DNA from: Kordia sp. | GTDB lineage: Bacteria; Bacteroidota; Bacteroidia; Flavobacteriales; Flavobacteriaceae | Reading direction: 5' to 3' | Assembly (NCBI RefSeq): GCF_050633145.1 | Contig: NZ_JBOEFY010000037.1 | Span: forward strand, 7,648-71,647 | DNA length: 64,000 nucleotides | In this document: positions 1 through 64,000 of the stretch, piece by piece | Numbering within the stretch: position 1 is the first letter of the stretch | Layout: each line of letters opens with the position of its first letter | The notes under the pieces: generated by a model | Seen by the model: only the letters and a program-made list of their open reading frames with translations | What the model was told of the DNA's origin: nothing | The model's database searches: none | Program-made: the position numbers and the translations under genes

Positions 1-1
1 A

Positions 2-1180
2 GAAGCACGTTTATTCAATAACTTACGTGAAGACAAAAAATTCACTTATGGTTCATACTCTAGTATTGGAAACAATAAAAAAACAATTTCTACTTTTAGA
101 GCTACAGCAAGTGTACGTAACGCTGTAACTGATAGCGCAGTTGTAGAAATCTTAAAAGAGATTAAAAGTATTTCTACAGAGTTAGTTTCTGATGAAGAAT
201 TAAAGAATGTAAAAGCTAAATATGTTGGTAGATTTGTAACTGGAATTGAACGTCCTTCAACAATTGCTACCTATGCATTAAGCATTATTACACAAGATCT
301 TCCTAAAGATTTCTACGAAACATACTTAGAAAAAATCGAAGCAGTTACAAAAGAAGATGTATTAAGAGCTGCTAAAAAATATTTCTTAAATGACAAACTA
401 CGTATTGTAGTAACTGGAAAAGGAAGTGAAGTTATTGATGCACTAGAAAATTTATCTTTTGGAGGAAAAAAGATTCCTGTTAAGTTTTACGATCAATACG
501 GAGCACCAACAAAAAAGCCTGTATTCAAAAAACCAATTCCTGCTGGAGTTACTGCACAAACTGTAATTGACAACTATATCAATGCTATTGGTGGAAAAGA
601 TAAATTAATGACTGTAAGCACGCTTGTGCAAGAAATGGGCGCATCTTTCCAAGGAATGGACATGTCTATGGTGATGAAGCAAAAAAATCCAAATATGTTA
701 TCTGTTGATGTTAGCATTGCTGGAATGGGAAGTGTAAACAAACAAGTTTTTGATGGTGAAACAGGATACATGGCGGGTCAAGGTCAAAAAGCCGACATGC
801 CAGCTGAAATGTTAGCTGATATGAAATCTAGAAAAGGATTGTTTGCAGAATTATATTATGATAGTAGCAAACTTACTTTAAAAGGAATTGAATCTGTTGA
901 TGGAAAAGATGCATATGCTGTTGTTATTGAAAAAGCAACTGGAGAAAAAACAACAAACTTTTATGATGTAAAAACTGGACTTAAAGTCAAAGAAACTAGC
1001 ATGGTAAAAGGACAAGGAGGACAAGAAGTTCCTCAAGATCGTTTCTTTAGTGATTACACAGAAGTAGATGGAATAAAAATTCCTCATGGAATGGTTGTTC
1101 CTGCTGGAGGACAAAAAATAGAATTCTCTGTAATTTCAGTTAAGGTAAATGCGCCTTTAACAAAAGCTGATTTTCAATAG
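2..1180 (+). CDS. M16 (insulinase-like) zinc peptidase family protein, 5'-truncated by window
   Basis: Frame of ORF 608..1180 is open from base 2 and reads EARLFNNLREDKKFTYGSYS, the RLFxxLRExKGxTYG-type motif of M16 C-terminal domains. Confidence 0.8.
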   Translation, partial: EARLFNNLREDKKFTYGSYSSIGNNKKTISTFRATASVRNAVTDSAVVEILKEIKSISTELVSDEELKNVKAKYVGRFVTGIERPSTIATYALSIITQDLPKDFYETYLEKIEAVTKEDVLRAAKKYFLNDKLRIVVTGKGSEVIDALENLSFGGKKIPVKFYDQYGAPTKKPVFKKPIPAGVTAQTVIDNYINAIGGKDKLMTVSTLVQEMGASFQGMDMSMVMKQKNPNMLSVDVSIAGMGSVNKQVFDGETGYMAGQGQKADMPAEMLADMKSRKGLFAELYYDSSKLTLKGIESVDGKDAYAVVIEKATGEKTTNFYDVKTGLKVKETSMVKGQGGQEVPQDRFFSDYTEVDGIKIPHGMVVPAGGQKIEFSVISVKVNAPLTKADFQ

Positions 1181-1204
1181 ATAGAATCAAATAGTATATT
1201 AAAG

Positions 1205-1235
1205 AAGCCGGAAGTAATTCACTTTCGGCTTTTTT
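1205..1235. terminator. Bidirectional intrinsic terminator
   Basis: aagccggaagt-aattc-actttcggctt followed by T-run, between convergent genes. Confidence 0.75.
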
Positions 1236-1242
1236 ATGAGAA

Positions 1243-2130
1243 TTAATCTTCGGTTTTCTTTGCTTTCTTATTCACTAAATACACACCTAGCAGAATAATA
1301 AATCCACCTAAGAATTGATATATACTAAATTTCTCACCTGCAAAAACGCCCCAAAATATTGCAATAATTGGCATTGTATATGTCACTGAAGAAGCAAAAA
1401 CTGGACTCGAAATTTGAACCAATCTGCTATAAATAACTTTCGCAATAGCGGTTCCGAATAAAGATAAAATAACTACATAACCCAAAGCAATTTGCATGGC
1501 TTCATTATCTAGGATTTGATTAAAAAAACCTGTAAATATCAAAATCAATATCGCTGGAATGATGATGATGACAAAGTTCCCTGTCACTATTGCCAACGCG
1601 TTTACATCATTCAAATACTTTTTAATCATATTCACATTCAAACCATAACCAATAGTTGCCAATAGTACAAAAGCGCTGTACCAATAATTTTGACTCTCAT
1701 GAAAAGTTGCACCCGCAAAAATCAGTACCAATGCACCAACCAAACCGATCAACACACCTAAAATTTGTCTTTTAGAAACTGCTACTCCAAAAAATAATAT
1801 TCCGAAAACAATTGTATGTAAAGGCACCAGCGAATTTAGCATACTTGTTACAGCACTATCTAACTGTTCTTGTGCTAATGCAAATAAAAACACAGGAAAT
1901 AATGATCCAGCCATCGCTGTCCAAAAAATCCATTTCCACTGTGGACGCTTAATGAGTTTTACTTTATTCAATCCAACAGAAAACAAAAAAATAGCTGTAA
2001 CAGTTATTCGCAACGCACCTACTTGCACAAAGCCCAATCCTTCTACAGCTTTATCTATGAGAATAAAAGAACTTCCCCAAATTAATGACAGTAAGGCAAG
2101 ATAAATCCACTTTAATTTTGCATTATCCAT
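1243..2130 (-). CDS. EamA/DMT family transporter
   Basis: LALLSLIWGSSF N-terminus, about 10 hydrophobic segments, two EamA-like halves; start moved to MDNAKLKW (2130). Confidence 0.85.
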   Translation of the reverse strand: MDNAKLKWIYLALLSLIWGSSFILIDKAVEGLGFVQVGALRITVTAIFLFSVGLNKVKLIKRPQWKWIFWTAMAGSLFPVFLFALAQEQLDSAVTSMLNSLVPLHTIVFGILFFGVAVSKRQILGVLIGLVGALVLIFAGATFHESQNYWYSAFVLLATIGYGLNVNMIKKYLNDVNALAIVTGNFVIIIIPAILILIFTGFFNQILDNEAMQIALGYVVILSLFGTAIAKVIYSRLVQISSPVFASSVTYTMPIIAIFWGVFAGEKFSIYQFLGGFIILLGVYLVNKKAKKTED

Positions 2131-2263
2131 AGTTGTATTTCCTAAGACCACACAAAAGTCTGACAATTATTTCTAATATTTCATTCATATTTCCTTAATT
2201 TTGTAATGAACTCATAAGCAAAAATTATATTGACATTCAATATAGTTACTAAATAAAATAAGA

Positions 2264-2809
2264 ATGAAAAAAATAGTATTTGTATGCGCAATGGCATTAG
2301 CTATTGTAAGTTGTAAAAACAACACTACACCCGAAACAATATCAGTTGACACACAAACGAAAACTGTAAAAAAAGAAACTAGCAAATCAGATCTTGCTGC
2401 AAACTACAACAAAGCCGAATTAAAAATTGAAGGAATGAGTTGTGCAATGAGTTGTGCAAAGCGTATCGAAGGCAAATTAGCGGCCATGGAAGGTGTAAAA
2501 TCTGCTAAGGTAGATTTCGATCAGAAATTAGCAATGGTTGAATACAACGACGAGAAAGTTAATTTAGATGCATTGACAAACACCGTAACTAAAGTTGCTG
2601 GCGATTATAAAGTATCGGATATTAAAAACGTAGAAGCATTTTCTAAAAAATGTGGAGCAGATTGTAAAAAAGAATGCTGCACTAAAAAAGGCGAAACAAA
2701 AGAAGCTTGTAAAGCCGATTGCAAGAAAAAATGTTGTACAGAGAAAGATGCTAAAAAAGTAGCCTGTGCAGAAGATTGCAAAAAAGAATGCTGCGTTAAA
2801 AAAGCGTAA
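2264..2809 (+). CDS. Heavy-metal-associated (HMA) lipoprotein with Cys-rich C-terminal tail
   Basis: Lipobox AIVSC, LKIEGMSCAMSC metal motif, AKVDF HMA strand, three CxxxCKKxCC repeats. Confidence 0.85.
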   Translation: MKKIVFVCAMALAIVSCKNNTTPETISVDTQTKTVKKETSKSDLAANYNKAELKIEGMSCAMSCAKRIEGKLAAMEGVKSAKVDFDQKLAMVEYNDEKVNLDALTNTVTKVAGDYKVSDIKNVEAFSKKCGADCKKECCTKKGETKEACKADCKKKCCTEKDAKKVACAEDCKKECCVKKA

Positions 2810-2832
2810 ATACCACAAAACATATCACTTAC

Positions 2833-2862
2833 AAAAAGTCGTCACAATTGGCGACTTTTTTT
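2833..2862 (+). terminator. Intrinsic terminator
   Basis: aaaaagtcgtca-caat-tggcgactttttt. Confidence 0.75.
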
Positions 2863-2900
2863 GTGTTTTTACTTGAATATGATTCACTCCTAAACTACCT

Positions 2901-3296
2901 TTGCAACGTATTATTCTACACGTGAAAACTATTTGGGCACATATCTTTATTTTACTCTACGTAACTGCCATGTTACGCCCTGTAATGCCTTTAGCAAACT
3001 ATCTGATCAATCAAGATTATATTGCTGAATTTTTATGTATTAATAAAGATAAACCTGAGCTTGAATGTAATGGTAAATGTTATTTGGCAGAACAGTTAAA
3101 AAAAGCTTCCGAAGAAAAGGAAAAAAATCTACCTGCTATTGTCATGGAAGAATATCCTATCGGACTTGTATCTTTCATTTCGTTTCAAACTTCAACTAGT
3201 ACAAAAATAATTACACAAGCAAACTTTAGATACACCAATAACTATGCATTTGCGTATCTAAATTCGGTTTTTCATCCACCAACCTTTAATTCATAA
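2901..3296 (+). CDS. Conserved Bacteroidota membrane protein with CINKDKPELECNGKC motif and C-terminal FHPP; candidate regulatory uORF
   Basis: N-terminal hydrophobic helix, three Cys, ends SVFHPPTFNS, lies upstream of a metal-type outer-membrane transporter; TTG start uncertain. Confidence 0.7.
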   Translation: MQRIILHVKTIWAHIFILLYVTAMLRPVMPLANYLINQDYIAEFLCINKDKPELECNGKCYLAEQLKKASEEKEKNLPAIVMEEYPIGLVSFISFQTSTSTKIITQANFRYTNNYAFAYLNSVFHPPTFNS

Positions 3297-3321
3297 CATT
3301 AATACTTTTTTTAAACCTTAG

Positions 3322-3365
3322 CGTCACTTCGAGTGAAATTTCATAGAGATTTTGTATCGAGAAGT
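3322..3365 (+). repeat. CGTC-tagged REP-like palindromic element
   Basis: cgtcacttcgagtg...ttgtatcgagaagt, imperfect inverted repeat in intergenic space. Confidence 0.55.
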
Positions 3366-3600
3366 ACTTCACAGCTAGTATTCTAGCATTTTAGACACTT
3401 CTTTACAGCTGTGAGTCATTTCTTTGATTGACGAAACTTGGTATAAATTATTAATGTTTACATAGTACTTTTTCTGCTTTTTTAGATGGTTTCTAAACGA
3501 TCTGAAAGCACCTATTATGAATTAAAATCAAAACAATTTCGTTGCACATTTTAATACAAAGAATACTGTGTGCAACACTTTTACACCTAACAATACACAG

Positions 3601-4623
3601 ATGAAAAATATACTATCTGCTATCATATTCATAGCAGCAACATTCGCATACGCACAAGAAACGCAAGACACAACTACAAAATGGACTGGAAGCAGACCAG
3701 ACGGACACGCGCCAATCTCAGTAATGGGCGATCATACACACGGAAAAGGAGAAATTATGTTTAGTTATCGCTATATGTACATGAATATGGAAGACCTGAA
3801 TCGCGGAAGTGAAAACACAACTTTTGCCGACGCTTTATCAAACTATATGGTAACACCAACAAAAATGCCAATGCAAATGCACATGTTGGGCGCAATGTAC
3901 GCACCAAGCGACAAAGTAACTTTAATGGTCATGGCAAATTACCTAACAAGTGAAATGGATCATATAACTCGCATGGGCGGAATGTTTACTACGGAAGCTT
4001 CTGGTTTGGGAGATACTAAAGTCGCAGCTCTTTACAAGTTCTTCAACAAAGACAGACAGCAATTACACGCACAAATTGGAGTTTCATTGCCAACAGGAAG
4101 CATTGATGAGCAAGATGCAACACCAGCTTCTGAGCCAAACCAAGTGCTTCTTCCTTATCCAATGCAAATTGGTAGCGGAACGTTTGATGGTGAATTAGCC
4201 GTAACCTATTTAAAACAATGGAATAAATTTTCGTTTGGAACACAAGCAAGAACAACGCTTCGCTTCGGAAAAAACGACAATGACTATCGTTTAGGAAATC
4301 GCTACAGCTTGAACAATTGGGCAGCTTTTACAGCAACAAAATGGATCAGTTTTTCTGGAAGAGTTGAAATTGGTGCAATTGACAGAATTGAAGGTGCAAA
4401 TTCTGTGTTGAATCCTATGATGGTGATTACAGCTGATACACAAAACTCAGGAATGACCTATGCAAATGCAGGACTTGGCTTCAATTTATATGCCTTTAAA
4501 GGTTCGTTGAAAAATGTACGTTTCGGATTTGAAGCCTCGTTACCAATTTTTCAAAACATGAACGGAATTCAATTGCGCAACAAAGAAACTTTAACATTTG
4601 GATTGCAATATGCGTTCAAATAG
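3601..4623 (+). CDS. Outer-membrane beta-barrel transporter (MetA-phenol-pathway-like), Met/His-rich, probable metal uptake
   Basis: Signal peptide MKNILSAIIFIAATFAYAQ, GHAPISVMGDHTH, MPMQMHMLGAMY, C-terminal FGLQYAF beta-signal. Confidence 0.7.
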   Translation: MKNILSAIIFIAATFAYAQETQDTTTKWTGSRPDGHAPISVMGDHTHGKGEIMFSYRYMYMNMEDLNRGSENTTFADALSNYMVTPTKMPMQMHMLGAMYAPSDKVTLMVMANYLTSEMDHITRMGGMFTTEASGLGDTKVAALYKFFNKDRQQLHAQIGVSLPTGSIDEQDATPASEPNQVLLPYPMQIGSGTFDGELAVTYLKQWNKFSFGTQARTTLRFGKNDNDYRLGNRYSLNNWAAFTATKWISFSGRVEIGAIDRIEGANSVLNPMMVITADTQNSGMTYANAGLGFNLYAFKGSLKNVRFGFEASLPIFQNMNGIQLRNKETLTFGLQYAFK

Positions 4624-4643
4624 TATTCTCTAAGCTTCTTGAT

Positions 4644-4678
4644 AAAAGTCCTCAATCGATTATGATTGAGGGCTTTTT
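4644..4678. terminator. Bidirectional intrinsic terminator
   Basis: aaaagtcctcaatc-gattat-gattgagggcttttt between convergent genes. Confidence 0.8.
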
Positions 4679-4688
4679 ATTTATACGA

Positions 4689-4838
4689 TTAATAACAGTA
4701 AACCCCAGGAGGACAAATTGAATGAGATGGACAGAAGCATGAATGGTTTGGATCTATACCGCCCTTTGTTTCCAAAGAATTAAAATCTGTAATCGTTTTT
4801 TTAGTAAAAGCAAGGTTTTTGATTCGTGATTTTTTCAT
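4689..4838 (-). CDS. Double-glycine-leader peptide P1 (49 aa; core IDPNHSCFCPSHSICPPGVYCY)
   Basis: MKKSRIKNLAFTKKTITDFNSLETKGG leader resembling seven other peptides in the window; 4-Cys core. Confidence 0.7.
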   Translation of the reverse strand: MKKSRIKNLAFTKKTITDFNSLETKGGIDPNHSCFCPSHSICPPGVYCY

Positions 4839-4933
4839 GATACTATATTTTTGGTTAATAATGGTAAGAAGGTATGACAACAAATTACGAACCCACTACG
4901 GGAACACCGTAATTAACATCTATAAACCAAAAA

Positions 4934-4980
4934 CGCTCGCACCGAGCTTGCCGAAGTGAACAATCCACGAGCAAAGCGAG
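4934..4980. repeat. Degenerate REP-like element
   Basis: accgagcttgccgaagtg flanked by ctcgc/gcgag; resembles flavobacterial intergenic palindromes. Confidence 0.3.
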
Positions 4981-4981
4981 T

Positions 4982-5545
4982 TCACTCCTTCCACTCCAAC
5001 GATTCAATCAACTTTCGAATATCTTTTTTAATATACATAACGGCAGGATAAATAGAATCGTAATTTGGTCGTGCATTAAAGTATAGTGAACCTGTTAAGA
5101 AGTGACTTGTACTATCTGTTACATAAAATTGTGCTTGCGAAGCGGCATTTCCTTCCACTTCATACACCATTCCGTATACGCCTTGTTCTTTATTATCATA
5201 AATTGTAGGCTCAATATTATCAGCTTTTACAGCATGTTCATACGTTAACTTTTGTACATCTTCAAGCAATTGATTTAAGTTTCCGTTTACTGGTACATAC
5301 GATAAGTGTAGTGTTCCGTTTAAAGCTGGATATTCTAAGTTAATCCAACAATTTTTCTTCGGATCAATCAGTGCAAGTTCGTTTTTATCAAACGTATACG
5401 GACAATCCGATTGCACTTTTGCATACTTTGGTGTTGGATATTGCAAGCGTAGAAAAGCATTTGGTTTTGGCAATACTTCGCCTTCACACGAACTAAAAAG
5501 AATACTTACTAATAAAAAGATGCTTGTGTATTTTATAATGTTCAT
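4982..5545 (-). CDS. gldD: Gliding motility lipoprotein GldD
   Basis: Lipobox FSSC, PKPNAFLRLQYP, GNAASQAQFYVTDST..HFLTGSLYF, PNYDSIYPA; downstream of gldE. Confidence 0.92.
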   Translation of the reverse strand: MNIIKYTSIFLLVSILFSSCEGEVLPKPNAFLRLQYPTPKYAKVQSDCPYTFDKNELALIDPKKNCWINLEYPALNGTLHLSYVPVNGNLNQLLEDVQKLTYEHAVKADNIEPTIYDNKEQGVYGMVYEVEGNAASQAQFYVTDSTSHFLTGSLYFNARPNYDSIYPAVMYIKKDIRKLIESLEWKE

Positions 5546-6849
5546 TCTTTCAGAGTTACTTTTACTTGTTTCAATCGTTTATTATCAATTACTTCCACAG
5601 TAAACGTATAATTACCAAAGTTTATTTTATCTCGCACTTTTGGAAAACCTCTAAAAATCTCCAACACAAAACCTGCCACCGTTTCCGATTCACCTTTATG
5701 TGATTCAAATTCTGAATTGTCTTCCAATCCGATAATCTTATAGAAATCTTTTAAATTGGTTTTTCCTTCAAAGACATAGTTTTTATCGTCTATTTTGGAA
5801 TAGTGTACATCTTCATCGTCAAACTCGTCACTAATATCACCTACAATTTCTTCAATAACATCTTCCAAAGACACCAAACCTGAAGTTCCTCCATATTCAT
5901 CAACCACAATTGCCAAATGAATTTTCTTCTCTTGAAATTCGCGTAATAAATCATCTAACTTTTTATTCTCAGGTACAAAATACGCATCGCGCAAAAGCGT
6001 TGTCCATTTATAATTTTTCGCATCAATATGTGGAATTAAATCTTTTACATATAAAATTCCCAAAATATCATCCAAACTATCTTTATACACAGGAATTCGT
6101 GAGTACCCTTTTTTAGTAATTTCACTCAAAACGGCTTCAAACGTCATGCTTTCTTTCAAGGCAAAAACATCCATTCGTGGCTGCATCACTTGTTTGGTAT
6201 CTGTATTTCCAAAGGACACAATTCCTTGTAAAATTTTCTGTTCTTCTTTCGTTGTTTCGTCTTCTGAAGTCAATTCTAATGCTTGCGACAACTGATCTAC
6301 TGAAAGATTGGAACGACGTTTTCCAAGTTTTTTCTGAATTAATCCGGAAACAAAACTCATTGGCATACTAATAGGCGCAAACAATTTATCCAATACATTC
6401 AGTGGATATGCCATCATTGCTGAAAACTTATGTTTATTACGACTTGCATATACTTTGGGAAGAATTTCACCAAAAAGTAAAATTAAAAAAGTAACGACTC
6501 CAATTTTTATTACCCAACGAAACCATTCTGGAGAGATTTCTGCAAAAAACTTATCACTAAGAGAAGCAAATAATAAAACGGTAGCAATATTAATAAAGTT
6601 ATTAGCGACTAAAATGGTTCCTAACAACCTTCTTGGTTTTCGAAGTAATTTTGCTGCAAGTCGTAAACTTGCCGAATCAGATTCCTCAGCTTCATTTATT
6701 TCGGTTTGTGATAACGAAAACAGTGCTACTTCTGCACCAGAAATTAAGGCAGAGCAAAACAGTAAGACACCAAAAAAAACAATCTTGAAAATATCGAGTC
6801 CTTCAATGGACGCTAAAAAGATTAGTAAACTGGGTTCTGGATCCAACAT
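5542..6849 (-). CDS. gldE: Gliding motility-associated hemolysin/CNNM-CBS protein GldE
   Basis: DUF21 TM region, CBS pair (GYSRIPVY, AIVVDEYGGTSGLVSLED), CorC domain; overlaps gldD by 4 nt. Confidence 0.9.
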   Translation of the reverse strand: MLDPEPSLLIFLASIEGLDIFKIVFFGVLLFCSALISGAEVALFSLSQTEINEAEESDSASLRLAAKLLRKPRRLLGTILVANNFINIATVLLFASLSDKFFAEISPEWFRWVIKIGVVTFLILLFGEILPKVYASRNKHKFSAMMAYPLNVLDKLFAPISMPMSFVSGLIQKKLGKRRSNLSVDQLSQALELTSEDETTKEEQKILQGIVSFGNTDTKQVMQPRMDVFALKESMTFEAVLSEITKKGYSRIPVYKDSLDDILGILYVKDLIPHIDAKNYKWTTLLRDAYFVPENKKLDDLLREFQEKKIHLAIVVDEYGGTSGLVSLEDVIEEIVGDISDEFDDEDVHYSKIDDKNYVFEGKTNLKDFYKIIGLEDNSEFESHKGESETVAGFVLEIFRGFPKVRDKINFGNYTFTVEVIDNKRLKQVKVTLKE

Positions 6850-6872
6850 CTAAATGATTAATTATACTTCGA

Positions 6873-7352
6873 TTAAAATGGTAGATCATCATTATCATCA
6901 ACAGGTGTAGCTTGTGGCGTATGCTGTTGTGGTTGTTGAGCTGGTTGTGCAGCTTGATGATTCGTAGTTGTATTTGCAGAAGGTTTTGTTGCCGCTGCAT
7001 TGGATTGCGATTCTTGTTTGGTAGACAAAAATGTAAAATCGGTTACTTGAATTTCTGTAGTATAGCGTGTGTTTCCATCTTCGCCTTGCCATTGTCTATT
7101 TTTCAAACGACCTTCTACATATATTTTATCTCCTTTACTTAGGTATTTTTCACAAATTTCTGCGGCTTTATTTCGCACAACAACATTGTGCCAATCTGTA
7201 TTTACAACGCGTTCACCAGTTTGCTTATTTGTGTACGAATCGTTGGTTGCTATCGGAAAACGCCCAATACAACCGCCACCTTCAAAGTAATGCATTTTTA
7301 CTTCATCGCCCAAGTGCCCTATCAACATTACTTTATTTAGTGTTCCGCTCAT
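6873..7352 (-). CDS. ssb: Single-stranded DNA-binding protein
   Basis: LNKVMLIGHLG, WHNVV, YVEGRL, acidic DDLPF tail. Confidence 0.97.
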   Translation of the reverse strand: MSGTLNKVMLIGHLGDEVKMHYFEGGGCIGRFPIATNDSYTNKQTGERVVNTDWHNVVVRNKAAEICEKYLSKGDKIYVEGRLKNRQWQGEDGNTRYTTEIQVTDFTFLSTKQESQSNAAATKPSANTTTNHQAAQPAQQPQQHTPQATPVDDNDDLPF

Positions 7353-7394
7353 TGTTTTAAATTTATGTGTATAATCAAATGTACTAAAAAACCT

Positions 7395-8435
7395 TTAAAA
7401 ATTGAATTCTTCAATGAAGTTTCCAATTAGGATTGGTACAGGATATTTTCTAATTTCCTGCAAAAGTATTCCTTTTTTTAAAGTATCAGTAGTTTCTACA
7501 ATCCAAAATGTAGTATGTAAATGCTGATGTGATAGTTTATGAATCTTTTCCTTCTTATTAAATTGTGTAATAGAATAGTCGTTAATATTTATTAATTTTT
7601 CTATTTCGGATTGATACAACTCAATGTTTTCAATTGACTTTTCTGTTTCTAGTAGTGGGAACTGATACAATCCTTGCCAAATTCCTTTTCCTTTGCGTTC
7701 CTCCAGAAGCGTCTCTGTTTCGTTTGAAATTACTACAATATAATTGAACCAACGATGTTTTATCTTTGTTTTTTTCAGCTTTACAGGCAACATACCAACA
7801 CGCTGATTCTTTAAACCTTCGCAACTTTCATTCAATGGACATATAATACAATATGGACTTTGCGGTTTGCATTGCACAGCGCCAAACTCCATAATTGCCT
7901 GATTAAAATTTGCAGGATCGTCATGATCTACCACTTCAAAAGCCAATTCTTTAAACTTTTTTACGCCTTCAGTACTATTAATAGGTGTATCAACATCAAA
8001 ATAGCGAGACAAAACACGGTACACATTTCCATCAACTACGGGCGCAACTTCGTCAAAACAGATAGAAGCAATAGCACTTGCGGTATAATCGCCAACACCT
8101 TTTAGCTTTAAAAGTTCCTTATAACTACATGGAAACTGTCCATTATAATTATCTACAATATCTTTTGCAGTGTAATGCAAGTTGCGTGCGCGCGAATAAT
8201 AACCGAGTCCTTGCCACAACTTTAACACTTGTGATTCTTCGGCTTTCGCCAGATCGTACACTGTTGGAAATGCTTCTGTAAACTTCTCATAATAAGGAAG
8301 TCCCTGCGCTACGCGGGTTTGTTGTAACATAATTTCAGACAGCCAAATTCGGTACGGATCTTTGGTTTTTCGCCATGGTAAATCGCGCTTATTTTGGAAA
8401 TACCAATGTATAATTTCTTTAGAAAAGTTCATCAA
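7395..8435 (-). CDS. mutY: A/G-specific adenine glycosylase
   Basis: RDLPWR, WLSEIMLQQT, GLGYYSRARN, HhH LKGVGDYTA, VDGNVYRV, Fe-S CxxxxxxCxxCxxxxxC. Confidence 0.97.
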   Translation of the reverse strand: MMNFSKEIIHWYFQNKRDLPWRKTKDPYRIWLSEIMLQQTRVAQGLPYYEKFTEAFPTVYDLAKAEESQVLKLWQGLGYYSRARNLHYTAKDIVDNYNGQFPCSYKELLKLKGVGDYTASAIASICFDEVAPVVDGNVYRVLSRYFDVDTPINSTEGVKKFKELAFEVVDHDDPANFNQAIMEFGAVQCKPQSPYCIICPLNESCEGLKNQRVGMLPVKLKKTKIKHRWFNYIVVISNETETLLEERKGKGIWQGLYQFPLLETEKSIENIELYQSEIEKLININDYSITQFNKKEKIHKLSHQHLHTTFWIVETTDTLKKGILLQEIRKYPVPILIGNFIEEFNF

Positions 8436-8563
8436 ATCAAAATAATACGCAAAAATAAATGTTTATATCGTTAAATTTTAATCAATTAGAACATAAATAT
8501 TATCTAATTAATTATATATTTGCATCCCTTAATTTTATAAAAAATAAATAAAAATATATTAAA

Positions 8564-8854
8564 ATGACGAAAGCGGACATCGTAGCAAAGATTTCAGAAA
8601 AACTAGGAATGGAGAAGAGTGAAGTACAGGCAACTGTTGAAACTTTTATGGAAGAAGTGAAGAACTCTTTAGAAGGTGGAGACAATGTTTACTTAAGAGG
8701 TTTTGGTAGCTTTATTATCAAAACAAGAGCTGAAAAAACTGGAAGAAACATCTCTAAAAATACAACAATCAAAATTCCTGCACACAACATCCCTGCATTC
8801 AAGCCTGCAAAAATCTTTGTTGAAGGAGTAAAAGACAACGTTAAAGTAAAGTAA
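8564..8854 (+). CDS. HU/IHF family DNA-binding protein
   Basis: MTKADIV, LRGFGSF, RAEKTGRN, IPAFKPAK. Confidence 0.95.
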   Translation: MTKADIVAKISEKLGMEKSEVQATVETFMEEVKNSLEGGDNVYLRGFGSFIIKTRAEKTGRNISKNTTIKIPAHNIPAFKPAKIFVEGVKDNVKVK

Positions 8855-8892
8855 TTAAAAGAATAATTTATTAATTAAAAACATAGAGCATT

Positions 8893-8982
8893 ATGCCAAG
8901 TGGTAAAAAAAGAAAAAGACACAAGGTGGCTACGCATAAGCGTAAAAAGAGAAGAAGAGCTAACCGCCACAAGAAGAAGTAG
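8893..8982 (+). CDS. 30S ribosomal protein bS22 (mS38/AURKAIP1-COX24-like), 29 aa, not in ORF track
   Basis: Manual translation MPSGKKRKRHKVATHKRKKRRRANRHKKK* matches the basic Bacteroidota bS22 pattern. Confidence 0.85.
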   Translation: MPSGKKRKRHKVATHKRKKRRRANRHKKK

Positions 8983-9174
8983 TTTATAATAAACTACTTC
9001 TTTGTTTTATAGCTAAAACAAAAAACGTTCTTTGAAAAAAAATTACATATTGAGGTAAGCACTACTGTCTTGTGCTTGCATTCTCTTTGTGTACATTTTA
9101 TTAGGTAAAAACAATACCTGTGAAAATTGTTTAATCCATCTGTACATTTATGTATGGATAAAAATTAAATCAGA

Positions 9175-10722
9175 GTGAATAAAGAATTAATAATTAGATC
9201 CAATTCCTCTGAAGTTGATTTTGCCTTGCTAAAGGATGGAAAACTTATTGAATTACATAAGGAAGCAGATAATAATGACTTTGCAGTTGGAGACGTATTT
9301 CTTGCTAAAATAAGAAAACCCGTTTCAGGACTTAATGCAGCTTTTGTAAACGTAGGCTACGAAAAAGATGCCTTTTTACATTATCATGATTTAGGACCAC
9401 AACTTCTTTCCTTATTAAAATTTATAAAACGTGTAAGCACAGGTAAATTAAAAGATTATACATTAAAAAACTTTCCGTTTGAAACCAATATTGACAAAAA
9501 TGGTAGCATCATGGATGCTGTAAAAGCCAATCAATCAATATTAGTTCAAATTGTGAAAGAGCCAATTTCAACCAAAGGTCCTAGAATTAGTTCTGAACTT
9601 TCTATTGCTGGTCGATATATTGTACTTGTTCCATTTTCGGAACGTGTTTCCATATCGCAAAAAATAGAAAGCAAGGAAGAAAAGGATCGATTAAAACGTT
9701 TGGTACTCAGTATCAAGCCTAAAGGTTTTGGCGTTATTGTACGTACAGTAGCTGAAGGTAAAAAAGTAGCTGAATTGGACCAAGATTTACAAAATTTGTT
9801 GACCAAATGGTCTACAATGTGTAAAAAATTGTATAAAGCTGAGCATCCTTCGAAAGTATTAAGTGAAATGAACAAAGCCTCTTCTATTTTAAGAGACATA
9901 TTTAATGAGTCATTCACAGGAATTCAAGTCGATGATGAAGATCTTTATTACGAGATTAAAGAATACGTGCAGAAGATTGCACCAAAAAAAGAGTCTATTG
10001 TAAAATTGTACCAATCTAAAGTTCCACCCTTTGAAAAATATGGTGTAGAACGACAAATTAAAACCTCTTTTGGAAAAACAGTTTCCATGAGTAAAGGCGC
10101 TTATTTAGTAATAGAACACACTGAAGCATTACATGTTATTGATGTAAACAGTGGAAACCGTTCTAACAAAGCCAAAACACAAGAGGACACTGCATTAGAA
10201 GTCAACATGATTGCCGCAAAAGAAATTGCTAGGCAACTCCGTTTACGAGATATGGGAGGAATCATCGTAATCGACTTTATCGATATGACCAATGCAGATC
10301 ACCGCAGAACTCTATTTGATCATTTGAAGACAGAAATGAAAGATGATAGAGCGAAACATAAAATATTACCTCCAAGTAAATTTGGTTTGGTACAAATTAC
10401 GCGACAAAGAGTACGACCAGAAGTAAATATTAAGACACGAGAAGTAAATCCGAATGGAAGTGGTAGCGAAGTGGAAGCTCCAATACTTATCGTTGATAAA
10501 ATTACAACTGATCTAGAAAGAATTTTAGCCAATAAAGATGGCTATAACGGAGTTACGTTAAACACGCATCCTTTTATTGCGGCGTATCTCACAAAAGGAT
10601 TTCCATCCATCCGTTTTAAGTGGTATATGAATCATAAAAAATGGGTAAAAATATTACCAAGAGATGCTTACACGTATCTAGAATATCGTTTTAAAGATAA
10701 AAACGATGAAGTTTATAAATAA
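9175..10722 (+). CDS. rng: Ribonuclease E/G family
   Basis: S1 region (GLNAAFVNVG..KDAFLH), IEHTEALHVIDVNSG, LRLRDMGGIIVIDFIDM. Confidence 0.93.
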   Translation: MNKELIIRSNSSEVDFALLKDGKLIELHKEADNNDFAVGDVFLAKIRKPVSGLNAAFVNVGYEKDAFLHYHDLGPQLLSLLKFIKRVSTGKLKDYTLKNFPFETNIDKNGSIMDAVKANQSILVQIVKEPISTKGPRISSELSIAGRYIVLVPFSERVSISQKIESKEEKDRLKRLVLSIKPKGFGVIVRTVAEGKKVAELDQDLQNLLTKWSTMCKKLYKAEHPSKVLSEMNKASSILRDIFNESFTGIQVDDEDLYYEIKEYVQKIAPKKESIVKLYQSKVPPFEKYGVERQIKTSFGKTVSMSKGAYLVIEHTEALHVIDVNSGNRSNKAKTQEDTALEVNMIAAKEIARQLRLRDMGGIIVIDFIDMTNADHRRTLFDHLKTEMKDDRAKHKILPPSKFGLVQITRQRVRPEVNIKTREVNPNGSGSEVEAPILIVDKITTDLERILANKDGYNGVTLNTHPFIAAYLTKGFPSIRFKWYMNHKKWVKILPRDAYTYLEYRFKDKNDEVYK

Positions 10723-10756
10723 CAAAAAGCGACCATCACTGGTCGCTTTTTTTGTT
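10643..10756 (+). repeat. Left direct repeat (att-like): last 80 nt of rng plus terminator
   Basis: 76/80 identical to 15486..15564, with a 44-nt perfect core (10648..10691 = 15491..15534). Confidence 0.85.
10724..10753 (+). terminator. rng intrinsic terminator
   Basis: aaaaagcgacca-tcac-tggtcgcttttttt. Confidence 0.85.
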
Positions 10757-10979
10757 TGTGGTTGTTATTTACCTTTATAACATATTATGAATATATTTTA
10801 ATATCTTATTAGAAATTTTACTTGTAATCTATTATTAATGTAATGAGTTAGATTAGAATTAGAAATTTTGAACCTATACGCAAAGGCTTGGAGGAAAATG
10901 TAGATTGAAAAAAATCTAACCTACCGAAAATCTAGTGAAATCAAGGGTTATAGAAAACGTTACTCAGAATTAAAAGCGA

Positions 10980-12560
10980 ATGCAAAATAATTTTAAATCA
11001 TATCGAATTTGTCAAATAGCCGTTTCCTTATTTACCGAAGTTGGGTTTGACGAAACATCAATGATTGATATTGCAGAAAAAGCTGCAATACCAGAAGTCG
11101 AATTGTATTCCTACTTTGGTCACAAAAACGATATCATTTTATTCTTTTTTCAAAGCATTAATTCAGACTGGCAGATAGCAGTTGATAATATTTCTTCAAA
11201 AAAAATAGCAAATCGATTTGAGGAGGCACTGATGCTAAAGGTTAAACTTATAACACCTTACGTTGGTTTTTTAAATCAAATATTAGGATTGCTAATCCAA
11301 AGTTCAAAAATTGGTGTAAAAGCTTCAAGAACTTCACACATTCGAGCTATCGGAATGCAAACGATGCAATCTATAATAGATGGATCAACCAACGGAAAGA
11401 AAACACAAAAAAAGGTTCCCCAACTTCCATCAATGATGTATTTCGCGCATTGGGCGGTTTTATTCACTCACATGCAAACAGAAGATAACGAAAAGGTTAC
11501 TACCTTAATAAAATTGTTATCCAAATCACTAAAACATTCTAAGAACTTTGCTCTAATTAAAAAGCTATTTCCAGTGTTCGATGAATTAGGGAAAATTACT
11601 GAGGATTTACTTAATGTGAATACTAAGTCGAAGCATACATTAGATAAGGAAATTTTAAAAGTAATCTTCAACAATCGGAAAGCAACCAATCTCGAAAAAC
11701 AATGTGAATTAAACCAATGCCCTACTTGTTTTGAGGTACATGAACATGCTGTGAATTTCTTTACCAGTCAAAACAAACCCATTCATTTTATTCTGCCTGC
11801 ATTCCCAGCGAAGTCACCAAACCGATCAAAAACAATCGGAAAAACACCAGATCTTGGAGAAGAAATAGCATTAAAAACGTTGGCGTCAATGTGTGCCGAG
11901 ATTGAAAGCATTTATGATCCTGGTGCTCAAATAACAATCTGTTCGGATGGTCGAATTTTTTCTGAACTCGTTGGAGTTTCTGACCACGATGTTACGGAAT
12001 ATGTTCAGGCTGTTTCTGATATGATTGCCCAACATGGAATAAAAAACATCAATGTTTTAAATCTCGAAGATTTCTGTGAAGGCGAAGACTTTGAAGAAAT
12101 GAGAAAGAACTTACTGACTGAATACGCTGAAGATATAGAAAATTTAAAATCTAAGATTAAAACTAAGCCAGATGCATTAAGTTTGTTTAATGGGATGCAT
12201 CGATTTATAACAGAAGATCGTCTTGGAATTGACAAAGACAAATCAAAAACGCGCGTAAAAGAAGAATCAAAACTAATCGCAATTAAAGTCATTCAACACA
12301 GCAATGCTTGGACTCGATTCTTGGCGAATGTTTATCCCGAAGCTATTCGGTTGTCTATTCATCCGTATCCTGCACATCACAAAAAAATAGGGATTCAACT
12401 AACGAAAGCTGAAGACAATTGGTTAACTCCTTGGCATGGAGTTATTACATTACAAAAAAATGACTACTTGTTGATGAAAAAAAGCAAAGCCGAAGAAATT
12501 GGAGCAACGCTAATTTACAATAATGATATTCCGTATTATTATTCCCTAAACGAAGACTAA
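10980..12560 (+). CDS. TetR-family regulator fused to PvcA/IsnA-type isocyanide synthase
   Basis: N-term A..LF..VGFDETSMIDIA..A.....LYSYF..K HTH; C-term ILPAFPAKSPN, PDLGE, ICSDGRIF, SNAW, IRLSIHP, WLTPWHG motifs. Confidence 0.88.
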   Translation: MQNNFKSYRICQIAVSLFTEVGFDETSMIDIAEKAAIPEVELYSYFGHKNDIILFFFQSINSDWQIAVDNISSKKIANRFEEALMLKVKLITPYVGFLNQILGLLIQSSKIGVKASRTSHIRAIGMQTMQSIIDGSTNGKKTQKKVPQLPSMMYFAHWAVLFTHMQTEDNEKVTTLIKLLSKSLKHSKNFALIKKLFPVFDELGKITEDLLNVNTKSKHTLDKEILKVIFNNRKATNLEKQCELNQCPTCFEVHEHAVNFFTSQNKPIHFILPAFPAKSPNRSKTIGKTPDLGEEIALKTLASMCAEIESIYDPGAQITICSDGRIFSELVGVSDHDVTEYVQAVSDMIAQHGIKNINVLNLEDFCEGEDFEEMRKNLLTEYAEDIENLKSKIKTKPDALSLFNGMHRFITEDRLGIDKDKSKTRVKEESKLIAIKVIQHSNAWTRFLANVYPEAIRLSIHPYPAHHKKIGIQLTKAEDNWLTPWHGVITLQKNDYLLMKKSKAEEIGATLIYNNDIPYYYSLNED

Positions 12561-14299
12561 TGGAGTATTCAATTGAAAAAATCGTTCCATTTGGTGTGCT
12601 TATCACCAATACCAAAAACACAGGTTCTATTGAACAATTTGACAAAGAACAACTTTACCGTTGGATTTCCGAATACAAGGTAGTTCTCTTTCGTGGCTAC
12701 ACACAACTACCCAAACAAAAATTGGCTTTATTTGGACAACGATTGGGAAAACCATTGCAATGGCCATTCGGATCGATTAACGAGTTAAAATTTAAACCAG
12801 ATACTAAGAATTATATTTTCACAAATCACAAGGTTCCTGTTCATTGGGATGGTGCATTTAGAGGTACCATTCCGCATATTATACTTTTTCAATGCATCAC
12901 AGCTCCAAAAAAGGAAGATTTTGGAGGAACAACATTTGTAAATACAGAAAAGATATTAGCGAATGCTAGTCAGGCGCAACTCGACGAATGGGAAAAGATT
13001 TCGATAACTTATACCACTGAAAAATTGGCGCATTATGGAGGTGAAATCACGCAGAAATTCATTGCCAAACATGAGGTTGAAGGTCAAAAGGTAATCAGGT
13101 ATGCAGAAGTTGTTGATGACATTAACCCTGTGCAATTGTCTGTTCATGGCCTTGATACTAAAACGTTCGATACATTTGAATCTGAGATTGAACACCTTTT
13201 GTATAGTCCTGAAAACTTATACACGCACAGATGGGAAGATGGAGATCTCGTTTTAGCTGATAATCATGCTCTTTTGCACGGACGAGAAGCTTATAAAAAG
13301 CAGAACGAACGTCATATTCAGCGAATCAACATCTTACACAGACCAAAAAATTCATTAAAAAGAATCATAGAAAACAGCCTAACAATAAGAAGAAAAGAAT
13401 TCTTTGTTGCGGAACTCCCTATATTTATTATTCCTTTATTATTGAGTATTACAGCTTGGAATGACTTCCTTAAACCCAGTTTATATTTAGGAATGATTGC
13501 CATATTTATGTTATTCAATATTGGTGATATGATTAATTGTTATGCTGATTACAAATTAGACTCAATCTACAAGAGCCATCTATCGAATGCAGTATATGAG
13601 CTTGGAAAAAAAAATGTGAAATGGCAAATTATTGTATCTGGAATAGTAGCGTTGGTGCTCACAACTATAATCGCGATTTCTACAAACCAATTGTATTTAA
13701 TACCCTTTACACTTTTTGGAACTTTTATGGGGCTTCAATATTCGATCAAACCATTTAAATTTAAATCCAGCGGAATGTTCCAGTTCTTCTGTCTTTGGGC
13801 AATTATTTTTTCTGGTCCAATGGTATATATTGCGATTATTACATCTGGACTTCCTAGTCTGGTTTACTTTCTAATATTTACCTTTTATGGTTTTCATCAA
13901 ATGGGGATTATTTTATTAAATACTGCAGAAGATTATCCAGAAGATTTGAGCGATAACCTCAATACAGTTATCGTCAGATTAGGTCTGCATCGATCTATGA
14001 AAATCGCTTTTAATATTGTTTTGTTCTCTGGAATTATTCTTAAAGCTTGTATGATTTATTTATTCTACGAACTCTCTGTGCCAATTTACATATATGTATC
14101 TATTCTGATTTTTAGTGTTGGATGGTTAAAAATCGTCACAGAATATAAAACTATTGTCACTAAGTTAACTACGCTTTCTGTGGATGATGCCGTTAAGGAA
14201 ATTAAGAAAAATGGTATGAAAGTTCCTGAATGGCTCAAATTAGGAGCCTATACATTTCTAGTTCCAATTATCACTTATTTTTTATGGAAAATACTCTAG
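12560..14299 (+). CDS. PvcB/IsnB-like Fe(II)/2OG dioxygenase (TauD fold) fused to UbiA-family prenyltransferase
   Basis: VVLFRG, HWD (HxD), GGTTF, HRWEDGDLVLADNHALLHGR..RHIQR; then multi-TM domain with NIGDMINCYADYKLD and NTAEDYPEDLSD Asp-rich motifs. Confidence 0.85.
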   Translation: MEYSIEKIVPFGVLITNTKNTGSIEQFDKEQLYRWISEYKVVLFRGYTQLPKQKLALFGQRLGKPLQWPFGSINELKFKPDTKNYIFTNHKVPVHWDGAFRGTIPHIILFQCITAPKKEDFGGTTFVNTEKILANASQAQLDEWEKISITYTTEKLAHYGGEITQKFIAKHEVEGQKVIRYAEVVDDINPVQLSVHGLDTKTFDTFESEIEHLLYSPENLYTHRWEDGDLVLADNHALLHGREAYKKQNERHIQRINILHRPKNSLKRIIENSLTIRRKEFFVAELPIFIIPLLLSITAWNDFLKPSLYLGMIAIFMLFNIGDMINCYADYKLDSIYKSHLSNAVYELGKKNVKWQIIVSGIVALVLTTIIAISTNQLYLIPFTLFGTFMGLQYSIKPFKFKSSGMFQFFCLWAIIFSGPMVYIAIITSGLPSLVYFLIFTFYGFHQMGIILLNTAEDYPEDLSDNLNTVIVRLGLHRSMKIAFNIVLFSGIILKACMIYLFYELSVPIYIYVSILIFSVGWLKIVTEYKTIVTKLTTLSVDDAVKEIKKNGMKVPEWLKLGAYTFLVPIITYFLWKIL

Positions 14300-15420
14300 A
14301 CACATATGATTGCATAATTATTGGTGGAGGTATCGCAGGCTTATCGCTATCAATACAACTATCTATAAAACAGCGAAATGTGTTATTAATTGAGAAAGGA
14401 AATTATCCGTCTCATAAAGTTTGTGGAGAATATATTTCGAATGAAAGTATTTCTTTTTTAAATGGATTGGGTTTAGAGGAAGTCCTTGCTGATTCTCCTA
14501 AAATAGATCGTTTATTCTTAAGTTCTCCATCCGGAATTAGCGTACGAAGAAAATTGGATATTGGCGGAATAGGAATATCTAGATATAAGCTAGATTATGA
14601 ACTTTATCTACAAGCGAAAAAAACCGGAGTGGATATCAAGACCGATACAAAAGTGACTAATATAACACGAGAAGGACATGGTGCATATAGTGTTGAAACA
14701 TCAAAGCAATCTTATCAGACATCGATTGTGATTGGCGCATTCGGAAAAAACTCTTCTATTGATAAGGTTCTTGGTCTTAATTATAAAGCGAAAAACAAGA
14801 AAAACCTATATGTTGCGGTCAAATATCATATCAAAGCAGATTTTGATACGTCTGTAGTAGAAATGCATAATTTCGAAGGAGGTTATTGTGGAATTTCATC
14901 TATTGAAGACGACAAGATTAATTTGAGTTACATAACTAAGGCTTCAGCGATTAAAAAATTTGGAAGTATTGAAAAAATGGAAAAGCATGTTTTATCAAAA
15001 AACCCACATCTAAGAAAATATTTTGAAGATGCAACGTTTCTTTTTAAATCTCCTTTAACCATATCGCATCTACATTTTGGCACAAAAAAAACAGTTGTAA
15101 ACGATATTATTATGATTGGCGATTCTGCTGGAAATATTGCACCACTTAGCGGGAACGGAATGAGTATAGCTTTGAAAAGTTCGCAGTTAGCTTTCAATGA
15201 AATTGAGCGCTATTTTAATTCTAAAATCTCGTATAAAAAAATGACTGATTCATATAATGAGCAGTATAACATTTTTTTTAAGAACAGAATCAGTCATGCT
15301 AAGTTTATTAATTTATTTTTCTTAAGCCCTTTCTTTTCGAATATAGCTTTCGCGTTCTTGAAAATTTTCCCAAAGCCTATTGATTGGATGAGCAAAAAAA
15401 TACGAGGAGATCATTTTTAA
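14284..15420 (+). CDS. FAD-dependent oxidoreductase (geranylgeranyl reductase / flavin monooxygenase-like)
   Basis: IIGGGIAG, HKVCGEYIS, IGDSAGNIAPLSGNGM; start moved to MENTLD (14284), overlapping the upstream gene's stop. Confidence 0.82.
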   Translation: MENTLDTYDCIIIGGGIAGLSLSIQLSIKQRNVLLIEKGNYPSHKVCGEYISNESISFLNGLGLEEVLADSPKIDRLFLSSPSGISVRRKLDIGGIGISRYKLDYELYLQAKKTGVDIKTDTKVTNITREGHGAYSVETSKQSYQTSIVIGAFGKNSSIDKVLGLNYKAKNKKNLYVAVKYHIKADFDTSVVEMHNFEGGYCGISSIEDDKINLSYITKASAIKKFGSIEKMEKHVLSKNPHLRKYFEDATFLFKSPLTISHLHFGTKKTVVNDIIMIGDSAGNIAPLSGNGMSIALKSSQLAFNEIERYFNSKISYKKMTDSYNEQYNIFFKNRISHAKFINLFFLSPFFSNIAFAFLKIFPKPIDWMSKKIRGDHF

Positions 15421-15485
15421 TTGTAATTATAATCTGCTGCTATTTTTACTACTATTATTAAAATAACATATCCCATTCAAGAAAC

Positions 15486-15597
15486 GGGTTAAAATATTAC
15501 CAAGAGATGCTTACACGTATCTAGAATATCGTTTAAAGATAAAGACGATAAAGTTTATAAATAATAAAAGCGACCAGTGATGGTCGATTTTTTTGTT
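15486..15597 (+). repeat. Right direct repeat: degenerate copy of rng 3' end plus terminator
   Basis: Three substitutions and a 1-nt deletion relative to the rng end; terminator loop gtga instead of tcac. Confidence 0.85.
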
Positions 15598-15707
15598 CCT
15601 AACGTGAATTTCAAACTCGTATTAACTTTTCTGTTTCTATTTTTTCACCACGAATTCACGAATATTTTTCGGTTTGTTTCAAAGCAAAATTATTACTACT
15701 TAGAAAC

Positions 15708-15739
15708 AGATCACTTCGTCATGCTTCCTCGTAATGACG
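15708..15739 (-). repeat. CGTC-tagged REP-like element
   Basis: Minus strand reads cgtcattacgaggaagcatgacgaagtgatct. Confidence 0.55.
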
Positions 15740-15791
15740 TTTCAAAAAATCTCAATTCTCATATCTCAATACTAACAGCTATCTTTACACC

Positions 15792-16481
15792 ATGAAACAA
15801 CAAAACCTACTATTACTACACGGCGCTTTAGGAAGTGAAGCCCAACTCAAACCATTACAAGAACTCTTATCTAACGACTTTAATGTACATACTGTAAACT
15901 TTGAAGGTCACGGCGGACGCACTTCAGATGATGAATTTGATATGGAACGATTTGCCGAAAATGTTGTTGAGGAGCTTCAAACACTAGGAATTTCCCAAAC
16001 ACATATTTTTGGGTATAGCATGGGCGGTTATGTTGCGTTAACTCTTGCTAAGAAATATCCAGAAATGGTAGAAAGCATTGTAACGCTTGGCACAAAGTTT
16101 AATTGGAATTTAGAAAGCGCACAAAAAGAAGTCAAAATGTTGAATCCAGAGAAAATTGAAGAAAAAGTGCCTGCGTTTGCAAAACGTCTTCATGAATTGC
16201 ATCAACCAAATGACTGGAAAAAAGTGATGCAAAAAACAGCCGAAATGATGCTATCCTTAGCGAATGGCAAAAGATTAACTGATTCAGATTTACAACACAT
16301 TCAACATAAAGTACTGATCGGAATTGGATCTCTAGACACTATGGTTACGATTGAAGAATCTGAAAATGCAGCAGCTCAATTACCAAACGGAATTATACAA
16401 ATTATTGAAGCTGTAAAACATCCGATTGAAAAAGTAGATACAAATGTGTTGACAACTGTTATTCGAAAATTTATTGCTTAA
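15792..16481 (+). CDS. Alpha/beta hydrolase
   Basis: LLLHGALG, GHGG, GYSMGG nucleophile elbow. Confidence 0.88.
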   Translation: MKQQNLLLLHGALGSEAQLKPLQELLSNDFNVHTVNFEGHGGRTSDDEFDMERFAENVVEELQTLGISQTHIFGYSMGGYVALTLAKKYPEMVESIVTLGTKFNWNLESAQKEVKMLNPEKIEEKVPAFAKRLHELHQPNDWKKVMQKTAEMMLSLANGKRLTDSDLQHIQHKVLIGIGSLDTMVTIEESENAAAQLPNGIIQIIEAVKHPIEKVDTNVLTTVIRKFIA

Positions 16482-16490
16482 TTCTAACCT

Positions 16491-17060
16491 GTGAAATCAC
16501 AATTATTTACATATTTAAATCGTTACGTATCTTTTGAATCTGAAGAAATTGACTTGATATTCAATTCACTTTCACAAAAAACATTTCACAAAAAAGAATT
16601 CTTATTAGCCCAATATCAGGTTTGTAAACATCGCTTTTTTATTCTTGAAGGTTTGGTTCGTTACTATAAAACCGACAGCGATGGCAATGAAAATATAAGT
16701 CTCTTCGGAATTGAAAATTGGTGGATTACAAATTTAGATAGTTTTATAAACGAAGTTCCTTCACACAATGCAATTCAGGCAGTTGAGAACACAACTGTGT
16801 TATATATTTCAAAGAGCGATCTAGAGTTGTTGTATGAAAAAGTTCCAAAACTCGAACGCGCGTTTCGAATCATCACAGAAAAAACACTGATTGCTATTCA
16901 ACGAAAAGATGAGATTTACATGAAACAAAATAGCAAAGAACGTTATTACAGTCTTGTAGATACGATTCCAAATTTTGCCCAACGCGTTCCGCAATATATG
17001 ATTGCTTCCTATTTAGATATTACGCCCGAATATTTAAGTGAAATCCGAAAAAACAGGTAA
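16491..17060 (+). CDS. Crp/Fnr family transcriptional regulator
   Basis: cNMP-binding fold (FILEGLVR), C-terminal VPQYMIASYLDITPEYLSEIR HTH. Confidence 0.9.
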   Translation: MKSQLFTYLNRYVSFESEEIDLIFNSLSQKTFHKKEFLLAQYQVCKHRFFILEGLVRYYKTDSDGNENISLFGIENWWITNLDSFINEVPSHNAIQAVENTTVLYISKSDLELLYEKVPKLERAFRIITEKTLIAIQRKDEIYMKQNSKERYYSLVDTIPNFAQRVPQYMIASYLDITPEYLSEIRKNR

Positions 17061-17140
17061 ATTCATGACTTTCTTAAGATACCTTAAGAAGTTTCAAGCG
17101 TGTTCCAAGGTAGTTTTGTAGAAACTATAAATCATACAAC

Positions 17141-17590
17141 ATGGAACGAATTTCATACGGAGATATTCCCAAAGGAATGTTTGAACATTTACAAAAGATA
17201 GAAGTATATATTAAAGAATCTTCTATAGACAATCAGCTTTTAGAACTTATTAAATTACGTGTTTCACAAAAAAATGGTTGTGCCTATTGCGTAGATATGC
17301 ATCACAAAGAATTAAAGAAAACTGGAGAAACAGAATTGCGACTTTCTTCTTTGTGTGTTTGGGAAGAAACACCTTATTTTTCTGAAAAAGAACGCACAGT
17401 ATTAACTTTTGCTGATACGCTAACAAAACTACAACGAACTCCTATTCCGGATGCAGTATACAATTCGTTATTACAGTTTTTTGATAAGAAAGAGATTTGC
17501 ATACTTACACTCGCCATCACACAAATAAATACTTGGAATCGATTGATGAAAACATTTTTATTTACGCCAGGGAATTATGTAGCAACTTAA
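17141..17590 (+). CDS. Carboxymuconolactone decarboxylase/AhpD-like protein
   Basis: ELIKLRVSQKNGCAYCVDMH, FSEKER, INTWNR. Confidence 0.9.
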   Translation: MERISYGDIPKGMFEHLQKIEVYIKESSIDNQLLELIKLRVSQKNGCAYCVDMHHKELKKTGETELRLSSLCVWEETPYFSEKERTVLTFADTLTKLQRTPIPDAVYNSLLQFFDKKEICILTLAITQINTWNRLMKTFLFTPGNYVAT

Positions 17591-17596
17591 TAGAAG

Positions 17597-17622
17597 AACG
17601 ACCAAATTTGGTCGTTTTTTTT
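17597..17622 (+). terminator. Intrinsic terminator
   Basis: aacgacca-aatt-tggtcgtttttttt. Confidence 0.8.
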
Positions 17623-17853
17623 AGTAGTATTGATGAATAAACTTTTTATCAAGTTGAATATGACGAAATCAGGAATACATATCACAGATTCCGAATTAAT
17701 TTTTACCGCTTTTCCTTCTAAGGGAATTGGACTAGCAAACATATTATATAAAAGTCTACTCACTAATAGAAAGCCATCGTTTACTCATTAGCATTTTTCT
17801 AAAGAATTAAATTGAGCTATTTTTAAGCATAAAAGTTACCAAAACCAATACTC

Positions 17854-18720
17854 ATGAAAAATACCATTACATTTTTATGCGCACTATTCATCCTCAATAT
17901 TAGTTTCGCGCAAAGCGACACAAAAGCAGCTTTTACCTTTGACAAAAAGTATTTCGAAGCAGTTGATACATGGGCAGTTTTTCCTAAAAAAGAAAAAGAT
18001 ACTACCTATATCATGGCATTCATCTATATAGATGAAGAAGCAGGTTTTACCATGAAGTATCAAAGTAATATTTTAATAACTCCTGAAGGGTTAAAAAATA
18101 AACCTGTACTCGATGACAATACAAATATGATAGCCAGATTAACACCAAATACAATTGATGTTGCCATTTTAACACCTCAGCAAGTGACAGCGCTTGGCTT
18201 ACCCGAACAACCTGATTGGCTAAAAATATATAAACAAGACGCTGAAAAAGTCTCCTATCTAAAAAATATAGGATATCACTACAATCATGTGGGCGCAAGT
18301 AAATTGGCATTAATTCCTTTACTAAAAGCCTATGAGAAAGAACCGCATTACAATGGTTTGGAATTTGAATTGTCATACGCATACAATGCAATTGGGCAGT
18401 TTGAAAAGGCAATTACAATCTTAGAAAAAGCAATTCACAACAATCCTAATAATTACTATTTCTTCCGCGAATTAGGTTTTTCTTATAAAAATTTAAATCG
18501 TGTTGAAGATGCAGAACGTATTTATAAAAAAGGAATTTCTATTTCGGATAATGATTTTGAAAAAAGTGAAATGGCAGTAAATATGGCGCAAACATATTTC
18601 CAACTTCGCAACAAAACTAAGTTTGACGAATGGGCAAAATTAACTCGAAAGTATGCTGAAAAAGATTCTCGGTACGCGAAGTTTATTGATTCTTTTGAAA
18701 GTAATTGGGATAAGAAGTAA
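17854..18720 (+). CDS. Secreted TPR-repeat protein
   Basis: Signal peptide ending SFAQ; TPR pattern ELSYAYNAIGQFEKAI..LEKAI...P, ELGFSYKNL. Confidence 0.78.
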   Translation: MKNTITFLCALFILNISFAQSDTKAAFTFDKKYFEAVDTWAVFPKKEKDTTYIMAFIYIDEEAGFTMKYQSNILITPEGLKNKPVLDDNTNMIARLTPNTIDVAILTPQQVTALGLPEQPDWLKIYKQDAEKVSYLKNIGYHYNHVGASKLALIPLLKAYEKEPHYNGLEFELSYAYNAIGQFEKAITILEKAIHNNPNNYYFFRELGFSYKNLNRVEDAERIYKKGISISDNDFEKSEMAVNMAQTYFQLRNKTKFDEWAKLTRKYAEKDSRYAKFIDSFESNWDKK

Positions 18721-18872
18721 CTTCACGCAAAAAATACAGTACATGCTTTTTTTAGTCCAATCGAATATTTATTTTGACCCAGATCATGAGCGTGTATGTG
18801 TTTGAGAAATTTCAAACTACTTACTAAAAACAAGCGAGTTCTTAGTATTTTTACACGAATTAAAAATTACTC

Positions 18873-19517
18873 ATGAAATTACTTTGTTCTTGGTCTGGCG
18901 GAAAAGATTCTTGTTACGCACTCATGCAAATGCAACAGCAACCAATTGTATTGTTGAACGCTTTGAATGAAAACGGTGAAATTAGTCGATCGCACGGACT
19001 TTCAAAAGCATTGCTACACGCGCAAGCTGATGCTTTAGGAACTTCTATTGACTTTATCTCCGCTACTTGGAGTGATTACACAAACAAATTTATTGGCAAG
19101 CTTAAAACGCTTGCAAATCAATATGAATTAACCGATGCTGTTTTTGGTGATATTGATATAGAATCGCATCGTGAATGGGAAGAAAAAGTCTGCAAAGCCG
19201 CAAATATTACCTGTAATTTACCGCTCTGGCAACAAGATCGAAAAACACTTGTTATAGAAATGATTGACGCAGGAATTGTTGCCATGATTGTTTCCTGTAA
19301 TGACGATTTAGGACCGGAGTTTTTAGGTAGAATTATCAATCATGAAACACTGGAATTACTAGAAGAAAAAGGCGTAGATGTTTGTGGCGAGAATGGCGAA
19401 TTTCACACCGTTGTTTTAGATTGTCCATTGTTCAATAAACCTATAGAAGTTATTCAAGGCGAAAAGCTTCATAATGGAACTGGTTATCATTTTTTAGAAT
19501 TATCGCTTAAAAATTAA
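18873..19517 (+). CDS. Diphthine-ammonia-ligase-like ATP pyrophosphatase (DUF71/MJ0570 family)
   Basis: SWSGGKDSC PP-loop, VFGDI, DVCGENGEFHT. Confidence 0.88.
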   Translation: MKLLCSWSGGKDSCYALMQMQQQPIVLLNALNENGEISRSHGLSKALLHAQADALGTSIDFISATWSDYTNKFIGKLKTLANQYELTDAVFGDIDIESHREWEEKVCKAANITCNLPLWQQDRKTLVIEMIDAGIVAMIVSCNDDLGPEFLGRIINHETLELLEEKGVDVCGENGEFHTVVLDCPLFNKPIEVIQGEKLHNGTGYHFLELSLKN

Positions 19518-19520
19518 TAG

Positions 19521-20072
19521 ATGAAAGATTGTATACAACTCAAAGATGTTACCTTAGAAAACTTACAAAAAGTAGTAACATATCTTGTCAATGAAATGAA
19601 GATTGAAGCTGCTGAAATATACAAAAGCAATAACAATTCAGACTTTATCATAACTTTCCCAAATGGCATTTCTAATGAGTTATTTATCTTTTTTTATTGT
19701 GCGCTTATGGCACACGATTTAGCAAATTCAAGAGATCTTTTAGGATGGTTTTTTGCGAATGATGATTTGACAAAACCGAATGCAAAAGGAAATGATTTTG
19801 GTAAATTTAAAAGCAGTTTTTTCTCAAAACGCATCATGATGACGCCAAATGGAGATGAAAAAGGAAATTTTCACCAACATGGAATCATTGAAACTGGCGT
19901 AGAAATTCATTTTGGAATGGATGGAACATATAAGGTTCAAAAAGAAACTCAATTAATCTATATGCAACCTATTAATAACCTAGATACTTATACTAAAATT
20001 GATACTATTGAAAAAACAGTTGTAGAAGCAAAAGGTTTTTTTGCTTCTTTAAAAAGTTTGTTTGGGTTCTAA
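19521..20072 (+). CDS. Hypothetical protein
   Basis: 183-aa ORF 3 nt after the upstream stop; no recognisable motif. Confidence 0.6.
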   Translation: MKDCIQLKDVTLENLQKVVTYLVNEMKIEAAEIYKSNNNSDFIITFPNGISNELFIFFYCALMAHDLANSRDLLGWFFANDDLTKPNAKGNDFGKFKSSFFSKRIMMTPNGDEKGNFHQHGIIETGVEIHFGMDGTYKVQKETQLIYMQPINNLDTYTKIDTIEKTVVEAKGFFASLKSLFGF

Positions 20073-20085
20073 ATTCCTATGTCAC

Positions 20086-23000
20086 CTAACGCGTAATTTT
20101 CTTCGTCAACGAACCTTTTTCTGTATCAATAATTACTAAATACATACCTGAGGCTTGTTCTCGTAAAGAAATTTTTTGATTCATATCTGTGATTGCTCCA
20201 ACCAATTGTCCTAGCATCGAATATACTTTTACACTATTGATAACCGTTCGCGTACGTTGTTTGATTTCTATTTCTTTATTGTTGTTTAAATATACCGCAA
20301 GCGCATCTTCTGCAATAACTTCTTCTTCTACACTTAAAATTGTATTGATAAATTGCAACTGAAATCTATCTGCAAAAATACCATCTGTCGTTTCAAATGT
20401 ATAAGGAGCTAATTTTAAATTGTGTGTAATGTTTAATTCTAAATCTTTCAGATACACCTCAACAACACTTGTGTTTAAGATTCCTTCTATTTGATCGATA
20501 CTAATAGTAATATCGCCCAATACAGCCGAATCATATCCTAAAGGAACAACGTCAGTATCTACAAATGCTGGTCGTCCTTGAATTCCGTATTGATGCGCAT
20601 CATCTTTTGAATAGAATCGCAAATAGTTTGAACCATTCAATCGAATTCCATCATACAATCGATCTTTTTGTAATGTAGCATCATCAAAGAAACCGATTAA
20701 CAATTGACTAAACGCGCCATCTGCATTTGTGAGATTCAACCAAATCCGATCACGTTCTTCGATAGATTCGGTTGTACTTTCAGCATTGCTTGGTCTGTAA
20801 AAATTTGTATTATCATGTGTATTGCTTCGCATGCTATTGTTAAATGTAACCGTTCCAGCAGTAATTGCTTCTATAAAGAAACCTTGCCCAGAAGCAACAA
20901 ACCCTGTTGGTGCTGTACTTCCACTTGTGGAACCTGTACCAACACCGCCAGAAGCATTATACATTGCATAATCGTCTGTACTGAAATTATATAAATCGGG
21001 CCCAGGATTTGACATGGAAGCATCATCAACATGCGTCCAGAAGTATAAGGTTCCTGTAATATTCGTATTTAATGTCACAAAATCGTCTGCGCTTATCGCT
21101 GATGGATATGGATTTCCGACAAAGTTCCAATCATCGTCCGTATCCGAAGCATCGGCACTTAAACTAATAGGCGAAGTAACAACACCATTATTTATAGCGC
21201 CACTAAATGTAACATTTTCTGTTCTTGGAAAACTTCCTGTAGTTGGTCCCATTGCAGCATACGCAACACCTGGCGTCATTGTATCTCCAGATAAAATATG
21301 CGCCCAAACATCATCATTGTCATCAAATTCATCATCGTCTAAATCTTCAAAATTAGCTGCTACATAGCTAAATGTTCTATCTAAACGCCAAGTTCCTAAT
21401 GCTGTTCCAAAAGTTGTGCTTGCAACTGGCGAAGACCAATAGGTATAATCATACTGCTCAAAAGAAGTTGTAGTTTTTTCAACATTTACAATTCCTGTTC
21501 CGTTTAGCGTGACTGTTCCTGAATCGTCTACCATCACTAGTGAACCTTGATGATTTATATTAAGAATTCCTGTATTGTTTACAGTTAAATCGTTTTCGAT
21601 ATCGATATATGTTCCTGCTGGAATTGTAGCAGTAACTCCACTATCAACTGTTAACGAACACACCGTTAAATTACCATGCGTTGTTGTATTATAGGTTCCT
21701 GCCAACGTAACTATTCTTGACCTATCGGGAGTTCCATTACTCCAAGTTGAACCATTCCAAGAAGTGACTCCTTCTTCATGTTCTCCTAGATATGGATTTG
21801 TGCCCGACACTGGACTTTCTACTTCTGCATCTGTAAATTCAACCCAATCATTAATATCCCATGTTGTAGATGGTCCAGTAGAAACACAAGAATTTCTCAC
21901 AAAGCATCTGCGATCTCCCCAAGTAGTTCCATCTCCAATAACATCTACTCTATTTGCCCAAGTATTGCTGTCAATACTTGTGGAAATTATCACCAAATCA
22001 TCTCCACTAAACAGACTTGCTGTAGATGGAAACTCAAACGTAGGATTCCCGTCATACCCAACTTCTCCTGGCGAAGCATAGGCTGGCAATACAGCTGTAT
22101 CATGCTTGTAACGGCGTACTTCTCCAATTGCCATATCTGTGGATATCAATATATTATTATTGATTGATGGTGAACCTGAATCTGAAGGATCTGCCGAAGC
22201 CGGATTGTCTGCATCTAAATTATTTAAAACTACAATATAATACGTATTGGCTGGGATTATAGCTCCGCTTACGTTTTTTACTTCAATCCATTTATCTGTA
22301 GAAGCGCCTTCATAATATTGTGTAATCATGATATCACTAGAACCAGCACCATCATTGTCTGTAATTGTTAGTGTATGCGTCGAATTTGTTCCTATAGAAG
22401 GCGTAGTTCCTCCAGAAACATTTTGTAAGTTTAAAATAACCGTTTCACTAGGTTCTGTTACCGCATCATCATTTGAGATAAAGATAGACACACATTGGTT
22501 TGTTGATGATCCTGCTGGAAATGTTAGCGTTACTGGAAACGAGATTGCAGCTGGCGATCCTGCACCATCATCGTAATCTGTTCCATTGGTTGCAGTACTT
22601 GCGCCATCAAGTGCAACTTCAACCGTTGTTGCTGTAGAACCACTAGGATTCGTAATTGCAACACATACATCGATGGTAACTCCATCTTCCGCTAGTGTTG
22701 AGGTAGTACTTACAAATTCTACCTGCGTGCTTGCACATGGAGATAGTAATGAGTTTGTTCCTGGCGATCCACCAATAGTGACTTCTTGCCAATTGGTTCC
22801 TGTATCAGAATTGTCCATTGAAACATCAACTACATGTAGAGAAGCATCATTTCCATTTCCTCCGTCGCCACTTGCATAGGTTACTACATCGGCAACTGTA
22901 GTTCCGTCTGCGGCAAATAGTGTAATTGTATCTGTTGAGTTTACTAAATTGTTTGTGCTATTTGTACTAGCATCTTCTCCTTCATCTGGCGTAAAATTAC

Positions 23001-24189
23001 ATCCATTATTGTAGGTTCCGTCACCATTACTTCCAAGCGATATTGTGATACAAGCGCCATCTGCTAGTGTTGTGCTTCCTCCAAATGTGTGTTCGGTAAC
23101 ACCACCAACATCAATAATATAAGAGCTTAAGTCTTGTGTGCTTCCAGAAACATTACATATTTCTATCCATTCGTCATCAGTACTCGTAGTATTGTACATG
23201 ATTTCTGTGATGACCACATCTGCTGTTGGAGGTGCATTTACGTCCAATTGTACAGAATCATTACTCCAAACACCACCAGTTCCTCCATAGGTAAAATTAC
23301 AACTATTGAGTCGAAAGCGAGAAGCATAGTAATACGTTCCTATTGCCAACCCTGAACCAATTTCTGCTATAAATTCGTCATTATTTCCCGATTGTGTATT
23401 AAACGTTGCTACAACCCATGTCCAACCAGCTCCAACACTAGGATCATTATTTGTTGTATTGTAACCAATCCATGCTTCAATTCCTGCACCTGCGCCTGCT
23501 GCTTCTGTGACTCCTAATTCAAATGTTTGTGCTGTTACATTAAAAGTATCGCCCACTGTTATTGTTTGTGGTGAAGATGTTGGCGATTGAATATTTGCCG
23601 TATCAACAGCATCTGTACATGAAGAAACTACTGTTCCATTTACGATAATATCATTTCCTGAACCTTCAAATCCTCCTGAACCGCCTGTAGATTCTGAAAA
23701 ACCATATATTCTATATGTAACTGCTGCTGAATTTCCTGTTTGACTTACTGTAAATGTAATTACTTGTGTACTTGTATTATCGACGATAGCCATTTCTGCA
23801 TCAATATTTGCCGCATAACTATCTAATGAACTTCGCAAAGAAATAGCACTTAGTCCAGTTCCCGAACGTTGTACATTGAAGACCATCGTTGTTACATTGA
23901 AATCAAAACCACTGTTAGGTGTGATTGTGAATTCCATATAATCATTTCCTGAGACAGCATTTGCTATACTTGTTGTTGCCCAAGAAGTGGCATTAAATCT
24001 ATTTCCGTTGTTAGATGCAGTAAGTCCGCTACCTCTAGTTATGGTTGAAGTAGATAGGTTTGCATCGTTTGTATTTGATACCGCTGAAGCTTCGTTTCCT
24101 GCTAATCCATTGAAATCAAAGGTTAAAATTTGACCATGACCAATAAAACACATTAGAAAAAAGAAAACGGGGGCTATTTTTTTTTTCAT
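20086..24189 (-). CDS. T9SS-secreted multidomain surface protein (lamin-tail and Calx-beta-like domains, type A CTD)
   Basis: Signal peptide; VVITEIMYN..DEWIEICN (LTD); EFVSTTSTLAED (Calx-beta-like); C-terminal VKVYSMLGQLV..SGMYLVII..GSLTKKI. Confidence 0.82.
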   Translation of the reverse strand: MKKKIAPVFFFLMCFIGHGQILTFDFNGLAGNEASAVSNTNDANLSTSTITRGSGLTASNNGNRFNATSWATTSIANAVSGNDYMEFTITPNSGFDFNVTTMVFNVQRSGTGLSAISLRSSLDSYAANIDAEMAIVDNTSTQVITFTVSQTGNSAAVTYRIYGFSESTGGSGGFEGSGNDIIVNGTVVSSCTDAVDTANIQSPTSSPQTITVGDTFNVTAQTFELGVTEAAGAGAGIEAWIGYNTTNNDPSVGAGWTWVVATFNTQSGNNDEFIAEIGSGLAIGTYYYASRFRLNSCNFTYGGTGGVWSNDSVQLDVNAPPTADVVITEIMYNTTSTDDEWIEICNVSGSTQDLSSYIIDVGGVTEHTFGGSTTLADGACITISLGSNGDGTYNNGCNFTPDEGEDASTNSTNNLVNSTDTITLFAADGTTVADVVTYASGDGGNGNDASLHVVDVSMDNSDTGTNWQEVTIGGSPGTNSLLSPCASTQVEFVSTTSTLAEDGVTIDVCVAITNPSGSTATTVEVALDGASTATNGTDYDDGAGSPAAISFPVTLTFPAGSSTNQCVSIFISNDDAVTEPSETVILNLQNVSGGTTPSIGTNSTHTLTITDNDGAGSSDIMITQYYEGASTDKWIEVKNVSGAIIPANTYYIVVLNNLDADNPASADPSDSGSPSINNNILISTDMAIGEVRRYKHDTAVLPAYASPGEVGYDGNPTFEFPSTASLFSGDDLVIISTSIDSNTWANRVDVIGDGTTWGDRRCFVRNSCVSTGPSTTWDINDWVEFTDAEVESPVSGTNPYLGEHEEGVTSWNGSTWSNGTPDRSRIVTLAGTYNTTTHGNLTVCSLTVDSGVTATIPAGTYIDIENDLTVNNTGILNINHQGSLVMVDDSGTVTLNGTGIVNVEKTTTSFEQYDYTYWSSPVASTTFGTALGTWRLDRTFSYVAANFEDLDDDEFDDNDDVWAHILSGDTMTPGVAYAAMGPTTGSFPRTENVTFSGAINNGVVTSPISLSADASDTDDDWNFVGNPYPSAISADDFVTLNTNITGTLYFWTHVDDASMSNPGPDLYNFSTDDYAMYNASGGVGTGSTSGSTAPTGFVASGQGFFIEAITAGTVTFNNSMRSNTHDNTNFYRPSNAESTTESIEERDRIWLNLTNADGAFSQLLIGFFDDATLQKDRLYDGIRLNGSNYLRFYSKDDAHQYGIQGRPAFVDTDVVPLGYDSAVLGDITISIDQIEGILNTSVVEVYLKDLELNITHNLKLAPYTFETTDGIFADRFQLQFINTILSVEEEVIAEDALAVYLNNNKEIEIKQRTRTVINSVKVYSMLGQLVGAITDMNQKISLREQASGMYLVIIDTEKGSLTKKITR

Positions 24190-24294
24190 ACCGCTACATT
24201 TTATAACCCTACTAAGATACTGGATTATCAGCTAATTATCAAGAGTCTAAAAACTTGTTTCTGTAAATAAATAGTTATTCTTTTGTAACCTCGT

Positions 24295-24765
24295 ATGGAA
24301 AAAAAGTCTTATTCAATTACCGAAGCCAAAGTAAAACTGCAACAATTTTGCGCTTATCAAGACCGTTGCCATAAAGAAGTTGTTGAAAAATTACAGAAAA
24401 TAAACATGATTCCTGAAGCTATCGATTTGATTGTAACCGAATTGATTCAAGATAATTTTTTAAATGAGGAACGCTTTGCTAGAAGTTTTGCCAGAGGAAA
24501 GTTTAGAATAAAAAAATGGGGGCGTTTACGTATTGTTAGAGAGTTGAAGTTTCGGAATATTTCGAAATATAATATTGATGCAGCGCTGAAAGAAATTGAA
24601 GAAGCTGACTATTTAAACACATTGGATGAATTGGCTAGGAAACGTGCTAATGCTGTAAAAGAGACAAATCCGCTTAAGCGAAAAAAGAAAATTGCTGATT
24701 ATTTATTTTATAGAGGTTGGGAATCGCACTTGGTTTACGAAAAGATCAATGAGTTGGTGAAGTAA
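24295..24765 (+). CDS. recX: Regulatory protein RecX
   Basis: CAYQDRCHKEV, NFLNEERFA, KKWGR..I, YLFYRGWE. Confidence 0.92.
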   Translation: MEKKSYSITEAKVKLQQFCAYQDRCHKEVVEKLQKINMIPEAIDLIVTELIQDNFLNEERFARSFARGKFRIKKWGRLRIVRELKFRNISKYNIDAALKEIEEADYLNTLDELARKRANAVKETNPLKRKKKIADYLFYRGWESHLVYEKINELVK

Positions 24766-24818
24766 GTTTATGAATTAGTGTAATTTTGCACATAACGATC
24801 CAGAAAAGAAGAATTTTT

Positions 24819-25394
24819 ATGGCAACACTTACATCTCATATTTCTTCAAATAGTAGAGCATACATGCGATTTATTTTTGCAGCTTTATTTTTAACTATGA
24901 TTCCTTTAAGATTTTGGAGTATTTATAACCTTGTCTTTTCTAGTCTTATATTTTTTATGCTTGTTTATGATTTATTCAAAAGAAACTATCCTCAAAATCA
25001 ACTTGAAGCATCTTCATACTATCTATTTTGGATTGTAGCATTTTTAACTATTATCACTAATATTAACTTACGTTATAATTACTTTGATTCTGATTTTAGC
25101 TCCTCATTTTTGCATTATCCGATTAAAGAAATTTTAATTATAAAGTCTATAGTTTTTATTATTTCCTTTATTAGATATCGGAGTATTGTAGTCACAAAAA
25201 CCATTTTAAGTAAACTTTGGCTCGTAACCATGTCTTTACATTTCGCTTTTCTTTTATTAAATTCAACTTACAGTTTTCAAATTATATCTTACAACTTAGC
25301 CATTATTTCCGCTATAGAAACTGTACTTATTATTTTTACAGAAAAGGAGTTATTAATATATAAATCGAGTATTTTCGATTTTTTGTGGGATTAA
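24819..25394 (+). CDS. Hypothetical integral membrane protein
   Basis: Multiple hydrophobic segments; C-half weakly resembles flavobacterial CDP-alcohol phosphatidyltransferase-like proteins but has no DGxxAR motif. Confidence 0.5.
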   Translation: MATLTSHISSNSRAYMRFIFAALFLTMIPLRFWSIYNLVFSSLIFFMLVYDLFKRNYPQNQLEASSYYLFWIVAFLTIITNINLRYNYFDSDFSSSFLHYPIKEILIIKSIVFIISFIRYRSIVVTKTILSKLWLVTMSLHFAFLLLNSTYSFQIISYNLAIISAIETVLIIFTEKELLIYKSSIFDFLWD

Positions 25395-25438
25395 AAATTC
25401 TAATAAACAACAAAACAAAGACTTGTGCTTGTCTATCA

Positions 25439-26314
25439 TTAGCGTATTTCTAGATTATTCTTTCGATGCGTTCGTAAAACAGCTTCCTCATTTTTCCAAT
25501 CAATCCATTTTTGCCCCTTTATTTTACGCATGAAATTGTCGTAATGTCTCATGATAAAAAAGTTATACACTGCTCTCCCTAAGTTTTTTGGATTCTTAGC
25601 AAATGAGCGCAAACTCATAGAGAAACCTGGTGTTATGTATTTCATGTAATGCCAATATCCTTCTGGCATATAAAGTATGTTCCCATGTTCTAACTCTGTA
25701 ATATGCCCTTGTGCTTTTTGCAAGGCTGGCCATTTTTCAAAGTCAGGATTTGAGAAGTCAATATCTTCACGAACAATCAGAGAATGTGGAATTTTGTAGA
25801 GGTAATCATTTTGTTTTTGATCGAACAGAATGCATTGTTTTTTTCCTTCAAAATGAAAGTGAAAAATATTAGCTAAGTCAATATCATAATGCATAAACGT
25901 ATGTGAGTTGGTTCCTCCAAAGAATAACATTGGTAAGGATTTCATCAACTTTAATCCAAAATCTGGATAGGTATAGTCATTTTGGAGCGAAGGAATTTCT
26001 TTTAGAATATTCCACAGAAAAATACGATATTTTGTAGGTTCTCGTTTGAGTAAATCTACATATTCCGACATTTTCATTTTTGCATGTGGTTCGTTGAAAC
26101 CATCTTTATAATCTACAGGTCTGTCATCATATAGTGGGACTTCTTTATCGCCCGCTATTTCTTTCATATACTCCAAACTCCATTTGGTATACGCAGGCCA
26201 ATCTTCAATAAAATTTTCTATCACCACAGGTTTCTGTGGCTTAAAGTAATTTTTAATAAAGTCTTCTTTGGTAATTGTTTTAACCCTTGGAATTTCTTGT
26301 AGATTCAATTTCAA
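25439..26314 (-). CDS. JmjC/cupin-8 Fe(II)/2OG oxygenase
   Basis: PQKPVVI..DWPA..KW, FFGG..THMHYD (HxD), LYMPEGYWH. Confidence 0.88.
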   Translation of the reverse strand: MKLNLQEIPRVKTITKEDFIKNYFKPQKPVVIENFIEDWPAYTKWSLEYMKEIAGDKEVPLYDDRPVDYKDGFNEPHAKMKMSEYVDLLKREPTKYRIFLWNILKEIPSLQNDYTYPDFGLKLMKSLPMLFFGGTNSHTFMHYDIDLANIFHFHFEGKKQCILFDQKQNDYLYKIPHSLIVREDIDFSNPDFEKWPALQKAQGHITELEHGNILYMPEGYWHYMKYITPGFSMSLRSFAKNPKNLGRAVYNFFIMRHYDNFMRKIKGQKWIDWKNEEAVLRTHRKNNLEIR

Positions 26315-26374
26315 AATTCTAACGTTTATTCTAGCTAAGTTAATAAATTGTTATGAAAAATATATTTTTTAAAC

Positions 26375-26404
26375 AAAAAAAGAGCTCAATTATGAGCTCT
26401 TTTT
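26375..26404 (-). terminator. Intrinsic terminator after bioB
   Basis: aaaaaagagctc-aattat-gagctctttt. Confidence 0.75.
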
Positions 26405-26427
26405 AGAATATATTTTGATACTCATTA

Positions 26428-27534
26428 CTATTTCTTTTCTAATGCGGCGGCTTTCTTGTTTTCTTTTGCCTGCTCGTTTCGTTCGATTGTATGCCCTGGT
26501 CTTGACCATTTTGGTTTTTCTCCTAGCGCTTGATACTGAGAATCTTCAGCTTCTACAGTTTGTGGTTGCACCTTCTTTGTAAATGGTTTTTGAGGATTTA
26601 ATCCTAACATTTCAAACATTTTCATGTCTTCATTTACATCTGGATTTGGTGTTGTTAGTAATTTATCTCCCGCAAAAATAGAGTTTGCGCCAGCAAAGAA
26701 ACACATTGCTTGTCCTTCTCTACTCATGTTGGTTCTTCCAGCAGATAAACGTACTTGTGTTTCTGGCATTACAATTCTTGTGGTAGCTACCATACGAATC
26801 ATATCCCAAATTTCTACAGGTTTTTCATTTTCTAACGGAGTTCCGTCAACAGCTACTAATGCATTGATTGGTACAGATTCTGGTTGCGGATTTAATGTTG
26901 CCAAAGCGGCTACCATTCCTGCACGATCTTCTACAGATTCTCCCATTCCTATAATTCCACCACTACAAACCGTTACATTGGTTTTACGAACATTATCAAT
27001 CGTTTCCAAACGATCTTCATATCCACGTGTTGAGATGACTTCTTTATAGTATTCTTCCGATGAGTCTAAGTTGTGATTGTAAGCGTACAACCCTGCTTCT
27101 GCTAAACGTTGTGCTTGGTTTTCTGTCACCATTCCTAGCGTACAGCAAACTTCCATATCTAGTTTATTAATGGTACGTACCATTTCTAATACTTGATCGA
27201 ATTCTGGTCCGTCTTTTACATTTCTCCATGCTGCTCCCATACATACTCGCGAGCTTCCCGAAGCTTTGGCACGTAATGCTTGTGCTTTTACATGCGAAAC
27301 GGTCATTAAATCATTTCCTTCAATATCGGTATGGTAACGTGCTGCTTGCGGACAATACCCACAATCTTCAGGACATCCTCCCGTTTTTATAGATAGTAAT
27401 GTAGACACTTGCACGGTATTTGGATCGTGATGAACTCTGTGTACCGTTGCTGCTTCATATAGCAATTCCATCATTGGTTTGTTGTAAATCGCTATGATTT
27501 CTTCTTTAGTCCAATTGTGTCGAATGTTGTTCAT
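26428..27534 (-). CDS. bioB: Biotin synthase
   Basis: SIKTGGCPEDCGYCPQ radical SAM motif, CMGAAWR, YNHNLD, PESVPIN, RLSAGR, AGANSIF. Confidence 0.97.
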   Translation of the reverse strand: MNNIRHNWTKEEIIAIYNKPMMELLYEAATVHRVHHDPNTVQVSTLLSIKTGGCPEDCGYCPQAARYHTDIEGNDLMTVSHVKAQALRAKASGSSRVCMGAAWRNVKDGPEFDQVLEMVRTINKLDMEVCCTLGMVTENQAQRLAEAGLYAYNHNLDSSEEYYKEVISTRGYEDRLETIDNVRKTNVTVCSGGIIGMGESVEDRAGMVAALATLNPQPESVPINALVAVDGTPLENEKPVEIWDMIRMVATTRIVMPETQVRLSAGRTNMSREGQAMCFFAGANSIFAGDKLLTTPNPDVNEDMKMFEMLGLNPQKPFTKKVQPQTVEAEDSQYQALGEKPKWSRPGHTIERNEQAKENKKAAALEKK

Positions 27535-27562
27535 AAAAAAGTAAGTTTGGTGACAAAAATAG

Positions 27563-28045
27563 TTATAACCATTTAGATTCTGCTTCTGTTGCGTCTAAAA
27601 TATCAATTTTTAATATTTCTGCTATTTGTTTTGCTATTTGAAATGCTTTTTCTTTCTTTTTTGCGGTGTATGCTTTGATGCGATGATTTCCATTGTAAAA
27701 TAAATTTACAATAATAACATTACTTCGTACTCTCGCTTCCGCAGAACGAGAACGTACCATGACCGATTCTGTCGTACTAAACACGGAAACATAGTCTATT
27801 TCTGGTAATTCTTTCCATTTTCCATATCGAATTCCAAATACTTCTGTGAAAGTTCGATACTTATTCGCTTCAAAATCAATTTCAGATCCATCTGTATAAA
27901 GATAAAAAAAAGATAACCCGCAAAGAATAAAACCATAGAGAAAGCCTGTAATAAGCAATACAATTCCGCAAGCAAGTGCAACCATTCCTAAAAGTGTTTT
28001 TATGATGAGTACATCTTCTTTAAAGACAATTTTTGTATCACTCAT
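27563..28045 (-). CDS. Hypothetical membrane protein (paralogue of 42560..43063)
   Basis: Two N-terminal TM helices; LPEIDYVSVF, VNLFY, IDILDATE..SKW shared with 42560; start moved to MSDTKIV. Confidence 0.7.
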   Translation of the reverse strand: MSDTKIVFKEDVLIIKTLLGMVALACGIVLLITGFLYGFILCGLSFFYLYTDGSEIDFEANKYRTFTEVFGIRYGKWKELPEIDYVSVFSTTESVMVRSRSAEARVRSNVIIVNLFYNGNHRIKAYTAKKKEKAFQIAKQIAEILKIDILDATEAESKWL

Positions 28046-29003
28046 TGATGAAATCTGTAAATAGTTTATAGAATTTATCTGCTTCTTCCAAGTATGGATT
28101 GTGCCCACTTTGCTCAAACATTACAAATTTGGCTTGTGGCATAAATTGCTTGTATTGCACTGCAAATTCTGGCGTAGAAACACCATCATAACGACCTGCA
28201 ACGATTAAGGTTTTTGCTTTTATATTTTTTAATTCTTTTCGATAATCTTGATAGATCATACTTCCAGAAACATCAAAATCGCCATCTTTTCCAATGATAG
28301 AAACATATACATCATTTGCCCAACCTCTATGTTTTTCTTTTGGCGAATTTTGCTTCAGTTTTGTGTTGTGATAGTATACATATTTGGTTGGAAAACTTCC
28401 GTAGACTTTCATAAATTCAGGATCGCTTGAAACATATCCTAACGCACGTAATGAATCTACTTTTTTCCATTTTTCAGGAAAGTGTGTTTTTGCATAACGA
28501 TTGTAACTATCGCAGTTTGCTTGCCACATAGCACCACTGTGAAAACCATTAATCAACACCATTTTGTCAACATTGTCTTTGTATTTGATGGCGTATGCTT
28601 GCGCAGGAACAGTTCCGTACGAATGTCCTACCAAAGAGATTTTTTTGAATTTTAAGAGTTTGCGAAGTTTTTCAATGAGTTCAACATCATTTTCCACTGA
28701 ATATTCAGATGGGTTTTTAGCATCATCGCTTTTACCTCTTCCCAAGAAATCGAAAAACACAACTGTATTGGTTTTGTAGTATTGTCCAAAATTCCCTTGC
28801 ATGTAATCGTGAGAGTTTCCTGGTCCGCCAGGTAAAAAGAAAATTGGATCTCCAGATCCTTTTACTTCTACATTAATTTTGTAACCATCAATGGTGTAGA
28901 ATTTTGATTCGAATTTATCAAAGATATCTGCTTCTTGTTGTGCAAAAGTTGAAGAAGTTGCACCAAATACAAACACTAGTAAAAGACGTGACAATAATTT
29001 CAT
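28038..29003 (-). CDS. Secreted proline-iminopeptidase-like alpha/beta hydrolase
   Basis: Signal peptide, PGGPG oxyanion motif, GHSYG nucleophile, GRYD, SGHNPY. Confidence 0.8.
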   Translation of the reverse strand: MKLLSRLLLVFVFGATSSTFAQQEADIFDKFESKFYTIDGYKINVEVKGSGDPIFFLPGGPGNSHDYMQGNFGQYYKTNTVVFFDFLGRGKSDDAKNPSEYSVENDVELIEKLRKLLKFKKISLVGHSYGTVPAQAYAIKYKDNVDKMVLINGFHSGAMWQANCDSYNRYAKTHFPEKWKKVDSLRALGYVSSDPEFMKVYGSFPTKYVYYHNTKLKQNSPKEKHRGWANDVYVSIIGKDGDFDVSGSMIYQDYRKELKNIKAKTLIVAGRYDGVSTPEFAVQYKQFMPQAKFVMFEQSGHNPYLEEADKFYKLFTDFINE

Positions 29004-29109
29004 AGCTAACAATTTATTGTAAATATAGCTATTTGACTAGAAAAGATGAATTACGTTACAAAGGAAAAGACATATATTAGACTATCCTTTTATTTTTTAT
29101 TGTAAAAAG

Positions 29110-29143
29110 GAATTCCTCAGAAACAATAACTTCCAAGGAATTC
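29110..29143 (-). terminator. Probable terminator of peptide P2
   Basis: gaattcct...aggaattc inverted repeat followed by a T-run on the minus strand. Confidence 0.5.
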
Positions 29144-29206
29144 TATAAAAATAATCAAATGATCAGAATTTCTTCCGATCAGAATTGATCAAAGTTCACT
29201 TATAAA

Positions 29207-29350
29207 TTAGAACGGAGAGCATGAAACAGCTCTGCTACAACTAGGTCTAAAAGTTCCTCTACCACCTTTTACTTGCTCTAATTCATTAATTTTAAAAACA
29301 GAGATTGCTTTTTTATTAAGGCTCAACGATTTAAGATTCTTTTTCTTCAT
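29207..29350 (-). CDS. Double-glycine-leader peptide P2 (47 aa), not in ORF track
   Basis: Manual translation MKKKNLKSLSLNKKAISVFKINELEQVKGG|RGTFRPSCSRAVSCSPF*. Confidence 0.8.
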   Translation of the reverse strand: MKKKNLKSLSLNKKAISVFKINELEQVKGGRGTFRPSCSRAVSCSPF

Positions 29351-29372
29351 TGTATTGATTGTTTAAATATAA

Positions 29373-29402
29373 CCTACTCTATTAAAGGTTTTCGGTTTTC
29401 CC
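29373..29402 (-). promoter_or_regulatory. Conserved 30-nt element upstream of P2 (shared with P4)
   Basis: 27/30 identical to 31874..31903; 22 nt from the start codon. Confidence 0.65.
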
Positions 29403-29476
29403 TTTTAAAATAAACATGCTAGCAATGCTTAAATTCTGACACTAATATCTATGATTTAGAAATTATAGAAAACAAT

Positions 29477-29503
29477 CATATCGCGAGATTAAATAAAATA
29501 GGG
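29477..29503 (-). promoter_or_regulatory. Conserved 27-nt distal element upstream of P2 (shared with P4)
   Basis: catatcgcgagattaaataaaataggg, 23/27 identical to 31979..32005 at nearly the same spacing. Confidence 0.6.
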
Positions 29504-29511
29504 TATAAAAA

Positions 29512-29535
29512 AAGTCTTGTGTAAAAACAAGACTT
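29512..29535 (-). terminator. Terminator of peptide P3
   Basis: aagtcttgt-gtaaaa-acaagactt with T-run on the minus strand. Confidence 0.7.
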
Positions 29536-29561
29536 AAAAAATGGATTTTTATACGTAATTA

Positions 29562-29714
29562 TTACTTAGAATGAGAAGGACAGCCATCTCGAAATGTGAT
29601 GTTATCAAAATCTGTTGGAAGACTCGATCCTCCTTTTATTTCGTTCGTTTTACTTAGGCTCACCTTAGCTATAGTAGTTTTTTTTAGACTAAATTTTAGT
29701 AATTGGTTTTTCAT
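29562..29714 (-). CDS. Double-glycine-leader peptide P3 (50 aa), not in ORF track
   Basis: Manual translation MKNQLLKFSLKKTTIAKVSLSKTNEIKGG|SSLPTDFDNITFRDGCPSHSK*. Confidence 0.72.
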   Translation of the reverse strand: MKNQLLKFSLKKTTIAKVSLSKTNEIKGGSSLPTDFDNITFRDGCPSHSK

Positions 29715-29817
29715 ATTTAAAAGAGTTTTTGTTTTCACTTACTAAATATAGATGCTCACCGAAAAATAGCGAAATCATTATACCCTATTTTCTTTAAAAT
29801 AGGGTCATTTTTAGCTT

Positions 29818-31434
29818 TTAGAAAATTTCTATTTTATTCAGTTCTTTTATGTAGTAAGATGGATTCAATCCTGTTTTGTTTTTAAAATGTTTTACGAAAG
29901 AATCGTCGGTTTTATATCCTATTTCAGTTGCAATACCTTTTATAGAAAATGATCTGAATTTCTTATCGTTTTTTAATCTTTTTAAAACATATTCAATTCG
30001 TAGCTCATTGATATAATCACTAAAAGTTTTTCCTTTTTCATTATTGATTATCTGTGACAAATAAGTAACATTCGTTTTTGTTTTTTTAGCGACAGAAGTC
30101 AAGTTACAATTCGATTTCAAAAAGTATTCCTGCACTTCCAGTTTGTGTAATCGCCCAATAATTGCTTTGAGAGTAGCATCATCAATTGGAATATTTTTGA
30201 TTTGTTTTTTTGATTTTTTTTGAAATGTTACTTTTTCGTCTTCTTCTAGTGTTGAAATTTTTTCTAGAAGTGTTTTAAATGTTGCTTGATTCGTTTGCTG
30301 CTTTTTAACGTATAAGATGAGCGTTAACAAAAATGCAGAAGTAGCTATTATAATTCCCCATAACATATAATTTATGGTTTGTTTATCTTCTTTTTCTTGA
30401 TTTTGCAATGCAACGATTTGGACTAAAAATTTTTCACTGTCTTTATCATGAAATTTATTCGTTGCGATATCTTTTTTGCGACTTGCCGTATTTTTAATTT
30501 CTATAACTTTATTCAACAAAATAGTAGCTTCCTTATAGTTTCCTTTTTTCGAATAACATTGTGCCAATAGATTGTGCGTGTTTATTACATTATCTTTTTC
30601 TAAATCTTCATCTTTTATATAAGCCATTGAATTCAATAAATACTGAATTGCTTCATCATATTTTTGAAGATCATAAAAGCAAAGCGCTATTGCATAATTT
30701 GTATTTACTGTTGGGAAGAAAGGACTTGCTATGTTGTTTTTTTTTATGATTGTTTCTGCTTTAAATAGACATTCAAATGCTAGTTCCCATTTTTTTTGAT
30801 GTCTATAAAATTTTCCTTTTTTTATGTATAAGTCAACAAGTCCCTCTTGAAAGTGTAGTTTTTTAGCTAGTGCAATTCCTTTTTTTATATGTGGAAACAT
30901 TGCTTCGTAATTCCCTTGCGCCATATAAGCATCACATATAGTTGTCAATACGCGCACATGGTTTTTTTTACCTTTAAAAGTAGCTTTGTCGATTAAGGTT
31001 AATGCATACACGGAAAAATCTACAGCCTTATCTTCTTTATTGATAGAAGGTAAAAAAGCTATTAGACCAGAATATGCAATTAATTCTTGATCTATGTTTT
31101 TATTCTTTTTTGCAATAGTCAAAGCATTGTAGTAAGCTTCTATAGCTTTTTCGTTTTTCCAACTGAAGTAATATGAATTCCCAAGTTTCATGTGGGCTTT
31201 AAACAGTAAGTCTTCATCTTTTATTTCTTCTGCTATCTCGATAGCTTTTACGAAATAGGATATACTGTTTACATAGTTTTCTTTTTTTTGCAATGCATTG
31301 CCTACATCTAGATATTGTTGTACCGTTTGCCCTTTAGTTTCTTTAATAGTATGCGCCTGCTGTGGGAATGAATAATGTCCTACTAAAAAGAAAATAATTC
31401 CTATGAGAATAACTGGTGCTTTTTGTGTATTCAT
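29818..31434 (-). CDS. Membrane-spanning one-component sensor: signal peptide-TPR-TM-AraC HTH
   Basis: Hydrophobic N-terminus, TPR helices, TM YMLWGIIIATSAFLLTLILYV, AraC LTSVAKKTKTNVTYLSQIIN..FSDYINELRI..IATEIGYK. Confidence 0.88.
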   Translation of the reverse strand: MNTQKAPVILIGIIFFLVGHYSFPQQAHTIKETKGQTVQQYLDVGNALQKKENYVNSISYFVKAIEIAEEIKDEDLLFKAHMKLGNSYYFSWKNEKAIEAYYNALTIAKKNKNIDQELIAYSGLIAFLPSINKEDKAVDFSVYALTLIDKATFKGKKNHVRVLTTICDAYMAQGNYEAMFPHIKKGIALAKKLHFQEGLVDLYIKKGKFYRHQKKWELAFECLFKAETIIKKNNIASPFFPTVNTNYAIALCFYDLQKYDEAIQYLLNSMAYIKDEDLEKDNVINTHNLLAQCYSKKGNYKEATILLNKVIEIKNTASRKKDIATNKFHDKDSEKFLVQIVALQNQEKEDKQTINYMLWGIIIATSAFLLTLILYVKKQQTNQATFKTLLEKISTLEEDEKVTFQKKSKKQIKNIPIDDATLKAIIGRLHKLEVQEYFLKSNCNLTSVAKKTKTNVTYLSQIINNEKGKTFSDYINELRIEYVLKRLKNDKKFRSFSIKGIATEIGYKTDDSFVKHFKNKTGLNPSYYIKELNKIEIF

Positions 31435-31610
31435 ATATTAAATGGAAAAAGAAAACTTCATATTTAGTACAAAGTAACTATATTAATTTTAGAACCATTA
31501 ATCGTATAGAATTTCGATTTGATTTTAGCAGCTCCTTGTTTCCTAAAAAATATACTTCAACAAAGCAAAAAATTTCTGGTATACACCATTCCATTCATTA
31601 TTTTTCACAT

Positions 31611-31646
31611 AAAAAAAGAGTTGAAGCAAACACTCCAACTCTTTTT
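31611..31646 (-). terminator. Terminator of peptide P4
   Basis: aaaagagttg...caactctttt with T-run on the minus strand. Confidence 0.7.
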
Positions 31647-31685
31647 CAACAGATAAAAGTCGTAACTCAATATCTGTTTATTTAA

Positions 31686-31850
31686 TTACCCACAAGCTAT
31701 TGCACCTGTTGCGCAAAAAATATCTGTTGGTGGCTCACCATTTCTACATTCAGTAACCGTATTAAATATACTTCCTCCTGTAATTTTATTAGCATGAAAA
31801 TTAGAGATTACTTCTTTGTTGATCTGTAACTTTTTTAATGACTTTTTCAT
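31686..31850 (-). CDS. Double-glycine-leader peptide P4 (54 aa), not in ORF track
   Basis: Manual translation MKKSLKKLQINKEVISNFHANKITGG|SIFNTVTECRNGEPPTDIFCATGAIACG*. Confidence 0.8.
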   Translation of the reverse strand: MKKSLKKLQINKEVISNFHANKITGGSIFNTVTECRNGEPPTDIFCATGAIACG

Positions 31851-31873
31851 CGTTTTATGTTTTAAGAATGTTG

Positions 31874-31903
31874 CCTACTCTAATAAAGGTTTTCGGCTTC
31901 CCC
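31874..31903 (-). promoter_or_regulatory. Conserved 30-nt element upstream of P4
   Basis: cctactctaataaaggttttcggcttcccc, 23 nt from the start codon; second copy of 29373..29402. Confidence 0.65.
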
Positions 31904-31978
31904 GTATTTGAAATTGAAAACAATTGTCCTTTGATTTCGAATACGAATGTCAGTTATTAAAGCATCAAAAAAAAGGAA

Positions 31979-32005
31979 CATATCACGACTTTAAACAAAA
32001 TAGGG
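31979..32005 (-). promoter_or_regulatory. Conserved 27-nt distal element upstream of P4
   Basis: catatcacgactttaaacaaaataggg; second copy of 29477..29503. Confidence 0.6.
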
Positions 32006-32305
32006 CAAGTCATTAATTTAGAGTTTCAAGAATGGTAAAAGCGATCATTCTTAATTAAAAATAAGGTCTTTTTAAAGAAGTTAAAAATAGATTTTTACAT
32101 ACAAAAAATACAGTTAAATGACTGAAAAACAAATATTTACACCTAACAACATAAAAACAATTGCTATTTAAATAATTGCTTTAATTTAAAAAAAATAGGG
32201 TTTATCAGCACACACAAATTTAAATGATTTAGGGTTTGCTTTTTTTACTTTATATGGTACTTTTTAGATAAGAAATGAAATAGCTTTAACGAGATTAAAA
32301 AACAT

Positions 32306-32330
32306 AAAAAAATCCGCTCTAAGGCGGATT
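32306..32330 (-). terminator. Terminator after flotillin gene
   Basis: aatccgc-tctaag-gcggatt with T-run on the minus strand. Confidence 0.75.
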
Positions 32331-32350
32331 CTTCTATATTTTTAGTTTGA

Positions 32351-33808
32351 TTATTTTTCTTCTGAATCATCTGAAGATTCTACTTCAGTTGCAGGAATTT
32401 CTTTTGTTACATCTTTACCTTTTAAATATTCTGGTAATTCCATTCCTGCCATGTTGAACATTTCCTGTAATGGCGGAACTGCTTTGTACATTCCCGAAAT
32501 AAAGTTGGACGTAGATGTTTTACCATCTTTTCCTCCACCATTTTCCCAAACGGTAACTTTATCAATCTTGATGTTTTTAATAGCTTCTGCTTGTGTTTTT
32601 ACCAATTCAGGTAATTTATCAGCAACTAATAACAATACTGCATCTTTTGAGTTGTTTCCAGCTGCTTTTACAATTTGCTCCAAACCAGCCGCTTGTTTCG
32701 TTAATACTTCAAATTGACCTTGTGCTTCTGCTTGTGCTTTAAATAAGATTGCATCAGCTTCACCTTTTGCTTTTCTACGAATACGTTCTGCTTCTGCTTC
32801 TGCGTCAATTTCTACTTTACGTTTGTCAATTTCGGCAGGTACAATAATATCGGCTTGTTGCGATGAACGCTCTCTTTCTGCTCTGGCAACTTCCGCTTCA
32901 CGCTCTGCTGCGTACGATTCTTCTAAGGCTTTTGCTGCTTGTACTTTTTCAGATGCAATTGCCACACGTTCTGCTTCTGCTTCACGCTGTCTACGTAAAG
33001 AATCAGAGTTTGCTACTTCAATTTTCGCGGTATTTTCTCCATCAACTGCTTTTGCATTTGCGGCTGCTACTTGTGTACGTTCATCCTGTAAAGCGTTTGC
33101 CTCACCAATAGAACCATCTCTGTTTTTCTCTGCAACCGATTTACGAGCTGCGTTAATTGCGTGTGCTGCAGCTTCTTTACCAAGTGCTTCAATATATCCC
33201 GATTCGTCAACAATATCGGTAATGTTTACGTTGATCAGTTTTAAACCTACTTTCTTTAATTCTGATTCAACACTTTGAGAAATGTTTGTTAAGAATTTAT
33301 CTCTATCAGAGTTAATTTCTTCGATATCCATTGAAGCTACTACCAAACGTAACTGACCAAAGATAATTTCTTGTGCTAGTTCTTGAATTTCATGTTGTCC
33401 TAATCCAAGTAAACGTTCTGCTGCATTTTGCATTACTCCTGGTTCTGTTGAGATACCAATGGTAAATCGAGAAGGTACATTTACACGAATATTTTGCTTA
33501 CTTAAAGCGTTGACTAGGTTTACTTCTATTGAAATTGGTGTTAAGTCTAAGAATTCGTAATCTTGTATAACTGGCAATATAAATGCTGCACCACCATGAA
33601 TACATTTGGCAGATTCTCCGCCTCCAACTTTTCCGTATACTACTAAGATCCTGTCTGATGGACAACGTTTGTATCTACGAATAAATACAGTGATTAATAA
33701 AAAGATAAAGAGTCCTACAGCGACTAATGTTATTAGTCCAGACATCTCTCCAATAGAACCCCCACTAATATTATTAGGATCCTGCAATAAGAGAAGCGCT
33801 TTTGTCAT
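32351..33808 (-). CDS. Flotillin (SPFH/Band 7) protein
   Basis: RYKRCPSDRILVVYG, GGAAFILPV, AAERLL, Ala/Glu-rich coiled coil. Confidence 0.92.
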   Translation of the reverse strand: MTKALLLLQDPNNISGGSIGEMSGLITLVAVGLFIFLLITVFIRRYKRCPSDRILVVYGKVGGGESAKCIHGGAAFILPVIQDYEFLDLTPISIEVNLVNALSKQNIRVNVPSRFTIGISTEPGVMQNAAERLLGLGQHEIQELAQEIIFGQLRLVVASMDIEEINSDRDKFLTNISQSVESELKKVGLKLINVNITDIVDESGYIEALGKEAAAHAINAARKSVAEKNRDGSIGEANALQDERTQVAAANAKAVDGENTAKIEVANSDSLRRQREAEAERVAIASEKVQAAKALEESYAAEREAEVARAERERSSQQADIIVPAEIDKRKVEIDAEAEAERIRRKAKGEADAILFKAQAEAQGQFEVLTKQAAGLEQIVKAAGNNSKDAVLLLVADKLPELVKTQAEAIKNIKIDKVTVWENGGGKDGKTSTSNFISGMYKAVPPLQEMFNMAGMELPEYLKGKDVTKEIPATEVESSDDSEEK

Positions 33809-34391
33809 AATTTTTTTTGTTTATTGGTTGAACGATTAATATTCCGGTTCCTGTAATTTCCGTTACTTCTACTACAGTTCCTGTTTTGAGTGTTTCTTCA
33901 CTATCTGCAAGTGCATCCAATTCGCGCAAAGCGCCTTGAATATTGACATGAACTTTTCCAATTTTGGAACGATTGGCACCTATGGTTAAGTATACTTCTC
34001 CCACGTTTCCAATAGCGTTTTCAAGCTTGAGTGTTCCACTACTTACTAGTTTGTTAATGTAGTAAATAAGTGTTGCCATCACAACCATCATTGCGAGTCC
34101 AGCTAGTGATGATATTAAAATAGTCACACCTTTTCCGTAACCTGCATTGATAGATGAAATTCCTGCCCAACTAAATATGGTAAAGAAAGCCACTAAATTT
34201 TTGAACGTAAAGAATTGAAACCCAATTCCTGTATCGCTTTCTATATCGGAATCTACGTCGCCATCAGCGCCATCTGCATCACCTATTAAGAATGTAGTGA
34301 TAAGTACAAATACAAAAATCGTTGATGATATTGCAGCGATGACCCAATACGACTTTTCAAAAGTTGTTAATGCTGAAAACCAATCTTCCAT
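33774..34391 (-). CDS. NfeD-like partner of flotillin
   Basis: TM helices then OB-fold GNVGEVYLTIGA..GKVHV..ELDA; directly upstream of flotillin. Confidence 0.85.
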   Translation of the reverse strand: MEDWFSALTTFEKSYWVIAAISSTIFVFVLITTFLIGDADGADGDVDSDIESDTGIGFQFFTFKNLVAFFTIFSWAGISSINAGYGKGVTILISSLAGLAMMVVMATLIYYINKLVSSGTLKLENAIGNVGEVYLTIGANRSKIGKVHVNIQGALRELDALADSEETLKTGTVVEVTEITGTGILIVQPINKKNYDKSASLIAGS

Positions 34392-34434
34392 AGCATACGG
34401 TTTTAATGTGTTATTTTATTTATTTGTTGAATTT

Positions 34435-35601
34435 TTAGTCTTTGGTTAGCAATACTGAAACAGCGTTTCCTCCAAATCCGACCGCATTGACTAAAATTTT
34501 GTTTAGTTGTTTCGGTATTTTTCCTTTTCCAAGATACGGAATTGATATGAATTGTTGTTGCTGTATCATGAGAATTGCTAATTCTACACTTAACATTCCT
34601 GAAGCTCCAAAAGTGTGACCTATTTTCCACTTATTCGTAGTCAGACTTGGCATTTTGTTACAAAATATTTTTTTGATTGCTTGAAATTCTGCTAAATCAC
34701 CTTTAATTGTTCCTGGTGCATGTAGCACAATTGCATCTACTTCTTCGGTTGAATGTCCTTGTAATGCCATACGCATCGATTTTTCAAAACAGATACCTTC
34801 TGCCGAAATGGATGTGTTGTGTTTTAAAATTTCTGTAGCATAACCAATTCCTCTAATTTTTGCCAATGCATTTGGTTTTTCACCTTTTTCCATACAGATT
34901 GAAGCAGCTCCTTCACCCAAAATCATAGTGTTTCGGTTTTTTTCTAAGTCTAACGACAAACAAGGAAAATTTGCTTCTTTTTTTGCATATATATGCAAAG
35001 CTTGCATTTGCGCAATGGTAAATGGTGTTAGTGGCGCTTCACTTCCTCCTACCAAAAATTTCTCTGTCATTCCCGACTGCAGCCAAGCAATTCCGTTTAA
35101 CAACGCATGTAATGCTGTAGAACAAGTAATGGAATGTGATATTTGCGGTCCTGTAGTTTGCAAATCGTGTGCAACCCAAGACGAAATATTTCCTAAAGTA
35201 GTTGTTGGTGAACTTAGCGTTTCTGCATATTTATTTTCTAAGAAATCTTGATGATATTTTTCAAAAAGTGATGTAGCACCTCTAGACGAACCTATGTTTA
35301 TTCCGAAGTTGTTTTCATCATTCCAAGCAGCATTTTTAATAGCAATTCGTGAAGCTACTATTGCGTACAACACACTATTATCAAGGTTTTTATATTTTGA
35401 ATTGGAATTTTTTAATGCTTCAACCCCCGCTTTTGCCGTTGTGGAAAGTCGCGCTGTATTCACATATTCATTTTGAATTGTTTCAGTCTGAAAACAATGA
35501 AAATTAGTTGTATAATGTTCCCAAATTTCGGCTTGTGTACTTCCCAATGGAGATACCGAACCCAAGCCAGTTATTGAAATACAGTCATGCATCATAATCA
35601 T
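34435..35601 (-). CDS. Beta-ketoacyl synthase (FabF/FabB-like)
   Basis: GLGSVSPLG, SITCSTALHA (Cys), VLHAPGT and KIGHTFGASG (His-His), NAVGFGGNA. Confidence 0.85.
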   Translation of the reverse strand: MIMMHDCISITGLGSVSPLGSTQAEIWEHYTTNFHCFQTETIQNEYVNTARLSTTAKAGVEALKNSNSKYKNLDNSVLYAIVASRIAIKNAAWNDENNFGINIGSSRGATSLFEKYHQDFLENKYAETLSSPTTTLGNISSWVAHDLQTTGPQISHSITCSTALHALLNGIAWLQSGMTEKFLVGGSEAPLTPFTIAQMQALHIYAKKEANFPCLSLDLEKNRNTMILGEGAASICMEKGEKPNALAKIRGIGYATEILKHNTSISAEGICFEKSMRMALQGHSTEEVDAIVLHAPGTIKGDLAEFQAIKKIFCNKMPSLTTNKWKIGHTFGASGMLSVELAILMIQQQQFISIPYLGKGKIPKQLNKILVNAVGFGGNAVSVLLTKD

Positions 35602-35749
35602 ATAAATTGAGACTGCTAATATCGTAAGAAATGTGATGATTTGCTAACATTTATAGACTGTAAGTTGGAGAAATTATGATTGTTTTTACACCTATAAAAA
35701 GTTAGATATTATATCTTGTATTTTTTTATGTGAAATTAAATTACCCTTA

Positions 35750-37450
35750 ATGAATATTTCTAAAATTTCTTTGTTACTTATTTTACTTCCTTTTTGGGTT
35801 TTGGCTAATAATCAAGATTCCCTTTCTATTTTTAAAGAGAAAAACCTTTCGCAGCAACATACATATATTAAGGAACGATTAAATTCCGTAAAAAATATAG
35901 ATACTTATATTACTGCTTTTTCAGATAAAGCAAGAGGACAAAAAGACACACTTTATATTGCCAAATCGTATTATTTTAAATATCGCACCTACAGAAAAGC
36001 AAAAGCATATTCAGAAGCACATTCGGCAATTGACAAAGCCATTTTACTTGCAAAGAGCAGCAAGAAAGATTCATTATTAGGTTCTTTTTTTCATGCCAAA
36101 GGCGCTACTTTTTATATGCAGTCTAATTTTAAGGCTGCATTGGATTACTATTTAAAAGCGTATGACATTATGCGTACTAAAAGCTCAATTAGTAAATTAT
36201 TGACACTAAAATTTAATATTGCAGTAATGAAACTAAGAGTAGGAAAAACGCAAGAAGCATCTCTTCAATTTTATAAGATTATCCACTCGTACGATTCGCT
36301 ACTCAGTACAAAACCCAATTCATATGCTTTGAAAAAAAATTTTATTATAATGCTCAATAATACAGCGAAAGCCCGTACTGACTTAGCTATGTACGAGCAC
36401 GCAATTGAGTTGTATTCAAGAAGTCTTTTATTGAACGAAACTATTAATTATCTTCCTGCGAAGTGTATTGCTATTGGCGGGAAAGGAAATGTATATACCG
36501 CAGAAAAAAAATATGAGAAAGCTATTGAAAAACTAAACGAAGCATTAGCAATTTCAACTAAAGACAAAGAATCAGACTTAGTTACTCCTTATTTATTACT
36601 CGATAAAGGAAAATGCCTATTTGGATTAAAAAAATATAAAGAAGCCTTAGAAAATTTCGTAGAAATAGATCGTATCATACAAACTAAAAAACTGAATTTC
36701 CCAAACTTAGACGAAGCATATCAATTTCTTGGAAAAACGTATGTTCAATTGGGAAATCATGAAAAAGCGACGGAGGTCTATGACCAGTATATTAAACGAA
36801 AAAAGCTAAATGATGAAAAACGCTTTGAGTTGTATCAAACTATTTTTGAAGGATATGATTTGAAGAATGTAGAATATCGTGCCGAGAAAGCTGCAAAAGA
36901 GTCCAATTTATTTAAAAGCTACTTTACACAAGCAATTCTAGCAATTATACTTTTAATTATTTCTGCAATTGCCTTCTTTATGTATTATAGAAATAAGCAA
37001 AAACAAAAGTTTACAAAGTTTCATGCACTTATTAAAGAGTTAAAAACGACAGAGGTCAAGGATGTAGAAACCGTTCCTACTGGTTATGTATTATCGGACG
37101 AAAAAGCTTCTAAAATATTGAACAACTTGGAAGTTTTGGAAACGAAGTTATTTTTTCTTGATAAGAAATACAACCTTTCCACCTTGGCAAAAAAGTGTAA
37201 TACTAATTCGAGTTATTTATCTCAAGTGATTAATAAATATAAAGAGAAGACTTTTTCAGAATATATGACTGATATGCGTATTACTTATGTTTTAAATGCG
37301 TTAAAAAATGATAAAAAATTACGCTCGTACACCATTCAATCTATTGCAGAAGAAATTGGTTTTAAGAAATCAGAATCGTTTGCAAAGGCTTTTAAAAAAC
37401 GAACAGGATTTAATCCTTCTTATTATATTAAAAATCTTGACAAGCTTTAG
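35750..37450 (+). CDS. Membrane-spanning one-component sensor: signal peptide-TPR-TM-AraC HTH
   Basis: MNISKISLLLILLPFWVLA signal, TPR repeats, TM AILAIILLIISAIAFFMYY, AraC LSTLAKKCNTNSSYLSQVIN..IAEEIGFK. Confidence 0.88.
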   Translation: MNISKISLLLILLPFWVLANNQDSLSIFKEKNLSQQHTYIKERLNSVKNIDTYITAFSDKARGQKDTLYIAKSYYFKYRTYRKAKAYSEAHSAIDKAILLAKSSKKDSLLGSFFHAKGATFYMQSNFKAALDYYLKAYDIMRTKSSISKLLTLKFNIAVMKLRVGKTQEASLQFYKIIHSYDSLLSTKPNSYALKKNFIIMLNNTAKARTDLAMYEHAIELYSRSLLLNETINYLPAKCIAIGGKGNVYTAEKKYEKAIEKLNEALAISTKDKESDLVTPYLLLDKGKCLFGLKKYKEALENFVEIDRIIQTKKLNFPNLDEAYQFLGKTYVQLGNHEKATEVYDQYIKRKKLNDEKRFELYQTIFEGYDLKNVEYRAEKAAKESNLFKSYFTQAILAIILLIISAIAFFMYYRNKQKQKFTKFHALIKELKTTEVKDVETVPTGYVLSDEKASKILNNLEVLETKLFFLDKKYNLSTLAKKCNTNSSYLSQVINKYKEKTFSEYMTDMRITYVLNALKNDKKLRSYTIQSIAEEIGFKKSESFAKAFKKRTGFNPSYYIKNLDKL

Positions 37451-37459
37451 TTTATTAAT

Positions 37460-37477
37460 CTATTTTCATAAAAATCG
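37460..37477. promoter_or_regulatory. 18-bp palindromic box copy 1 (CGATTTTYATRAAAATCG)
   Basis: ctattttcataaaaatcg, 17/18 match, 70 nt before P5 start. Confidence 0.65.
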
Positions 37478-37547
37478 ATTATAAACACTGGGATTCGGTT
37501 TTAGAATTAACGTACTTTCTACTATCATTAATCTTAAAACTAATAGT

Positions 37548-37739
37548 ATGAAAAGTAGATTTCACAAAAAATTAAACCTTAAAAAAGTTACCATTTCTAA
37601 ATACATTATTCTTGGCGGTTCAGCAACTCCTGATAGTGAATCGGTTCCTACACAATCTAGCGCATATCTTGAACCAACAGAATTACCTGTACTGGATGAG
37701 AATTTGACAATTAGTGGCCATCAACAAACGTGCATGTAA
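37548..37739 (+). CDS. Double-glycine-leader peptide P5 (63 aa, acidic core)
   Basis: MKSRFHKKLNLKKVTISKYIILGG|...SSAYLEPTE...TCM. Confidence 0.8.
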   Translation: MKSRFHKKLNLKKVTISKYIILGGSATPDSESVPTQSSAYLEPTELPVLDENLTISGHQQTCM

Positions 37740-37767
37740 ACACATATATCTTGGTTAAAATCTAGTA

Positions 37768-37785
37768 CGATTTTTATAAAAATCG
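37768..37785. promoter_or_regulatory. 18-bp palindromic box copy 2
   Basis: cgatttttataaaaatcg, 18/18 match, 73 nt before P6 start. Confidence 0.7.
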
Positions 37786-37858
37786 ATTATAAGTATTGGG
37801 AATGTTTAGAGAAATTGAGTTTCTTCACATTATAATAATTAACTCTAAAACTTGTATT

Positions 37859-38041
37859 ATGAAAACTAAGTTTCACAAAAAATTATCCCTCAAAAAAATT
37901 ACAATCTCAACATATAAAATCTATGGAGGTAATGAAGAAGATACCATTAAATCTAGCGCATATCTAGAGCCAACAGAAACTCCAACTCCAATAGATGAAA
38001 GTCCTAGATTGATTAGTGCTAATAATGAAACCTGTGTTTAA
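37859..38041 (+). CDS. Double-glycine-leader peptide P6 (60 aa, paralogue of P5)
   Basis: MKTKFHKKLSLKKITISTYKIYGG|...SSAYLEPTE...TCV; start moved from 37796. Confidence 0.8.
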   Translation: MKTKFHKKLSLKKITISTYKIYGGNEEDTIKSSAYLEPTETPTPIDESPRLISANNETCV

Positions 38042-38060
38042 TACGCTTCGTTAAAAAAAT

Positions 38061-38094
38061 AAAAGCTCTTGAGTTATTCTCAAGAGCTTTTTTT
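38061..38094. terminator. Bidirectional terminator between convergent peptides
   Basis: aaaagctcttgag-ttatt-ctcaagagctttt. Confidence 0.85.
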
Positions 38095-38098
38095 GTTG

Positions 38099-38293
38099 TT
38101 ATACACACGGATGTACTGACAAGCAAGGGTTTGGAATATCTGTATTTCCAGTAAAAGAATTTTCACAAAGTCTGTGTTCTTTAGTTGGCTCAACTGGACA
38201 TAAAATCACTGAGATAATTCCTCCTTTTGCACTTTCTAAATTAGAGATCAATTTCTTGTTTAATTTTAAACTTTTTAAACTTCTTTTCTTCAT
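38099..38293 (-). CDS. Double-glycine-leader peptide P7 (64 aa, 4-Cys core)
   Basis: MKKRSLKSLKLNKKLISNLESAKGG|IISVILCPVEPTKEHRLCENSFTGNTDIPNPCLSVHPCV; start moved from 38365. Confidence 0.8.
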   Translation of the reverse strand: MKKRSLKSLKLNKKLISNLESAKGGIISVILCPVEPTKEHRLCENSFTGNTDIPNPCLSVHPCV

Positions 38294-38368
38294 AATGAAT
38301 ATAATTTTAAGGTTTATGATTTGACTCAAAACTAGATCACATTTTGTGCTAAAACAAAGCAACATTTA

Positions 38369-38408
38369 CGATTTTCATGAAAATCTAATACGTTTTTCAT
38401 AAAAATAG
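38369..38408. promoter_or_regulatory. 18-bp palindromic box copies 3 and 4
   Basis: cgattttcatgaaaatct (38369..38386, 17/18) and cgtttttcataaaaatag (38391..38408, 16/18); first copy 75 nt before P7 start. Confidence 0.65.
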
Positions 38409-38487
38409 ACAGTGTAGAAAATAAACTTATTTAACTGAAATAAAACAAGTTAGGTAATTAAATTTATTGATATAGGTTTTAAGTTTT

Positions 38488-39054
38488 TTACTGAAAGTTT
38501 GTGAGTTGCTTACGAAGATTTTTTCGAACATTTTGCAGGTTAATTCTATTAAAATACATGTCTACATCTTGCATTCCGTCCATTGCAAGTTGAATCCATT
38601 CTACTTTTACTTCTCCTTCACTGAGTAGATATTCTTCAATGATGATTTCTTTTTGTATTCCGATGATTAAAAGTATTGCTGCAATGACAATTCCCGTGCG
38701 ATCTTTTCCAGATAAACAATGTACAAGTACTGGAAATTGTATACCTGGATTCTCAAAAGTTTTTATGATTTGATTGAGCCAAATTTTCACTTCTTTTTGA
38801 CTTGTATTGTATTTTTCAATTTTGTTAGACATGGGAAAGTGAAAATATTCCACATCAAAAGCAGCTTCATCTGCTCCATTTCTCAGGTTTATGATAGATT
38901 TTGCTTGTCCGATTTCATCGAGTGTTTTTACATAATCAATACTTCCGCCTCTTAAAAGTTGGTTTTCGTGTAGTTTTTTTTCGCCAAGTATTAGGTTTAT
39001 ATATCCGCCAACATCTCTAAAATTTACGCAACCATCTGTATAATCTAATCCCAT
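38488..39054 (-). CDS. Protein tyrosine/serine phosphatase (Y_phosphatase3-like)
   Basis: NFRDVGG, INLR, HCLSGKDRTG (CX5R loop). Confidence 0.88.
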   Translation of the reverse strand: MGLDYTDGCVNFRDVGGYINLILGEKKLHENQLLRGGSIDYVKTLDEIGQAKSIINLRNGADEAAFDVEYFHFPMSNKIEKYNTSQKEVKIWLNQIIKTFENPGIQFPVLVHCLSGKDRTGIVIAAILLIIGIQKEIIIEEYLLSEGEVKVEWIQLAMDGMQDVDMYFNRINLQNVRKNLRKQLTNFQ

Positions 39055-39077
39055 AATTATTGTGTTACGAAAGTTAG

Positions 39078-40343
39078 CTATAGTGTATCAAGCGTTTCGC
39101 GAATGGCCTGATATATTTGTTGCAATTGCACATCTGTAGTAATGTACGGCGCTAAAATGTAAATGGTATTTCCTAACGGGCGCAAACAAACACCTTTGCT
39201 CATAAACGAATTGAACAGTTTGTCACGTAAGTTTCCATAACGTTCCATTTCTATGTTTAGATCGAGTGCAAAAATTTGTCCTTGTTGTCGTGTAGACACC
39301 ACTTTTGGATGTTTTTTTATTTCTTGACCAAATGTATTGTGTGAAGCTTCAATGCGTTTTAAATTCGCCTGCATTTCGTTTGATTGCAGGAGTTCAATTC
39401 CCGCAATAGCGGCACTACACGCCACAGGATTTCCCGAATAGGTATGTCCGTGGAAGAAGCCTTTTTTCATATCATCTGCATAAAAAGCATCGTATATTTT
39501 TTGACTACAACTCGTAATTGCCATTGGCACCATTCCCGCAGATAACGCTTTGGATAAACAGATAATGTCTGGCTTGGTTTCTATAAATTCTGATGCAAAG
39601 TTTTTTCCCGTTTTTCCAAAACCAGTCATAATTTCGTCGGCAATGGTAACAACGTTGTGCTCTTGTGCAATTTTTAAGATCTCGTTGATATGCTCTGCTT
39701 TATGCATTTGCATTGCGGCAGCACCTTGCACCAAAGGTTCGTACACAAAAGCAGCTACTTTATGTTCTGTAATTAATTTGGTGAATAATGCTTTTACTGT
39801 TTCCAAATTTTCAGCATTTGGTACAGGAATTCGAGCTACATCAATAAAGAATTCTTCAAACGGTCCGTTATAGACTGAAAGTCCAGAAACTGACATTGCG
39901 CCAAAGGTATCGCCATGAAAACCATTTTCTAAAGCAATAATTCGTCCTCTTTTTTCATCTTGATTGAAATGATATTGCAGTGCCATTTTTATAGCTACAT
40001 CAATAGCAGTAGAACCATTGTCTGAAAAGAATAGCTTTTCTTGATTGCTAGGTAATATTTCAATGAGTTTTTCTGAAAGTTCTACAGCTGGTTTGTGCGT
40101 GAATCCTGTGAAAACCACATGATCTAGACTTTGCATTTGCGCATATACTTTGTCGATAATGTATGGATTGCAATGTCCGTATACACAAGTATACCAAGAC
40201 GCTATTCCGTCTATATATTCATTGCCGTTTTCATCATATAAAACAGCGTCTTTTGCCTTAGTAATCGCAATATGATTTGGATGCGATTTGTGCTGCGTTA
40301 GTGGATGCCAAAGGTGTTTTTTATCTCTTTCTTGTAAGCTCAT
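39078..40343 (-). CDS. bioA: Adenosylmethionine-8-amino-7-oxononanoate aminotransferase
   Basis: LWHPLTQH, SDNGST, FHGDTFGAMSVS, EPLVQGA, IADEIMTGFG, LSKAL, FHGHTYSGNP. Confidence 0.96.
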   Translation of the reverse strand: MSLQERDKKHLWHPLTQHKSHPNHIAITKAKDAVLYDENGNEYIDGIASWYTCVYGHCNPYIIDKVYAQMQSLDHVVFTGFTHKPAVELSEKLIEILPSNQEKLFFSDNGSTAIDVAIKMALQYHFNQDEKRGRIIALENGFHGDTFGAMSVSGLSVYNGPFEEFFIDVARIPVPNAENLETVKALFTKLITEHKVAAFVYEPLVQGAAAMQMHKAEHINEILKIAQEHNVVTIADEIMTGFGKTGKNFASEFIETKPDIICLSKALSAGMVPMAITSCSQKIYDAFYADDMKKGFFHGHTYSGNPVACSAAIAGIELLQSNEMQANLKRIEASHNTFGQEIKKHPKVVSTRQQGQIFALDLNIEMERYGNLRDKLFNSFMSKGVCLRPLGNTIYILAPYITTDVQLQQIYQAIRETLDTL

Positions 40344-40954
40344 TATAGTTTTTCTTTGAATGTTTCCGCGTACTCGCGAATTACATTTTGATCAAAATAC
40401 GGCTCTTCATCAATACGTCCAAGTACAGGAACATTGGTCATTTTTTTGATGATTGTTTCTGTTGTTACGTGTTCCTTCCCACTAAAAATAATAGACACAT
40501 TGAAGCCTTTTTCTTTTAGCAAATTTACCGTTAGTAAGGTATGATTGATACTTCCCAAATAATGACGCGAAACTACCACAACATGATATTCAGGTTTTAT
40601 GACATCTAAAATTGTGTTTTCGTCATTCAACGGCACTAAAATTCCGCCTGCACCTTCAATAACCAAATGATTATCGGTCATTGGTTCTTTAATTTTTGCT
40701 AAATCGATCGTGATATTGTCAATTTCTGCGGAAGCGTGCGGACTCATTGGCGTATTGAGTGCATAACTATTTGGGTGAATTTTTGTTTTTGTGTTTGAAA
40801 TGTATCTTTCTATTTTGTGACTGTCGGAATTGTCTAAATCACCAGCTTGTATTGGTTTCCAATAATCGGCTTGTAAGGCTTCCACTATAATTGCGGAAGC
40901 AACAGTTTTTCCAACTTCAGTTGAGATTCCTGTGATAAATATTTTCTTTTTCAT
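40343..40954 (-). CDS. bioD: Dethiobiotin synthase
   Basis: FITGISTEVGKT, YWKPIQAG, VIEGAGG, LGSINHTLLT. Confidence 0.96.
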   Translation of the reverse strand: MKKKIFITGISTEVGKTVASAIIVEALQADYWKPIQAGDLDNSDSHKIERYISNTKTKIHPNSYALNTPMSPHASAEIDNITIDLAKIKEPMTDNHLVIEGAGGILVPLNDENTILDVIKPEYHVVVVSRHYLGSINHTLLTVNLLKEKGFNVSIIFSGKEHVTTETIIKKMTNVPVLGRIDEEPYFDQNVIREYAETFKEKL

Positions 40955-41343
40955 TGACCTTTTTCGGGTTTAAAAGTTTCTCCGCACATATTACACAAAT
41001 ATATTTTTGGCTCAAAAAACGGGAATAACATGTATAGAAATTTTTTTTTCGGTGGCGCAATTAGCACTTTGTTTTCCTTACAATTAGGACACACGATTCT
41101 ATTTCGCTTTCTGTCTACTTCGTATTCGCGCAATTCATTGTATAACGCAATGGCAGCTTCTTTGTCTTGCAAATGTACTTCTAGTTTTACACCACCAATT
41201 GCATTGCTCACCAACGGATCTACATCAACGGTATATTGATCTCTTAGAAATACTTCGATGCCTTCCGACATGAATTTTCCTTGCATTACGCGCGCTTCTG
41301 CCGTGTATTCAAAAGTAGTTACTGTATAGAACTCGTTTTTCAT
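40951..41343 (-). CDS. DUF2007-like protein with C-terminal Zn ribbon
   Basis: SEGIEVFL.D, SNAIGGVKL, CPNC...CNMC. Confidence 0.75.
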   Translation of the reverse strand: MKNEFYTVTTFEYTAEARVMQGKFMSEGIEVFLRDQYTVDVDPLVSNAIGGVKLEVHLQDKEAAIALYNELREYEVDRKRNRIVCPNCKENKVLIAPPKKKFLYMLFPFFEPKIYLCNMCGETFKPEKGQ

Positions 41344-42506
41344 TTTTGTAGTGTTTGTAAAGTGTTTATAACTGCTTTTATTTCTGTTTCTGTATTGTAT
41401 GAATGTAGACAGAAACGCAAGCGTTCTTTTCCTTTCGGAACTGTTGGTGATACTATTGGTTTTACGTCAAACCCTTTTTCTTGTACTATTTTTGCTGTGC
41501 TTTTTACTATATCATTTCCTGAAAGAATACAACAGTGAATCGCTGCATTTCCTGGAATGAAGTTCAAATTTCTTGTCGCTTCTTGAAAGCTTTGTATGTT
41601 TTTGTGTAACCGTTTTATAGCTGTTGTTTGCGAGAGTTCATCATACGCTATTTTGATCGTAGCTACTGCATGTGGCGATAATCCTGTGGTATAGACGAGA
41701 CTTCTAGCAAAATTGACTAAGTAATTTTTGAGCGTTTCACTTCCCAAAATAACGGCTCCGTGACAACCAAGGGCTTTTCCAAACGTGTAAATTCTGGCAA
41801 AGACTTCATTTTCTAGGTTTAGTTCCTGTAAAAGTCCTTTTCCATATTCGCCAAAAACACCTAAAGCATGTGCTTCATCTACAATGAGATAAACATCTTG
41901 CTCATTGCAAAGTTTCACTAACGCTTTTAAATCAGGTGAATCACCATCCATAGAAAAAACAGATTCTGTCACCACATAAATTTCTTGATCTGTTGTATTT
42001 GATTGTTTTATTTTTTGAATTTTCTGTTGTAAATCAGACAACTCGTTATGCTTGAATTTGTATGATTTTGCATTACTCATTCCAATTCCATCACGAATTG
42101 AAGCATGAATAAATTCATCATACATTATAATATCTCCACGCTGCGGCACAGATGAAAAGAAACCAATATTGGCATCATATCCTGAGTTGAATAACAAAGC
42201 AGCTTCACTGTTGTGAAATGTACAAAGTTGTGCTTCTACTTCTTGATATAGTTTGTGATTTCCCGAAAGCAATCGCGAACCTGTAGCGCCATTTTGTTGT
42301 ATGTTTCTATCTAGTAAAAACTGATGTGTTTTTTTAAAAATGGTTTCAGAAGTAGCAAATCCCAAATAATCATTCGAAGAAAAATCAACATTCCCTTTGG
42401 TTATAGGAAGCGTTCGCAGTGCATTATTTTGCACACGACCTTGAAGTTTTGCTTGTATTTTTTTGGGTGTTTTCACGTGTTTATATGTATTCTTTTTATT
42501 GATCAC
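41340..42506 (-). CDS. bioF: 8-amino-7-oxononanoate synthase
   Basis: DFSSNDYLG, GATGSRLLSGN, FNSGYDAN, HASIRDG, ESVFSMDGD, VDEAHA, TFGKALG. Confidence 0.95.
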   Translation of the reverse strand: MINKKNTYKHVKTPKKIQAKLQGRVQNNALRTLPITKGNVDFSSNDYLGFATSETIFKKTHQFLLDRNIQQNGATGSRLLSGNHKLYQEVEAQLCTFHNSEAALLFNSGYDANIGFFSSVPQRGDIIMYDEFIHASIRDGIGMSNAKSYKFKHNELSDLQQKIQKIKQSNTTDQEIYVVTESVFSMDGDSPDLKALVKLCNEQDVYLIVDEAHALGVFGEYGKGLLQELNLENEVFARIYTFGKALGCHGAVILGSETLKNYLVNFARSLVYTTGLSPHAVATIKIAYDELSQTTAIKRLHKNIQSFQEATRNLNFIPGNAAIHCCILSGNDIVKSTAKIVQEKGFDVKPIVSPTVPKGKERLRFCLHSYNTETEIKAVINTLQTLQK

Positions 42507-42559
42507 TGTTGTTTACTATTCATCATTCCTTGGATGAGAAACTTTGTAACATGCTCGTT

Positions 42560-43063
42560 TCATAATTCAATCCACTTTGAATCGTTTGCAACTGTTGCAT
42601 CTAGTAAATCTATTTGTAATGTGATTGCTAATTTTTTTCCAACTTTTAGTGCTTCTTCTTCATCGGACAGTTGGTATATTTTAAAATGTTTATTGCCTAC
42701 ATACCATAAATTCACTTCATAAAAGTGCTGATCTTTTTTGAATACAGAAATGTATTCTAGTGCTGGCAACGATTTCCACTTTCCTTTTTTGAATATCAAA
42801 AATGCGTGTTCATGTTTGTACCGATGGTTTTTGAAATCAAAATAGTACGTTTGTATCACAGAATAGTAAAAAGCCAGCATAAGCGCTATTGCTGCCAATT
42901 GCAAAGTATGCATTTCTCTTTTTACTTGGTCTGTTTTAAAAGAAAATTCGAACTCATAAAAGAAAAAAACAACAAGTACAACTACCGTTGCATATAGTAA
43001 CGCAGCTAAGATATTTTGCCACAATGGCCTGTTTCCTTGAGAGATTATCACTTCTTCTTTCAT
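42560..43063 (-). CDS. Hypothetical membrane protein (paralogue of 27563..28045)
   Basis: Two TM helices; LPALEYISVF, VNLWY, IDLLDATV..SKW. Confidence 0.7.
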   Translation of the reverse strand: MKEEVIISQGNRPLWQNILAALLYATVVVLVVFFFYEFEFSFKTDQVKREMHTLQLAAIALMLAFYYSVIQTYYFDFKNHRYKHEHAFLIFKKGKWKSLPALEYISVFKKDQHFYEVNLWYVGNKHFKIYQLSDEEEALKVGKKLAITLQIDLLDATVANDSKWIEL

Positions 43064-43121
43064 CTGGTAAAAATACTGATTATTCTACGGAAAGTGATGA
43101 AGAAGTTATGGAGAAATACAA

Positions 43122-43754
43122 TTATTGAATGGCTATTTTTTCTCCTAAGAATTTTGGTTGTTTGCCAATGACTAAGTCCATACACATGGCGACACGCGCA
43201 AATATTTCGCGCACTTCTACTTTGAAACCATATCGTCCACTTACATCTTTTGCATTGAAACCAACAGCATTGACTCCTTTGGCATTTGCGATAGCAATAG
43301 CACGCTCGTTATGAAATTGTTGCGAGATTATTGTAATACTTTCTTGTTGGAATATTTCTTTGCTACGCACAACAGAATCAAGTGTTCTAAAACCAGCATA
43401 GTCTAAAATAATTTTATCTTCAGGAACGCCTGCTGCGATTAAGTCTTCTTTAAAAGTTGTAGGCTCATCGTAGTATTTACTTCCATTATCGCCACTTACC
43501 AATATATATTCTATTTTTCCCGCTTTGTAAAGCTTTACGGCAGCATTGATTCTGTATTGGTAAAATAAGTTAATCGTTCCGCCTTTAAGATATTTTGCGG
43601 TACCGAGCAATAATCCAACTTTGTTTTTGGGTATTTCGGTAGTGTTGTTGAATGTTTTTCCTTTGCTGCTAAATTCAACGTAAACATTACATATAACAAT
43701 TCCGACAACTAATAATACAAGCATCCAACCAGCTCGTTTTGACCATTTTTTCAT
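43122..43754 (-). CDS. sanA: SanA/YdcF (DUF218) family protein
   Basis: GLLLGT, LVSGDNG, LDYAGFRTLDSVVR, ISQQFHNERA, REIFARV. Confidence 0.85.
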   Translation of the reverse strand: MKKWSKRAGWMLVLLVVGIVICNVYVEFSSKGKTFNNTTEIPKNKVGLLLGTAKYLKGGTINLFYQYRINAAVKLYKAGKIEYILVSGDNGSKYYDEPTTFKEDLIAAGVPEDKIILDYAGFRTLDSVVRSKEIFQQESITIISQQFHNERAIAIANAKGVNAVGFNAKDVSGRYGFKVEVREIFARVAMCMDLVIGKQPKFLGEKIAIQ

Positions 43755-43779
43755 GTAGAATATTTCTATTTTTGATATT

Positions 43780-43810
43780 AAAAAAACCCTTCCAAATTGA
43801 AAGGGTTTTT
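43780..43810 (-). terminator. Intrinsic terminator
   Basis: aaaaaccctt-ccaaattga-aagggttttt. Confidence 0.75.
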
Positions 43811-43831
43811 CAGCTTGTTAGTTCTTTATTT

Positions 43832-44611
43832 TTAAATAGTATTGATGTACTTAATTAATTTTTTCAAACTCTCTTCTTTGTTCAGTTTGATACGATTCTT
43901 TTTAATGAATGTATTGATTAAATCTGCTTTGTCAGGAAAGAGTGCTAACAATGCTTTTTTCTTTTTTGGAAGTTTAATTGCATGTCCGTTATGTGCTTTT
44001 TCGATATAGAATTCGCAACGCATATCTTTGAACTCTGTTGTAACTGATGAAGCAGAATTTCCGTAAGTAGCTTTTTTACGCTTTACTAATTTTTTACATT
44101 CTTTTCTATACAGAGAAATGTTATCATCATCTTCAAGGCTGATGTAATACCCTAAATCATTTTCTTTTTCACTATCAATTTTCTCTAAAACTCTATAGGT
44201 AACATTGTTAGAATGCTGATTGATTACATAACTTCTTTTTTTAGAAATTATTAATACATCATCTTTTTCAGCACCTTTTACTTCCATTTCGTCCATTAAT
44301 GCATTGTAACGAACTAAATATACTTTCCCAACAGGAGCAATCTTTGCTGTAGCAAACGATTCTTGCTTGTACGGCGACCCAATAGTGTTAGCTCCATACA
44401 CAATTCCTTGATTTCGTACGACAACAGAATTTAAATCATTATCGAAATCCATGGAAGCTCTTAATGCAAGATCTATACCATCTGCAGGTGGTTTGAGTCC
44501 GTAGCTTCCGCCCTTGCATTGTTGGGCAAATCCTTCCAGACTTAGTAATAGACAAAATACTATAAAGTATTTAAAATGTTTGAAGGTGGTTTTGGTGTGA
44601 ATTGTTTTCAT
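43832..44611 (-). CDS. Secreted hypothetical protein, tandem paralogue 1 of 4
   Basis: Signal peptide; RYNALMDEME, LYRK..KK, KLPKKKK..LF..FIKKN.IK...L.KLI.Y.N shared with the next three ORFs. Confidence 0.78.
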   Translation of the reverse strand: MKTIHTKTTFKHFKYFIVFCLLLSLEGFAQQCKGGSYGLKPPADGIDLALRASMDFDNDLNSVVVRNQGIVYGANTIGSPYKQESFATAKIAPVGKVYLVRYNALMDEMEVKGAEKDDVLIISKKRSYVINQHSNNVTYRVLEKIDSEKENDLGYYISLEDDDNISLYRKECKKLVKRKKATYGNSASSVTTEFKDMRCEFYIEKAHNGHAIKLPKKKKALLALFPDKADLINTFIKKNRIKLNKEESLKKLIKYINTI

Positions 44612-44785
44612 AATAAATCTTTTTTTGGTTTTAATGTAGATATCAAGTTACGAAAAATTATACGCAAGTGAAACTATTAAGACATTTTTCACCAATAAGT
44701 GTTTGATTTTATTCAGTTTACATATAAAAAAAGCACCAAGCTTTATTGCCTGATGCTTTACTTAAATTATTTACAAAGTATATAC

Positions 44786-45517
44786 TTACAATGAATTTAC
44801 ATACGTAATGATCGTTATTAAATCTTGATCGTTTGTTACTTTTAATTTGTTTTCTTTGATATATGCTTTTACTATATTTTTTTTATCTTCAAATAATCTA
44901 GAAACGCCTCTTCGAGTTCTTGAAAGCTTTTTAACATTACCATTGTTATGGAATTCAACATAGTAATCAGCCTTTAAATCTTGAAACTCTGTAGTTATTT
45001 TTGGCGGTGGTGTCATATAATGTGATTGCTCCATACCTACCGCTAATTTTTTTGCTTTTTTCTTATAAAGAGACACATAATCATTCTCTAATAAAACTTC
45101 GTAGTAACCTAATGCTTTTTTGGCGTCACTATCGTCTGCATCTAAAATTTTATAAGCTACATTGTCTTCTGCAAATATAATTTTACTTCTGTATTTGTTT
45201 TTATTGATCCATCCGCTTGTATTTTCTCCTTGAATTTCCATCTCGTCTAAGAACGCGTTGTAACGAGCTTTAAATTGCTCCGATTCTACTTCTTTGAACT
45301 CTTCGTTATGGAATTGAGAACCTTCAGCAATTTGAAGTAAGCTTTTCTCTGGATTTACATATCCTAATCCAAATAATGGATTGTGATGTGGCACTAGAAA
45401 AAATGTGATTGTTGGTGAGTTATCCTGTTGTAAAGTTACGCTCTGTTGTGAATGAGCTGAATTAAAGAATAACATAGCGAGTGCACATAGGCAACTTGTG
45501 GTAAAAAGTGATCTCAT
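44786..45517 (-). CDS. Secreted hypothetical protein, tandem paralogue 2 of 4
   Basis: Signal peptide; RYNAFLDEME, LGYY, LYKK, YVNSL. Confidence 0.78.
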   Translation of the reverse strand: MRSLFTTSCLCALAMLFFNSAHSQQSVTLQQDNSPTITFFLVPHHNPLFGLGYVNPEKSLLQIAEGSQFHNEEFKEVESEQFKARYNAFLDEMEIQGENTSGWINKNKYRSKIIFAEDNVAYKILDADDSDAKKALGYYEVLLENDYVSLYKKKAKKLAVGMEQSHYMTPPPKITTEFQDLKADYYVEFHNNGNVKKLSRTRRGVSRLFEDKKNIVKAYIKENKLKVTNDQDLITIITYVNSL

Positions 45518-45627
45518 GGCTTTTGTTTGGTTTTAATTGTTATTTGTAAACTATTTACTATTAATTTACAGCAAAAACCTTACCAATTCAACTTTTTTGA
45601 AAACTTTTTTTTCGCTAAAACAATCTT

Positions 45628-46350
45628 TTACAACGAGTTAACGTAATTAATCAACTTCTCTAAATCTCTTTCTTTGGTAACTTTGATTTTATTTTTTTTG
45701 ATAAACGCTTTTACCTCTTTTTCTTTACTAGCGAATAATTTGATAACTGCTTTTTTATTTCTTGGAAGTTTCACTGCAGATCCACTATCACCATATTCTA
45801 TATAATATTCGCTTTTTTGTTCTTTATATTTTGCTGAACTTGCATTGATGCTGCCATAAGCTGCTCGTTTTACTTTTACAAACTTTTTTCTATCTTTTCT
45901 ATATAGCTTTACATTTTTCCCATTAGTCAACTGAATATAATATCCTAGTTTATCTTCTTTTTCACTTTCAATATTCTGTAAAATTTTATAAACAAGGTTC
46001 CCTTTATTTTGCTTAATAATGTAATTCCTGTTAGCTTTATTCATAACCACAGTATCTGATTGCTGAATAACTTCCATCACATCTAGAGCTACATTATAAC
46101 GCACCATAAACACTTTATTTATAGGAGCTATATTTGCTGAATTGAAACCTTCGTCATAATAAGGAGTTCCTTCTATATTTGCTTTCAAGACCCTTGCCAT
46201 ATTTTTTTGCAATATTGCTTGTGACGAAATATCGTTGTGAAACATAGATGCTTGAAATGCTTGTTTTGCAGCACTTTGAGAAAACCCGAAAGCAGTTACT
46301 AATAGAAGACTGCTAAGAGCTATAAATTTTTTATTGATTGGTAATTTCAT
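45628..46350 (-). CDS. Secreted hypothetical protein, tandem paralogue 3 of 4
   Basis: Signal peptide; GTPYYDE, RYNVALDVME, LGYY, YVNSL. Confidence 0.8.
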   Translation of the reverse strand: MKLPINKKFIALSSLLLVTAFGFSQSAAKQAFQASMFHNDISSQAILQKNMARVLKANIEGTPYYDEGFNSANIAPINKVFMVRYNVALDVMEVIQQSDTVVMNKANRNYIIKQNKGNLVYKILQNIESEKEDKLGYYIQLTNGKNVKLYRKDRKKFVKVKRAAYGSINASSAKYKEQKSEYYIEYGDSGSAVKLPRNKKAVIKLFASKEKEVKAFIKKNKIKVTKERDLEKLINYVNSL

Positions 46351-46592
46351 AACATTTTGGTTTTAATATAGTTAGTAATTTACGAATTGAATCGTGTTTG
46401 TTCCAAATAATTTCTTTTTTTTAAGACTAGCATCAAATATCAGTCCATTTTTTTCAAATAGTCTGCTTTTAGTTTTTTTAGCATAAAAAAAGCACCAAAC
46501 AATAAAGTTTGATGCTTTTATATATTTTATTTATAAAGTATACTTACAATACTTTTTCGTACGTAATAATGGTTTTCTTTATGACTATGTTC

Positions 46593-47300
46593 TTATAAAG
46601 AATTAGCATAGTTAATCAACTTAATCAAGTCTTTTTCTTTGGTAACTTTGATTTTATTCTCTTTGATGAATGCTTTAATTTCTTTTTGCTTGCTTGCAAA
46701 TAATTTAATGATTGCCTTTTTCTTTCTTGGCAGTTTTACCGCAGTTCCATTATCACCATATTCTATATAGAATTCACTTTTTTGCTCTTTATATTTTGCA
46801 GAACTTCCGTTGATACTACCATAAGCCGTACGTTTTACCTCCACAAACTTCTTTCTATCTTTTCTATATAATTTTATTTTTTTCCCAGTGGTCAACTGAA
46901 TATAATATCCTAATTTATCTTCATTTTCACTTTCTACATATTCAAGAATTTTATATGTAACGTTTCCTTTATTTAACTTTATAATATAACTTCTATTATT
47001 CTTATTCATGAACAACGTATCCGTATCTTGAATAACTTCCATTACATCTAAGGCTACATTAAAACGAACCATAAACACTTTATTTATTGGAGTAATCGTT
47101 GCAGAGTTAAAACTTTCATCATAGTAAGGCGTACCGTCAACATTGTTTTTATAAGTCTTTGCCATGTTTTTTTGCAATATTGCCTGCGTCGAAATGTCGT
47201 TGTGAAACATAGATGCTCTTCCTGCTTGAGAAAATACCGCTGTGCTTACTAAAATGATCCCACAAAGGGCTATAAACTTTTTTCTGATGAGTAACTTCAT
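46593..47300 (-). CDS. Secreted hypothetical protein, tandem paralogue 4 of 4
   Basis: Highly similar to 45628..46350 (SMFHNDIS.QAILQKNMA, GTPYYDE, EDKLGYYIQLT). Confidence 0.8.
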   Translation of the reverse strand: MKLLIRKKFIALCGIILVSTAVFSQAGRASMFHNDISTQAILQKNMAKTYKNNVDGTPYYDESFNSATITPINKVFMVRFNVALDVMEVIQDTDTLFMNKNNRSYIIKLNKGNVTYKILEYVESENEDKLGYYIQLTTGKKIKLYRKDRKKFVEVKRTAYGSINGSSAKYKEQKSEFYIEYGDNGTAVKLPRKKKAIIKLFASKQKEIKAFIKENKIKVTKEKDLIKLINYANSL

Positions 47301-47436
47301 AACATTTTGATTTTATATGAGTGAGTTTACGAATTGAATCGTATTTATTTCTAATGATTTATTCTATTTTTTTAACAGTAATATCAAATATCAGTCCAAT
47401 TTTTTTCAAATATCGTGTTTTTTTATTTTTCAGCAT

Positions 47437-47475
47437 AAAAAAAGCATCAAACAGTAAAGTTTGATGCTTTTTTTT
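47437..47475 (-). terminator. atpDC terminator
   Basis: aaaaaaagcatcaaac-agtaaa-gtttgatgcttttttt. Confidence 0.85.
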
Positions 47476-47495
47476 ATTTTGATTGTATTTGCTAA

Positions 47496-47789
47496 TTAAT
47501 CTGCTAATACAATAACTTTATTATCTTTCATTTCAATAGTACCAGAATTGATAGTCAAGGTCAATATTTTATCGTCATCATTGTGAGGAACTATTGATCC
47601 ATGCAAATCATCAAATACTAAGTGTGACTGTGTATGTGTATGAATCTTCACCATTCCATCTTTTAAAAGCGATACAATTGGCGCGTGATTATTTAACATT
47701 TGAAAGTCACCATTAATTCCTGGTACAGTTACAGAATCTACTTCTGAACTGAATAAAGTTGCTTCTGGTGTAACAATTTCTAAATACAT
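47496..47789 (-). CDS. atpC: ATP synthase F1 epsilon subunit
   Basis: MYLEIVTPE, VPGINGDFQMLNNHAPIVS, SGTIEM..NKVIVLAD; start moved from 47837. Confidence 0.95.
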   Translation of the reverse strand: MYLEIVTPEATLFSSEVDSVTVPGINGDFQMLNNHAPIVSLLKDGMVKIHTHTQSHLVFDDLHGSIVPHNDDDKILTLTINSGTIEMKDNKVIVLAD

Positions 47790-47864
47790 ATGTTGTTGTT
47801 GTTGGTTGTTGGTTGCTCGTTGTTGGTTGACTAACAACTAAAAACTAGCAACTAGCAACAATAA
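47790..47864. repeat. Heptamer-periodic intergenic hairpin between atpD and atpC
   Basis: ttgttgg/ttggttg repeats followed by caactaa/caactag repeats. Confidence 0.6.
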
Positions 47865-49376
<1,512 letters not shown>

Positions 49377-49710
49377 TTAAGTGTTTAATGTTTAGGTTAT
49401 TAAATACCGAAAAACGAATTTCATATTTTATGCTAAAACATGACCTTTTTTCGCGGTGCAAAGATATATTTTATTAATTAAAATAAGTAGTGTTTTGTGA
49501 TGATTTTTAAAAATTCTCAAAAAACCCTTGATTATACATAGATTTCCTACGGTTCATATAATTCCATAAATAAATAAAACCATCTTTTTTGGCTTTTTAC
49601 TAACGATAAGTCTCTAAATTTATTTCTATATTTCCAGCATTATTTTTCTAGTTTTTAAGATTAAACTGATTGGATTATGCATTCATAATGATTAATAGCA
49701 TATTGATAGT

Positions 49711-50277
49711 ATGGCAGATAAATTAAGTAACTTTCTAAACACACTTTCCGAAGGAAATGAAGAAGATATTATTTCTCTTTATAAAGAAGTGTTTCCAAAA
49801 GTGTCGCATTTTATTGTTAGCAATAATGGTCGTATTGATGATGCCGAAGATATTTTTCAGAAAGCCTTGCTACAAATTATAGTTCGATATAGAAATGAAC
49901 CTTTTGAAATTAAAACTTCTTTTGAGAATTATTTTTTTACTGTTTGCCGAAATTTATGGAGACGCGAGTTGAATGTATCAAAATTTAAAGCAAAGCATGT
50001 TGACCATTTGGAAAATATTAGTGCTGTAGATGATGCTGCATTTTCTATTGTAGAACAAGAACGCTACGAACTTTTTTCCGAGAAATTAGCACTATTATCA
50101 GAAAATTGCAAAAGTATCCTGAAACTGTTTTTTGCTAAAACATCATACGAAAGTATTATGCAAACACTACAGTATAATTCTGAAAACGTTGTACGACAAC
50201 GAATTTTTAAATGCAAAAAACGATTGATTGAATTGATAAAGAAAGATCATAGATACGATGATTTAAAAGATATATGA
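49711..50277 (+). CDS. ECF-type RNA polymerase sigma factor
   Basis: DDAEDIFQ region 2, FENYFFTVCRNLW, region 4 LSENCKSIL.LF..I...L.YNSENVVRQRIFKCKKRL. Confidence 0.9.
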   Translation: MADKLSNFLNTLSEGNEEDIISLYKEVFPKVSHFIVSNNGRIDDAEDIFQKALLQIIVRYRNEPFEIKTSFENYFFTVCRNLWRRELNVSKFKAKHVDHLENISAVDDAAFSIVEQERYELFSEKLALLSENCKSILKLFFAKTSYESIMQTLQYNSENVVRQRIFKCKKRLIELIKKDHRYDDLKDI

Positions 50278-51074
50278 TGATGGAAGACGACATATTAATA
50301 GCACGGTTTTTAAGAAATGAACTTTCTGACGAAGAGCAAGCTGCTTTTTTGAAACGACTAGAAAGCGATGACCTTTTTAAAGAACAAGTAAAGTTAGAGC
50401 AACAATTACTAAACCTTCTTGGTGAAACATATTGGAGTTATGCTATAAACGATACTAATAAAAGAATAGAAGCGTATAAAAACATTCTTAAGTCGGACGA
50501 CACTCAAGAATTGAAAATTACTATTTCAAAAGCAATTGAAAGCTATAAGAGAAAGCAGTTAAAAGATGATAGAAAAGAAGCTTCTCCTCGTAAAGGCAAT
50601 TTTCAACTTGCTATCCGCATTGCAGCCATATTTGTTATTCTTTGCTCACTTTTTTGGTACTTCTCAAACAATAGCATAGATCATAAAGCACTTACTGATG
50701 CAGCTTGGCAAAAAAATATTGGTTTAGATTTTACAGTAAGAAACGGTTCATCAGACAGCACTAAAGCCACTTTAGCTAAAGCCTTACACCTTTATACAAA
50801 CAAAGAGTATAATCAGGCTTTAAGCACATTAAAAGCTTACAGCGCTTCTTCTAATCATTATAAAGATATTTTATTAGTCCGCGCTTTGTCTTATCACCAA
50901 TTAAACAAAACAACAATTGCGTTTCAAACATTGGATAGTTTGGCAATATATGCTCCAGATATTTCCAAATGGTACAAAGGTCTTATTCACTTAGAAAATG
51001 ACGAATTAAAGAAAGCCGCTCAGTATTTAGAAATTCCCTCAACATCGAATCAAGAAATTAAACTAAAGAAGTAA
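50274..51074 (+). CDS. Putative membrane anti-sigma factor with periplasmic TPR-like domain
   Basis: ARFLRNELSDEE..F..RL anti-sigma-like N-terminus, TM IRIAAIFVILCSLFWYF, TPR-like C-terminus; ATGA overlap with sigma gene. Confidence 0.7.
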   Translation: MMMEDDILIARFLRNELSDEEQAAFLKRLESDDLFKEQVKLEQQLLNLLGETYWSYAINDTNKRIEAYKNILKSDDTQELKITISKAIESYKRKQLKDDRKEASPRKGNFQLAIRIAAIFVILCSLFWYFSNNSIDHKALTDAAWQKNIGLDFTVRNGSSDSTKATLAKALHLYTNKEYNQALSTLKAYSASSNHYKDILLVRALSYHQLNKTTIAFQTLDSLAIYAPDISKWYKGLIHLENDELKKAAQYLEIPSTSNQEIKLKK

Positions 51075-54000
51075 ATGAGAAAAATTGTTTGTTTTATCTA
51101 CATATTCATTTTAACAACAGCATGTTTCCAGCTTCATGCACAACAGAGCAATACAAGTTTAGATACTGATTTAACTAAAGGTAAAGAATTGCTGTTTTAT
51201 GGAAAATATAAAGACGCAATTTTAGTATTTAATAAAGCACTGAAACAGGCTGAAAGCCTAGAAGATTCTATAAGCATTGCAGGCTGTTACAACGCACTTT
51301 CAAAAGCATATAACTATACTTCACAATTGAAAGAGTCTATGCTGTATGCAGAAAAAGCAATGCAATACAGTCAAGGAGAACATATTACTCAGAAAAAAGA
51401 AGAAGCAGATGCACTTTTTAACTTAGGAATTGTACAAGGGCAAAAACGTTTCTCAAAAGAGTCGCTTGAAAATCATACAGCAGCATTAGAGATTAGGCAG
51501 ACTTTTTTTAAAGATGATCTTTTTCAAATTGCCAACTCACATTTTAATGTTGGTGTTGCGTTACACCGACAAAGGCGCTTAGCGGAAGCAATGAAAAAAT
51601 TTGAGACTACTTTGACTATAGAATTAAAAGACACGCCACAACGCAGCATATTACACGCTGATATTTACGAAGCTATTGGATATATTAATTATGATCTTGG
51701 AAAGTTTGACAAAGCTCTTACTTTTTTTAAAAAGACATTGCATTTAGCACAACAAACTTACGAGGACAATCACCCTTATTTCGGAAAGGTATATAATGAA
51801 TTAGGAATGATTTATTCTATGAAGAATGAATTCAACAAAAGTTTAAAGTATTACAATAAATCATTAAGCGTAAGCATTGCGAACCATGGCATAGATATGA
51901 GTGCCGATCAAGTACGTGTACATTTTAATATTGGCACGATATACGAAAAACTTGACATACAAGAGAAAGCAATATTTCACACAAAAAAATCACTTGCGAT
52001 TGGCACTAAAATTTTAGGCGCAACACACCCGCAAATGTTTTATCCGTATAGTCAACTTGGGACTATATATGGTGACGAACGTGGAATTCCGTATGTAGAA
52101 AAAGCGCTTGCTATTCTCTTGGGTTCTGATCCTGTGAACTTTGTTATTGTTTCTTTTCAATACGAATATTTAGCTAACATTTATTCTAAGGTTGAGAATT
52201 ATCCTGAATCGCTAAAGTATATGGAAAAGACATTAGAACTTCGCTTGCAAATTTTTGGAGAACGAAATATAAATACGATTCGCAGCTACAACAATTTAGC
52301 TAAAACATATGCGCAACTCAAGGAATTTGACAAGGCGTTATTGTATTGCGAAAAATCGATCGCTGCTAACACATTAAATATTGCAAGTCAACAGAATTTG
52401 ACAGATTCTTTTACTTCTGTAAATTATGTAGATCAAAACTTTTTAGTTGAATCTGTAAAAACAAAAGCAGATATTCTCGTTCTTTTGTATCAAGAACGTA
52501 AAGAAAAAAAACACCTTCTTGAAAGCATTAAATTGTATGATGAAGCTGATGCTTTGGCAAGTTTGACACGAAAGTCAAAACAAAATCATGATGACAGAAT
52601 ACAATTTTCCGAAACGGTAAAAGCTATTTATGCAAAAAATATACAAACGAAGCTTTTGCTAAGTGAAATTGAAAATAATACTTCTTCATTAGTTGAAACT
52701 TTTTATGCTTCTGAAAAAAGTAGATCGCATACATTGCGAGAACTACTAAAACAATCCGAAGTGAAACGAACTGTAAATATTCATACAGATATTATTTCGC
52801 TTGAAAAAACAATTAATATACAACTAGCAAAATTGCAGTCAGAAATTGTAAAAGAAGCTACAGCGCTTAAAAGTGACTCCGTAAAAATATATCAGCTTGA
52901 AGGAAAAGTTTTTGATTTGACTAAACGAAAAGATTCACTTGAAAAACGTATTGAGATTGATTTCCCAAAGTATTACAAACTAAAATATGAAGACACTGTT
53001 ATTGAAATTTCAACCTTACAAGAAAAACTAAACGACAGCACAACACTTATTGAGTTTTTTAAGAATAAGAATGCAGTCTATACTTTTATCATTACAAAAA
53101 AATCGTTCCATGTAAAAAGAGTAGAGGTTGATGATTTAGATTCGAAAATTGAAGCATTAAATAAAGCAATTACTGACAAGAATACTATTCAGTTTACAAA
53201 GTATGCTTCCAACTTATACACAGAATTACTCTCACCAATAAAGTCACATTTTGTAGGCAATGAACTTATTATTATTCCTGATGAATCTTTATGGCATATA
53301 CAGTTTGATTTGCTGTTGACAGAAGCAACTAAAGCGAACCAAAAGCCTGCATATTTACTATATAACTATGCAATAAGCTATGCAAATTCAGCTAGTTTAT
53401 TATTTGATGAAACTGCAAAAAGCACAACTCATTTTTCAAATGAATGTGTTGCGTTTTCATATACAAGCAAAGACACTATTCTAAAAAATAACAATACAAT
53501 TGCTTTATCAAAATTGCGAAATACGCAGGTTGATTTACCTGGAACACGCAAAGAGATTCAGGAAATATCTAACATTTTAGAAGGCACTTATTTTTATGGC
53601 AACGCTGCAAATGAAATGAATTTTAAAAAGTATGCAGGTAATTCTAACATTCTACATTTAGCATTGCATGGTGATATTGATAATAACAACTCAAACAATT
53701 TGAAAATTTACTTTTCGGAAGGCAGCCCTAATGATGATGATAAGTTATTTGGTCATGAGTTATATTCTTTACATATTCCGGCAAATTTAGTTGTGCTAAG
53801 TGCTTGCAATACTGGAAATGGTCAGATTAACAAAGTTGAAGGAATTCAAAGTTTAGGAAATGCATTTCAATATGCAGGCGCAAAAAGTCTTTTGTTAAGT
53901 AGTTGGGAAATTTCAGATAAAACTACACCTGAAATTATGCGATATTTTTATGAACACATAAAAGGCGGAATGCCAAAACACAAAGCGCTACAACAGGCAA

Positions 54001-54197
54001 AAATTGACTTTTTACAAAATGCAGACACTTTTAATGCAGCGCCTTTTTATTGGGGAAGTTTTTATTTACTTGGAGACACAGCTCCAATTCCTTTTTCAAC
54101 GTTCAATTACACTGTTTGGATCATTGGTATTGTTAGTAGCATTGTACTTTTTTTAATTGCGAGATCGTTTCTTAGAAGAAAAAATAATACCATTTAA
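51075..54197 (+). CDS. TPR-CHAT (caspase-like) protease with signal peptide and C-terminal TM anchor
   Basis: Signal peptide, about 9 TPRs, IIIPDESL, ILHLALHG (His), LVVLSACNTG (Cys), PFYWGSF, C-terminal WIIGIVSSIVLFLIA-RRK. Confidence 0.92.
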   Translation: MRKIVCFIYIFILTTACFQLHAQQSNTSLDTDLTKGKELLFYGKYKDAILVFNKALKQAESLEDSISIAGCYNALSKAYNYTSQLKESMLYAEKAMQYSQGEHITQKKEEADALFNLGIVQGQKRFSKESLENHTAALEIRQTFFKDDLFQIANSHFNVGVALHRQRRLAEAMKKFETTLTIELKDTPQRSILHADIYEAIGYINYDLGKFDKALTFFKKTLHLAQQTYEDNHPYFGKVYNELGMIYSMKNEFNKSLKYYNKSLSVSIANHGIDMSADQVRVHFNIGTIYEKLDIQEKAIFHTKKSLAIGTKILGATHPQMFYPYSQLGTIYGDERGIPYVEKALAILLGSDPVNFVIVSFQYEYLANIYSKVENYPESLKYMEKTLELRLQIFGERNINTIRSYNNLAKTYAQLKEFDKALLYCEKSIAANTLNIASQQNLTDSFTSVNYVDQNFLVESVKTKADILVLLYQERKEKKHLLESIKLYDEADALASLTRKSKQNHDDRIQFSETVKAIYAKNIQTKLLLSEIENNTSSLVETFYASEKSRSHTLRELLKQSEVKRTVNIHTDIISLEKTINIQLAKLQSEIVKEATALKSDSVKIYQLEGKVFDLTKRKDSLEKRIEIDFPKYYKLKYEDTVIEISTLQEKLNDSTTLIEFFKNKNAVYTFIITKKSFHVKRVEVDDLDSKIEALNKAITDKNTIQFTKYASNLYTELLSPIKSHFVGNELIIIPDESLWHIQFDLLLTEATKANQKPAYLLYNYAISYANSASLLFDETAKSTTHFSNECVAFSYTSKDTILKNNNTIALSKLRNTQVDLPGTRKEIQEISNILEGTYFYGNAANEMNFKKYAGNSNILHLALHGDIDNNNSNNLKIYFSEGSPNDDDKLFGHELYSLHIPANLVVLSACNTGNGQINKVEGIQSLGNAFQYAGAKSLLLSSWEISDKTTPEIMRYFYEHIKGGMPKHKALQQAKIDFLQNADTFNAAPFYWGSFYLLGDTAPIPFSTFNYTVWIIGIVSSIVLFLIARSFLRRKNNTI

Positions 54198-54580
54198 CAT
54201 ATTAAAAATCAATATTTTATGATTTTATTTCGTTTTTATTCAAAAAAAAGTGAAAAATACTGGGTAACAAATTCCATTTTTTGGAACTATAAGTTATGAG
54301 GGATAACTGTTTTAAAATTAAAAACACATTTATTTATACCATATACTTACTTTCAAACAAGTATTCACAAATTATTTATTCTTACCATAAAGCAGGCGGT
54401 TTTTATCGTTTCAACCTTGAAGCAAACACTGCAACTCTCTCTATTTTCAACCAAAAAGATAAAAAGAGTATTCGCGCAAAGCGAATTACTACTATTCAAA
54501 AATATTTTTTCGCGAAGAATAGACACAACTGTGAGTGTCTTTAAATGTTCACTTTAAGAATTAACTATACAATTTAAATT

Positions 54581-54769
54581 ATGAAAAAAAGAGATTTAAA
54601 ATCATTAAGCCTTAACAAGAAATCAATTTCAAATTTTGATAACAGCGAATTAGTTGGAGGAACAGGTGTAACTAACATTTTTGATTGTCCTTCAGTAAGA
54701 GTGAAGCCACATTGTATTTCTTATGAGTCATTCATTACAATATGTCAGTGTCCTTCAAACGTATGCTAA
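54581..54769 (+). CDS. Double-glycine-leader peptide P8 (62 aa, 5-Cys core)
   Basis: MKKRDLKSLSLNKKSISNFDNSELVGG|TGVTNIFDCPSVRVKPHCISYESFITICQCPSNVC. Confidence 0.8.
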   Translation: MKKRDLKSLSLNKKSISNFDNSELVGGTGVTNIFDCPSVRVKPHCISYESFITICQCPSNVC

Positions 54770-54815
54770 TTAAATATGTTTATAATTAAAGTGAATTGAA
54801 TTCATTTTCTATAAA

Positions 54816-54845
54816 AAAATAGGCTGCCAATTGGCAGCCTATTTT
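54816..54845. terminator. Bidirectional terminator (perfect 30-bp palindrome)
   Basis: aaaataggctgccaattggcagcctatttt. Confidence 0.85.
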
Positions 54846-54882
54846 ATTTTATATGTTTTCGAAATATTTCTATTTGATTTTC

Positions 54883-57726
54883 TTAGTTAATTACCCAAGA
54901 AATATAGTATTGCGATCCAATAGTACCAACTCCTGGCGCACTAACATATTCATGTCCAAAAATGTTAGCTGCTCCTAATTTGAAAGTTGATTTCTTGTAA
55001 CGATAGTTTATCTGGAAGTCAACTAATGAACGAGCCGATACAGTACCATCTGCAAAAGATGATTCCCAAAGGAAAGAGTCATTCCATCTCCAGTTGATAT
55101 TAAATCCGAAGTTATCGAAAAGATTTCTGTTTCCAAAAGACGCCTTTACTTTATGCTCTGGCGTGTTAAAGTTTGTTTCAAAATCTGGATCACTAGCCTG
55201 ATCGAAGTCAAGTTTAGCATACGTATAGTTCACTCCAAAGTCATAATCTCCAAATACTTTTGTGTTTGCTCCAATAGCAACTCCATACGAACTAATATCT
55301 GCAGTAGAGTTAGCATATAATTGGAAAGGTGTAAAGTCACCGTTAGCAGCTGCAATTAATGCATTTGGCGTAGGCGCTCCACCAACAGGAGTTAAATCTG
55401 TAATATCAGATAAATTCACATTACCGTAGTTAGGAACAATTACTGTTTTAGTTGCAATGAAATCTTTGTATTTATTATAATATGCACTTACATCTACAGA
55501 AATACCTTCATATACAATTCCACGATATCCAACTTCAAAAGCAGACACTTTTTCTGGACTTACAAAATCTACATTTGCTTGTTGTAGTAGCGCAGGGTTT
55601 GGTGCTCCAGCAGCTGCACTAGCTCCAAATGCTTGAAAAGATGATAATGTAAAAGAATTGTTGTAAGCATCATTACCAGAAAGCGTTACTACTCTGTCTA
55701 AACCAAAAGCTTCTAATCCAGCTGGGAAACTATTTGTAATAGGTCTAGTTGTATAACGATCTAAGTTATCAGGCGCACCACCAACTAAAACTGCATTTCC
55801 AACATCTAAACCAATATATTGATCTTGTGTACTTGGGTTACGGAAACCTGTTTGGAAAGAAGCTCTAAAATTGTGTTTTTTATCCTCGTCTGGAGAATAT
55901 ACTAAAGAAACTCTTGGAGAAACGTTTCCGTCAAAGTTTTGCGCTTTGTCATAACGAATAGAACCTGTGAATTTCATTTTATCTTCCATAAACTTTTTCT
56001 GAACTTGTACATACGCGCCATATTCATCATATTTAATTGGACCATCAGTATCTGTAAAGATTGTTCCTTGAGAATCTAATACATATTGACGGTACGAACC
56101 ACCAACCTGAATATCGGCAACATCAATTAAATGTGAAAGGTTATAGTTTACATCAGAATGATATAATTTTGTGTTATCAATAAACTTTGCTCCAGTTAGT
56201 AAATCTCCATCTGCAGTAACTACATTTAAAGCATTATTGAAACCTGTAGTTCCTGGCTGAAGACGACCTGTATCAGCCAAACCTCTAGCAAATGCGTGTG
56301 CTACATTAGCATCACCTGGTGTAACTCCTGGAATTGCTCCTGTGATTGCTCCTAAATATCCTGTAGCATACTCAGTAAACCATTGTTGATCTGATTTCCA
56401 TCTTCTGTTTACATTGATCGCAGCAAAACGCGTATCATACGAATCGTTTGCTTTTTCTGCAGTAACATATCCTCTAATGAAGAAGTTTTTATTTCTAACT
56501 TCTAATTTATGCTGTTGCATAAAGAAGTTTTTAATAGAATATCTATTTGCTCCTTGATAAATTGTATTTCCTCTACCAATTTTAGAATTCCAAATTACAG
56601 TAAAGTCATTTGCCCAAGGCTTGTAATGTAAAGCAAAATCAGCTTTTACACTTTCTGCATCATAGTCCATTAAGTCGCGCTCTTCATAACCAGTTCTTGA
56701 TACTGCTGAAGAACCAAATGTTCCTGCTGGCGCTCCTGATAAGGCATCAAAATTTAATGTTGTAGAAACCTCATCTCCATAAATATTTAATCCATTATAG
56801 TTTGGATCGCTCGCTCTAGTTCCAGCAATAGCATCACCACTAGCACCATCATAGTTGGTATAATCTGTAGCAAACCATTCTGTTCCATTTAAGAAAGAGA
56901 AAGAAGCTTTTATTGCTAATTTATCACTAAATGCATGTGCAGCTCTAAATCCAAAATCAACAAAATTATTGTCGCCAGCATTTTCAGATGACGTCATTCC
57001 TGTTTTCGCATAAAAGCTAATTCCTTGCTCTTCGTAAGGATCTTTACTACGCATAAACATAATTCCATTGAAGGCATTTGCTCCATATAATGCTGAAGAT
57101 GCTCCTGGTAATAATTCTACCGTTGCCACATCTAATTCAGACATTCCTAATAAGTTTCCTAGTGCAAAGTTTAAGGCTGGTGAAGAGTTATCCATTCCAT
57201 CTACCAATTGCATAAATCGCGTATTAGCAAACGTAGCGAAACCTCTTGTGTTTACAGATTTGAATGTTAAACTGTTTGTATTGACATCAACACCTTTTAA
57301 GTTTTCCAACGAATCATAGTACGTAGGTGAAGTTGAGTTTCTAATTGCTCTTGCATCCATACGTTCAACAGTTACGGGCGATTCTCGTATTCTTTCTGGT
57401 GTTCTTGAGGCTGAAAGAACGATTTCGTCTAGCTCTGTTCCTTCTTTTAGGACAATAGTAACGTCTTCGTTGTTTTTTGTAATTTCTACAGTAGCAGAAT
57501 CAAATCCAATACTACTTGCAGTAATTTTAAAAGGCGGTTGTTGATCTACTACTAATTTGAATTTTCCGTCAAAATCAGTACTTGTTCCAGTAGAAGATCC
57601 TACTACAACAATGTTAACACCTGGGATTGGCATGTTATCGCCATCAACAACTTTTCCACTAACATTGGTTTGTGCAAATAGTCCCGCACAAACCAACATA
57701 GCTAAAATTGATAGGTATGCTCTCAT
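54883..57726 (-). CDS. TonB-dependent receptor
   Basis: Signal peptide, CarboxypepD-like N-domain (GTSTDFDGKF), plug LDEIVLSASR..PVTV, ELLPGASSALYG, C-terminal YYISWVIN. Confidence 0.92.
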   Translation of the reverse strand: MRAYLSILAMLVCAGLFAQTNVSGKVVDGDNMPIPGVNIVVVGSSTGTSTDFDGKFKLVVDQQPPFKITASSIGFDSATVEITKNNEDVTIVLKEGTELDEIVLSASRTPERIRESPVTVERMDARAIRNSTSPTYYDSLENLKGVDVNTNSLTFKSVNTRGFATFANTRFMQLVDGMDNSSPALNFALGNLLGMSELDVATVELLPGASSALYGANAFNGIMFMRSKDPYEEQGISFYAKTGMTSSENAGDNNFVDFGFRAAHAFSDKLAIKASFSFLNGTEWFATDYTNYDGASGDAIAGTRASDPNYNGLNIYGDEVSTTLNFDALSGAPAGTFGSSAVSRTGYEERDLMDYDAESVKADFALHYKPWANDFTVIWNSKIGRGNTIYQGANRYSIKNFFMQQHKLEVRNKNFFIRGYVTAEKANDSYDTRFAAINVNRRWKSDQQWFTEYATGYLGAITGAIPGVTPGDANVAHAFARGLADTGRLQPGTTGFNNALNVVTADGDLLTGAKFIDNTKLYHSDVNYNLSHLIDVADIQVGGSYRQYVLDSQGTIFTDTDGPIKYDEYGAYVQVQKKFMEDKMKFTGSIRYDKAQNFDGNVSPRVSLVYSPDEDKKHNFRASFQTGFRNPSTQDQYIGLDVGNAVLVGGAPDNLDRYTTRPITNSFPAGLEAFGLDRVVTLSGNDAYNNSFTLSSFQAFGASAAAGAPNPALLQQANVDFVSPEKVSAFEVGYRGIVYEGISVDVSAYYNKYKDFIATKTVIVPNYGNVNLSDITDLTPVGGAPTPNALIAAANGDFTPFQLYANSTADISSYGVAIGANTKVFGDYDFGVNYTYAKLDFDQASDPDFETNFNTPEHKVKASFGNRNLFDNFGFNINWRWNDSFLWESSFADGTVSARSLVDFQINYRYKKSTFKLGAANIFGHEYVSAPGVGTIGSQYYISWVIN

Positions 57727-57805
57727 AAGTCTTTTGGTTTAGTTATTATGAGAACAATATACGCTTTTTTAGGAAATCCCTAAAGAAAGTGTTAATTTTT
57801 TAGAG

Positions 57806-59653
57806 TTATTCTACGGTTACGGATTTTGCCAAGTTTCTAGGTTGGTCTACATTACAATCGCGCATAACAGCAATATAATACGACAATAACTGTAAAGGAA
57901 TTGTTGTTAAAAGCGGTGTAAGCAACTCTAATGTTTCAGGAATTTCAATTACATAATCAGCAATTTTCTTAATGCTCTTATCTCCTTGCATTACCACTGC
58001 TATGATTTTTCCTTTCCTAGATTTTATCTCTTGAATGTTACTTACTACCTTTTCGTAGTGTCCTTTTCTTGTTGCAATTACCACAACTGGCATTTGCTCA
58101 TCAATTAATGCAATAGGTCCATGCTTCATTTCTGCTGCTGGATATCCTTCTGCATGGATATACGAAATTTCTTTTAGTTTTAATGCTCCTTCTAATGCTA
58201 CTGGGAAGTTATAACCTCTACCAAGGTACAAGAAGTTCGTTGCATCTTTGTATATATCGGCAATCGTTTTTACATGATTGTCTGATTGCAATGTTTTTTC
58301 AACTTTAGCAGGAATAGCATCCATTTCTGATAAATACGTATGGAATTCAGATTTAGAAATTGTTCCTTTTTTCTGTGCTAAGTTTAAAGCAATCAAGGTC
58401 AATACTGTAATTTGCGTTGTGAATGCTTTTGTTGAAGCAACTCCTATTTCTGGACCAGCATGCGTGTATGCACCAGCATCTGTTTCTCTTGATATTGAAG
58501 AACCTACTACATTACATACTCCAAATACAAATGCTCCTTTACTTTTTGCAAGTTTGATAGCCGCCATTGTATCTGCTGTTTCTCCCGATTGAGAAATTGC
58601 AATAACTACATCTTTCTCTGTAATAATTGGATTTCTGTATCTAAATTCGGAAGCATATTCTACCTCAACAGGTATTCTTGTTAAGTTTTCAAATACATAC
58701 TCCGCTACCAATCCTGCATGCCAAGATGTTCCGCAAGCAACGATTAAAATTCTGTTTGCATTTAAAAACTTTTCAATGTTATCATCAATTCCAGCCATTC
58801 TAATGATGCCTTCATTTGCTAACATTCTTCCTCTGAACGTATCCAAAATTGCTCTTGGTTGTTCATATATTTCTTTCAACATAAAGTGATCGTAACCACC
58901 TTTTTCAATCTGTTCTAAGTTTAATTGTAATTCTTGTACGTACGGATCAACTAAAGAATCGTCTTTTATTTTACGAACTTTTACTTTTTTACCTCTGCGC
59001 ACAATTGCCATTTCTTCATCTTCAAGGTAAATAGCATTATTTGTATACTCAATAAAAGGAGAGGCATCAGAAGCAATAAAAAATTCTTCTTCTCCAACAC
59101 CAATTACTAATGGGCTTCCTAAACGCGCTACAACAATTTCGTCTGGTTTATTTTTATCAAACACAGCAATTGCATACGCTCCTACCACTTGATTTAAAGC
59201 AATTTGAACTGCTTTTCCAAGTTTCACATTTTCGTTTTTCTTTACATCTTCAATAAGATTTACCAATACTTCAGTATCCGTATCTGATTTAAATGTAAAA
59301 CCTCTGTTGATTAATTCTTGTTTTAATGGCTCATAGTTTTCAATGATTCCATTATGAATAATTACCAACTCACCTGAGTTTGAATAATGAGGATGCGAAT
59401 TAACATCGTTTGGCTCTCCATGAGTTGCCCAACGTGTATGACCGATTGCTAAAGATCCATCGATTGAGATTTCTTCCTTTACACGTTTTTCTAAATCGAC
59501 AACCTTTCCTTTGGTTTTAGATAACTTGATGTTTTTGCCATCATATATAGCAACACCTGCACTATCATACCCTCGATATTCAAGTCTTTTTAAACCTTTT
59601 AACACCACAGGATATGCCTCTCTGTGACCTATATAACCTACGATTCCGCACAT
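57806..59653 (-). CDS. glmS: Glutamine-fructose-6-phosphate aminotransferase
   Basis: MCGIVGY, LEYRGYDSAG, GHTRWATHG, SQSGETADT, NVDQPRNLAKSVTVE. Confidence 0.98.
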   Translation of the reverse strand: MCGIVGYIGHREAYPVVLKGLKRLEYRGYDSAGVAIYDGKNIKLSKTKGKVVDLEKRVKEEISIDGSLAIGHTRWATHGEPNDVNSHPHYSNSGELVIIHNGIIENYEPLKQELINRGFTFKSDTDTEVLVNLIEDVKKNENVKLGKAVQIALNQVVGAYAIAVFDKNKPDEIVVARLGSPLVIGVGEEEFFIASDASPFIEYTNNAIYLEDEEMAIVRRGKKVKVRKIKDDSLVDPYVQELQLNLEQIEKGGYDHFMLKEIYEQPRAILDTFRGRMLANEGIIRMAGIDDNIEKFLNANRILIVACGTSWHAGLVAEYVFENLTRIPVEVEYASEFRYRNPIITEKDVVIAISQSGETADTMAAIKLAKSKGAFVFGVCNVVGSSISRETDAGAYTHAGPEIGVASTKAFTTQITVLTLIALNLAQKKGTISKSEFHTYLSEMDAIPAKVEKTLQSDNHVKTIADIYKDATNFLYLGRGYNFPVALEGALKLKEISYIHAEGYPAAEMKHGPIALIDEQMPVVVIATRKGHYEKVVSNIQEIKSRKGKIIAVVMQGDKSIKKIADYVIEIPETLELLTPLLTTIPLQLLSYYIAVMRDCNVDQPRNLAKSVTVE

Positions 59654-59673
59654 AATTTTTTAATTATTGATAT

Positions 59674-61314
59674 TTAATTGGTTTCTGGGATTGTGTAAAA
59701 TATTTCGAGCTTCAATCTTTTGTCTTCTGGTGAAGCTATTGTAGTTCCATACAATACAGTTCCGAACGGATTCATTATAGAAATAGTAGGAACAAATTCA
59801 TCATCTGTAGTTCCTGTTTCTACTTGTCCACTACCGATAACACGTATGTCGGAAGAGGCTACTAATCCTAGTTTTACGTTGGTTGAATCTAGACGTATTA
59901 CATTATTTAAGTGTTCTGTTAATCTAATTTTGTATCGCAATGGCTTATCATCTTCATCCAATTCTAAAATTCCTCCATGCACACCTTTTGATAGTGCTGG
60001 CGACGTTGCGTTGACTGTTTGATCTATAATATAATCATCTAATGGAATATTATTATCAAAGTTATACAAGTAAATACGTTGTGGATCTTCTGCTGCATCA
60101 ACTTGAACATCTCTATTCACATAGAAAACTAAGTTTGCATCATTAATAAGCCATCCGTTTTCTCTAATTTCTTCTAATTGATCTGCTACACCATTATTAT
60201 CTGTATCAGGTCCAAAAAGTTCAATAGTAGTCATAGCTCCTTCTCCTCCTTTTAAGTACAAATTATTATTGTTTGCCGTAACATCTTGTGTAAATGTAGG
60301 CGTACTAAATGTATTTACAATGTTCGCCGTTGATAAGCTTAGGTTAAATGATGCTTTTTCCAACTCTACTGTATCATCAGAGTCATCTGTATTTCCTTGC
60401 GTATTTACTTTTTGATATACATAATTGATTTCAATATTTGCGTTTTGAAGATCTAATAACATTAATGCCTCTGTATTATCTGCTGTAATATGCAGACCTC
60501 TAAATACATCTTCTGCTCTAAATACGTTATTATTTGATAACTTAATACTTCCTTCGTTGTCAATAATTCTTTCTTGGAAGAAATCAGCATCTAATTTCAC
60601 ACGAATTCGAGGAGATAATGTAGCTTCTATAACTGGATCTCCGTTTTCATCAAGTACAGCTGCTCCATTTGCATCTTTTTCCTCAACTTCTATCTGCTCC
60701 TGATTTATCATATAAGCAGTATCTTGATAAAGTGTTTGCCCTACTTCTGTTGAAAAATCTTGATCAGAAAAATAGATTTGTGGATCTCCGTTTTCATCAG
60801 TCGCTCTTAAAAAATAAGTAAGTTCCTGCACATGTAAATTAAATGTTTGATTTACATTTCCGTACAAAGAATCTACTTCTACTTCTGTTTCTCCATCATC
60901 ATTAACTGTAGCTGAACTAAAGTAAGGAATGTTTAACCATACTTCTGTAACAGTTTCCATTTCTTCAAAATCTGTCAAATCTTCATCTTCTTCCGCTTGA
61001 CTCTTGTCTCCGAACTCAGGATCTTCTGTTCCTGCAATTAAACTTGCTTGTACTGTAAGACTTGAATACGTAGTTCCGTATACAGGATCTACATTTTTAC
61101 CAAGTTGATATACTGGCAATCCATTTGCTTGTACTGGATTTAAGCGTATGTTAGACGTAACTATTTGAGAATCTGCAAACAACTGAGTAGTGAAGTTATT
61201 GTTTTCAATAATTTCATCACCAACCGTACTAAATTCGTCATCACAAGCTACAAAGCCTAGTATCATTAAAAGCACTACTAAGCCACCCGTGAGTGTCTTT
61301 TTAAATTTGTTCAT
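59674..61314 (-). CDS. DUF4270-like lipoprotein
   Basis: Lipobox FVAC-DD, YLKGGEG, LINDANL.FYV, KRLKLEIFYT; usual glmS neighbourhood. Confidence 0.75.
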   Translation of the reverse strand: MNKFKKTLTGGLVVLLMILGFVACDDEFSTVGDEIIENNNFTTQLFADSQIVTSNIRLNPVQANGLPVYQLGKNVDPVYGTTYSSLTVQASLIAGTEDPEFGDKSQAEEDEDLTDFEEMETVTEVWLNIPYFSSATVNDDGETEVEVDSLYGNVNQTFNLHVQELTYFLRATDENGDPQIYFSDQDFSTEVGQTLYQDTAYMINQEQIEVEEKDANGAAVLDENGDPVIEATLSPRIRVKLDADFFQERIIDNEGSIKLSNNNVFRAEDVFRGLHITADNTEALMLLDLQNANIEINYVYQKVNTQGNTDDSDDTVELEKASFNLSLSTANIVNTFSTPTFTQDVTANNNNLYLKGGEGAMTTIELFGPDTDNNGVADQLEEIRENGWLINDANLVFYVNRDVQVDAAEDPQRIYLYNFDNNIPLDDYIIDQTVNATSPALSKGVHGGILELDEDDKPLRYKIRLTEHLNNVIRLDSTNVKLGLVASSDIRVIGSGQVETGTTDDEFVPTISIMNPFGTVLYGTTIASPEDKRLKLEIFYTIPETN

Positions 61315-61332
61315 AAGTGTAATCTGTTAACC

Positions 61333-62142
61333 TTAATTTAAAACTTTTGTATTATAAAAATCTGTGTATGCATCGGCAAATTCTTCACTGTTTTTATATT
61401 CAAGAACAGGTTTTTCAAGACCGGTGAGATATTCTTGAACATCAGCAGGAATTTCCTCAGATGCTATTACCACGGCATCCGAATGATCCACAGCAACTTT
61501 TAGAAGGTTAGAGTAGTTTGGTTCAGCAAGTATTTCTACATTACCATCACCAATATTATCAAATTTGATTTTACTTAGCATTTCTTTATCTAAAGTTCCA
61601 TCAAATTCTTGTTTATATACAGAAGTAACAATTTTACTATCTGTAAACAATGGTTCATCTTTGTAATATTTACGTAAGTATAGAGGCAATAAAGAAGCCA
61701 TCCATCCATGAACGTGAATGATGTCTGGTGCCCAGTTTAGTTTCTTTACAGTTTCTATAACACCTTTTGCAAAGAAAATAGCGCGCTCATCATTGTCTGG
61801 AAAAAGATTTCCTTCTTCATCAGTAAATGTAGCTTTACGCTTAAAGTATTCTTCGTTATCAATAAAATATACTTGTATTCTTTCTTTAGGTATTGAAGCT
61901 ACTTTAATAATTAATGGCATATCCATATCATTAATTACCAAATTCATTCCTGATAAACGAATTACTTCGTGTAATTGATGTCTTCTCTCATTGATATTTC
62001 CAAAACGTGGCATAAATATCCTAATTTGTCCACCTTTACTGTTTACCATTTTTGGAGCTTCAAATGACATTGATGAAATTTCAGTTTCTGGTAAATAGGG
62101 TACTACTTCAGATGAAACGTATAAGACTCTTTTATTATTCAT
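61333..62142 (-). CDS. Glycogen/starch synthase catalytic-domain protein (Glyco_transf_5)
   Basis: VLYVSSEVVPY, IRIFMPRFG, DNDERAIFF, PDIIHVHGW. Confidence 0.85.
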   Translation of the reverse strand: MNNKRVLYVSSEVVPYLPETEISSMSFEAPKMVNSKGGQIRIFMPRFGNINERRHQLHEVIRLSGMNLVINDMDMPLIIKVASIPKERIQVYFIDNEEYFKRKATFTDEEGNLFPDNDERAIFFAKGVIETVKKLNWAPDIIHVHGWMASLLPLYLRKYYKDEPLFTDSKIVTSVYKQEFDGTLDKEMLSKIKFDNIGDGNVEILAEPNYSNLLKVAVDHSDAVVIASEEIPADVQEYLTGLEKPVLEYKNSEEFADAYTDFYNTKVLN

Positions 62143-62247
62143 AAAAATACTTTTCCTTTAATAATTCAGCGTAAAACATGCAAAATTACAAAAATTATGT
62201 AGATTAACAGTAATATATTAAATTTGCACGCTGTTAATTTTTTCTAA

Positions 62248-63096
62248 ATGACTCTATTTTACACACAAAATACGCTGAAAACCTTTATTGAATCTCAAAA
62301 ATCTGAAGGAAAAACAATTGGCTTTGTCCCTACAATGGGCGCTTTACACAAAGGGCACTTATCGCTGGTAAAGAACGCTATGACTGACAATGATATTGTA
62401 TTTGTAAGTGTTTTTGTAAATCCCACACAGTTTGACAATGCCACAGATTTAGAGAAATATCCTCGCACGTTGGATGCAGATGTTTCTTTACTAAAAACTT
62501 TAGGAAAAAATATTTTTGTGTACGCTCCAAGTGTGAAAGATATCTACAATTCTGGCATAAATGCAGAAAAATTCAGTTTTGACGGACTCGAATTTGAAAT
62601 GGAAGGAAAATTTAGAACTGGACATTTTGATGGTGTTGGCACAATAGTAAAACGTCTTTTTGAAATTGTAACACCAACCAATGCTTATTTTGGAGAAAAA
62701 GACTTTCAACAATTAATGATTATCAAAAAGCTAGTTTCTAAATATAAAATTCCTGTCAATGTAATTGGCTGTGAAATATTCAGAGAAGTTTCGGGCTTAG
62801 CAATGAGTTCTCGAAATGAACGTTTATCTACAGAAGCAAGAAAAGAAAGTGCATTTATACACAAAACACTTATAGAAGCAAAGAATAAATTTGGCACAAA
62901 AAGTGCTACGCAAGTAAAAGAATGGGTTCAAAAGCAGTTTGACAAACATTCGCTACTTACATTAGAATATGTTGAAATTGCCAACATTAAAAATCTAAAA
63001 ACTGTAAAGCGAAAATCTAAAAACGAAACATATCGCATTTTCATTGCTGCTTTTATTGAAAACATTCGTCTAATTGACAATTTAGCACTGAATTAA
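62248..63096 (+). CDS. panC: Pantoate-beta-alanine ligase
   Basis: [51 protein letters not shown]. Confidence 0.97.
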
Positions 63097-63124
63097 GAAC
63101 TTTAAAATCATTAACTTTGTCCCT

Positions 63125-63475
63125 ATGCAAGTAAACGTAGTAAAATCAAAAATACACAGAGTAAAAGTTACTGGAGCCGACTTGAATTATATTGGAAGTA
63201 TTACCATTGATGAAGACCTAATGGATGCTGCAAATATTGTTCAAGGAGAAAAAGTACAAATTGTAAATAACAATAATGGAGAACGTCTTGAAACCTATGC
63301 TATTCCCGGACCAAGAGGCAGTGGTGAAATTACCTTAAATGGTGCTGCAGCTAGAAGAGTAGCAAAAGGCGACACCCTTATATTAATTACATATACTTGG
63401 ATGAATATTGAAGAAGCAAAACAATTTAAACCTTCTTTAGTTTTCCCTAACGAAGCCGATAACACACTTACTTAG
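63125..63475 (+). CDS. panD: Aspartate 1-decarboxylase
   Basis: [14 protein letters not shown] autocleavage site, [14 protein letters not shown]. Confidence 0.97.
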
Positions 63476-64000
63476 TTGAAAATAAAAACATCGAAAATAC
63501 TTAAAATAGTACTCCCACTTTGCTTGGGAGTTTTTTTAGTTTGGTATTCCTTATCCAAAACACCTTTAGATGAGCTGATTGCTCATTTTAAAAAAGCGAA
63601 CTATTATTGGGTAGGCTTAGGTGTATTTTTTGGACTTTTAAGTCACTTATCCAGAGCGTATCGCTGGCAATACATGTTAGAACCTTTGGGTTACAAGCCA
63701 AAATATTCAAATAGCATCATGGCCGTTTTTGTAGCGTATTTGGCAAATTTAGGAATTCCACGATCAGGAGAAGCACTTAGAGCCTTGACATTAACCAATT
63801 ACGAAAATGTTCCTTTCGAAAAAGGATTTGGAACTATTGTTGCCGAACGTGTTGCCGATTTAATCGTCATGCTTTTCGTAATCGCGATAACCCTTTTTAT
63901 GCAGTTTGATTTTATTTGGGAGTTACTCATGACAAAGCTCGATCCTACAAAAGTAATCCTACTACTTTCTGCGATGATTATTGGCGGAATTACACTCATC
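63476..64000 (+). CDS. Lysylphosphatidylglycerol synthase TM-region (flippase-like) protein, 3'-truncated; not in ORF track
   Basis: TTG start right after panD stop: MKIKTSKILKIVLPLCLGVFLVWYSL...SHLSRAYRW..ML...ANLGIPRSGE. Confidence 0.8.
   Translation, partial: MKIKTSKILKIVLPLCLGVFLVWYSLSKTPLDELIAHFKKANYYWVGLGVFFGLLSHLSRAYRWQYMLEPLGYKPKYSNSIMAVFVAYLANLGIPRSGEALRALTLTNYENVPFEKGFGTIVAERVADLIVMLFVIAITLFMQFDFIWELLMTKLDPTKVILLLSAMIIGGITLI

What the first reader, a model, noticed from the sequence alone, without database searches (positions are those of the whole stretch)
35750..38408. Module 2: four copies of an 18-bp palindrome mark every peptide promoter next to a second TPR-TM-AraC sensor
Seen: CGATTTTYATRAAAATCG at 37460, 37768, 38369 and 38391 (16-18/18 matches), located 70, 73 and 75 nt before the starts of P5, P6 and the oppositely oriented P7. 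The P5 and P6 copies extend into a shared 32-mer (28/32). This box differs from the module 1 motifs. Inference: each sensor has its own operator and cognate peptide set, i.e. orthogonal signalling channels.
Basis: partly seen in the sequence, partly recalled or inferred. Interest (0 to 1): 0.68.

Follow-up and report, generated by a model that had tools for sequence, protein, structure and literature searches.

The report
Private DNA box of membrane TPR-AraC regulator
Four copies of an 18-bp DNA palindrome sit at a fixed distance in front of three small exported-peptide genes beside a membrane-spanning regulator in a marine Kordia bacterium. They are most likely the sites where that regulator switches on its own peptide set, one of about 43 such units in the genome.

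Summary
Four copies of CGATTTTYATRAAAATCG (0-2 mismatches) lie at 37460, 37768, 38369 and 38391, against 0.42 expected by chance. No other 0-1-mismatch copy exists in the 6.26-Mb genome.

The box is under selection:
- It is kept next to every ortholog of the adjacent TPR-TM-AraC gene, in 10 Kordia genomes and in two metagenome orthologs at 52% and 45% identity.
- No cluster of boxes occurs in the 8 Kordia genomes that lack the ortholog.
- Box columns are 83-92% conserved, against 64-68% for the surrounding spacer.

At the P7-type promoter two boxes 22 bp apart sit directly upstream of a canonical Bacteroidota promoter (TTTG, 20 nt, TAGTTTTG). Their predicted centres are -55.5 and -77.5, an activator position.

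The genome holds 43 such regulators. Of these, 28 have a GG-leader peptide gene 98-217 nt downstream (27 within 98-155 nt). Clades of their DNA-binding domains match palindrome types.

I conclude that the box is the private activator site of the adjacent regulator (about 0.7). Operator specificity is supported. That the peptides are the ligands, as in true signalling, is untested.

This scan already reported the same family in this genome (Module 1) and in other genomes. I found no paper describing it.

The parts
35750..37450 (+). S2, the regulator: signal peptide/anchor (1-19), about 8-repeat TPR superhelix (25-365), one transmembrane helix (about 392-413), basic juxtamembrane stretch, disordered linker (431-448), AraC/XylS DNA-binding domain (450-561)
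   Evidence: Pfam TPR_12 and HTH_18 above cut-off. Hydropathy and charge. AlphaFold2 model, pLDDT 84. Foldseek best matches are the TPR domains of LGN/Pins, KLC1 and OGT, several solved with bound partner peptides.
37460..37477 (.). Box 1 (CTATTTTCATAAAAATCG): 9 nt after the S2 stop codon and 70 nt before the P5 ATG. The CT left half is conserved in 9 of 11 species.
37478..37493 (+). Type-A promoter extension (ATTATAAnnnnTGGGA) shared by P5 and P6 and conserved in orthologous type-A promoters. It contains a possible -33 TTG.
   Evidence: D4, 28/32; consensus
37548..37739 (+). P5, a type-A GG-leader peptide (63 aa). Conserved core: SSA[FY]xEPTE ... S-x5-C-x at the C-terminus.
37768..37785 (.). 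Box 2 (perfect palindrome CGATTTTTATAAAAATCG), 73 nt before the P6 ATG. A degenerate half-box (AAAATCT) lies 22 bp upstream, at about 37746-37763.
   Evidence: (D3)
37786..37801 (+). Type-A promoter extension of P6
37859..38041 (+). P6, a type-A GG-leader peptide (60 aa) and tandem duplicate of P5
   Evidence: (D1, 74% over 96 nt)
38061..38091 (.). Bidirectional intrinsic terminator shared by the convergent genes P6 and P7. It is the only terminator found in 35500-38600.
   Evidence: (-18.3 kcal/mol, z -4.3)
38099..38293 (-). P7, a type-B GG-leader peptide (64 aa, 4 Cys in the core, C-terminus IPNPCLSVxPCV conserved in some species)
38327..38334 (-). -7 box TAGTTTTG of the P7 promoter (Bacteroidota sigma-A consensus TAnnTTTG). 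Predicted transcription start near 38322, giving a 5'UTR of about 29 nt.
   Evidence: 98% column identity. Position rule -12..-5 from PMC9723704.
38355..38358 (-). -33 element TTTG of the P7 promoter, 20 nt upstream of the -7 box
   Evidence: 92% column identity
38369..38386 (.). Box 3, the proximal box of P7: 75 nt before the ATG, predicted span -47..-64, centre -55.5
38391..38408 (.). Box 4, the distal box of P7: 22 bp from box 3, predicted centre -77.5. It is the most degenerate copy. In several other species the equivalent box also serves a divergent type-A peptide gene that G000 lacks here.

Best explanation
The 18-bp palindrome is the private DNA-binding (activator) site of the cytoplasmic AraC-type domain of S2, the membrane-spanning TPR regulator encoded just upstream at 35750-37450.

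S2 sits in the inner membrane, with its TPR superhelix outside the cytoplasm and its DNA-binding domain inside. On a signal received by the TPR domain, it binds the box immediately upstream of the -33 element. There is one box at each type-A promoter (P5, P6) and two boxes 22 bp apart at the type-B promoter (P7). Binding recruits or stabilises RNA polymerase at these otherwise weak promoters.

The regulon is just the three monocistronic GG-leader peptide genes. After removal of the GG leader, the products are presumably exported by one of the genome's two C39-peptidase ABC transporters, and possibly modified in trans by the single LanB plus LanC.

Shown by sequence:
- the boxes, their conservation, and their fixed geometry relative to a canonical promoter
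- their co-occurrence with S2 orthologs
- the covariation of DNA-binding domain and box across paralogs

Inferred:
- physical binding by S2 and the sign of regulation (activation)
- the membrane topology
- the nature of the signal; S2's own type-A peptide is the leading candidate, at about 0.35-0.4
For: 1. Non-random and private. Four copies against 0.42 expected. No other 0-1-mismatch copy in 6.26 Mb. The 2-mismatch sites are mostly inside long ORFs, and none precedes a peptide gene or lies near a regulator.

2. Phylogenetic footprint. In 10 Kordia genomes with an S2 ortholog (64-74% identity), the box follows the regulator's stop by 6-27 nt in nine of them and precedes the peptide genes. Box columns are 83-92% identical, against 64-68% for other spacer columns. 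Orthologs at 52% and 45% identity still keep the box, the roughly 70-nt spacing and the tandem pair.

3. Phyletic co-occurrence. Clustered boxes occur only in the 10 ortholog-bearing genomes and always beside the ortholog. The 8 genomes without it have 0-3 scattered hits, no more than the control gives.

4. Geometry. At the P7-type promoter the boxes are followed by about 10 nt, then TTTG, 20 nt and TAGTTTTG. With the -7 box at -12..-5 (PMC9723704), the box centres fall at -55.5 and -77.5. Genome-wide, where a perfect TAnnTTTG exists, the palindrome centre lies 42.5-44.5 nt (10 of 15; 7 at exactly 43) or 53-53.5 nt (4 of 15) upstream of it. The two classes are one helical turn apart.

5. Weak core promoters. 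Only 8.6% of GG-peptide genes have a consensus -7 box, against 20.5% of control genes (p = 8e-7).

6. The regulator varies with the box. Paralog pairs whose DNA-binding domains are at least 65% identical have box similarity 7.56/10, against 5.18 for other pairs (permutation p about 1e-4). Their TPR domains are only 30-54% identical. Clades of the domain tree equal box types.

7. Within the S2 orthogroup the DNA-binding domain is the most conserved part: 86% against 63% for the TPR domain. This matches an invariant box.

8. The canonical unit is regulator, then a spacer of about 100-155 nt containing a palindrome, then a peptide gene on the same strand. It holds for 28 of 43 paralogs.
Against: - No binding, expression or transcription-start data exist.
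- AraC/XylS sites are normally asymmetric, with two different helix-turn-helix motifs per monomer. A perfect internal dyad in each 18-bp unit is unusual, and it is unclear whether one monomer or a dimer occupies a box.
- The type-A promoters (P5, P6) lack a clear -7 box, and their TTG is about 3 nt closer than in P7. Their box position (about -51.5) is therefore only a guess.
- The global Mantel correlation between domain identity and box similarity is weak (r = 0.11, p = 0.07). The signal comes from close pairs, which also share ancestry.
- In one genome (G008) the S2 ortholog carries 4 stop codons and a frameshift, yet its boxes and peptide gene are intact. This could be recent decay, or it could mean another protein uses the box.
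Confidence: 0.7

Rival explanations
1. S2 binds the box, and the whole unit is an autoinducing (quorum-sensing-like) loop. The exported type-A peptide (P5/P6) is the ligand of the extracytoplasmic TPR domain, and it switches on itself and the Cys-rich type-B peptide P7. This is the first reader's 'signalling channel' and is a refinement of the best explanation rather than a contradiction.
For: - The type-A peptide is the constant partner of S2 down to 45% identity, and it keeps a conserved core (SSA[FY]xEPTE ... S-x5-C-x), unlike the hypervariable cores elsewhere.
- There is no terminator between S2 and P5 or P6. Read-through could therefore give the basal peptide level that an autoinduction loop needs.
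- The regulon consists of peptide genes only.
- The closest structural matches of the TPR domain are LGN/Pins and KLC1 TPR domains solved with bound partner peptides.
Against: - There is no evidence of binding.
- TPR folds bind many kinds of partner.
- A peptide of about 35-40 residues exported across both membranes would have to re-enter the periplasm to reach the sensor.
- 6 of the 43 paralogs have no peptide gene within 3 kb.
- S2 itself has no box upstream, so there is no receptor autoinduction.
Confidence: 0.37
2. S2 binds the box but senses something other than its own peptides, for example envelope stress, a competitor's or host alga's molecule, or a partner protein. The peptides are then only an output, such as bacteriocin-like weapons.
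For: - Among orthologs the TPR domain evolves faster than the DNA-binding domain (63% against 86%). This is compatible with adaptation to external ligands.
- 255 of 257 peptide cores contain Cys (median 4), as in lanthipeptide or bacteriocin libraries.
- The leaders resemble the class I lanthipeptide leader model NF038153.
Against: It does not explain why a conserved-core type-A peptide stays attached to the regulator at a fixed spacer of about 100 nt in 28 of 43 units.
Confidence: 0.3
3. The box is bound by a protein other than S2, such as another local or global regulator, or the box acts as a repressor operator.
For: - Perfect dyads are typical of dimeric regulators with a single helix-turn-helix motif rather than of AraC proteins.
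- The G008 ortholog of S2 is broken while its boxes persist.
Against: - A global regulator would have sites elsewhere, and none exist.
- Box presence tracks the S2 ortholog, 10 of 10 against 0 of 8.
- Box type tracks the clade of the AraC domain across 43 paralogs.
- No other DNA-binding gene is conserved in the locus.
- The boxes lie upstream of the -33 element and do not overlap the core promoter.
Confidence: 0.1
4. The copies are only leftovers of promoter duplication, or RNA or terminator hairpins without a DNA-binding role.
For: P5 and P6 are tandem duplicates, 74% identical over 96 nt.
Against: - P7 is unrelated in sequence yet carries two boxes.
- The boxes are conserved far above the flanking spacer across 12 loci.
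- Their hairpins are weak, -3 to -5 kcal/mol against -18 for the real terminator.
- They lie upstream of the predicted transcription start.
Confidence: 0.03

Closest known systems
Activator sites of AraC/XylS-family regulators (AraC I1-I2, XylS at Pm, RhaS/RhaR, MelR, MarA/SoxS marbox)
   Same: - The domain is AraC-type (HTH_18). The closest solved sequences include SoxS.
- Site units are 17-20 bp, repeated with a period of about 21-22 bp.
- The sites lie directly upstream of the -35/-33 element of weak promoters.
   Different: - Each unit is an almost perfect dyad with an AT-rich centre and specific outer arms, whereas classical sites are asymmetric.
- The regulator is membrane-anchored with an extracytoplasmic TPR sensor.
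- The promoters are of the Bacteroidota -33/-7 type.
Transmembrane one-component transcription regulators (ToxR, TcpP, CadC; census in PMC10269533)
   Same: A single polypeptide has a sensor domain outside and a DNA-binding domain inside the cytoplasm. It would regulate while tethered to the membrane. Bacteroidota are reported as enriched in such proteins.
   Different: - ToxR and CadC have an N-terminal OmpR-type winged helix and a C-terminal periplasmic domain. S2 has the reverse order and an AraC domain.
- The census text contains no occurrence of 'AraC', 'TPR' or 'tetratricopeptide'.
Bacteroidota hybrid two-component systems (HTCS)
   Same: A periplasmic sensor, membrane passage and a C-terminal AraC-type output in one protein. 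Families are large and locus-linked, each controlling neighbouring genes.
   Different: S2 has no histidine-kinase or receiver domains. Its sensor is TPR, and its targets are peptide genes rather than polysaccharide-utilisation loci.
Peptide autoinduction circuits (nisin NisK/NisR; ComC/ComDE and BlpC/BlpHR; RRNPP receptors such as PlcR, Rgg, Rap)
   Same: GG-leader or lanthipeptide-like exported peptides encoded next to their regulator. Regulator and box pairs are specific. RRNPP receptors also use TPR repeats to bind peptides.
   Different: - No two-component kinase and response regulator.
- RRNPP receptors are cytoplasmic and need peptide import. Here the TPR domain is predicted to lie outside the cytoplasm.
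- Ligand identity is untested.
Prochlorosin-type lanthipeptide libraries (one enzyme, many dispersed precursors)
   Same: About 257 precursors share a leader and have hypervariable Cys-rich cores, against one LanB and two LanC genes.
   Different: The machinery is class I (LanB/LanC) rather than ProcM, and modification is not shown. Here many precursor groups also carry their own dedicated regulator.

Membership tests
AraC/XylS family transcription regulators | C-terminal domain of about 100 aa with two helix-turn-helix motifs (Pfam HTH_18 / HTH_AraC) | tested here: met
   HTH_18 scores 48.2 bits (cut-off 33.6) over residues 479-561. HTH_AraC scores 30.0 bits (cut-off 26.6). The model shows seven helices in 450-561.
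AraC/XylS family transcription regulators | Binding sites of 17-20 bp next to or overlapping the -35 region, often repeated with a period of about 21 bp | tested here: met
   Units are 18 bp, spaced 22 bp centre to centre, and end about 10 nt upstream of the -33 TTTG. Physical binding was not tested.
AraC/XylS family transcription regulators | Asymmetric site recognised by two non-identical helix-turn-helix motifs of one monomer | tested here: not met
   Each box is a near-perfect dyad. The same holds for most paralog boxes.
Transmembrane transcription regulators (ToxR/CadC type) | One polypeptide with a transmembrane segment between the sensor and the DNA-binding domain | tested here: met
   There are two hydrophobic segments, 1-19 and about 392-413. 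A basic stretch follows the second, on the DNA-binding-domain side. The model shows a long helix 371-433. This is prediction only.
Transmembrane transcription regulators (ToxR/CadC type) | N-terminal OmpR-type winged-helix DNA-binding domain | tested here: not met
   The DNA-binding domain is C-terminal and AraC-type.
Bacteroidota hybrid two-component systems | HisKA/HATPase and receiver domains between the sensor and the AraC output | tested here: not met
   No such Pfam hits in S2.
RRNPP peptide receptors | Cytoplasmic TPR receptor (N-terminal helix-turn-helix in most members) that binds an imported peptide | tested here: not met
   The TPR domain is preceded by a signal peptide and followed by a transmembrane helix, so it is predicted to be extracytoplasmic. 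The helix-turn-helix domain is C-terminal and AraC-type.
Class I lanthipeptide precursors (NCBIfam NF038153 leader) | Leader matches the model above its cut-off; LanB/LanC are present; the core has Ser/Thr and Cys | tested here: inconclusive
   - P5 and P6 score 15.3 and 15.9 bits, below the cut-off of 22, and P7 gives no hit.
- One Module 1 peptide scores 29.9.
- LanB and LanC exist only in trans, on other contigs.
- A conserved Ser-x5-Cys at the type-A C-terminus would allow one ring.
Double-glycine leader peptides exported by C39-peptidase ABC transporters | N-terminal leader ending in GG; a C39-domain ABC transporter in the genome | tested here: met
   The leaders of P5, P6 and P7 end in GG. 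Two full-length C39-ABC genes lie on contigs C49 and C58. Cleavage was not tested.

The most novel reading that the evidence does not exclude
Kordia, and other Flavobacteriaceae with this family, run dozens of parallel peptide signalling channels. Each consists of an exported GG-leader (possibly lanthionine-ringed) peptide, a membrane one-component TPR-AraC receptor that binds it outside the cytoplasm, and a private palindromic operator. Module 2 would be one complete, insulated channel: type-A peptide as signal, type-B peptide as output. This would be receptor-specific peptide quorum sensing in Bacteroidota, a phylum where none is established.
Probability: 0.3. Interest if true: 0.85.

Novelty: new variant of a known kind. 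Interest (0 to 1): 0.6.

Why it matters
If S2 binds this box, Module 2 is a compact and testable regulatory unit: one membrane receptor, one 18-bp operator and three peptide promoters.

The genome also offers about 43 natural variants with different outer arms. That amounts to a ready-made specificity code for AraC-type domains and a set of potentially orthogonal switches for Bacteroidota genetics.

It would also explain how a library of about 250 dispersed Cys-rich peptides is controlled in a genus known for algicidal activity whose secondary metabolites are essentially unknown (PMC10734526).

If the peptides prove to be the ligands, this would be peptide-based cell-cell signalling in a phylum where none is established.

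Tried and rejected
- A strict search for even palindromes (9+9, at least 8/9 matched, at least 2 GC pairs) found them at only 20 of 257 peptide promoters, against 3% of controls. The criterion was too narrow because many boxes have odd centres or gaps. I replaced it with a scored search.
- The global Mantel test of DNA-binding-domain identity against box similarity was weak (r = 0.11, p = 0.07). Only the thresholded test on close pairs is significant.
- I considered a sigma-54 reading of the conserved TGGGA, by eye. I dropped it because the GG-to-downstream spacing differs by 2 nt between P5 and P6 and there is no TTGC.
- A terminator or hairpin reading of the boxes is rejected.
- Extra-locus 2-mismatch sites as regulon members are rejected.
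- The sigma-70 promoter scan is uninformative: 17 hits against 15.7 expected, and it is the wrong promoter type for this phylum.
- A gapped -33/-7 pattern search failed on syntax. I did it in Python instead.
- Literature searches found no description of TPR-TM-AraC regulators with peptide genes.
Full report
**1. Observation**

The pattern CGATTTTYATRAAAATCG occurs four times in the window, at 37460 (1 mismatch), 37768 (0), 38369 (1) and 38391 (2). Shuffles give 0.42 matches on average, and none of 100 shuffles reached four.

The gaps to the start codons of P5 (37548), P6 (37859) and the minus-strand P7 (38293) are 70, 73 and 75 nt. The P5 and P6 copies extend into a shared 32-mer, 28 of 32 identical (D4).

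In the whole assembly (6.26 Mb, 33% GC, 122 contigs; the window is contig C37:7648-71647), these are the only copies with 0-1 mismatch. Seven further sites have 2 mismatches, against 3 for the reversed control. Most lie inside long ORFs, none precedes a peptide gene and none is near a regulator.

**2. The genes**

S2 (35750-37450) has TPR repeats and an AraC-type HTH_18 domain. It has an N-terminal hydrophobic signal or anchor and one transmembrane segment at about 392-413, followed by a basic stretch.

An AlphaFold2 model (pLDDT 84) shows four parts:
- a TPR superhelix at 25-365
- one long helix at 371-433 that contains the membrane segment
- a disordered linker at 431-448
- a seven-helix AraC domain at 450-561

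The best structural matches of the TPR part are the TPR domains of LGN/Pins, KLC1 and OGT, several of them solved with bound partner peptides. By sequence, the DNA-binding domain is only distantly related to solved AraC domains such as SoxS. The predicted topology is therefore TPR outside and DNA-binding domain inside the cytoplasm.

P5, P6 and P7 are small ORFs with a basic leader ending in GG and with Cys-containing cores. Their leaders weakly resemble the class I lanthipeptide leader model NF038153. They score below its cut-off, although a Module 1 peptide passes it.

The only intrinsic terminator in 35500-38600 is the bidirectional hairpin at 38061-38091, between the convergent genes P6 and P7. 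Nothing terminates transcription between S2, P5 and P6. The boxes themselves fold only weakly, at -3 to -5 kcal/mol.

**3. Comparative evidence for the box**

The organism is a Kordia (Flavobacteriaceae).

Orthologs of S2 at 64-74% identity occur in 10 of 18 other genomes of the genus. In nine of them a box follows the regulator's stop codon by 6-27 nt, and in all ten boxes precede GG-leader peptide genes. In the tenth (L013) the first box lies 355 nt after the stop.

Alignments of the upstream regions were made for 13 type-A and 10 type-B promoters. Box columns are 83-92% identical, against 64-68% for the remaining spacer columns.

Two metagenome orthologs, at 52% and 45% identity, still carry the box about 70 nt before a type-A peptide gene. 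Their boxes read CACGATTTTCATGAAAATCGTG and CGATTTTCTTGAAAGTCG. The 45% ortholog also keeps the tandem pair 22 bp apart before a divergent peptide gene.

A pattern scan of the genus finds clustered boxes only in the ten ortholog-bearing genomes, always beside the ortholog. The eight genomes without it have 0-3 scattered hits, no more than the control gives.

**4. Geometry**

In all ten type-B (P7-like) promoters, two boxes 22 bp apart are followed by about 10 nt, a conserved TTTG, about 20 nt and TAGTTTTG. The last element is the Bacteroidota sigma-A -7 consensus TAnnTTTG. In Flavobacterium psychrophilum this consensus occupies -12 to -5 (PMC9723704).

For P7 this predicts:
- a -7 box at 38334-38327
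- a -33 element at 38358-38355
- a transcription start near 38322
- box centres at -55.5 and -77.5

Among GG-peptide genes in this genome that have a perfect -7 box, the palindrome centre lies 42.5-44.5 nt (10 of 15; 7 at exactly 43) or 53-53.5 nt (4 of 15) upstream of it. These two classes are one helical turn apart, and P7 falls in the main class.

Consensus -7 boxes are under-represented at GG-peptide genes: 8.6% against 20.5% of control genes, p = 8e-7. Sites just upstream of -33, in helical phase, at weak promoters are what an activator would need. This is inference, since no transcript data could be obtained.

The type-A promoters (P5, P6) have a single box, then the conserved extension ATTATAAnnnnTGGGA, and only a degenerate -7 candidate. 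Their exact geometry is uncertain.

**5. Is the adjacent regulator the binder?**

The genome encodes 43 full-length TPR-TM-AraC paralogs. Of these, 37 have GG-leader peptide genes within 3 kb. In total 73 peptide genes lie that close, against 13 expected. For 28 of the 43, a peptide gene starts 98-217 nt after the regulator on the same strand, and 27 of these start within 98-155 nt.

Many of these spacers contain their own 18-22-bp palindrome centred about 72-93 nt before the ATG. These palindromes usually have an AT-rich centre and always have locus-specific outer arms.

Paralog pairs whose DNA-binding domains are at least 65% identical have much more similar boxes than other pairs: 7.56 against 5.18 of 10, permutation p about 1e-4. 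Their TPR domains are only 30-54% identical. This argues against simple retention of duplicated DNA.

On a tree of the DNA-binding domains, clades coincide with box types:
- AATTC-N3-GAATT
- TGAT/TGAC..ATCA/GTCA
- TCG..CGA
- CCCTATTTT..AAAATAGGG

The S2 domain has no paralog above 59% identity in this genome, which fits its private box. Within the S2 orthogroup the DNA-binding domain is the most conserved region, 86% against 63% for the TPR domain, which fits the invariant box.

A global regulator would not show this pattern. No other DNA-binding gene is conserved in the locus.

**6. What remains open**

- **Binding mode.** AraC-type sites are normally asymmetric, but each box here is a dyad. 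I cannot say whether one monomer or a symmetric dimer occupies a box.
- **The ligand.** The type-A peptide is the constant companion of S2 and keeps a conserved core (SSA[FY]xEPTE, then Ser-x5-Cys-x at the C-terminus) down to the most distant orthologs. This makes it the best ligand candidate, but nothing shows binding.
- **Insulation.** S1 and S2 belong to the same DNA-binding-domain clade (56% identity). Aligned from the centre, their half-sites differ mainly at position -8 (T against G) and in the outermost bases. The sensor-proximal box carries CT instead of CG in its left half in 9 of 11 species. Some cross-talk is therefore conceivable.
- **A broken ortholog.** In one genome (G008) the S2 ortholog carries four stop codons and a frameshift, while its boxes and peptide gene are intact. 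This is probably recent decay, but it is a caveat.

**7. Comparison with what is known**

The unit works like an AraC/XylS activator site, read by a transmembrane one-component regulator. It is not a hybrid two-component system, because it has no kinase or receiver domain. It is not a ToxR/CadC-type protein, because the domain order and the DNA-binding fold are different. It is not an RRNPP receptor, because the TPR domain is extracytoplasmic.

Searches of the held literature found no description of TPR-TM-AraC regulators paired with peptide genes. The published census of transmembrane regulators does not contain the terms AraC, TPR or tetratricopeptide.

This scan itself has already reported the family: for Module 1 of this same genome and for several other genomes. 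My counts and geometry agree with those notes and were obtained independently here.

**8. Verdict**

The finding is real. The best explanation is a private activator site of the adjacent membrane TPR-AraC regulator, controlling three peptide genes (confidence about 0.7). 'Own operator' is supported. 'Orthogonal signalling channel' is a plausible reading, not yet tested (about 0.3-0.4). I class it as a new variant built from known parts, with interest 0.6.

Noticed in passing
whole genome G000 (for example C58:5332-16247): About 257 GG-leader ORFs, against 1 in a reversed-genome control. 255 have Cys in the core (median 4). The genome has only one LanB (C58:13014-14984), two LanC (C58:15126-16247, C17:3145-4224) and two full C39-ABC exporters (C49, C58). 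This is a prochlorosin-like layout of one machinery and many dispersed precursors. The C58 cluster also holds a TPR-AraC regulator and three peptide genes.
   Followed up: partly
window 37460-37477 and orthologous loci L006-L015: The sensor-proximal box is asymmetric (CTATTTT... instead of CGATTTT...) in 9 of 11 species. The T at position -8 is the base found in the Module 1 half-site (CCCTATTTT). It could be a deliberately weaker site or a hybrid site.
   Followed up: partly
locus L015 (genome G008, C1:116707-118251): The S2 ortholog is a pseudogene: three GAA-to-TAA-type stops, one Tyr-to-stop change and a frameshift near residue 520. Its boxes and type-A peptide gene are intact. Directly upstream lies a 40%-identical sister regulator whose own box reads CGTTTTTCATGAAAACAG.
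   Followed up: partly
window 29818-37450; locus L017: The gene order S1, peptide gene, Band-7/flotillin gene, gene for a membrane protein of unknown function (33774-34391), beta-ketoacyl synthase, S2 is conserved. The part from Band-7 to S2 recurs beside the 52% ortholog (L017). In several genomes of the genus a paralog lies about 4.3 kb upstream of the S2 ortholog, as S1 does here. The two modules are therefore probably old neighbours within a biotin-gene region (bioB at 26428, bioA/D/F at 39078-42506).
   Followed up: no
about 12-25 nt upstream of most GG-peptide start codons (for example window 37528-37541, 37840-37853): A conserved A-rich 5'UTR motif (TTAAYTYTAAAAY) is shared by many peptide genes across the genome. 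It may be a translation-initiation element in this phylum, which lacks Shine-Dalgarno sequences.
   Followed up: no
window 38391-38408: In several other Kordia species the box equivalent to box 4 doubles as the proximal box of a divergent type-A peptide gene. G000 has no such gene here, and the 3' end of the phosphatase gene lies at 38488. Box 4 may therefore be partly a relic.
   Followed up: partly
family-level genome sample: Full-length relatives of S2 (E <= 1e-25) were found in 26 of 121 sampled Flavobacteriaceae genera, usually 1-5 per genome. One other genus (G118) has at least 11, some in tandem arrays. Large expansions therefore seem restricted to a few genera.
   Followed up: no

Follow-up and report, generated by a model that had tools for sequence, protein, structure and literature searches.

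The window, the whole stretch of 64,000 nucleotides of DNA from a marine Kordia sp. that was analysed, contains at positions 49711-54197 three translationally coupled genes on the forward strand, which encode an ECF sigma factor (49711-50277), an anti-sigma-like protein (50274-51074), and a TPR-CHAT protein (51075-54197). The first two ORFs overlap by 4 bp in an ATGA motif (ATG at 50274-50276, TGA at 50275-50277), and the TAA of the anti-sigma-like gene (51072-51074) abuts the ATG of the CHAT gene (51075). Direct reading of the sequence thus agrees with the initial annotation, which had proposed coupling through this overlap and this junction. It had also placed a GG-leader peptide gene, P8, downstream of CHAT and had described the locus as free of CRISPR. 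The P8 ORF is found at 54581-54769 on the same strand with a leader ending in GG, and neither a CRISPR array nor a match to a defence family was found at the locus. The spacer between CHAT and P8 revealed no terminator. The sole strong forward-strand terminator of the locus is a hairpin at 54816-54845 (13-bp stem followed by a T run), which is likely bidirectional and common to P8 and the convergent gene of a TonB-dependent receptor. The flanking atpD and TonB-receptor genes, although unrelated, are also syntenic within Kordia. About 75-100 nt 5' of the sigma gene, an alignment of 10 Kordia sigma-upstream regions contains the conserved box GTCTCTAAATTTATTTCTATATTTCC (49610-49635, forward strand). 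The resemblance of TATATTTC to the Bacteroidota -7 element TAnnTTTG makes this box the probable basal promoter of the operon.

The sigma factor has 188 residues and no TM segment, and it is of the ECF type: in profile searches it scores 51.5 bits against TIGR02937 (cut-off 42.9) and also matches Sigma70_r2. Orthologs of 62-84% identity are present in nine Kordia genomes, and its clade has eight paralogs in the genome. By hydropathy, the anti-sigma-like protein (266 residues) is a single-pass protein with a TM segment at residues 112-130 that is flanked by basic residues on its N-terminal side. The N-terminal part is predicted to be cytoplasmic and helical, and the predicted periplasmic part is a 3-TPR domain (TPR profile match 3e-12). 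In the AF2 model (pLDDT 85) the C-terminal domain is like SycD/PcrH. In the family alignment, a juxtamembrane motif AWxKxxGLDFxxR (residues 144-156) is conserved, and the extreme C-terminus is kept as well (..NQEIKLKK; in the subfamily ..N.EI[KQ]LK[EK]). Members of this family always accompany a sigma factor, and judged by its sequence the product of 50274-51074 may act as the anti-sigma factor. This predicted role appears weakened by the N-terminal domain, from which the zinc motif is absent and which matches anti-sigma models only weakly (23 of the 36 family members have weak matches to NF052375, the best with 1.2e-7).

The TPR-CHAT protein comprises 1040 residues. A signal peptide (residues 1-22, with a hydrophobic segment at 4-22 and ..LHA/QQ) is followed by a TPR array (about residues 30-435, TPR_12 match), a long helical region (454-650), the caspase-like CHAT domain (709-1001; PF12770, 1.8e-53), and a C-terminal TM segment (1014-1032, encoded at 54114-54170) followed by RRK and with a basic cytoplasmic tail. 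The signal peptide, TPR array, and C-terminal anchor of the initial annotation are therefore all present. The His/Cys dyad that it regarded as intact consists, according to the homolog alignment, of His865 in HLALHG (53667-53669) and Cys911 in LSACNTG (53805-53807), and is invariant across 72 homologs. An N-terminal hydrophobic segment is found by hydropathy in 61 of these 72, a C-terminal TM segment in 70, and the basic tail in all 72. The protease domain and the TPR domain of the anti-sigma had been placed on the same side of the membrane, and both are predicted to be periplasmic. The best Foldseek match to the AF2 model of the CHAT protein (pLDDT 83.8) is DdvA (8rot_A, E 1.6e-14), and separase and Craspase Csx29 rank lower.

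Together the genes for sigma, anti-sigma, and CHAT are a conserved functional unit, as the initial annotation had supposed. In the CHAT clade of the window a sigma gene adjoins CHAT in 19 of 19 members, and an anti-sigma gene is present in 18. The linkage spans four genera (Kordia, Aquimarina, Winogradskyella, and Gaetbulibacter) and three gene orders, namely colinear, divergent, and convergent. Tenacibaculum also has a colinear sigma/anti-sigma/CHAT trio, and in Adhaeribacter, of the order Cytophagales, an anti-sigma family member is located 2.4 kb from a TPR-CHAT gene. In the Kordia genome, which has 6.26 Mb and nine CHAT genes, six of the eight sigma paralogs have a CHAT gene at a distance of about 7 kb or less, with a chance expectation of about 2% per sigma. 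Sigma and CHAT occur without an anti-sigma gene at two or more Aquimarina loci, and among 78 related TPR-CHAT genes 40 lack a sigma gene within 8 kb. S8 peptidases share operons with CHAT in three paralogous loci. The genome also encodes an RseP-like M50 protease.

The CHAT-P8 spacer contains an ECF-type promoter-like element, TGGGTAACAA-N14-AACTAT (54261-54290, forward strand), which is conserved at all 10 Kordia loci, where each peptide slot has one copy. The pattern GGTAACAA-N16-CTAT occurs six times in the genome, always intergenically, and other spacings of GGTAACAA and CTAT yield zero to two matches that are mostly intragenic. The best four copies precede P8, two other leader-peptide genes, and an S8-CHAT operon that also encodes a 1142-aa protein and is located next to the closest sigma paralog. 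Related GTAACA and ATAACA boxes are found 5' of sigma and CHAT genes in Aquimarina, where GTAACA(A/T)T precedes both genes in 13 divergent loci, and a GTAACA-type box also precedes the CHAT operon of the paralogous C58 locus. Upstream of the window's own sigma gene no GTAACA-type box was found. If TGGGTAACAA-N14-AACTAT is a promoter, as its sequence suggests, the boxes would put CHAT operons and P8 downstream of such sigma factors, and an output role would fit at least as well as a trigger role.

P8 encodes a precursor of 62 residues with a leader of 27 residues (MKKRDLKSLSLNKKSISNFDNSELVGG) and a Cys/Ser/Thr-rich core of 35 residues including five cysteines. The leader is of the Bacteroidota LxLxK type with a Gly-Gly end, and matches the class I lanthipeptide leader model NF038153 weakly (18 bits, below the cut-off of 22). 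The peptide is presumably exported; no LanB, LanC, or C39 gene was found at the locus, nor any modification or export gene next to P8, and four C39 peptidases are encoded elsewhere in the genome. Orthologs (63-87% identical) occupy the same slot in eight of nine Kordia genomes, and the ninth has a different, unrelated peptide there. The slot is filled in 10 of 10 Kordia loci and is sometimes duplicated along with the box, in species whose sigma and CHAT proteins share 57-84% identity. In front of P8, all Kordia loci have kept a block (54501-54556, forward strand), including those with another peptide core. It consists of TTTCGCGAAGAAT, a 6-bp stem (AGACAC/GTGTCT, 54521-54526 and 54535-54540), and the box TTTAAATGTTCAC (54540-54552), which ends about 30 nt before the P8 ATG. 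The stem remains paired in 96.7% of cells, with U-G wobbles as well as two compensatory pairs. Peptide genes next to sigma/anti-sigma/CHAT loci in Aquimarina have the same stem and box, at 30-35 nt before the ATG in the two genera. The Kordia genome has three copies of hairpin and box, each 30-31 nt before a GG-leader peptide gene. The two other than that of P8 are far from any CHAT gene, and each is beside a TPR-TM-AraC regulator whose TPR domain is predicted to be periplasmic.

P8 adjacency by itself is weak evidence of a tie to the module, because the 6.26-Mb genome contains 231 leader-peptide genes with unrelated cores, five of them in the window. A random 3-kb gene has such a gene within 500 bp 10% of the time, and the CHAT genes meet this expectation (one of nine); within 4 kb the number is four of nine, compared with 22% expected. 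No enrichment for neighbouring peptide genes was found among the CHAT paralogs of the genome. The idea of the initial annotation, which would have been refuted if P8 were not linked to such loci elsewhere, was not refuted, since GG-leader peptide genes recur beside this CHAT subfamily in other genera. A GG-leader, Cys-rich peptide is encoded beside the module in Aquimarina L055-L059, where it is divergent from sigma, and in Tenacibaculum together with a C39-VKOR-thioredoxin gene; in Aquimarina L056 a GG-leader peptide gene is also located upstream of CHAT, and in L102 after it. A peptide neighbour was found at 8 of 28 loci with sigma compared with 6 of 42 without, and at none of the roughly 16 sigma-linked loci of Aquimarina "group 2".

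We tentatively favour the explanation that the locus functions as a Bacteroidota module for envelope signalling, a two-polypeptide version of DdvA/DdvS, in which CHAT cuts the anti-sigma and frees the sigma factor. At rest, the anti-sigma would keep the sigma factor at the membrane. CHAT would be exported, facing the periplasm and tethered to the inner membrane by its C-terminal anchor, and a periplasmic signal on the TPR arrays would switch on its dyad. CHAT would then cleave the anti-sigma on the periplasmic side, where it might touch or cut the AWxKxxGLDFxxR stretch or the C-terminal tail, an RseP-type site-2 protease would remove the stub, and the freed sigma factor would transcribe the genes behind the TGGGTAACAA-N14-AACTAT boxes including P8. 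The signal and all proteolytic steps, foremost the cleavage of the anti-sigma by CHAT, are what we infer. In favour of this reading are the coupling of the three genes, the ECF score of the sigma factor, the invariant dyad, the common predicted side of the protease and the anti-sigma TPRs, the linkage in the CHAT clade and beyond it, the DdvA match and precedent, the RseP-like protease, and the box 5' of P8. Against it are the weak anti-sigma matches and the absent zinc motif, the related TPR-CHAT genes that lack a sigma neighbour, the Aquimarina loci that lack an anti-sigma gene, the absence of a GTAACA-type box before the window's sigma gene, and the normal behaviour of unperturbed cells with a mutated DdvA dyad. 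The boxes in front of the CHAT genes in Aquimarina and at C58 suggest that CHAT is a target of the sigma factor, with which a pure output role would be equally compatible.

It is possible, if somewhat less likely, that CHAT is the output of the sigma factor and not its trigger, the signal being sensed by the 3-TPR domain of the anti-sigma or by another protease. The sigma factor would then raise the level of a membrane-tethered periplasmic protease acting on other substrates such as exported peptides, envelope proteins, or foreign proteins. At the paralogous loci, an S8 subtilase would be co-produced, as would a large secreted protein. This is consistent with the boxes before sigma and CHAT at the 13 Aquimarina loci, with the TGGGTAACAA-N14-AACTAT element before the 1142-aa/S8/CHAT operon, with the S8 peptidases in the three paralogous operons, with the absence of a sigma neighbour from about half of the related TPR-CHAT genes, and with the anti-sigma having a SycD/PcrH-like TPR module of the peptide-binding type of its own. 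However, CHAT in Kordia and Tenacibaculum is coupled behind the anti-sigma in the sigma operon, the usual position of a co-regulator, and a 19-of-19 linkage through three rearrangements exceeds what is usual for one regulon member. The fusion in DdvA also speaks for mutual action of anti-sigma and TPR-CHAT, and a target may also be the trigger, since positive feedback is possible. That CHAT works without anti-sigma proteolysis, as an RseB-like scaffold or protector on the TPR domain or tail, or as a maturation protease of GG leaders, seems very improbable. TPR-TPR or TPR-tail docking is plausible given the conserved C-terminus of the anti-sigma, and the active site of DdvA is incomplete in the resting state of its dyad (PMC11506125), but a dyad of His865 and Cys911 that never varies among 72 homologs speaks for catalysis. 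As to maturation, GG leaders are normally cut by C39 peptidases, of which the genome has four elsewhere, and we know of no clan CD protease that cleaves after Gly-Gly.

Concerning P8, the mature peptide could be the TPR ligand that frees the sigma factor, which in turn transcribes P8, resulting in a quorum-sensing loop via proteolysis. Its leader would be cut by a C39 peptidase encoded elsewhere, and the ligand would bind the TPRs of CHAT or the anti-sigma. The filled slot at all 10 Kordia loci, the ECF-type box 5' of P8, the module-linked peptides of Aquimarina and Tenacibaculum, the specific hairpin and box shared by the Kordia and Aquimarina genes, and the same element before the two peptide genes beside regulators with predicted periplasmic TPRs are in agreement with such autoinduction, for which MibX/MibW, as outlined in PMC4203916, is a precedent of an exported RiPP freeing an ECF sigma factor. 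We nevertheless consider it unlikely: the proximity of the 231 leader-peptide genes to CHAT genes is at chance level within 500 bp, the "group 2" loci have no peptide neighbour, the unrelated peptide in one Kordia slot is easier to reconcile with a diversifying product than with a fixed signal, and Cys-rich GG peptides are mostly expected to be bacteriocin-like or RiPP products. It is less probable still that P8 is a mere neighbour in a genome saturated with peptide genes and is functionally unconnected with the three genes. The number of leader-peptide genes in genome and window, the 10% chance of one within 500 bp of a random gene, the within-genus synteny of the unrelated flanking genes, and the two hairpin and box copies far from CHAT would all be explained. 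Against this, the slot persists in 10 Kordia species, in places twice and each time with its box, despite the divergence of sigma and CHAT; in a second genus, whose gene order differs, peptides linked to the module have the same rare cis element; the 30-nt box at 54261-54290 has exactly the spacing of the site before the paralogous CHAT operon; and CHAT and P8 are not separated by a terminator.

Among known systems, P8 resembles the pinensin-type class I lanthipeptide precursors of the Bacteroidota, whose leaders have the form LxLxKx5L ... GG (PMC7268733), in its LxLxK and Gly-Gly leader, its Cys/Ser/Thr-rich core, and its weak NF038153 match. It differs in scoring below the curated cut-off and in having no LanB, LanC, or C39 at the locus, and the genome has 231 genes with a leader of the same type in front of unrelated cores. 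In the microbisporicin system, according to the model as outlined in the source, the exported lantibiotic precursor inactivates the anti-sigma MibW and frees the ECF sigma factor MibX (PMC4203916). Both systems link an ECF sigma/anti-sigma pair to a ribosomal peptide gene, and the feed-forward control by the exported peptide has only a proposed counterpart in Kordia. The microbisporicin system is actinobacterial, does not include a CHAT protease, and has its biosynthetic genes in the cluster, whereas P8 has no neighbouring modification or export genes.

In classical regulated intramembrane proteolysis, such as the RseA/DegS/RseP pathway, the periplasmic domain of a single-pass anti-sigma blocks site-2 cleavage, and a dedicated periplasmic site-1 protease is activated by a peptide-like signal. 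The Kordia locus similarly combines a single-pass anti-sigma that has a periplasmic domain with a candidate periplasmic site-1 protease, and the genome encodes an RseP homolog. However, the gene of the site-1 candidate is part of the sigma operon, and its product is a clan CD cysteine protease that has a large sensor array of TPRs, not a PDZ serine protease.

The initial annotation had likened the locus to Craspase. In type III-E Craspase, Cas7-11 acts with the TPR-CHAT protein Csx29, which cleaves Csx30 that controls the ECF-like sigma factor RpoE (PMC10028731). The likeness consists in a caspase-like dyad in a TPR-CHAT protease and in the genetic link of this protease to a sigma factor and the corresponding inhibitor, and Csx29 is among the top Foldseek matches. 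However, Craspase is cytoplasmic, CRISPR-encoded, and activated by target RNA via Cas7-11, whereas the Kordia protease is predicted to be exported, and Csx30 has no relationship to the Kordia inhibitor, a membrane anti-sigma. Craspase, with its lower Foldseek rank, cytoplasmic location, and RNA trigger, is not the nearest known system, and DdvA/DdvS of Myxococcus, with 8rot_A as top match, is closer.

DdvA is an anti-sigma with a fused periplasmic TPR-CHAT part and the partner sigma factor DdvS. Its proposed fate is site-1 cleavage by CHAT followed by RseP, and truncated DdvA was shown to be lost in an RseP-dependent manner (PMC11506125). Autoproteolysis by its CHAT domain is undemonstrated, dyad mutants have no phenotype in unperturbed cells, and the authors found fused forms only in Myxococcota and one Comamonas (PMC11506125). 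The Kordia locus is predicted to share the ECF sigma partner, the single-pass anti-sigma, the periplasmic TPR-CHAT with its His/Cys dyad, and, as a proposal, regulated intramembrane proteolysis with CHAT at site 1 and RseP at site 2. It differs in being from the Bacteroidota, and in an anti-sigma without the CHCC zinc-binding anti-sigma domain, whose periplasmic part is only a 3-TPR domain. While the DdvA/DdvS regulon is a CBASS/CRISPR defence island, the Kordia locus has no defence context and a peptide gene downstream. The anti-sigma and TPR-CHAT are separate proteins in Kordia, the latter with its own signal peptide and C-terminal anchor, and the locus thus reads as a split DdvA/DdvS.

The genome from which the window derives, that of a Kordia (Flavobacteriaceae) of 6.26 Mb and 33% G+C, carries four plus-strand genes, with the atpDC operon diverging from them on one side and a gene for a TonB-dependent receptor converging on them from the other; glmS is a further neighbour. 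These are a sigma factor of 188 aa (49711-50277, +), an anti-sigma-like protein of 266 aa (50274-51074, +), a TPR-CHAT protein of 1040 aa (51075-54197, +), and, 383 nt beyond CHAT, the GG-leader peptide P8 of 62 aa (54581-54769, +). The sigma stop and the anti-sigma start overlap by 4 bp (ATGA), and the TAA of the anti-sigma gene abuts the ATG of CHAT with no gap. The sole strong plus-strand terminator in the locus follows P8 (54816-54845). Rfam returned nothing in the locus beyond terminator look-alikes, and the long 5' region is no more stably folded than its shuffled counterparts (z = -1.4). An 82-aa open reading frame at 54296-54544, located after the ECF-type box described below and before P8, was rejected as a gene because only its first ~10 codons are conserved across Kordia.

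The strongest evidence for a functional tie between sigma, anti-sigma, and CHAT is a linkage that has survived both rearrangement and paralogy. The same four-gene arrangement is found in nine further Kordia species, with identities of 62-84% for sigma, 49-79% for the anti-sigma, and 57-76% for CHAT. In a sample of 78 flavobacteriaceal loci with related TPR-CHAT genes, 37 contain a sigma/anti-sigma pair of the same family at most 8 kb away, which may be colinear, divergent, or convergent. A FastTree phylogeny of CHAT places the window's protein in a clade with 99% local support, whose 19 members come from Kordia, Aquimarina, Winogradskyella, and Gaetbulibacter; an adjacent sigma gene is present in all 19 and an anti-sigma gene in 18, across three gene orders. 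Of the large CHAT expansion in Aquimarina only 17 of 57 genes are sigma-linked. Tenacibaculum has the trio in colinear order, and Adhaeribacter (Cytophagales) encodes an anti-sigma protein of this family, together with its sigma, 2.4 kb from a 1203-aa TPR-CHAT protein. The sigma/anti-sigma pair is kept together in every locus examined, including those of Adhaeribacter and of Croceitalea, the latter being an exception in having the pair without CHAT. The window's genome encodes eight members of the sigma clade and nine true CHAT proteins, and six of the sigma genes are located within ~7 kb of a CHAT gene. The module is real, conserved, and well delimited, and sigma, anti-sigma, and CHAT very likely act in one pathway.

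Some loci depart from the common layout. In Aquimarina sp. TRL1 (L041:5577-5946) and A. hainanensis (L053) the sigma gene and a TPR-CHAT gene of the same clade are ~370-425 nt apart without an anti-sigma reading frame, which has either been lost or is too degenerate to be called. At three of the six loci with a sigma near CHAT in the window's genome an S8 subtilase gene is found directly upstream of CHAT. In these cases (contigs C58:18007-25908, C41:41720-45798, and C40:74081-78105) the paralogous sigma/anti-sigma pairs are divergent from S8-CHAT operons, which encode an S8 subtilase lipoprotein of 409-436 aa and, immediately after it, a CHAT protein of ~917 aa. The first gene of the C58 operon encodes a secreted protein of 1142 aa with a HEIGHNLG zinc-protease-like motif.

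By its size and its match to a curated model (TIGR02937 at 51.5 bits with a cut-off of 42.9, residues 22-174) the 188-aa protein is classified as an ECF (group IV) sigma-70 factor, and it also matches Sigma70_r2. The 266-aa protein is named a putative anti-sigma factor because of its position, coupling, and topology. A single transmembrane segment is predicted at residues 112-130 with a basic flank on its N-terminal side, and the predicted orientation has the N-terminus in the cytoplasm and the sensory domain outside. The N-terminal domain matches NF052375 weakly (E 0.013 for the window's protein, below the cut-off), as do 23 of 36 relatives (best 1.2e-7, all below the cut-off). The HxxxCxxC zinc motif is absent, and the first 60 residues do not contain any cysteine or histidine. 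In the AF2 model (pLDDT 85) this domain is helical, and a Foldseek search with the model did not return an anti-sigma domain. The C-terminal domain is a genuine TPR (3e-12 for the family profile against the consensus TPR), and its modelled structure resembles the three-repeat peptide-binding chaperones SycD/PcrH at a weak Foldseek E near 7e-3. Public records label the family merely as hypothetical, TPR, or YbgF(-like) proteins, and its role is therefore invisible to standard annotation.

The anti-sigma family shows two tail types, of which ..P..N.EI[KQ]LK[EK]-COOH includes the peptide-linked loci and ..GVYK..A..L.. is the other. The C-terminus, which is conserved and free, could dock as a peptide into a TPR groove. 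Sorting the tails by regular expression misplaced a few Kordia and Aquimarina proteins, so that counts by tree clade are safer. At C80:38144-41427 of the same genome, a sigma gene of this clade is followed by one for a 912-aa protein with the anti-sigma-like N-terminus and transmembrane segment of the family, in which a C-terminal TonB_C domain replaces the TPRs; by its domain content this is a different sensory output on the same sigma clade.

The TPR-CHAT protein starts with a hydrophobic segment ending in ..LHA|QQ, which is followed by about ten TPR pairs, a long helical region, the CHAT domain (PF12770 at 1.8e-53, full profile coverage), and a C-terminal transmembrane segment with a terminal RRK. 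All 72 homologs compared (34-84% identity) have both H865 (HLALHG) and C911 (LSACNTG), which assigns the protein, as judged from sequence, to the CHAT/clan CD caspase-like peptidases with the dyad present. Among the same 72 homologs the signal segment is found in 61, the C-terminal anchor in 70, and the basic tail in all. The proposal of the initial annotation that the protease body and the TPR domain of the anti-sigma are on the same side of the membrane is thus borne out at the level of prediction: the signal segment and anchor of CHAT and the transmembrane segment of the anti-sigma place both in the periplasm. Searching the PDB by sequence with CHAT and with the anti-sigma profile returned only TPR proteins, and the kinship of CHAT to other caspase-like proteins surfaced only in the fold search. 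There, the AF2 model of CHAT (pLDDT 83.8) has its best Foldseek match in the cryo-EM structure of DdvA (8rot_A, E 1.6e-14), a transmembrane anti-sigma factor of Myxococcus, followed by human separase and the Craspase protease Csx29. The global TM-scores are low (~0.3), as expected of flexible multidomain chains, and the ranking is therefore indicative but not proof of homology.

The leader of P8 (MKKRDLKSLSLNKKSISNFDNSELVGG) is of the LxLxKx5L type and ends in GG, with the core at residues 28-62. P8 reaches 18 bits against NF038153, below the cut-off of 22, and LxLxK...GG leaders have been described for Bacteroidota class I lanthipeptide precursors (PMC7268733). No LanB, LanC, or C39 genes were found near P8; genes with C39 domains are located on other contigs. 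Small genes with an MKK..L.L.K...GG leader number 231 in the genome, or about one per 27 kb; their Cys-rich cores are unrelated, and five of them are in the window (4689-4838, 29207-29350, 31686-31850, and 38099-38293, all on the minus strand, and P8 at 54581-54769 on the plus strand). Only four genes encode C39 peptidase domains, so that processing of the 231 peptides must act in trans. A random 3-kb gene has a 10% chance of a leader-peptide gene within 500 bp. Among the nine CHAT genes only that of the window has such a neighbour; within 4 kb there are four of nine compared to 22% expected, and a general enrichment near the CHAT paralogs of the genome was not found. Given this background, the adjacency of P8 alone does not prove anything.

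Conservation of the slot is more telling. It is filled in all ten Kordia loci, at times with two peptides. Eight of the nine congeners have a P8 ortholog with the core T-G-V-T-N-I-x-x-C-P-S-x-x-V-K-P-x-C, and the ninth has an unrelated peptide. A Kordia-type leader HMM did not detect any peptide at 70 non-Kordia loci. A looser leader pattern did detect peptide neighbours and showed the linkage to be confined to one subfamily; over all non-Kordia loci the difference is small (8 of 28 sigma-linked loci compared to 6 of 42 without sigma). Where Aquimarina has the other anti-sigma tail type, no locus has a peptide neighbour. The Tenacibaculum trio has genes for a GG-leader peptide and a C39-VKOR-thioredoxin protein beside it in divergent orientation. 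In T. xiamenense (L042:2210-4589) these are a Peptidase_C39/VKOR/thioredoxin fusion of 540 aa, whose domains suggest an enzyme that matures peptides by leader cleavage and disulfide formation, and a 71-aa GG-leader Cys-rich peptide.

A 30-nt element, TGGGTAACAA-N14-AACTAT (54261-54290 in the window), is present before every peptide gene in the Kordia slot, one copy for each. Genome-wide, GGTAACAA-N16-CTAT occurs six times, always between genes, while GGTAACAA and CTAT at every other spacing from 10 to 22 give 0-2 matches, mostly within genes. An off-by-one spacing scan, which served as an unplanned negative control, gave six intergenic matches, none of which is near peptide, sigma, or CHAT genes. 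The first genome-wide scan, for a 13-mer with two mismatches, was uninformative (285 matches, mostly coding). Of the four best copies of the box, one is located before P8 and one before the operon for the 1142-aa, S8, and CHAT proteins on C58, whose neighbouring sigma gene is the closest paralog (43% identical); the remaining two precede other leader-peptide genes, on C55 and C75. Related boxes in Aquimarina are GTAACA(A/T)T, located upstream of sigma as well as CHAT at 13 divergent loci, and CATAACA, located upstream of sigma in the subfamily nearest to Kordia. We infer that TGGGTAACAA-N14-AACTAT and the related Aquimarina boxes represent the promoter type of this sigma clade. The chances that P8 expression depends on the sigma factor appear evenly balanced.

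Two other upstream candidates were discarded. A promoter shared by sigma and P8 is not apparent because their conserved upstream blocks differ, and the only common string, GTCTnTAAATnT, is too AT-rich to count. The occurrence of TTTTCGCGG in a block of ~130 nt beside atpD (49374-49500) had been considered a relative of the P8 block and was dropped. This block is almost invariant across 10 Kordia species and has a perfect Bacteroidota -7 TAnnTTTG box (TATCTTTG) on the minus strand, by which an atpD promoter and 5' UTR explain it better; it is probably the promoter and leader of atpDC and unrelated to the sigma locus.

A second element, at 54521-54552, consists of a 6-bp stem (AGACAC/GTGTCT) followed by the box TTTAAATGTTCA and is found ~30 nt before the P8 start codon. 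The same stem and box, at equal distance from the ATG, precede Aquimarina GG-leader genes that are either divergent from sigma (loci L055-L059) or located after CHAT (L102). In ~1.5 Mb of loci there are sixteen instances, all before peptide genes and all in sigma-linked loci. The stem remains paired in 96.7% of cells, and there are two compensatory pairs as well as U-G wobbles, a pattern that mildly favours an RNA element. In tandem arrays of 2-7 GG-leader genes, which flank the module in Aquimarina (L056:6615-7803 and 12779-13200, L059:12702-14796) and have another leader (MKKSLLNLGKALSK..GG), hairpin and box are present at the first gene alone. In the window's genome, the stem GACAC-N-GTGTC with a TTTAA(T/G)TGTTC box occurs only three times, in each case 30-31 nt before the ATG of a GG-leader gene. 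The two copies other than that of P8 (C6:~14170(-) and C65:~2539(-)) are beside TPR-TM-AraC regulators and not sigma or CHAT, and the element is thus not exclusive to the module.

Proteins of ~540-580 aa that combine a TPR region with an AraC-type HTH at the C-terminus adjoin leader-peptide genes at several places, two in the window (29818-31434(-) and 35750-37450(+)) and two elsewhere in the genome (C6:14939-16669 and C65:2771-4414), of which the latter two, as judged by eye, also have a transmembrane segment. The CHAT-family profile also picked up 31 proteins that have only TPRs, and 8 of these have a leader gene within 500 bp compared to 10% expected. By their architecture and neighbourhood the TPR-AraC proteins may constitute another class of peptide regulators with periplasmic TPRs, of the one-component kind.

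For the subfamily of sigma-linked CHAT proteins that includes Kordia, the tie between P8 and the module is beyond chance because the conserved slot, the ECF-type box, and the hairpin with its box come together. The expectation that a peptide gene accompanies such loci elsewhere thus holds within this subfamily and fails for CHAT paralogs in general; the peptide link is genuine but not universal.

For the working of the module we prefer the following reading. The anti-sigma would hold the sigma factor until the TPRs sense a cue in the periplasm and the dyad of CHAT becomes active. CHAT would then remove or destabilise the periplasmic part of the anti-sigma, a site-2 protease would complete its removal, and the freed sigma would read the TGGGTAACAA-N14-AACTAT promoters including that of P8. 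Candidate cut sites in the anti-sigma are its juxtamembrane motif at residues 144-156 and its C-terminal tail. The genome does encode an RseP-like M50 protease. A proteolytic mechanism is plausible but unproven, and the complete cascade, in which CHAT cuts the anti-sigma, is a tentative reading that we would not yet expect to hold in full. The main rival, only slightly less likely, is that CHAT would be no more than a periplasmic protease under sigma control that acts on other substrates. The promoter-like boxes before CHAT operons, the S8 partners of CHAT, and the many CHAT paralogs without sigma support it. In that case the locus would be an ECF regulon of the usual kind, apart from its unusual protease. 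The two roles of CHAT, as trigger and as output, are compatible with each other in a positive-feedback loop.

That a P8-type peptide is itself the ligand, a possibility raised at the outset, seems improbable. There is a published precedent in microbisporicin, where an exported ribosomal peptide releases the ECF sigma MibX from the anti-sigma MibW according to the model summarised in PMC4203916. The full version, in which an exported GG-leader Cys-rich peptide (P8 or a relative) would bind the periplasmic TPRs of a tethered caspase-like protease, which would cut the TPR anti-sigma so that sigma drives the peptide gene, would be a case of peptide sensing in Gram-negative bacteria and must be regarded as a long shot. 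If true, it would mean quorum-type signalling via regulated proteolysis, in parallel to the periplasmic-TPR/AraC one-component regulators that are beside peptide genes with the same cis element. The split cascade, if it exists, would mean that a large group of marine Bacteroidota uses caspase-like signalling in the periplasm. It may also account for the switching-on of some of the GG-leader genes, of which Kordia and Aquimarina have hundreds.

The initial annotation likened the locus to Craspase, the type III-E CRISPR system; the two have the fold of the protease and the link to a sigma factor in common. Craspase, however, is cytoplasmic, RNA-triggered, and CRISPR-encoded (Cas7-11, Csx30, Csx31), whereas the Kordia CHAT has a predicted signal peptide and anchor. 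No tandem or CRISPR repeat array was found in the window, and PADLOC did not identify any defence family there, matching only a generic TPR model. In the fold search, too, CHAT ranks nearer to DdvA, and Craspase is not the nearest known system. DdvA consists of a periplasmic TPR-CHAT fused to an anti-sigma domain and has the ECF sigma DdvS as its partner; its authors propose that the signal-activated CHAT clips the juxtamembrane linker as site-1 protease, followed by RseP (PMC11506125). The RseP-dependent step was shown on truncated DdvA, the CHAT step was not shown, and fused forms have been reported only from Myxococcota and one Comamonas (PMC11506125). Our literature searches did not find a description of a split arrangement in Bacteroidota or a paper that ties CHAT, sigma factors, and Flavobacteria together, and CHAT is not mentioned in the main text of the ECF re-classification paper. 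Like DdvA, the Kordia CHAT combines a predicted periplasmic TPR-CHAT fold with a His-Cys dyad and an ECF sigma partner. DdvA has a zinc-bound CHCC three-helix anti-sigma domain and a CHAT active site without the three-helix motif; the N-terminus of the Kordia anti-sigma is without zinc ligands. DdvA has anti-sigma, transmembrane segment, and TPR-CHAT on a single chain, while Kordia uses two genes and a CHAT with its own signal peptide and anchor. The locus is therefore not a member of the DdvA type, and works like DdvA, if at all. It reads as the parts of DdvA split over two polypeptides and, if it works as proposed, would represent a natural two-component form of DdvA, in which protease and substrate are separate proteins and the still unproven idea of CHAT as site-1 protease thus becomes directly testable.
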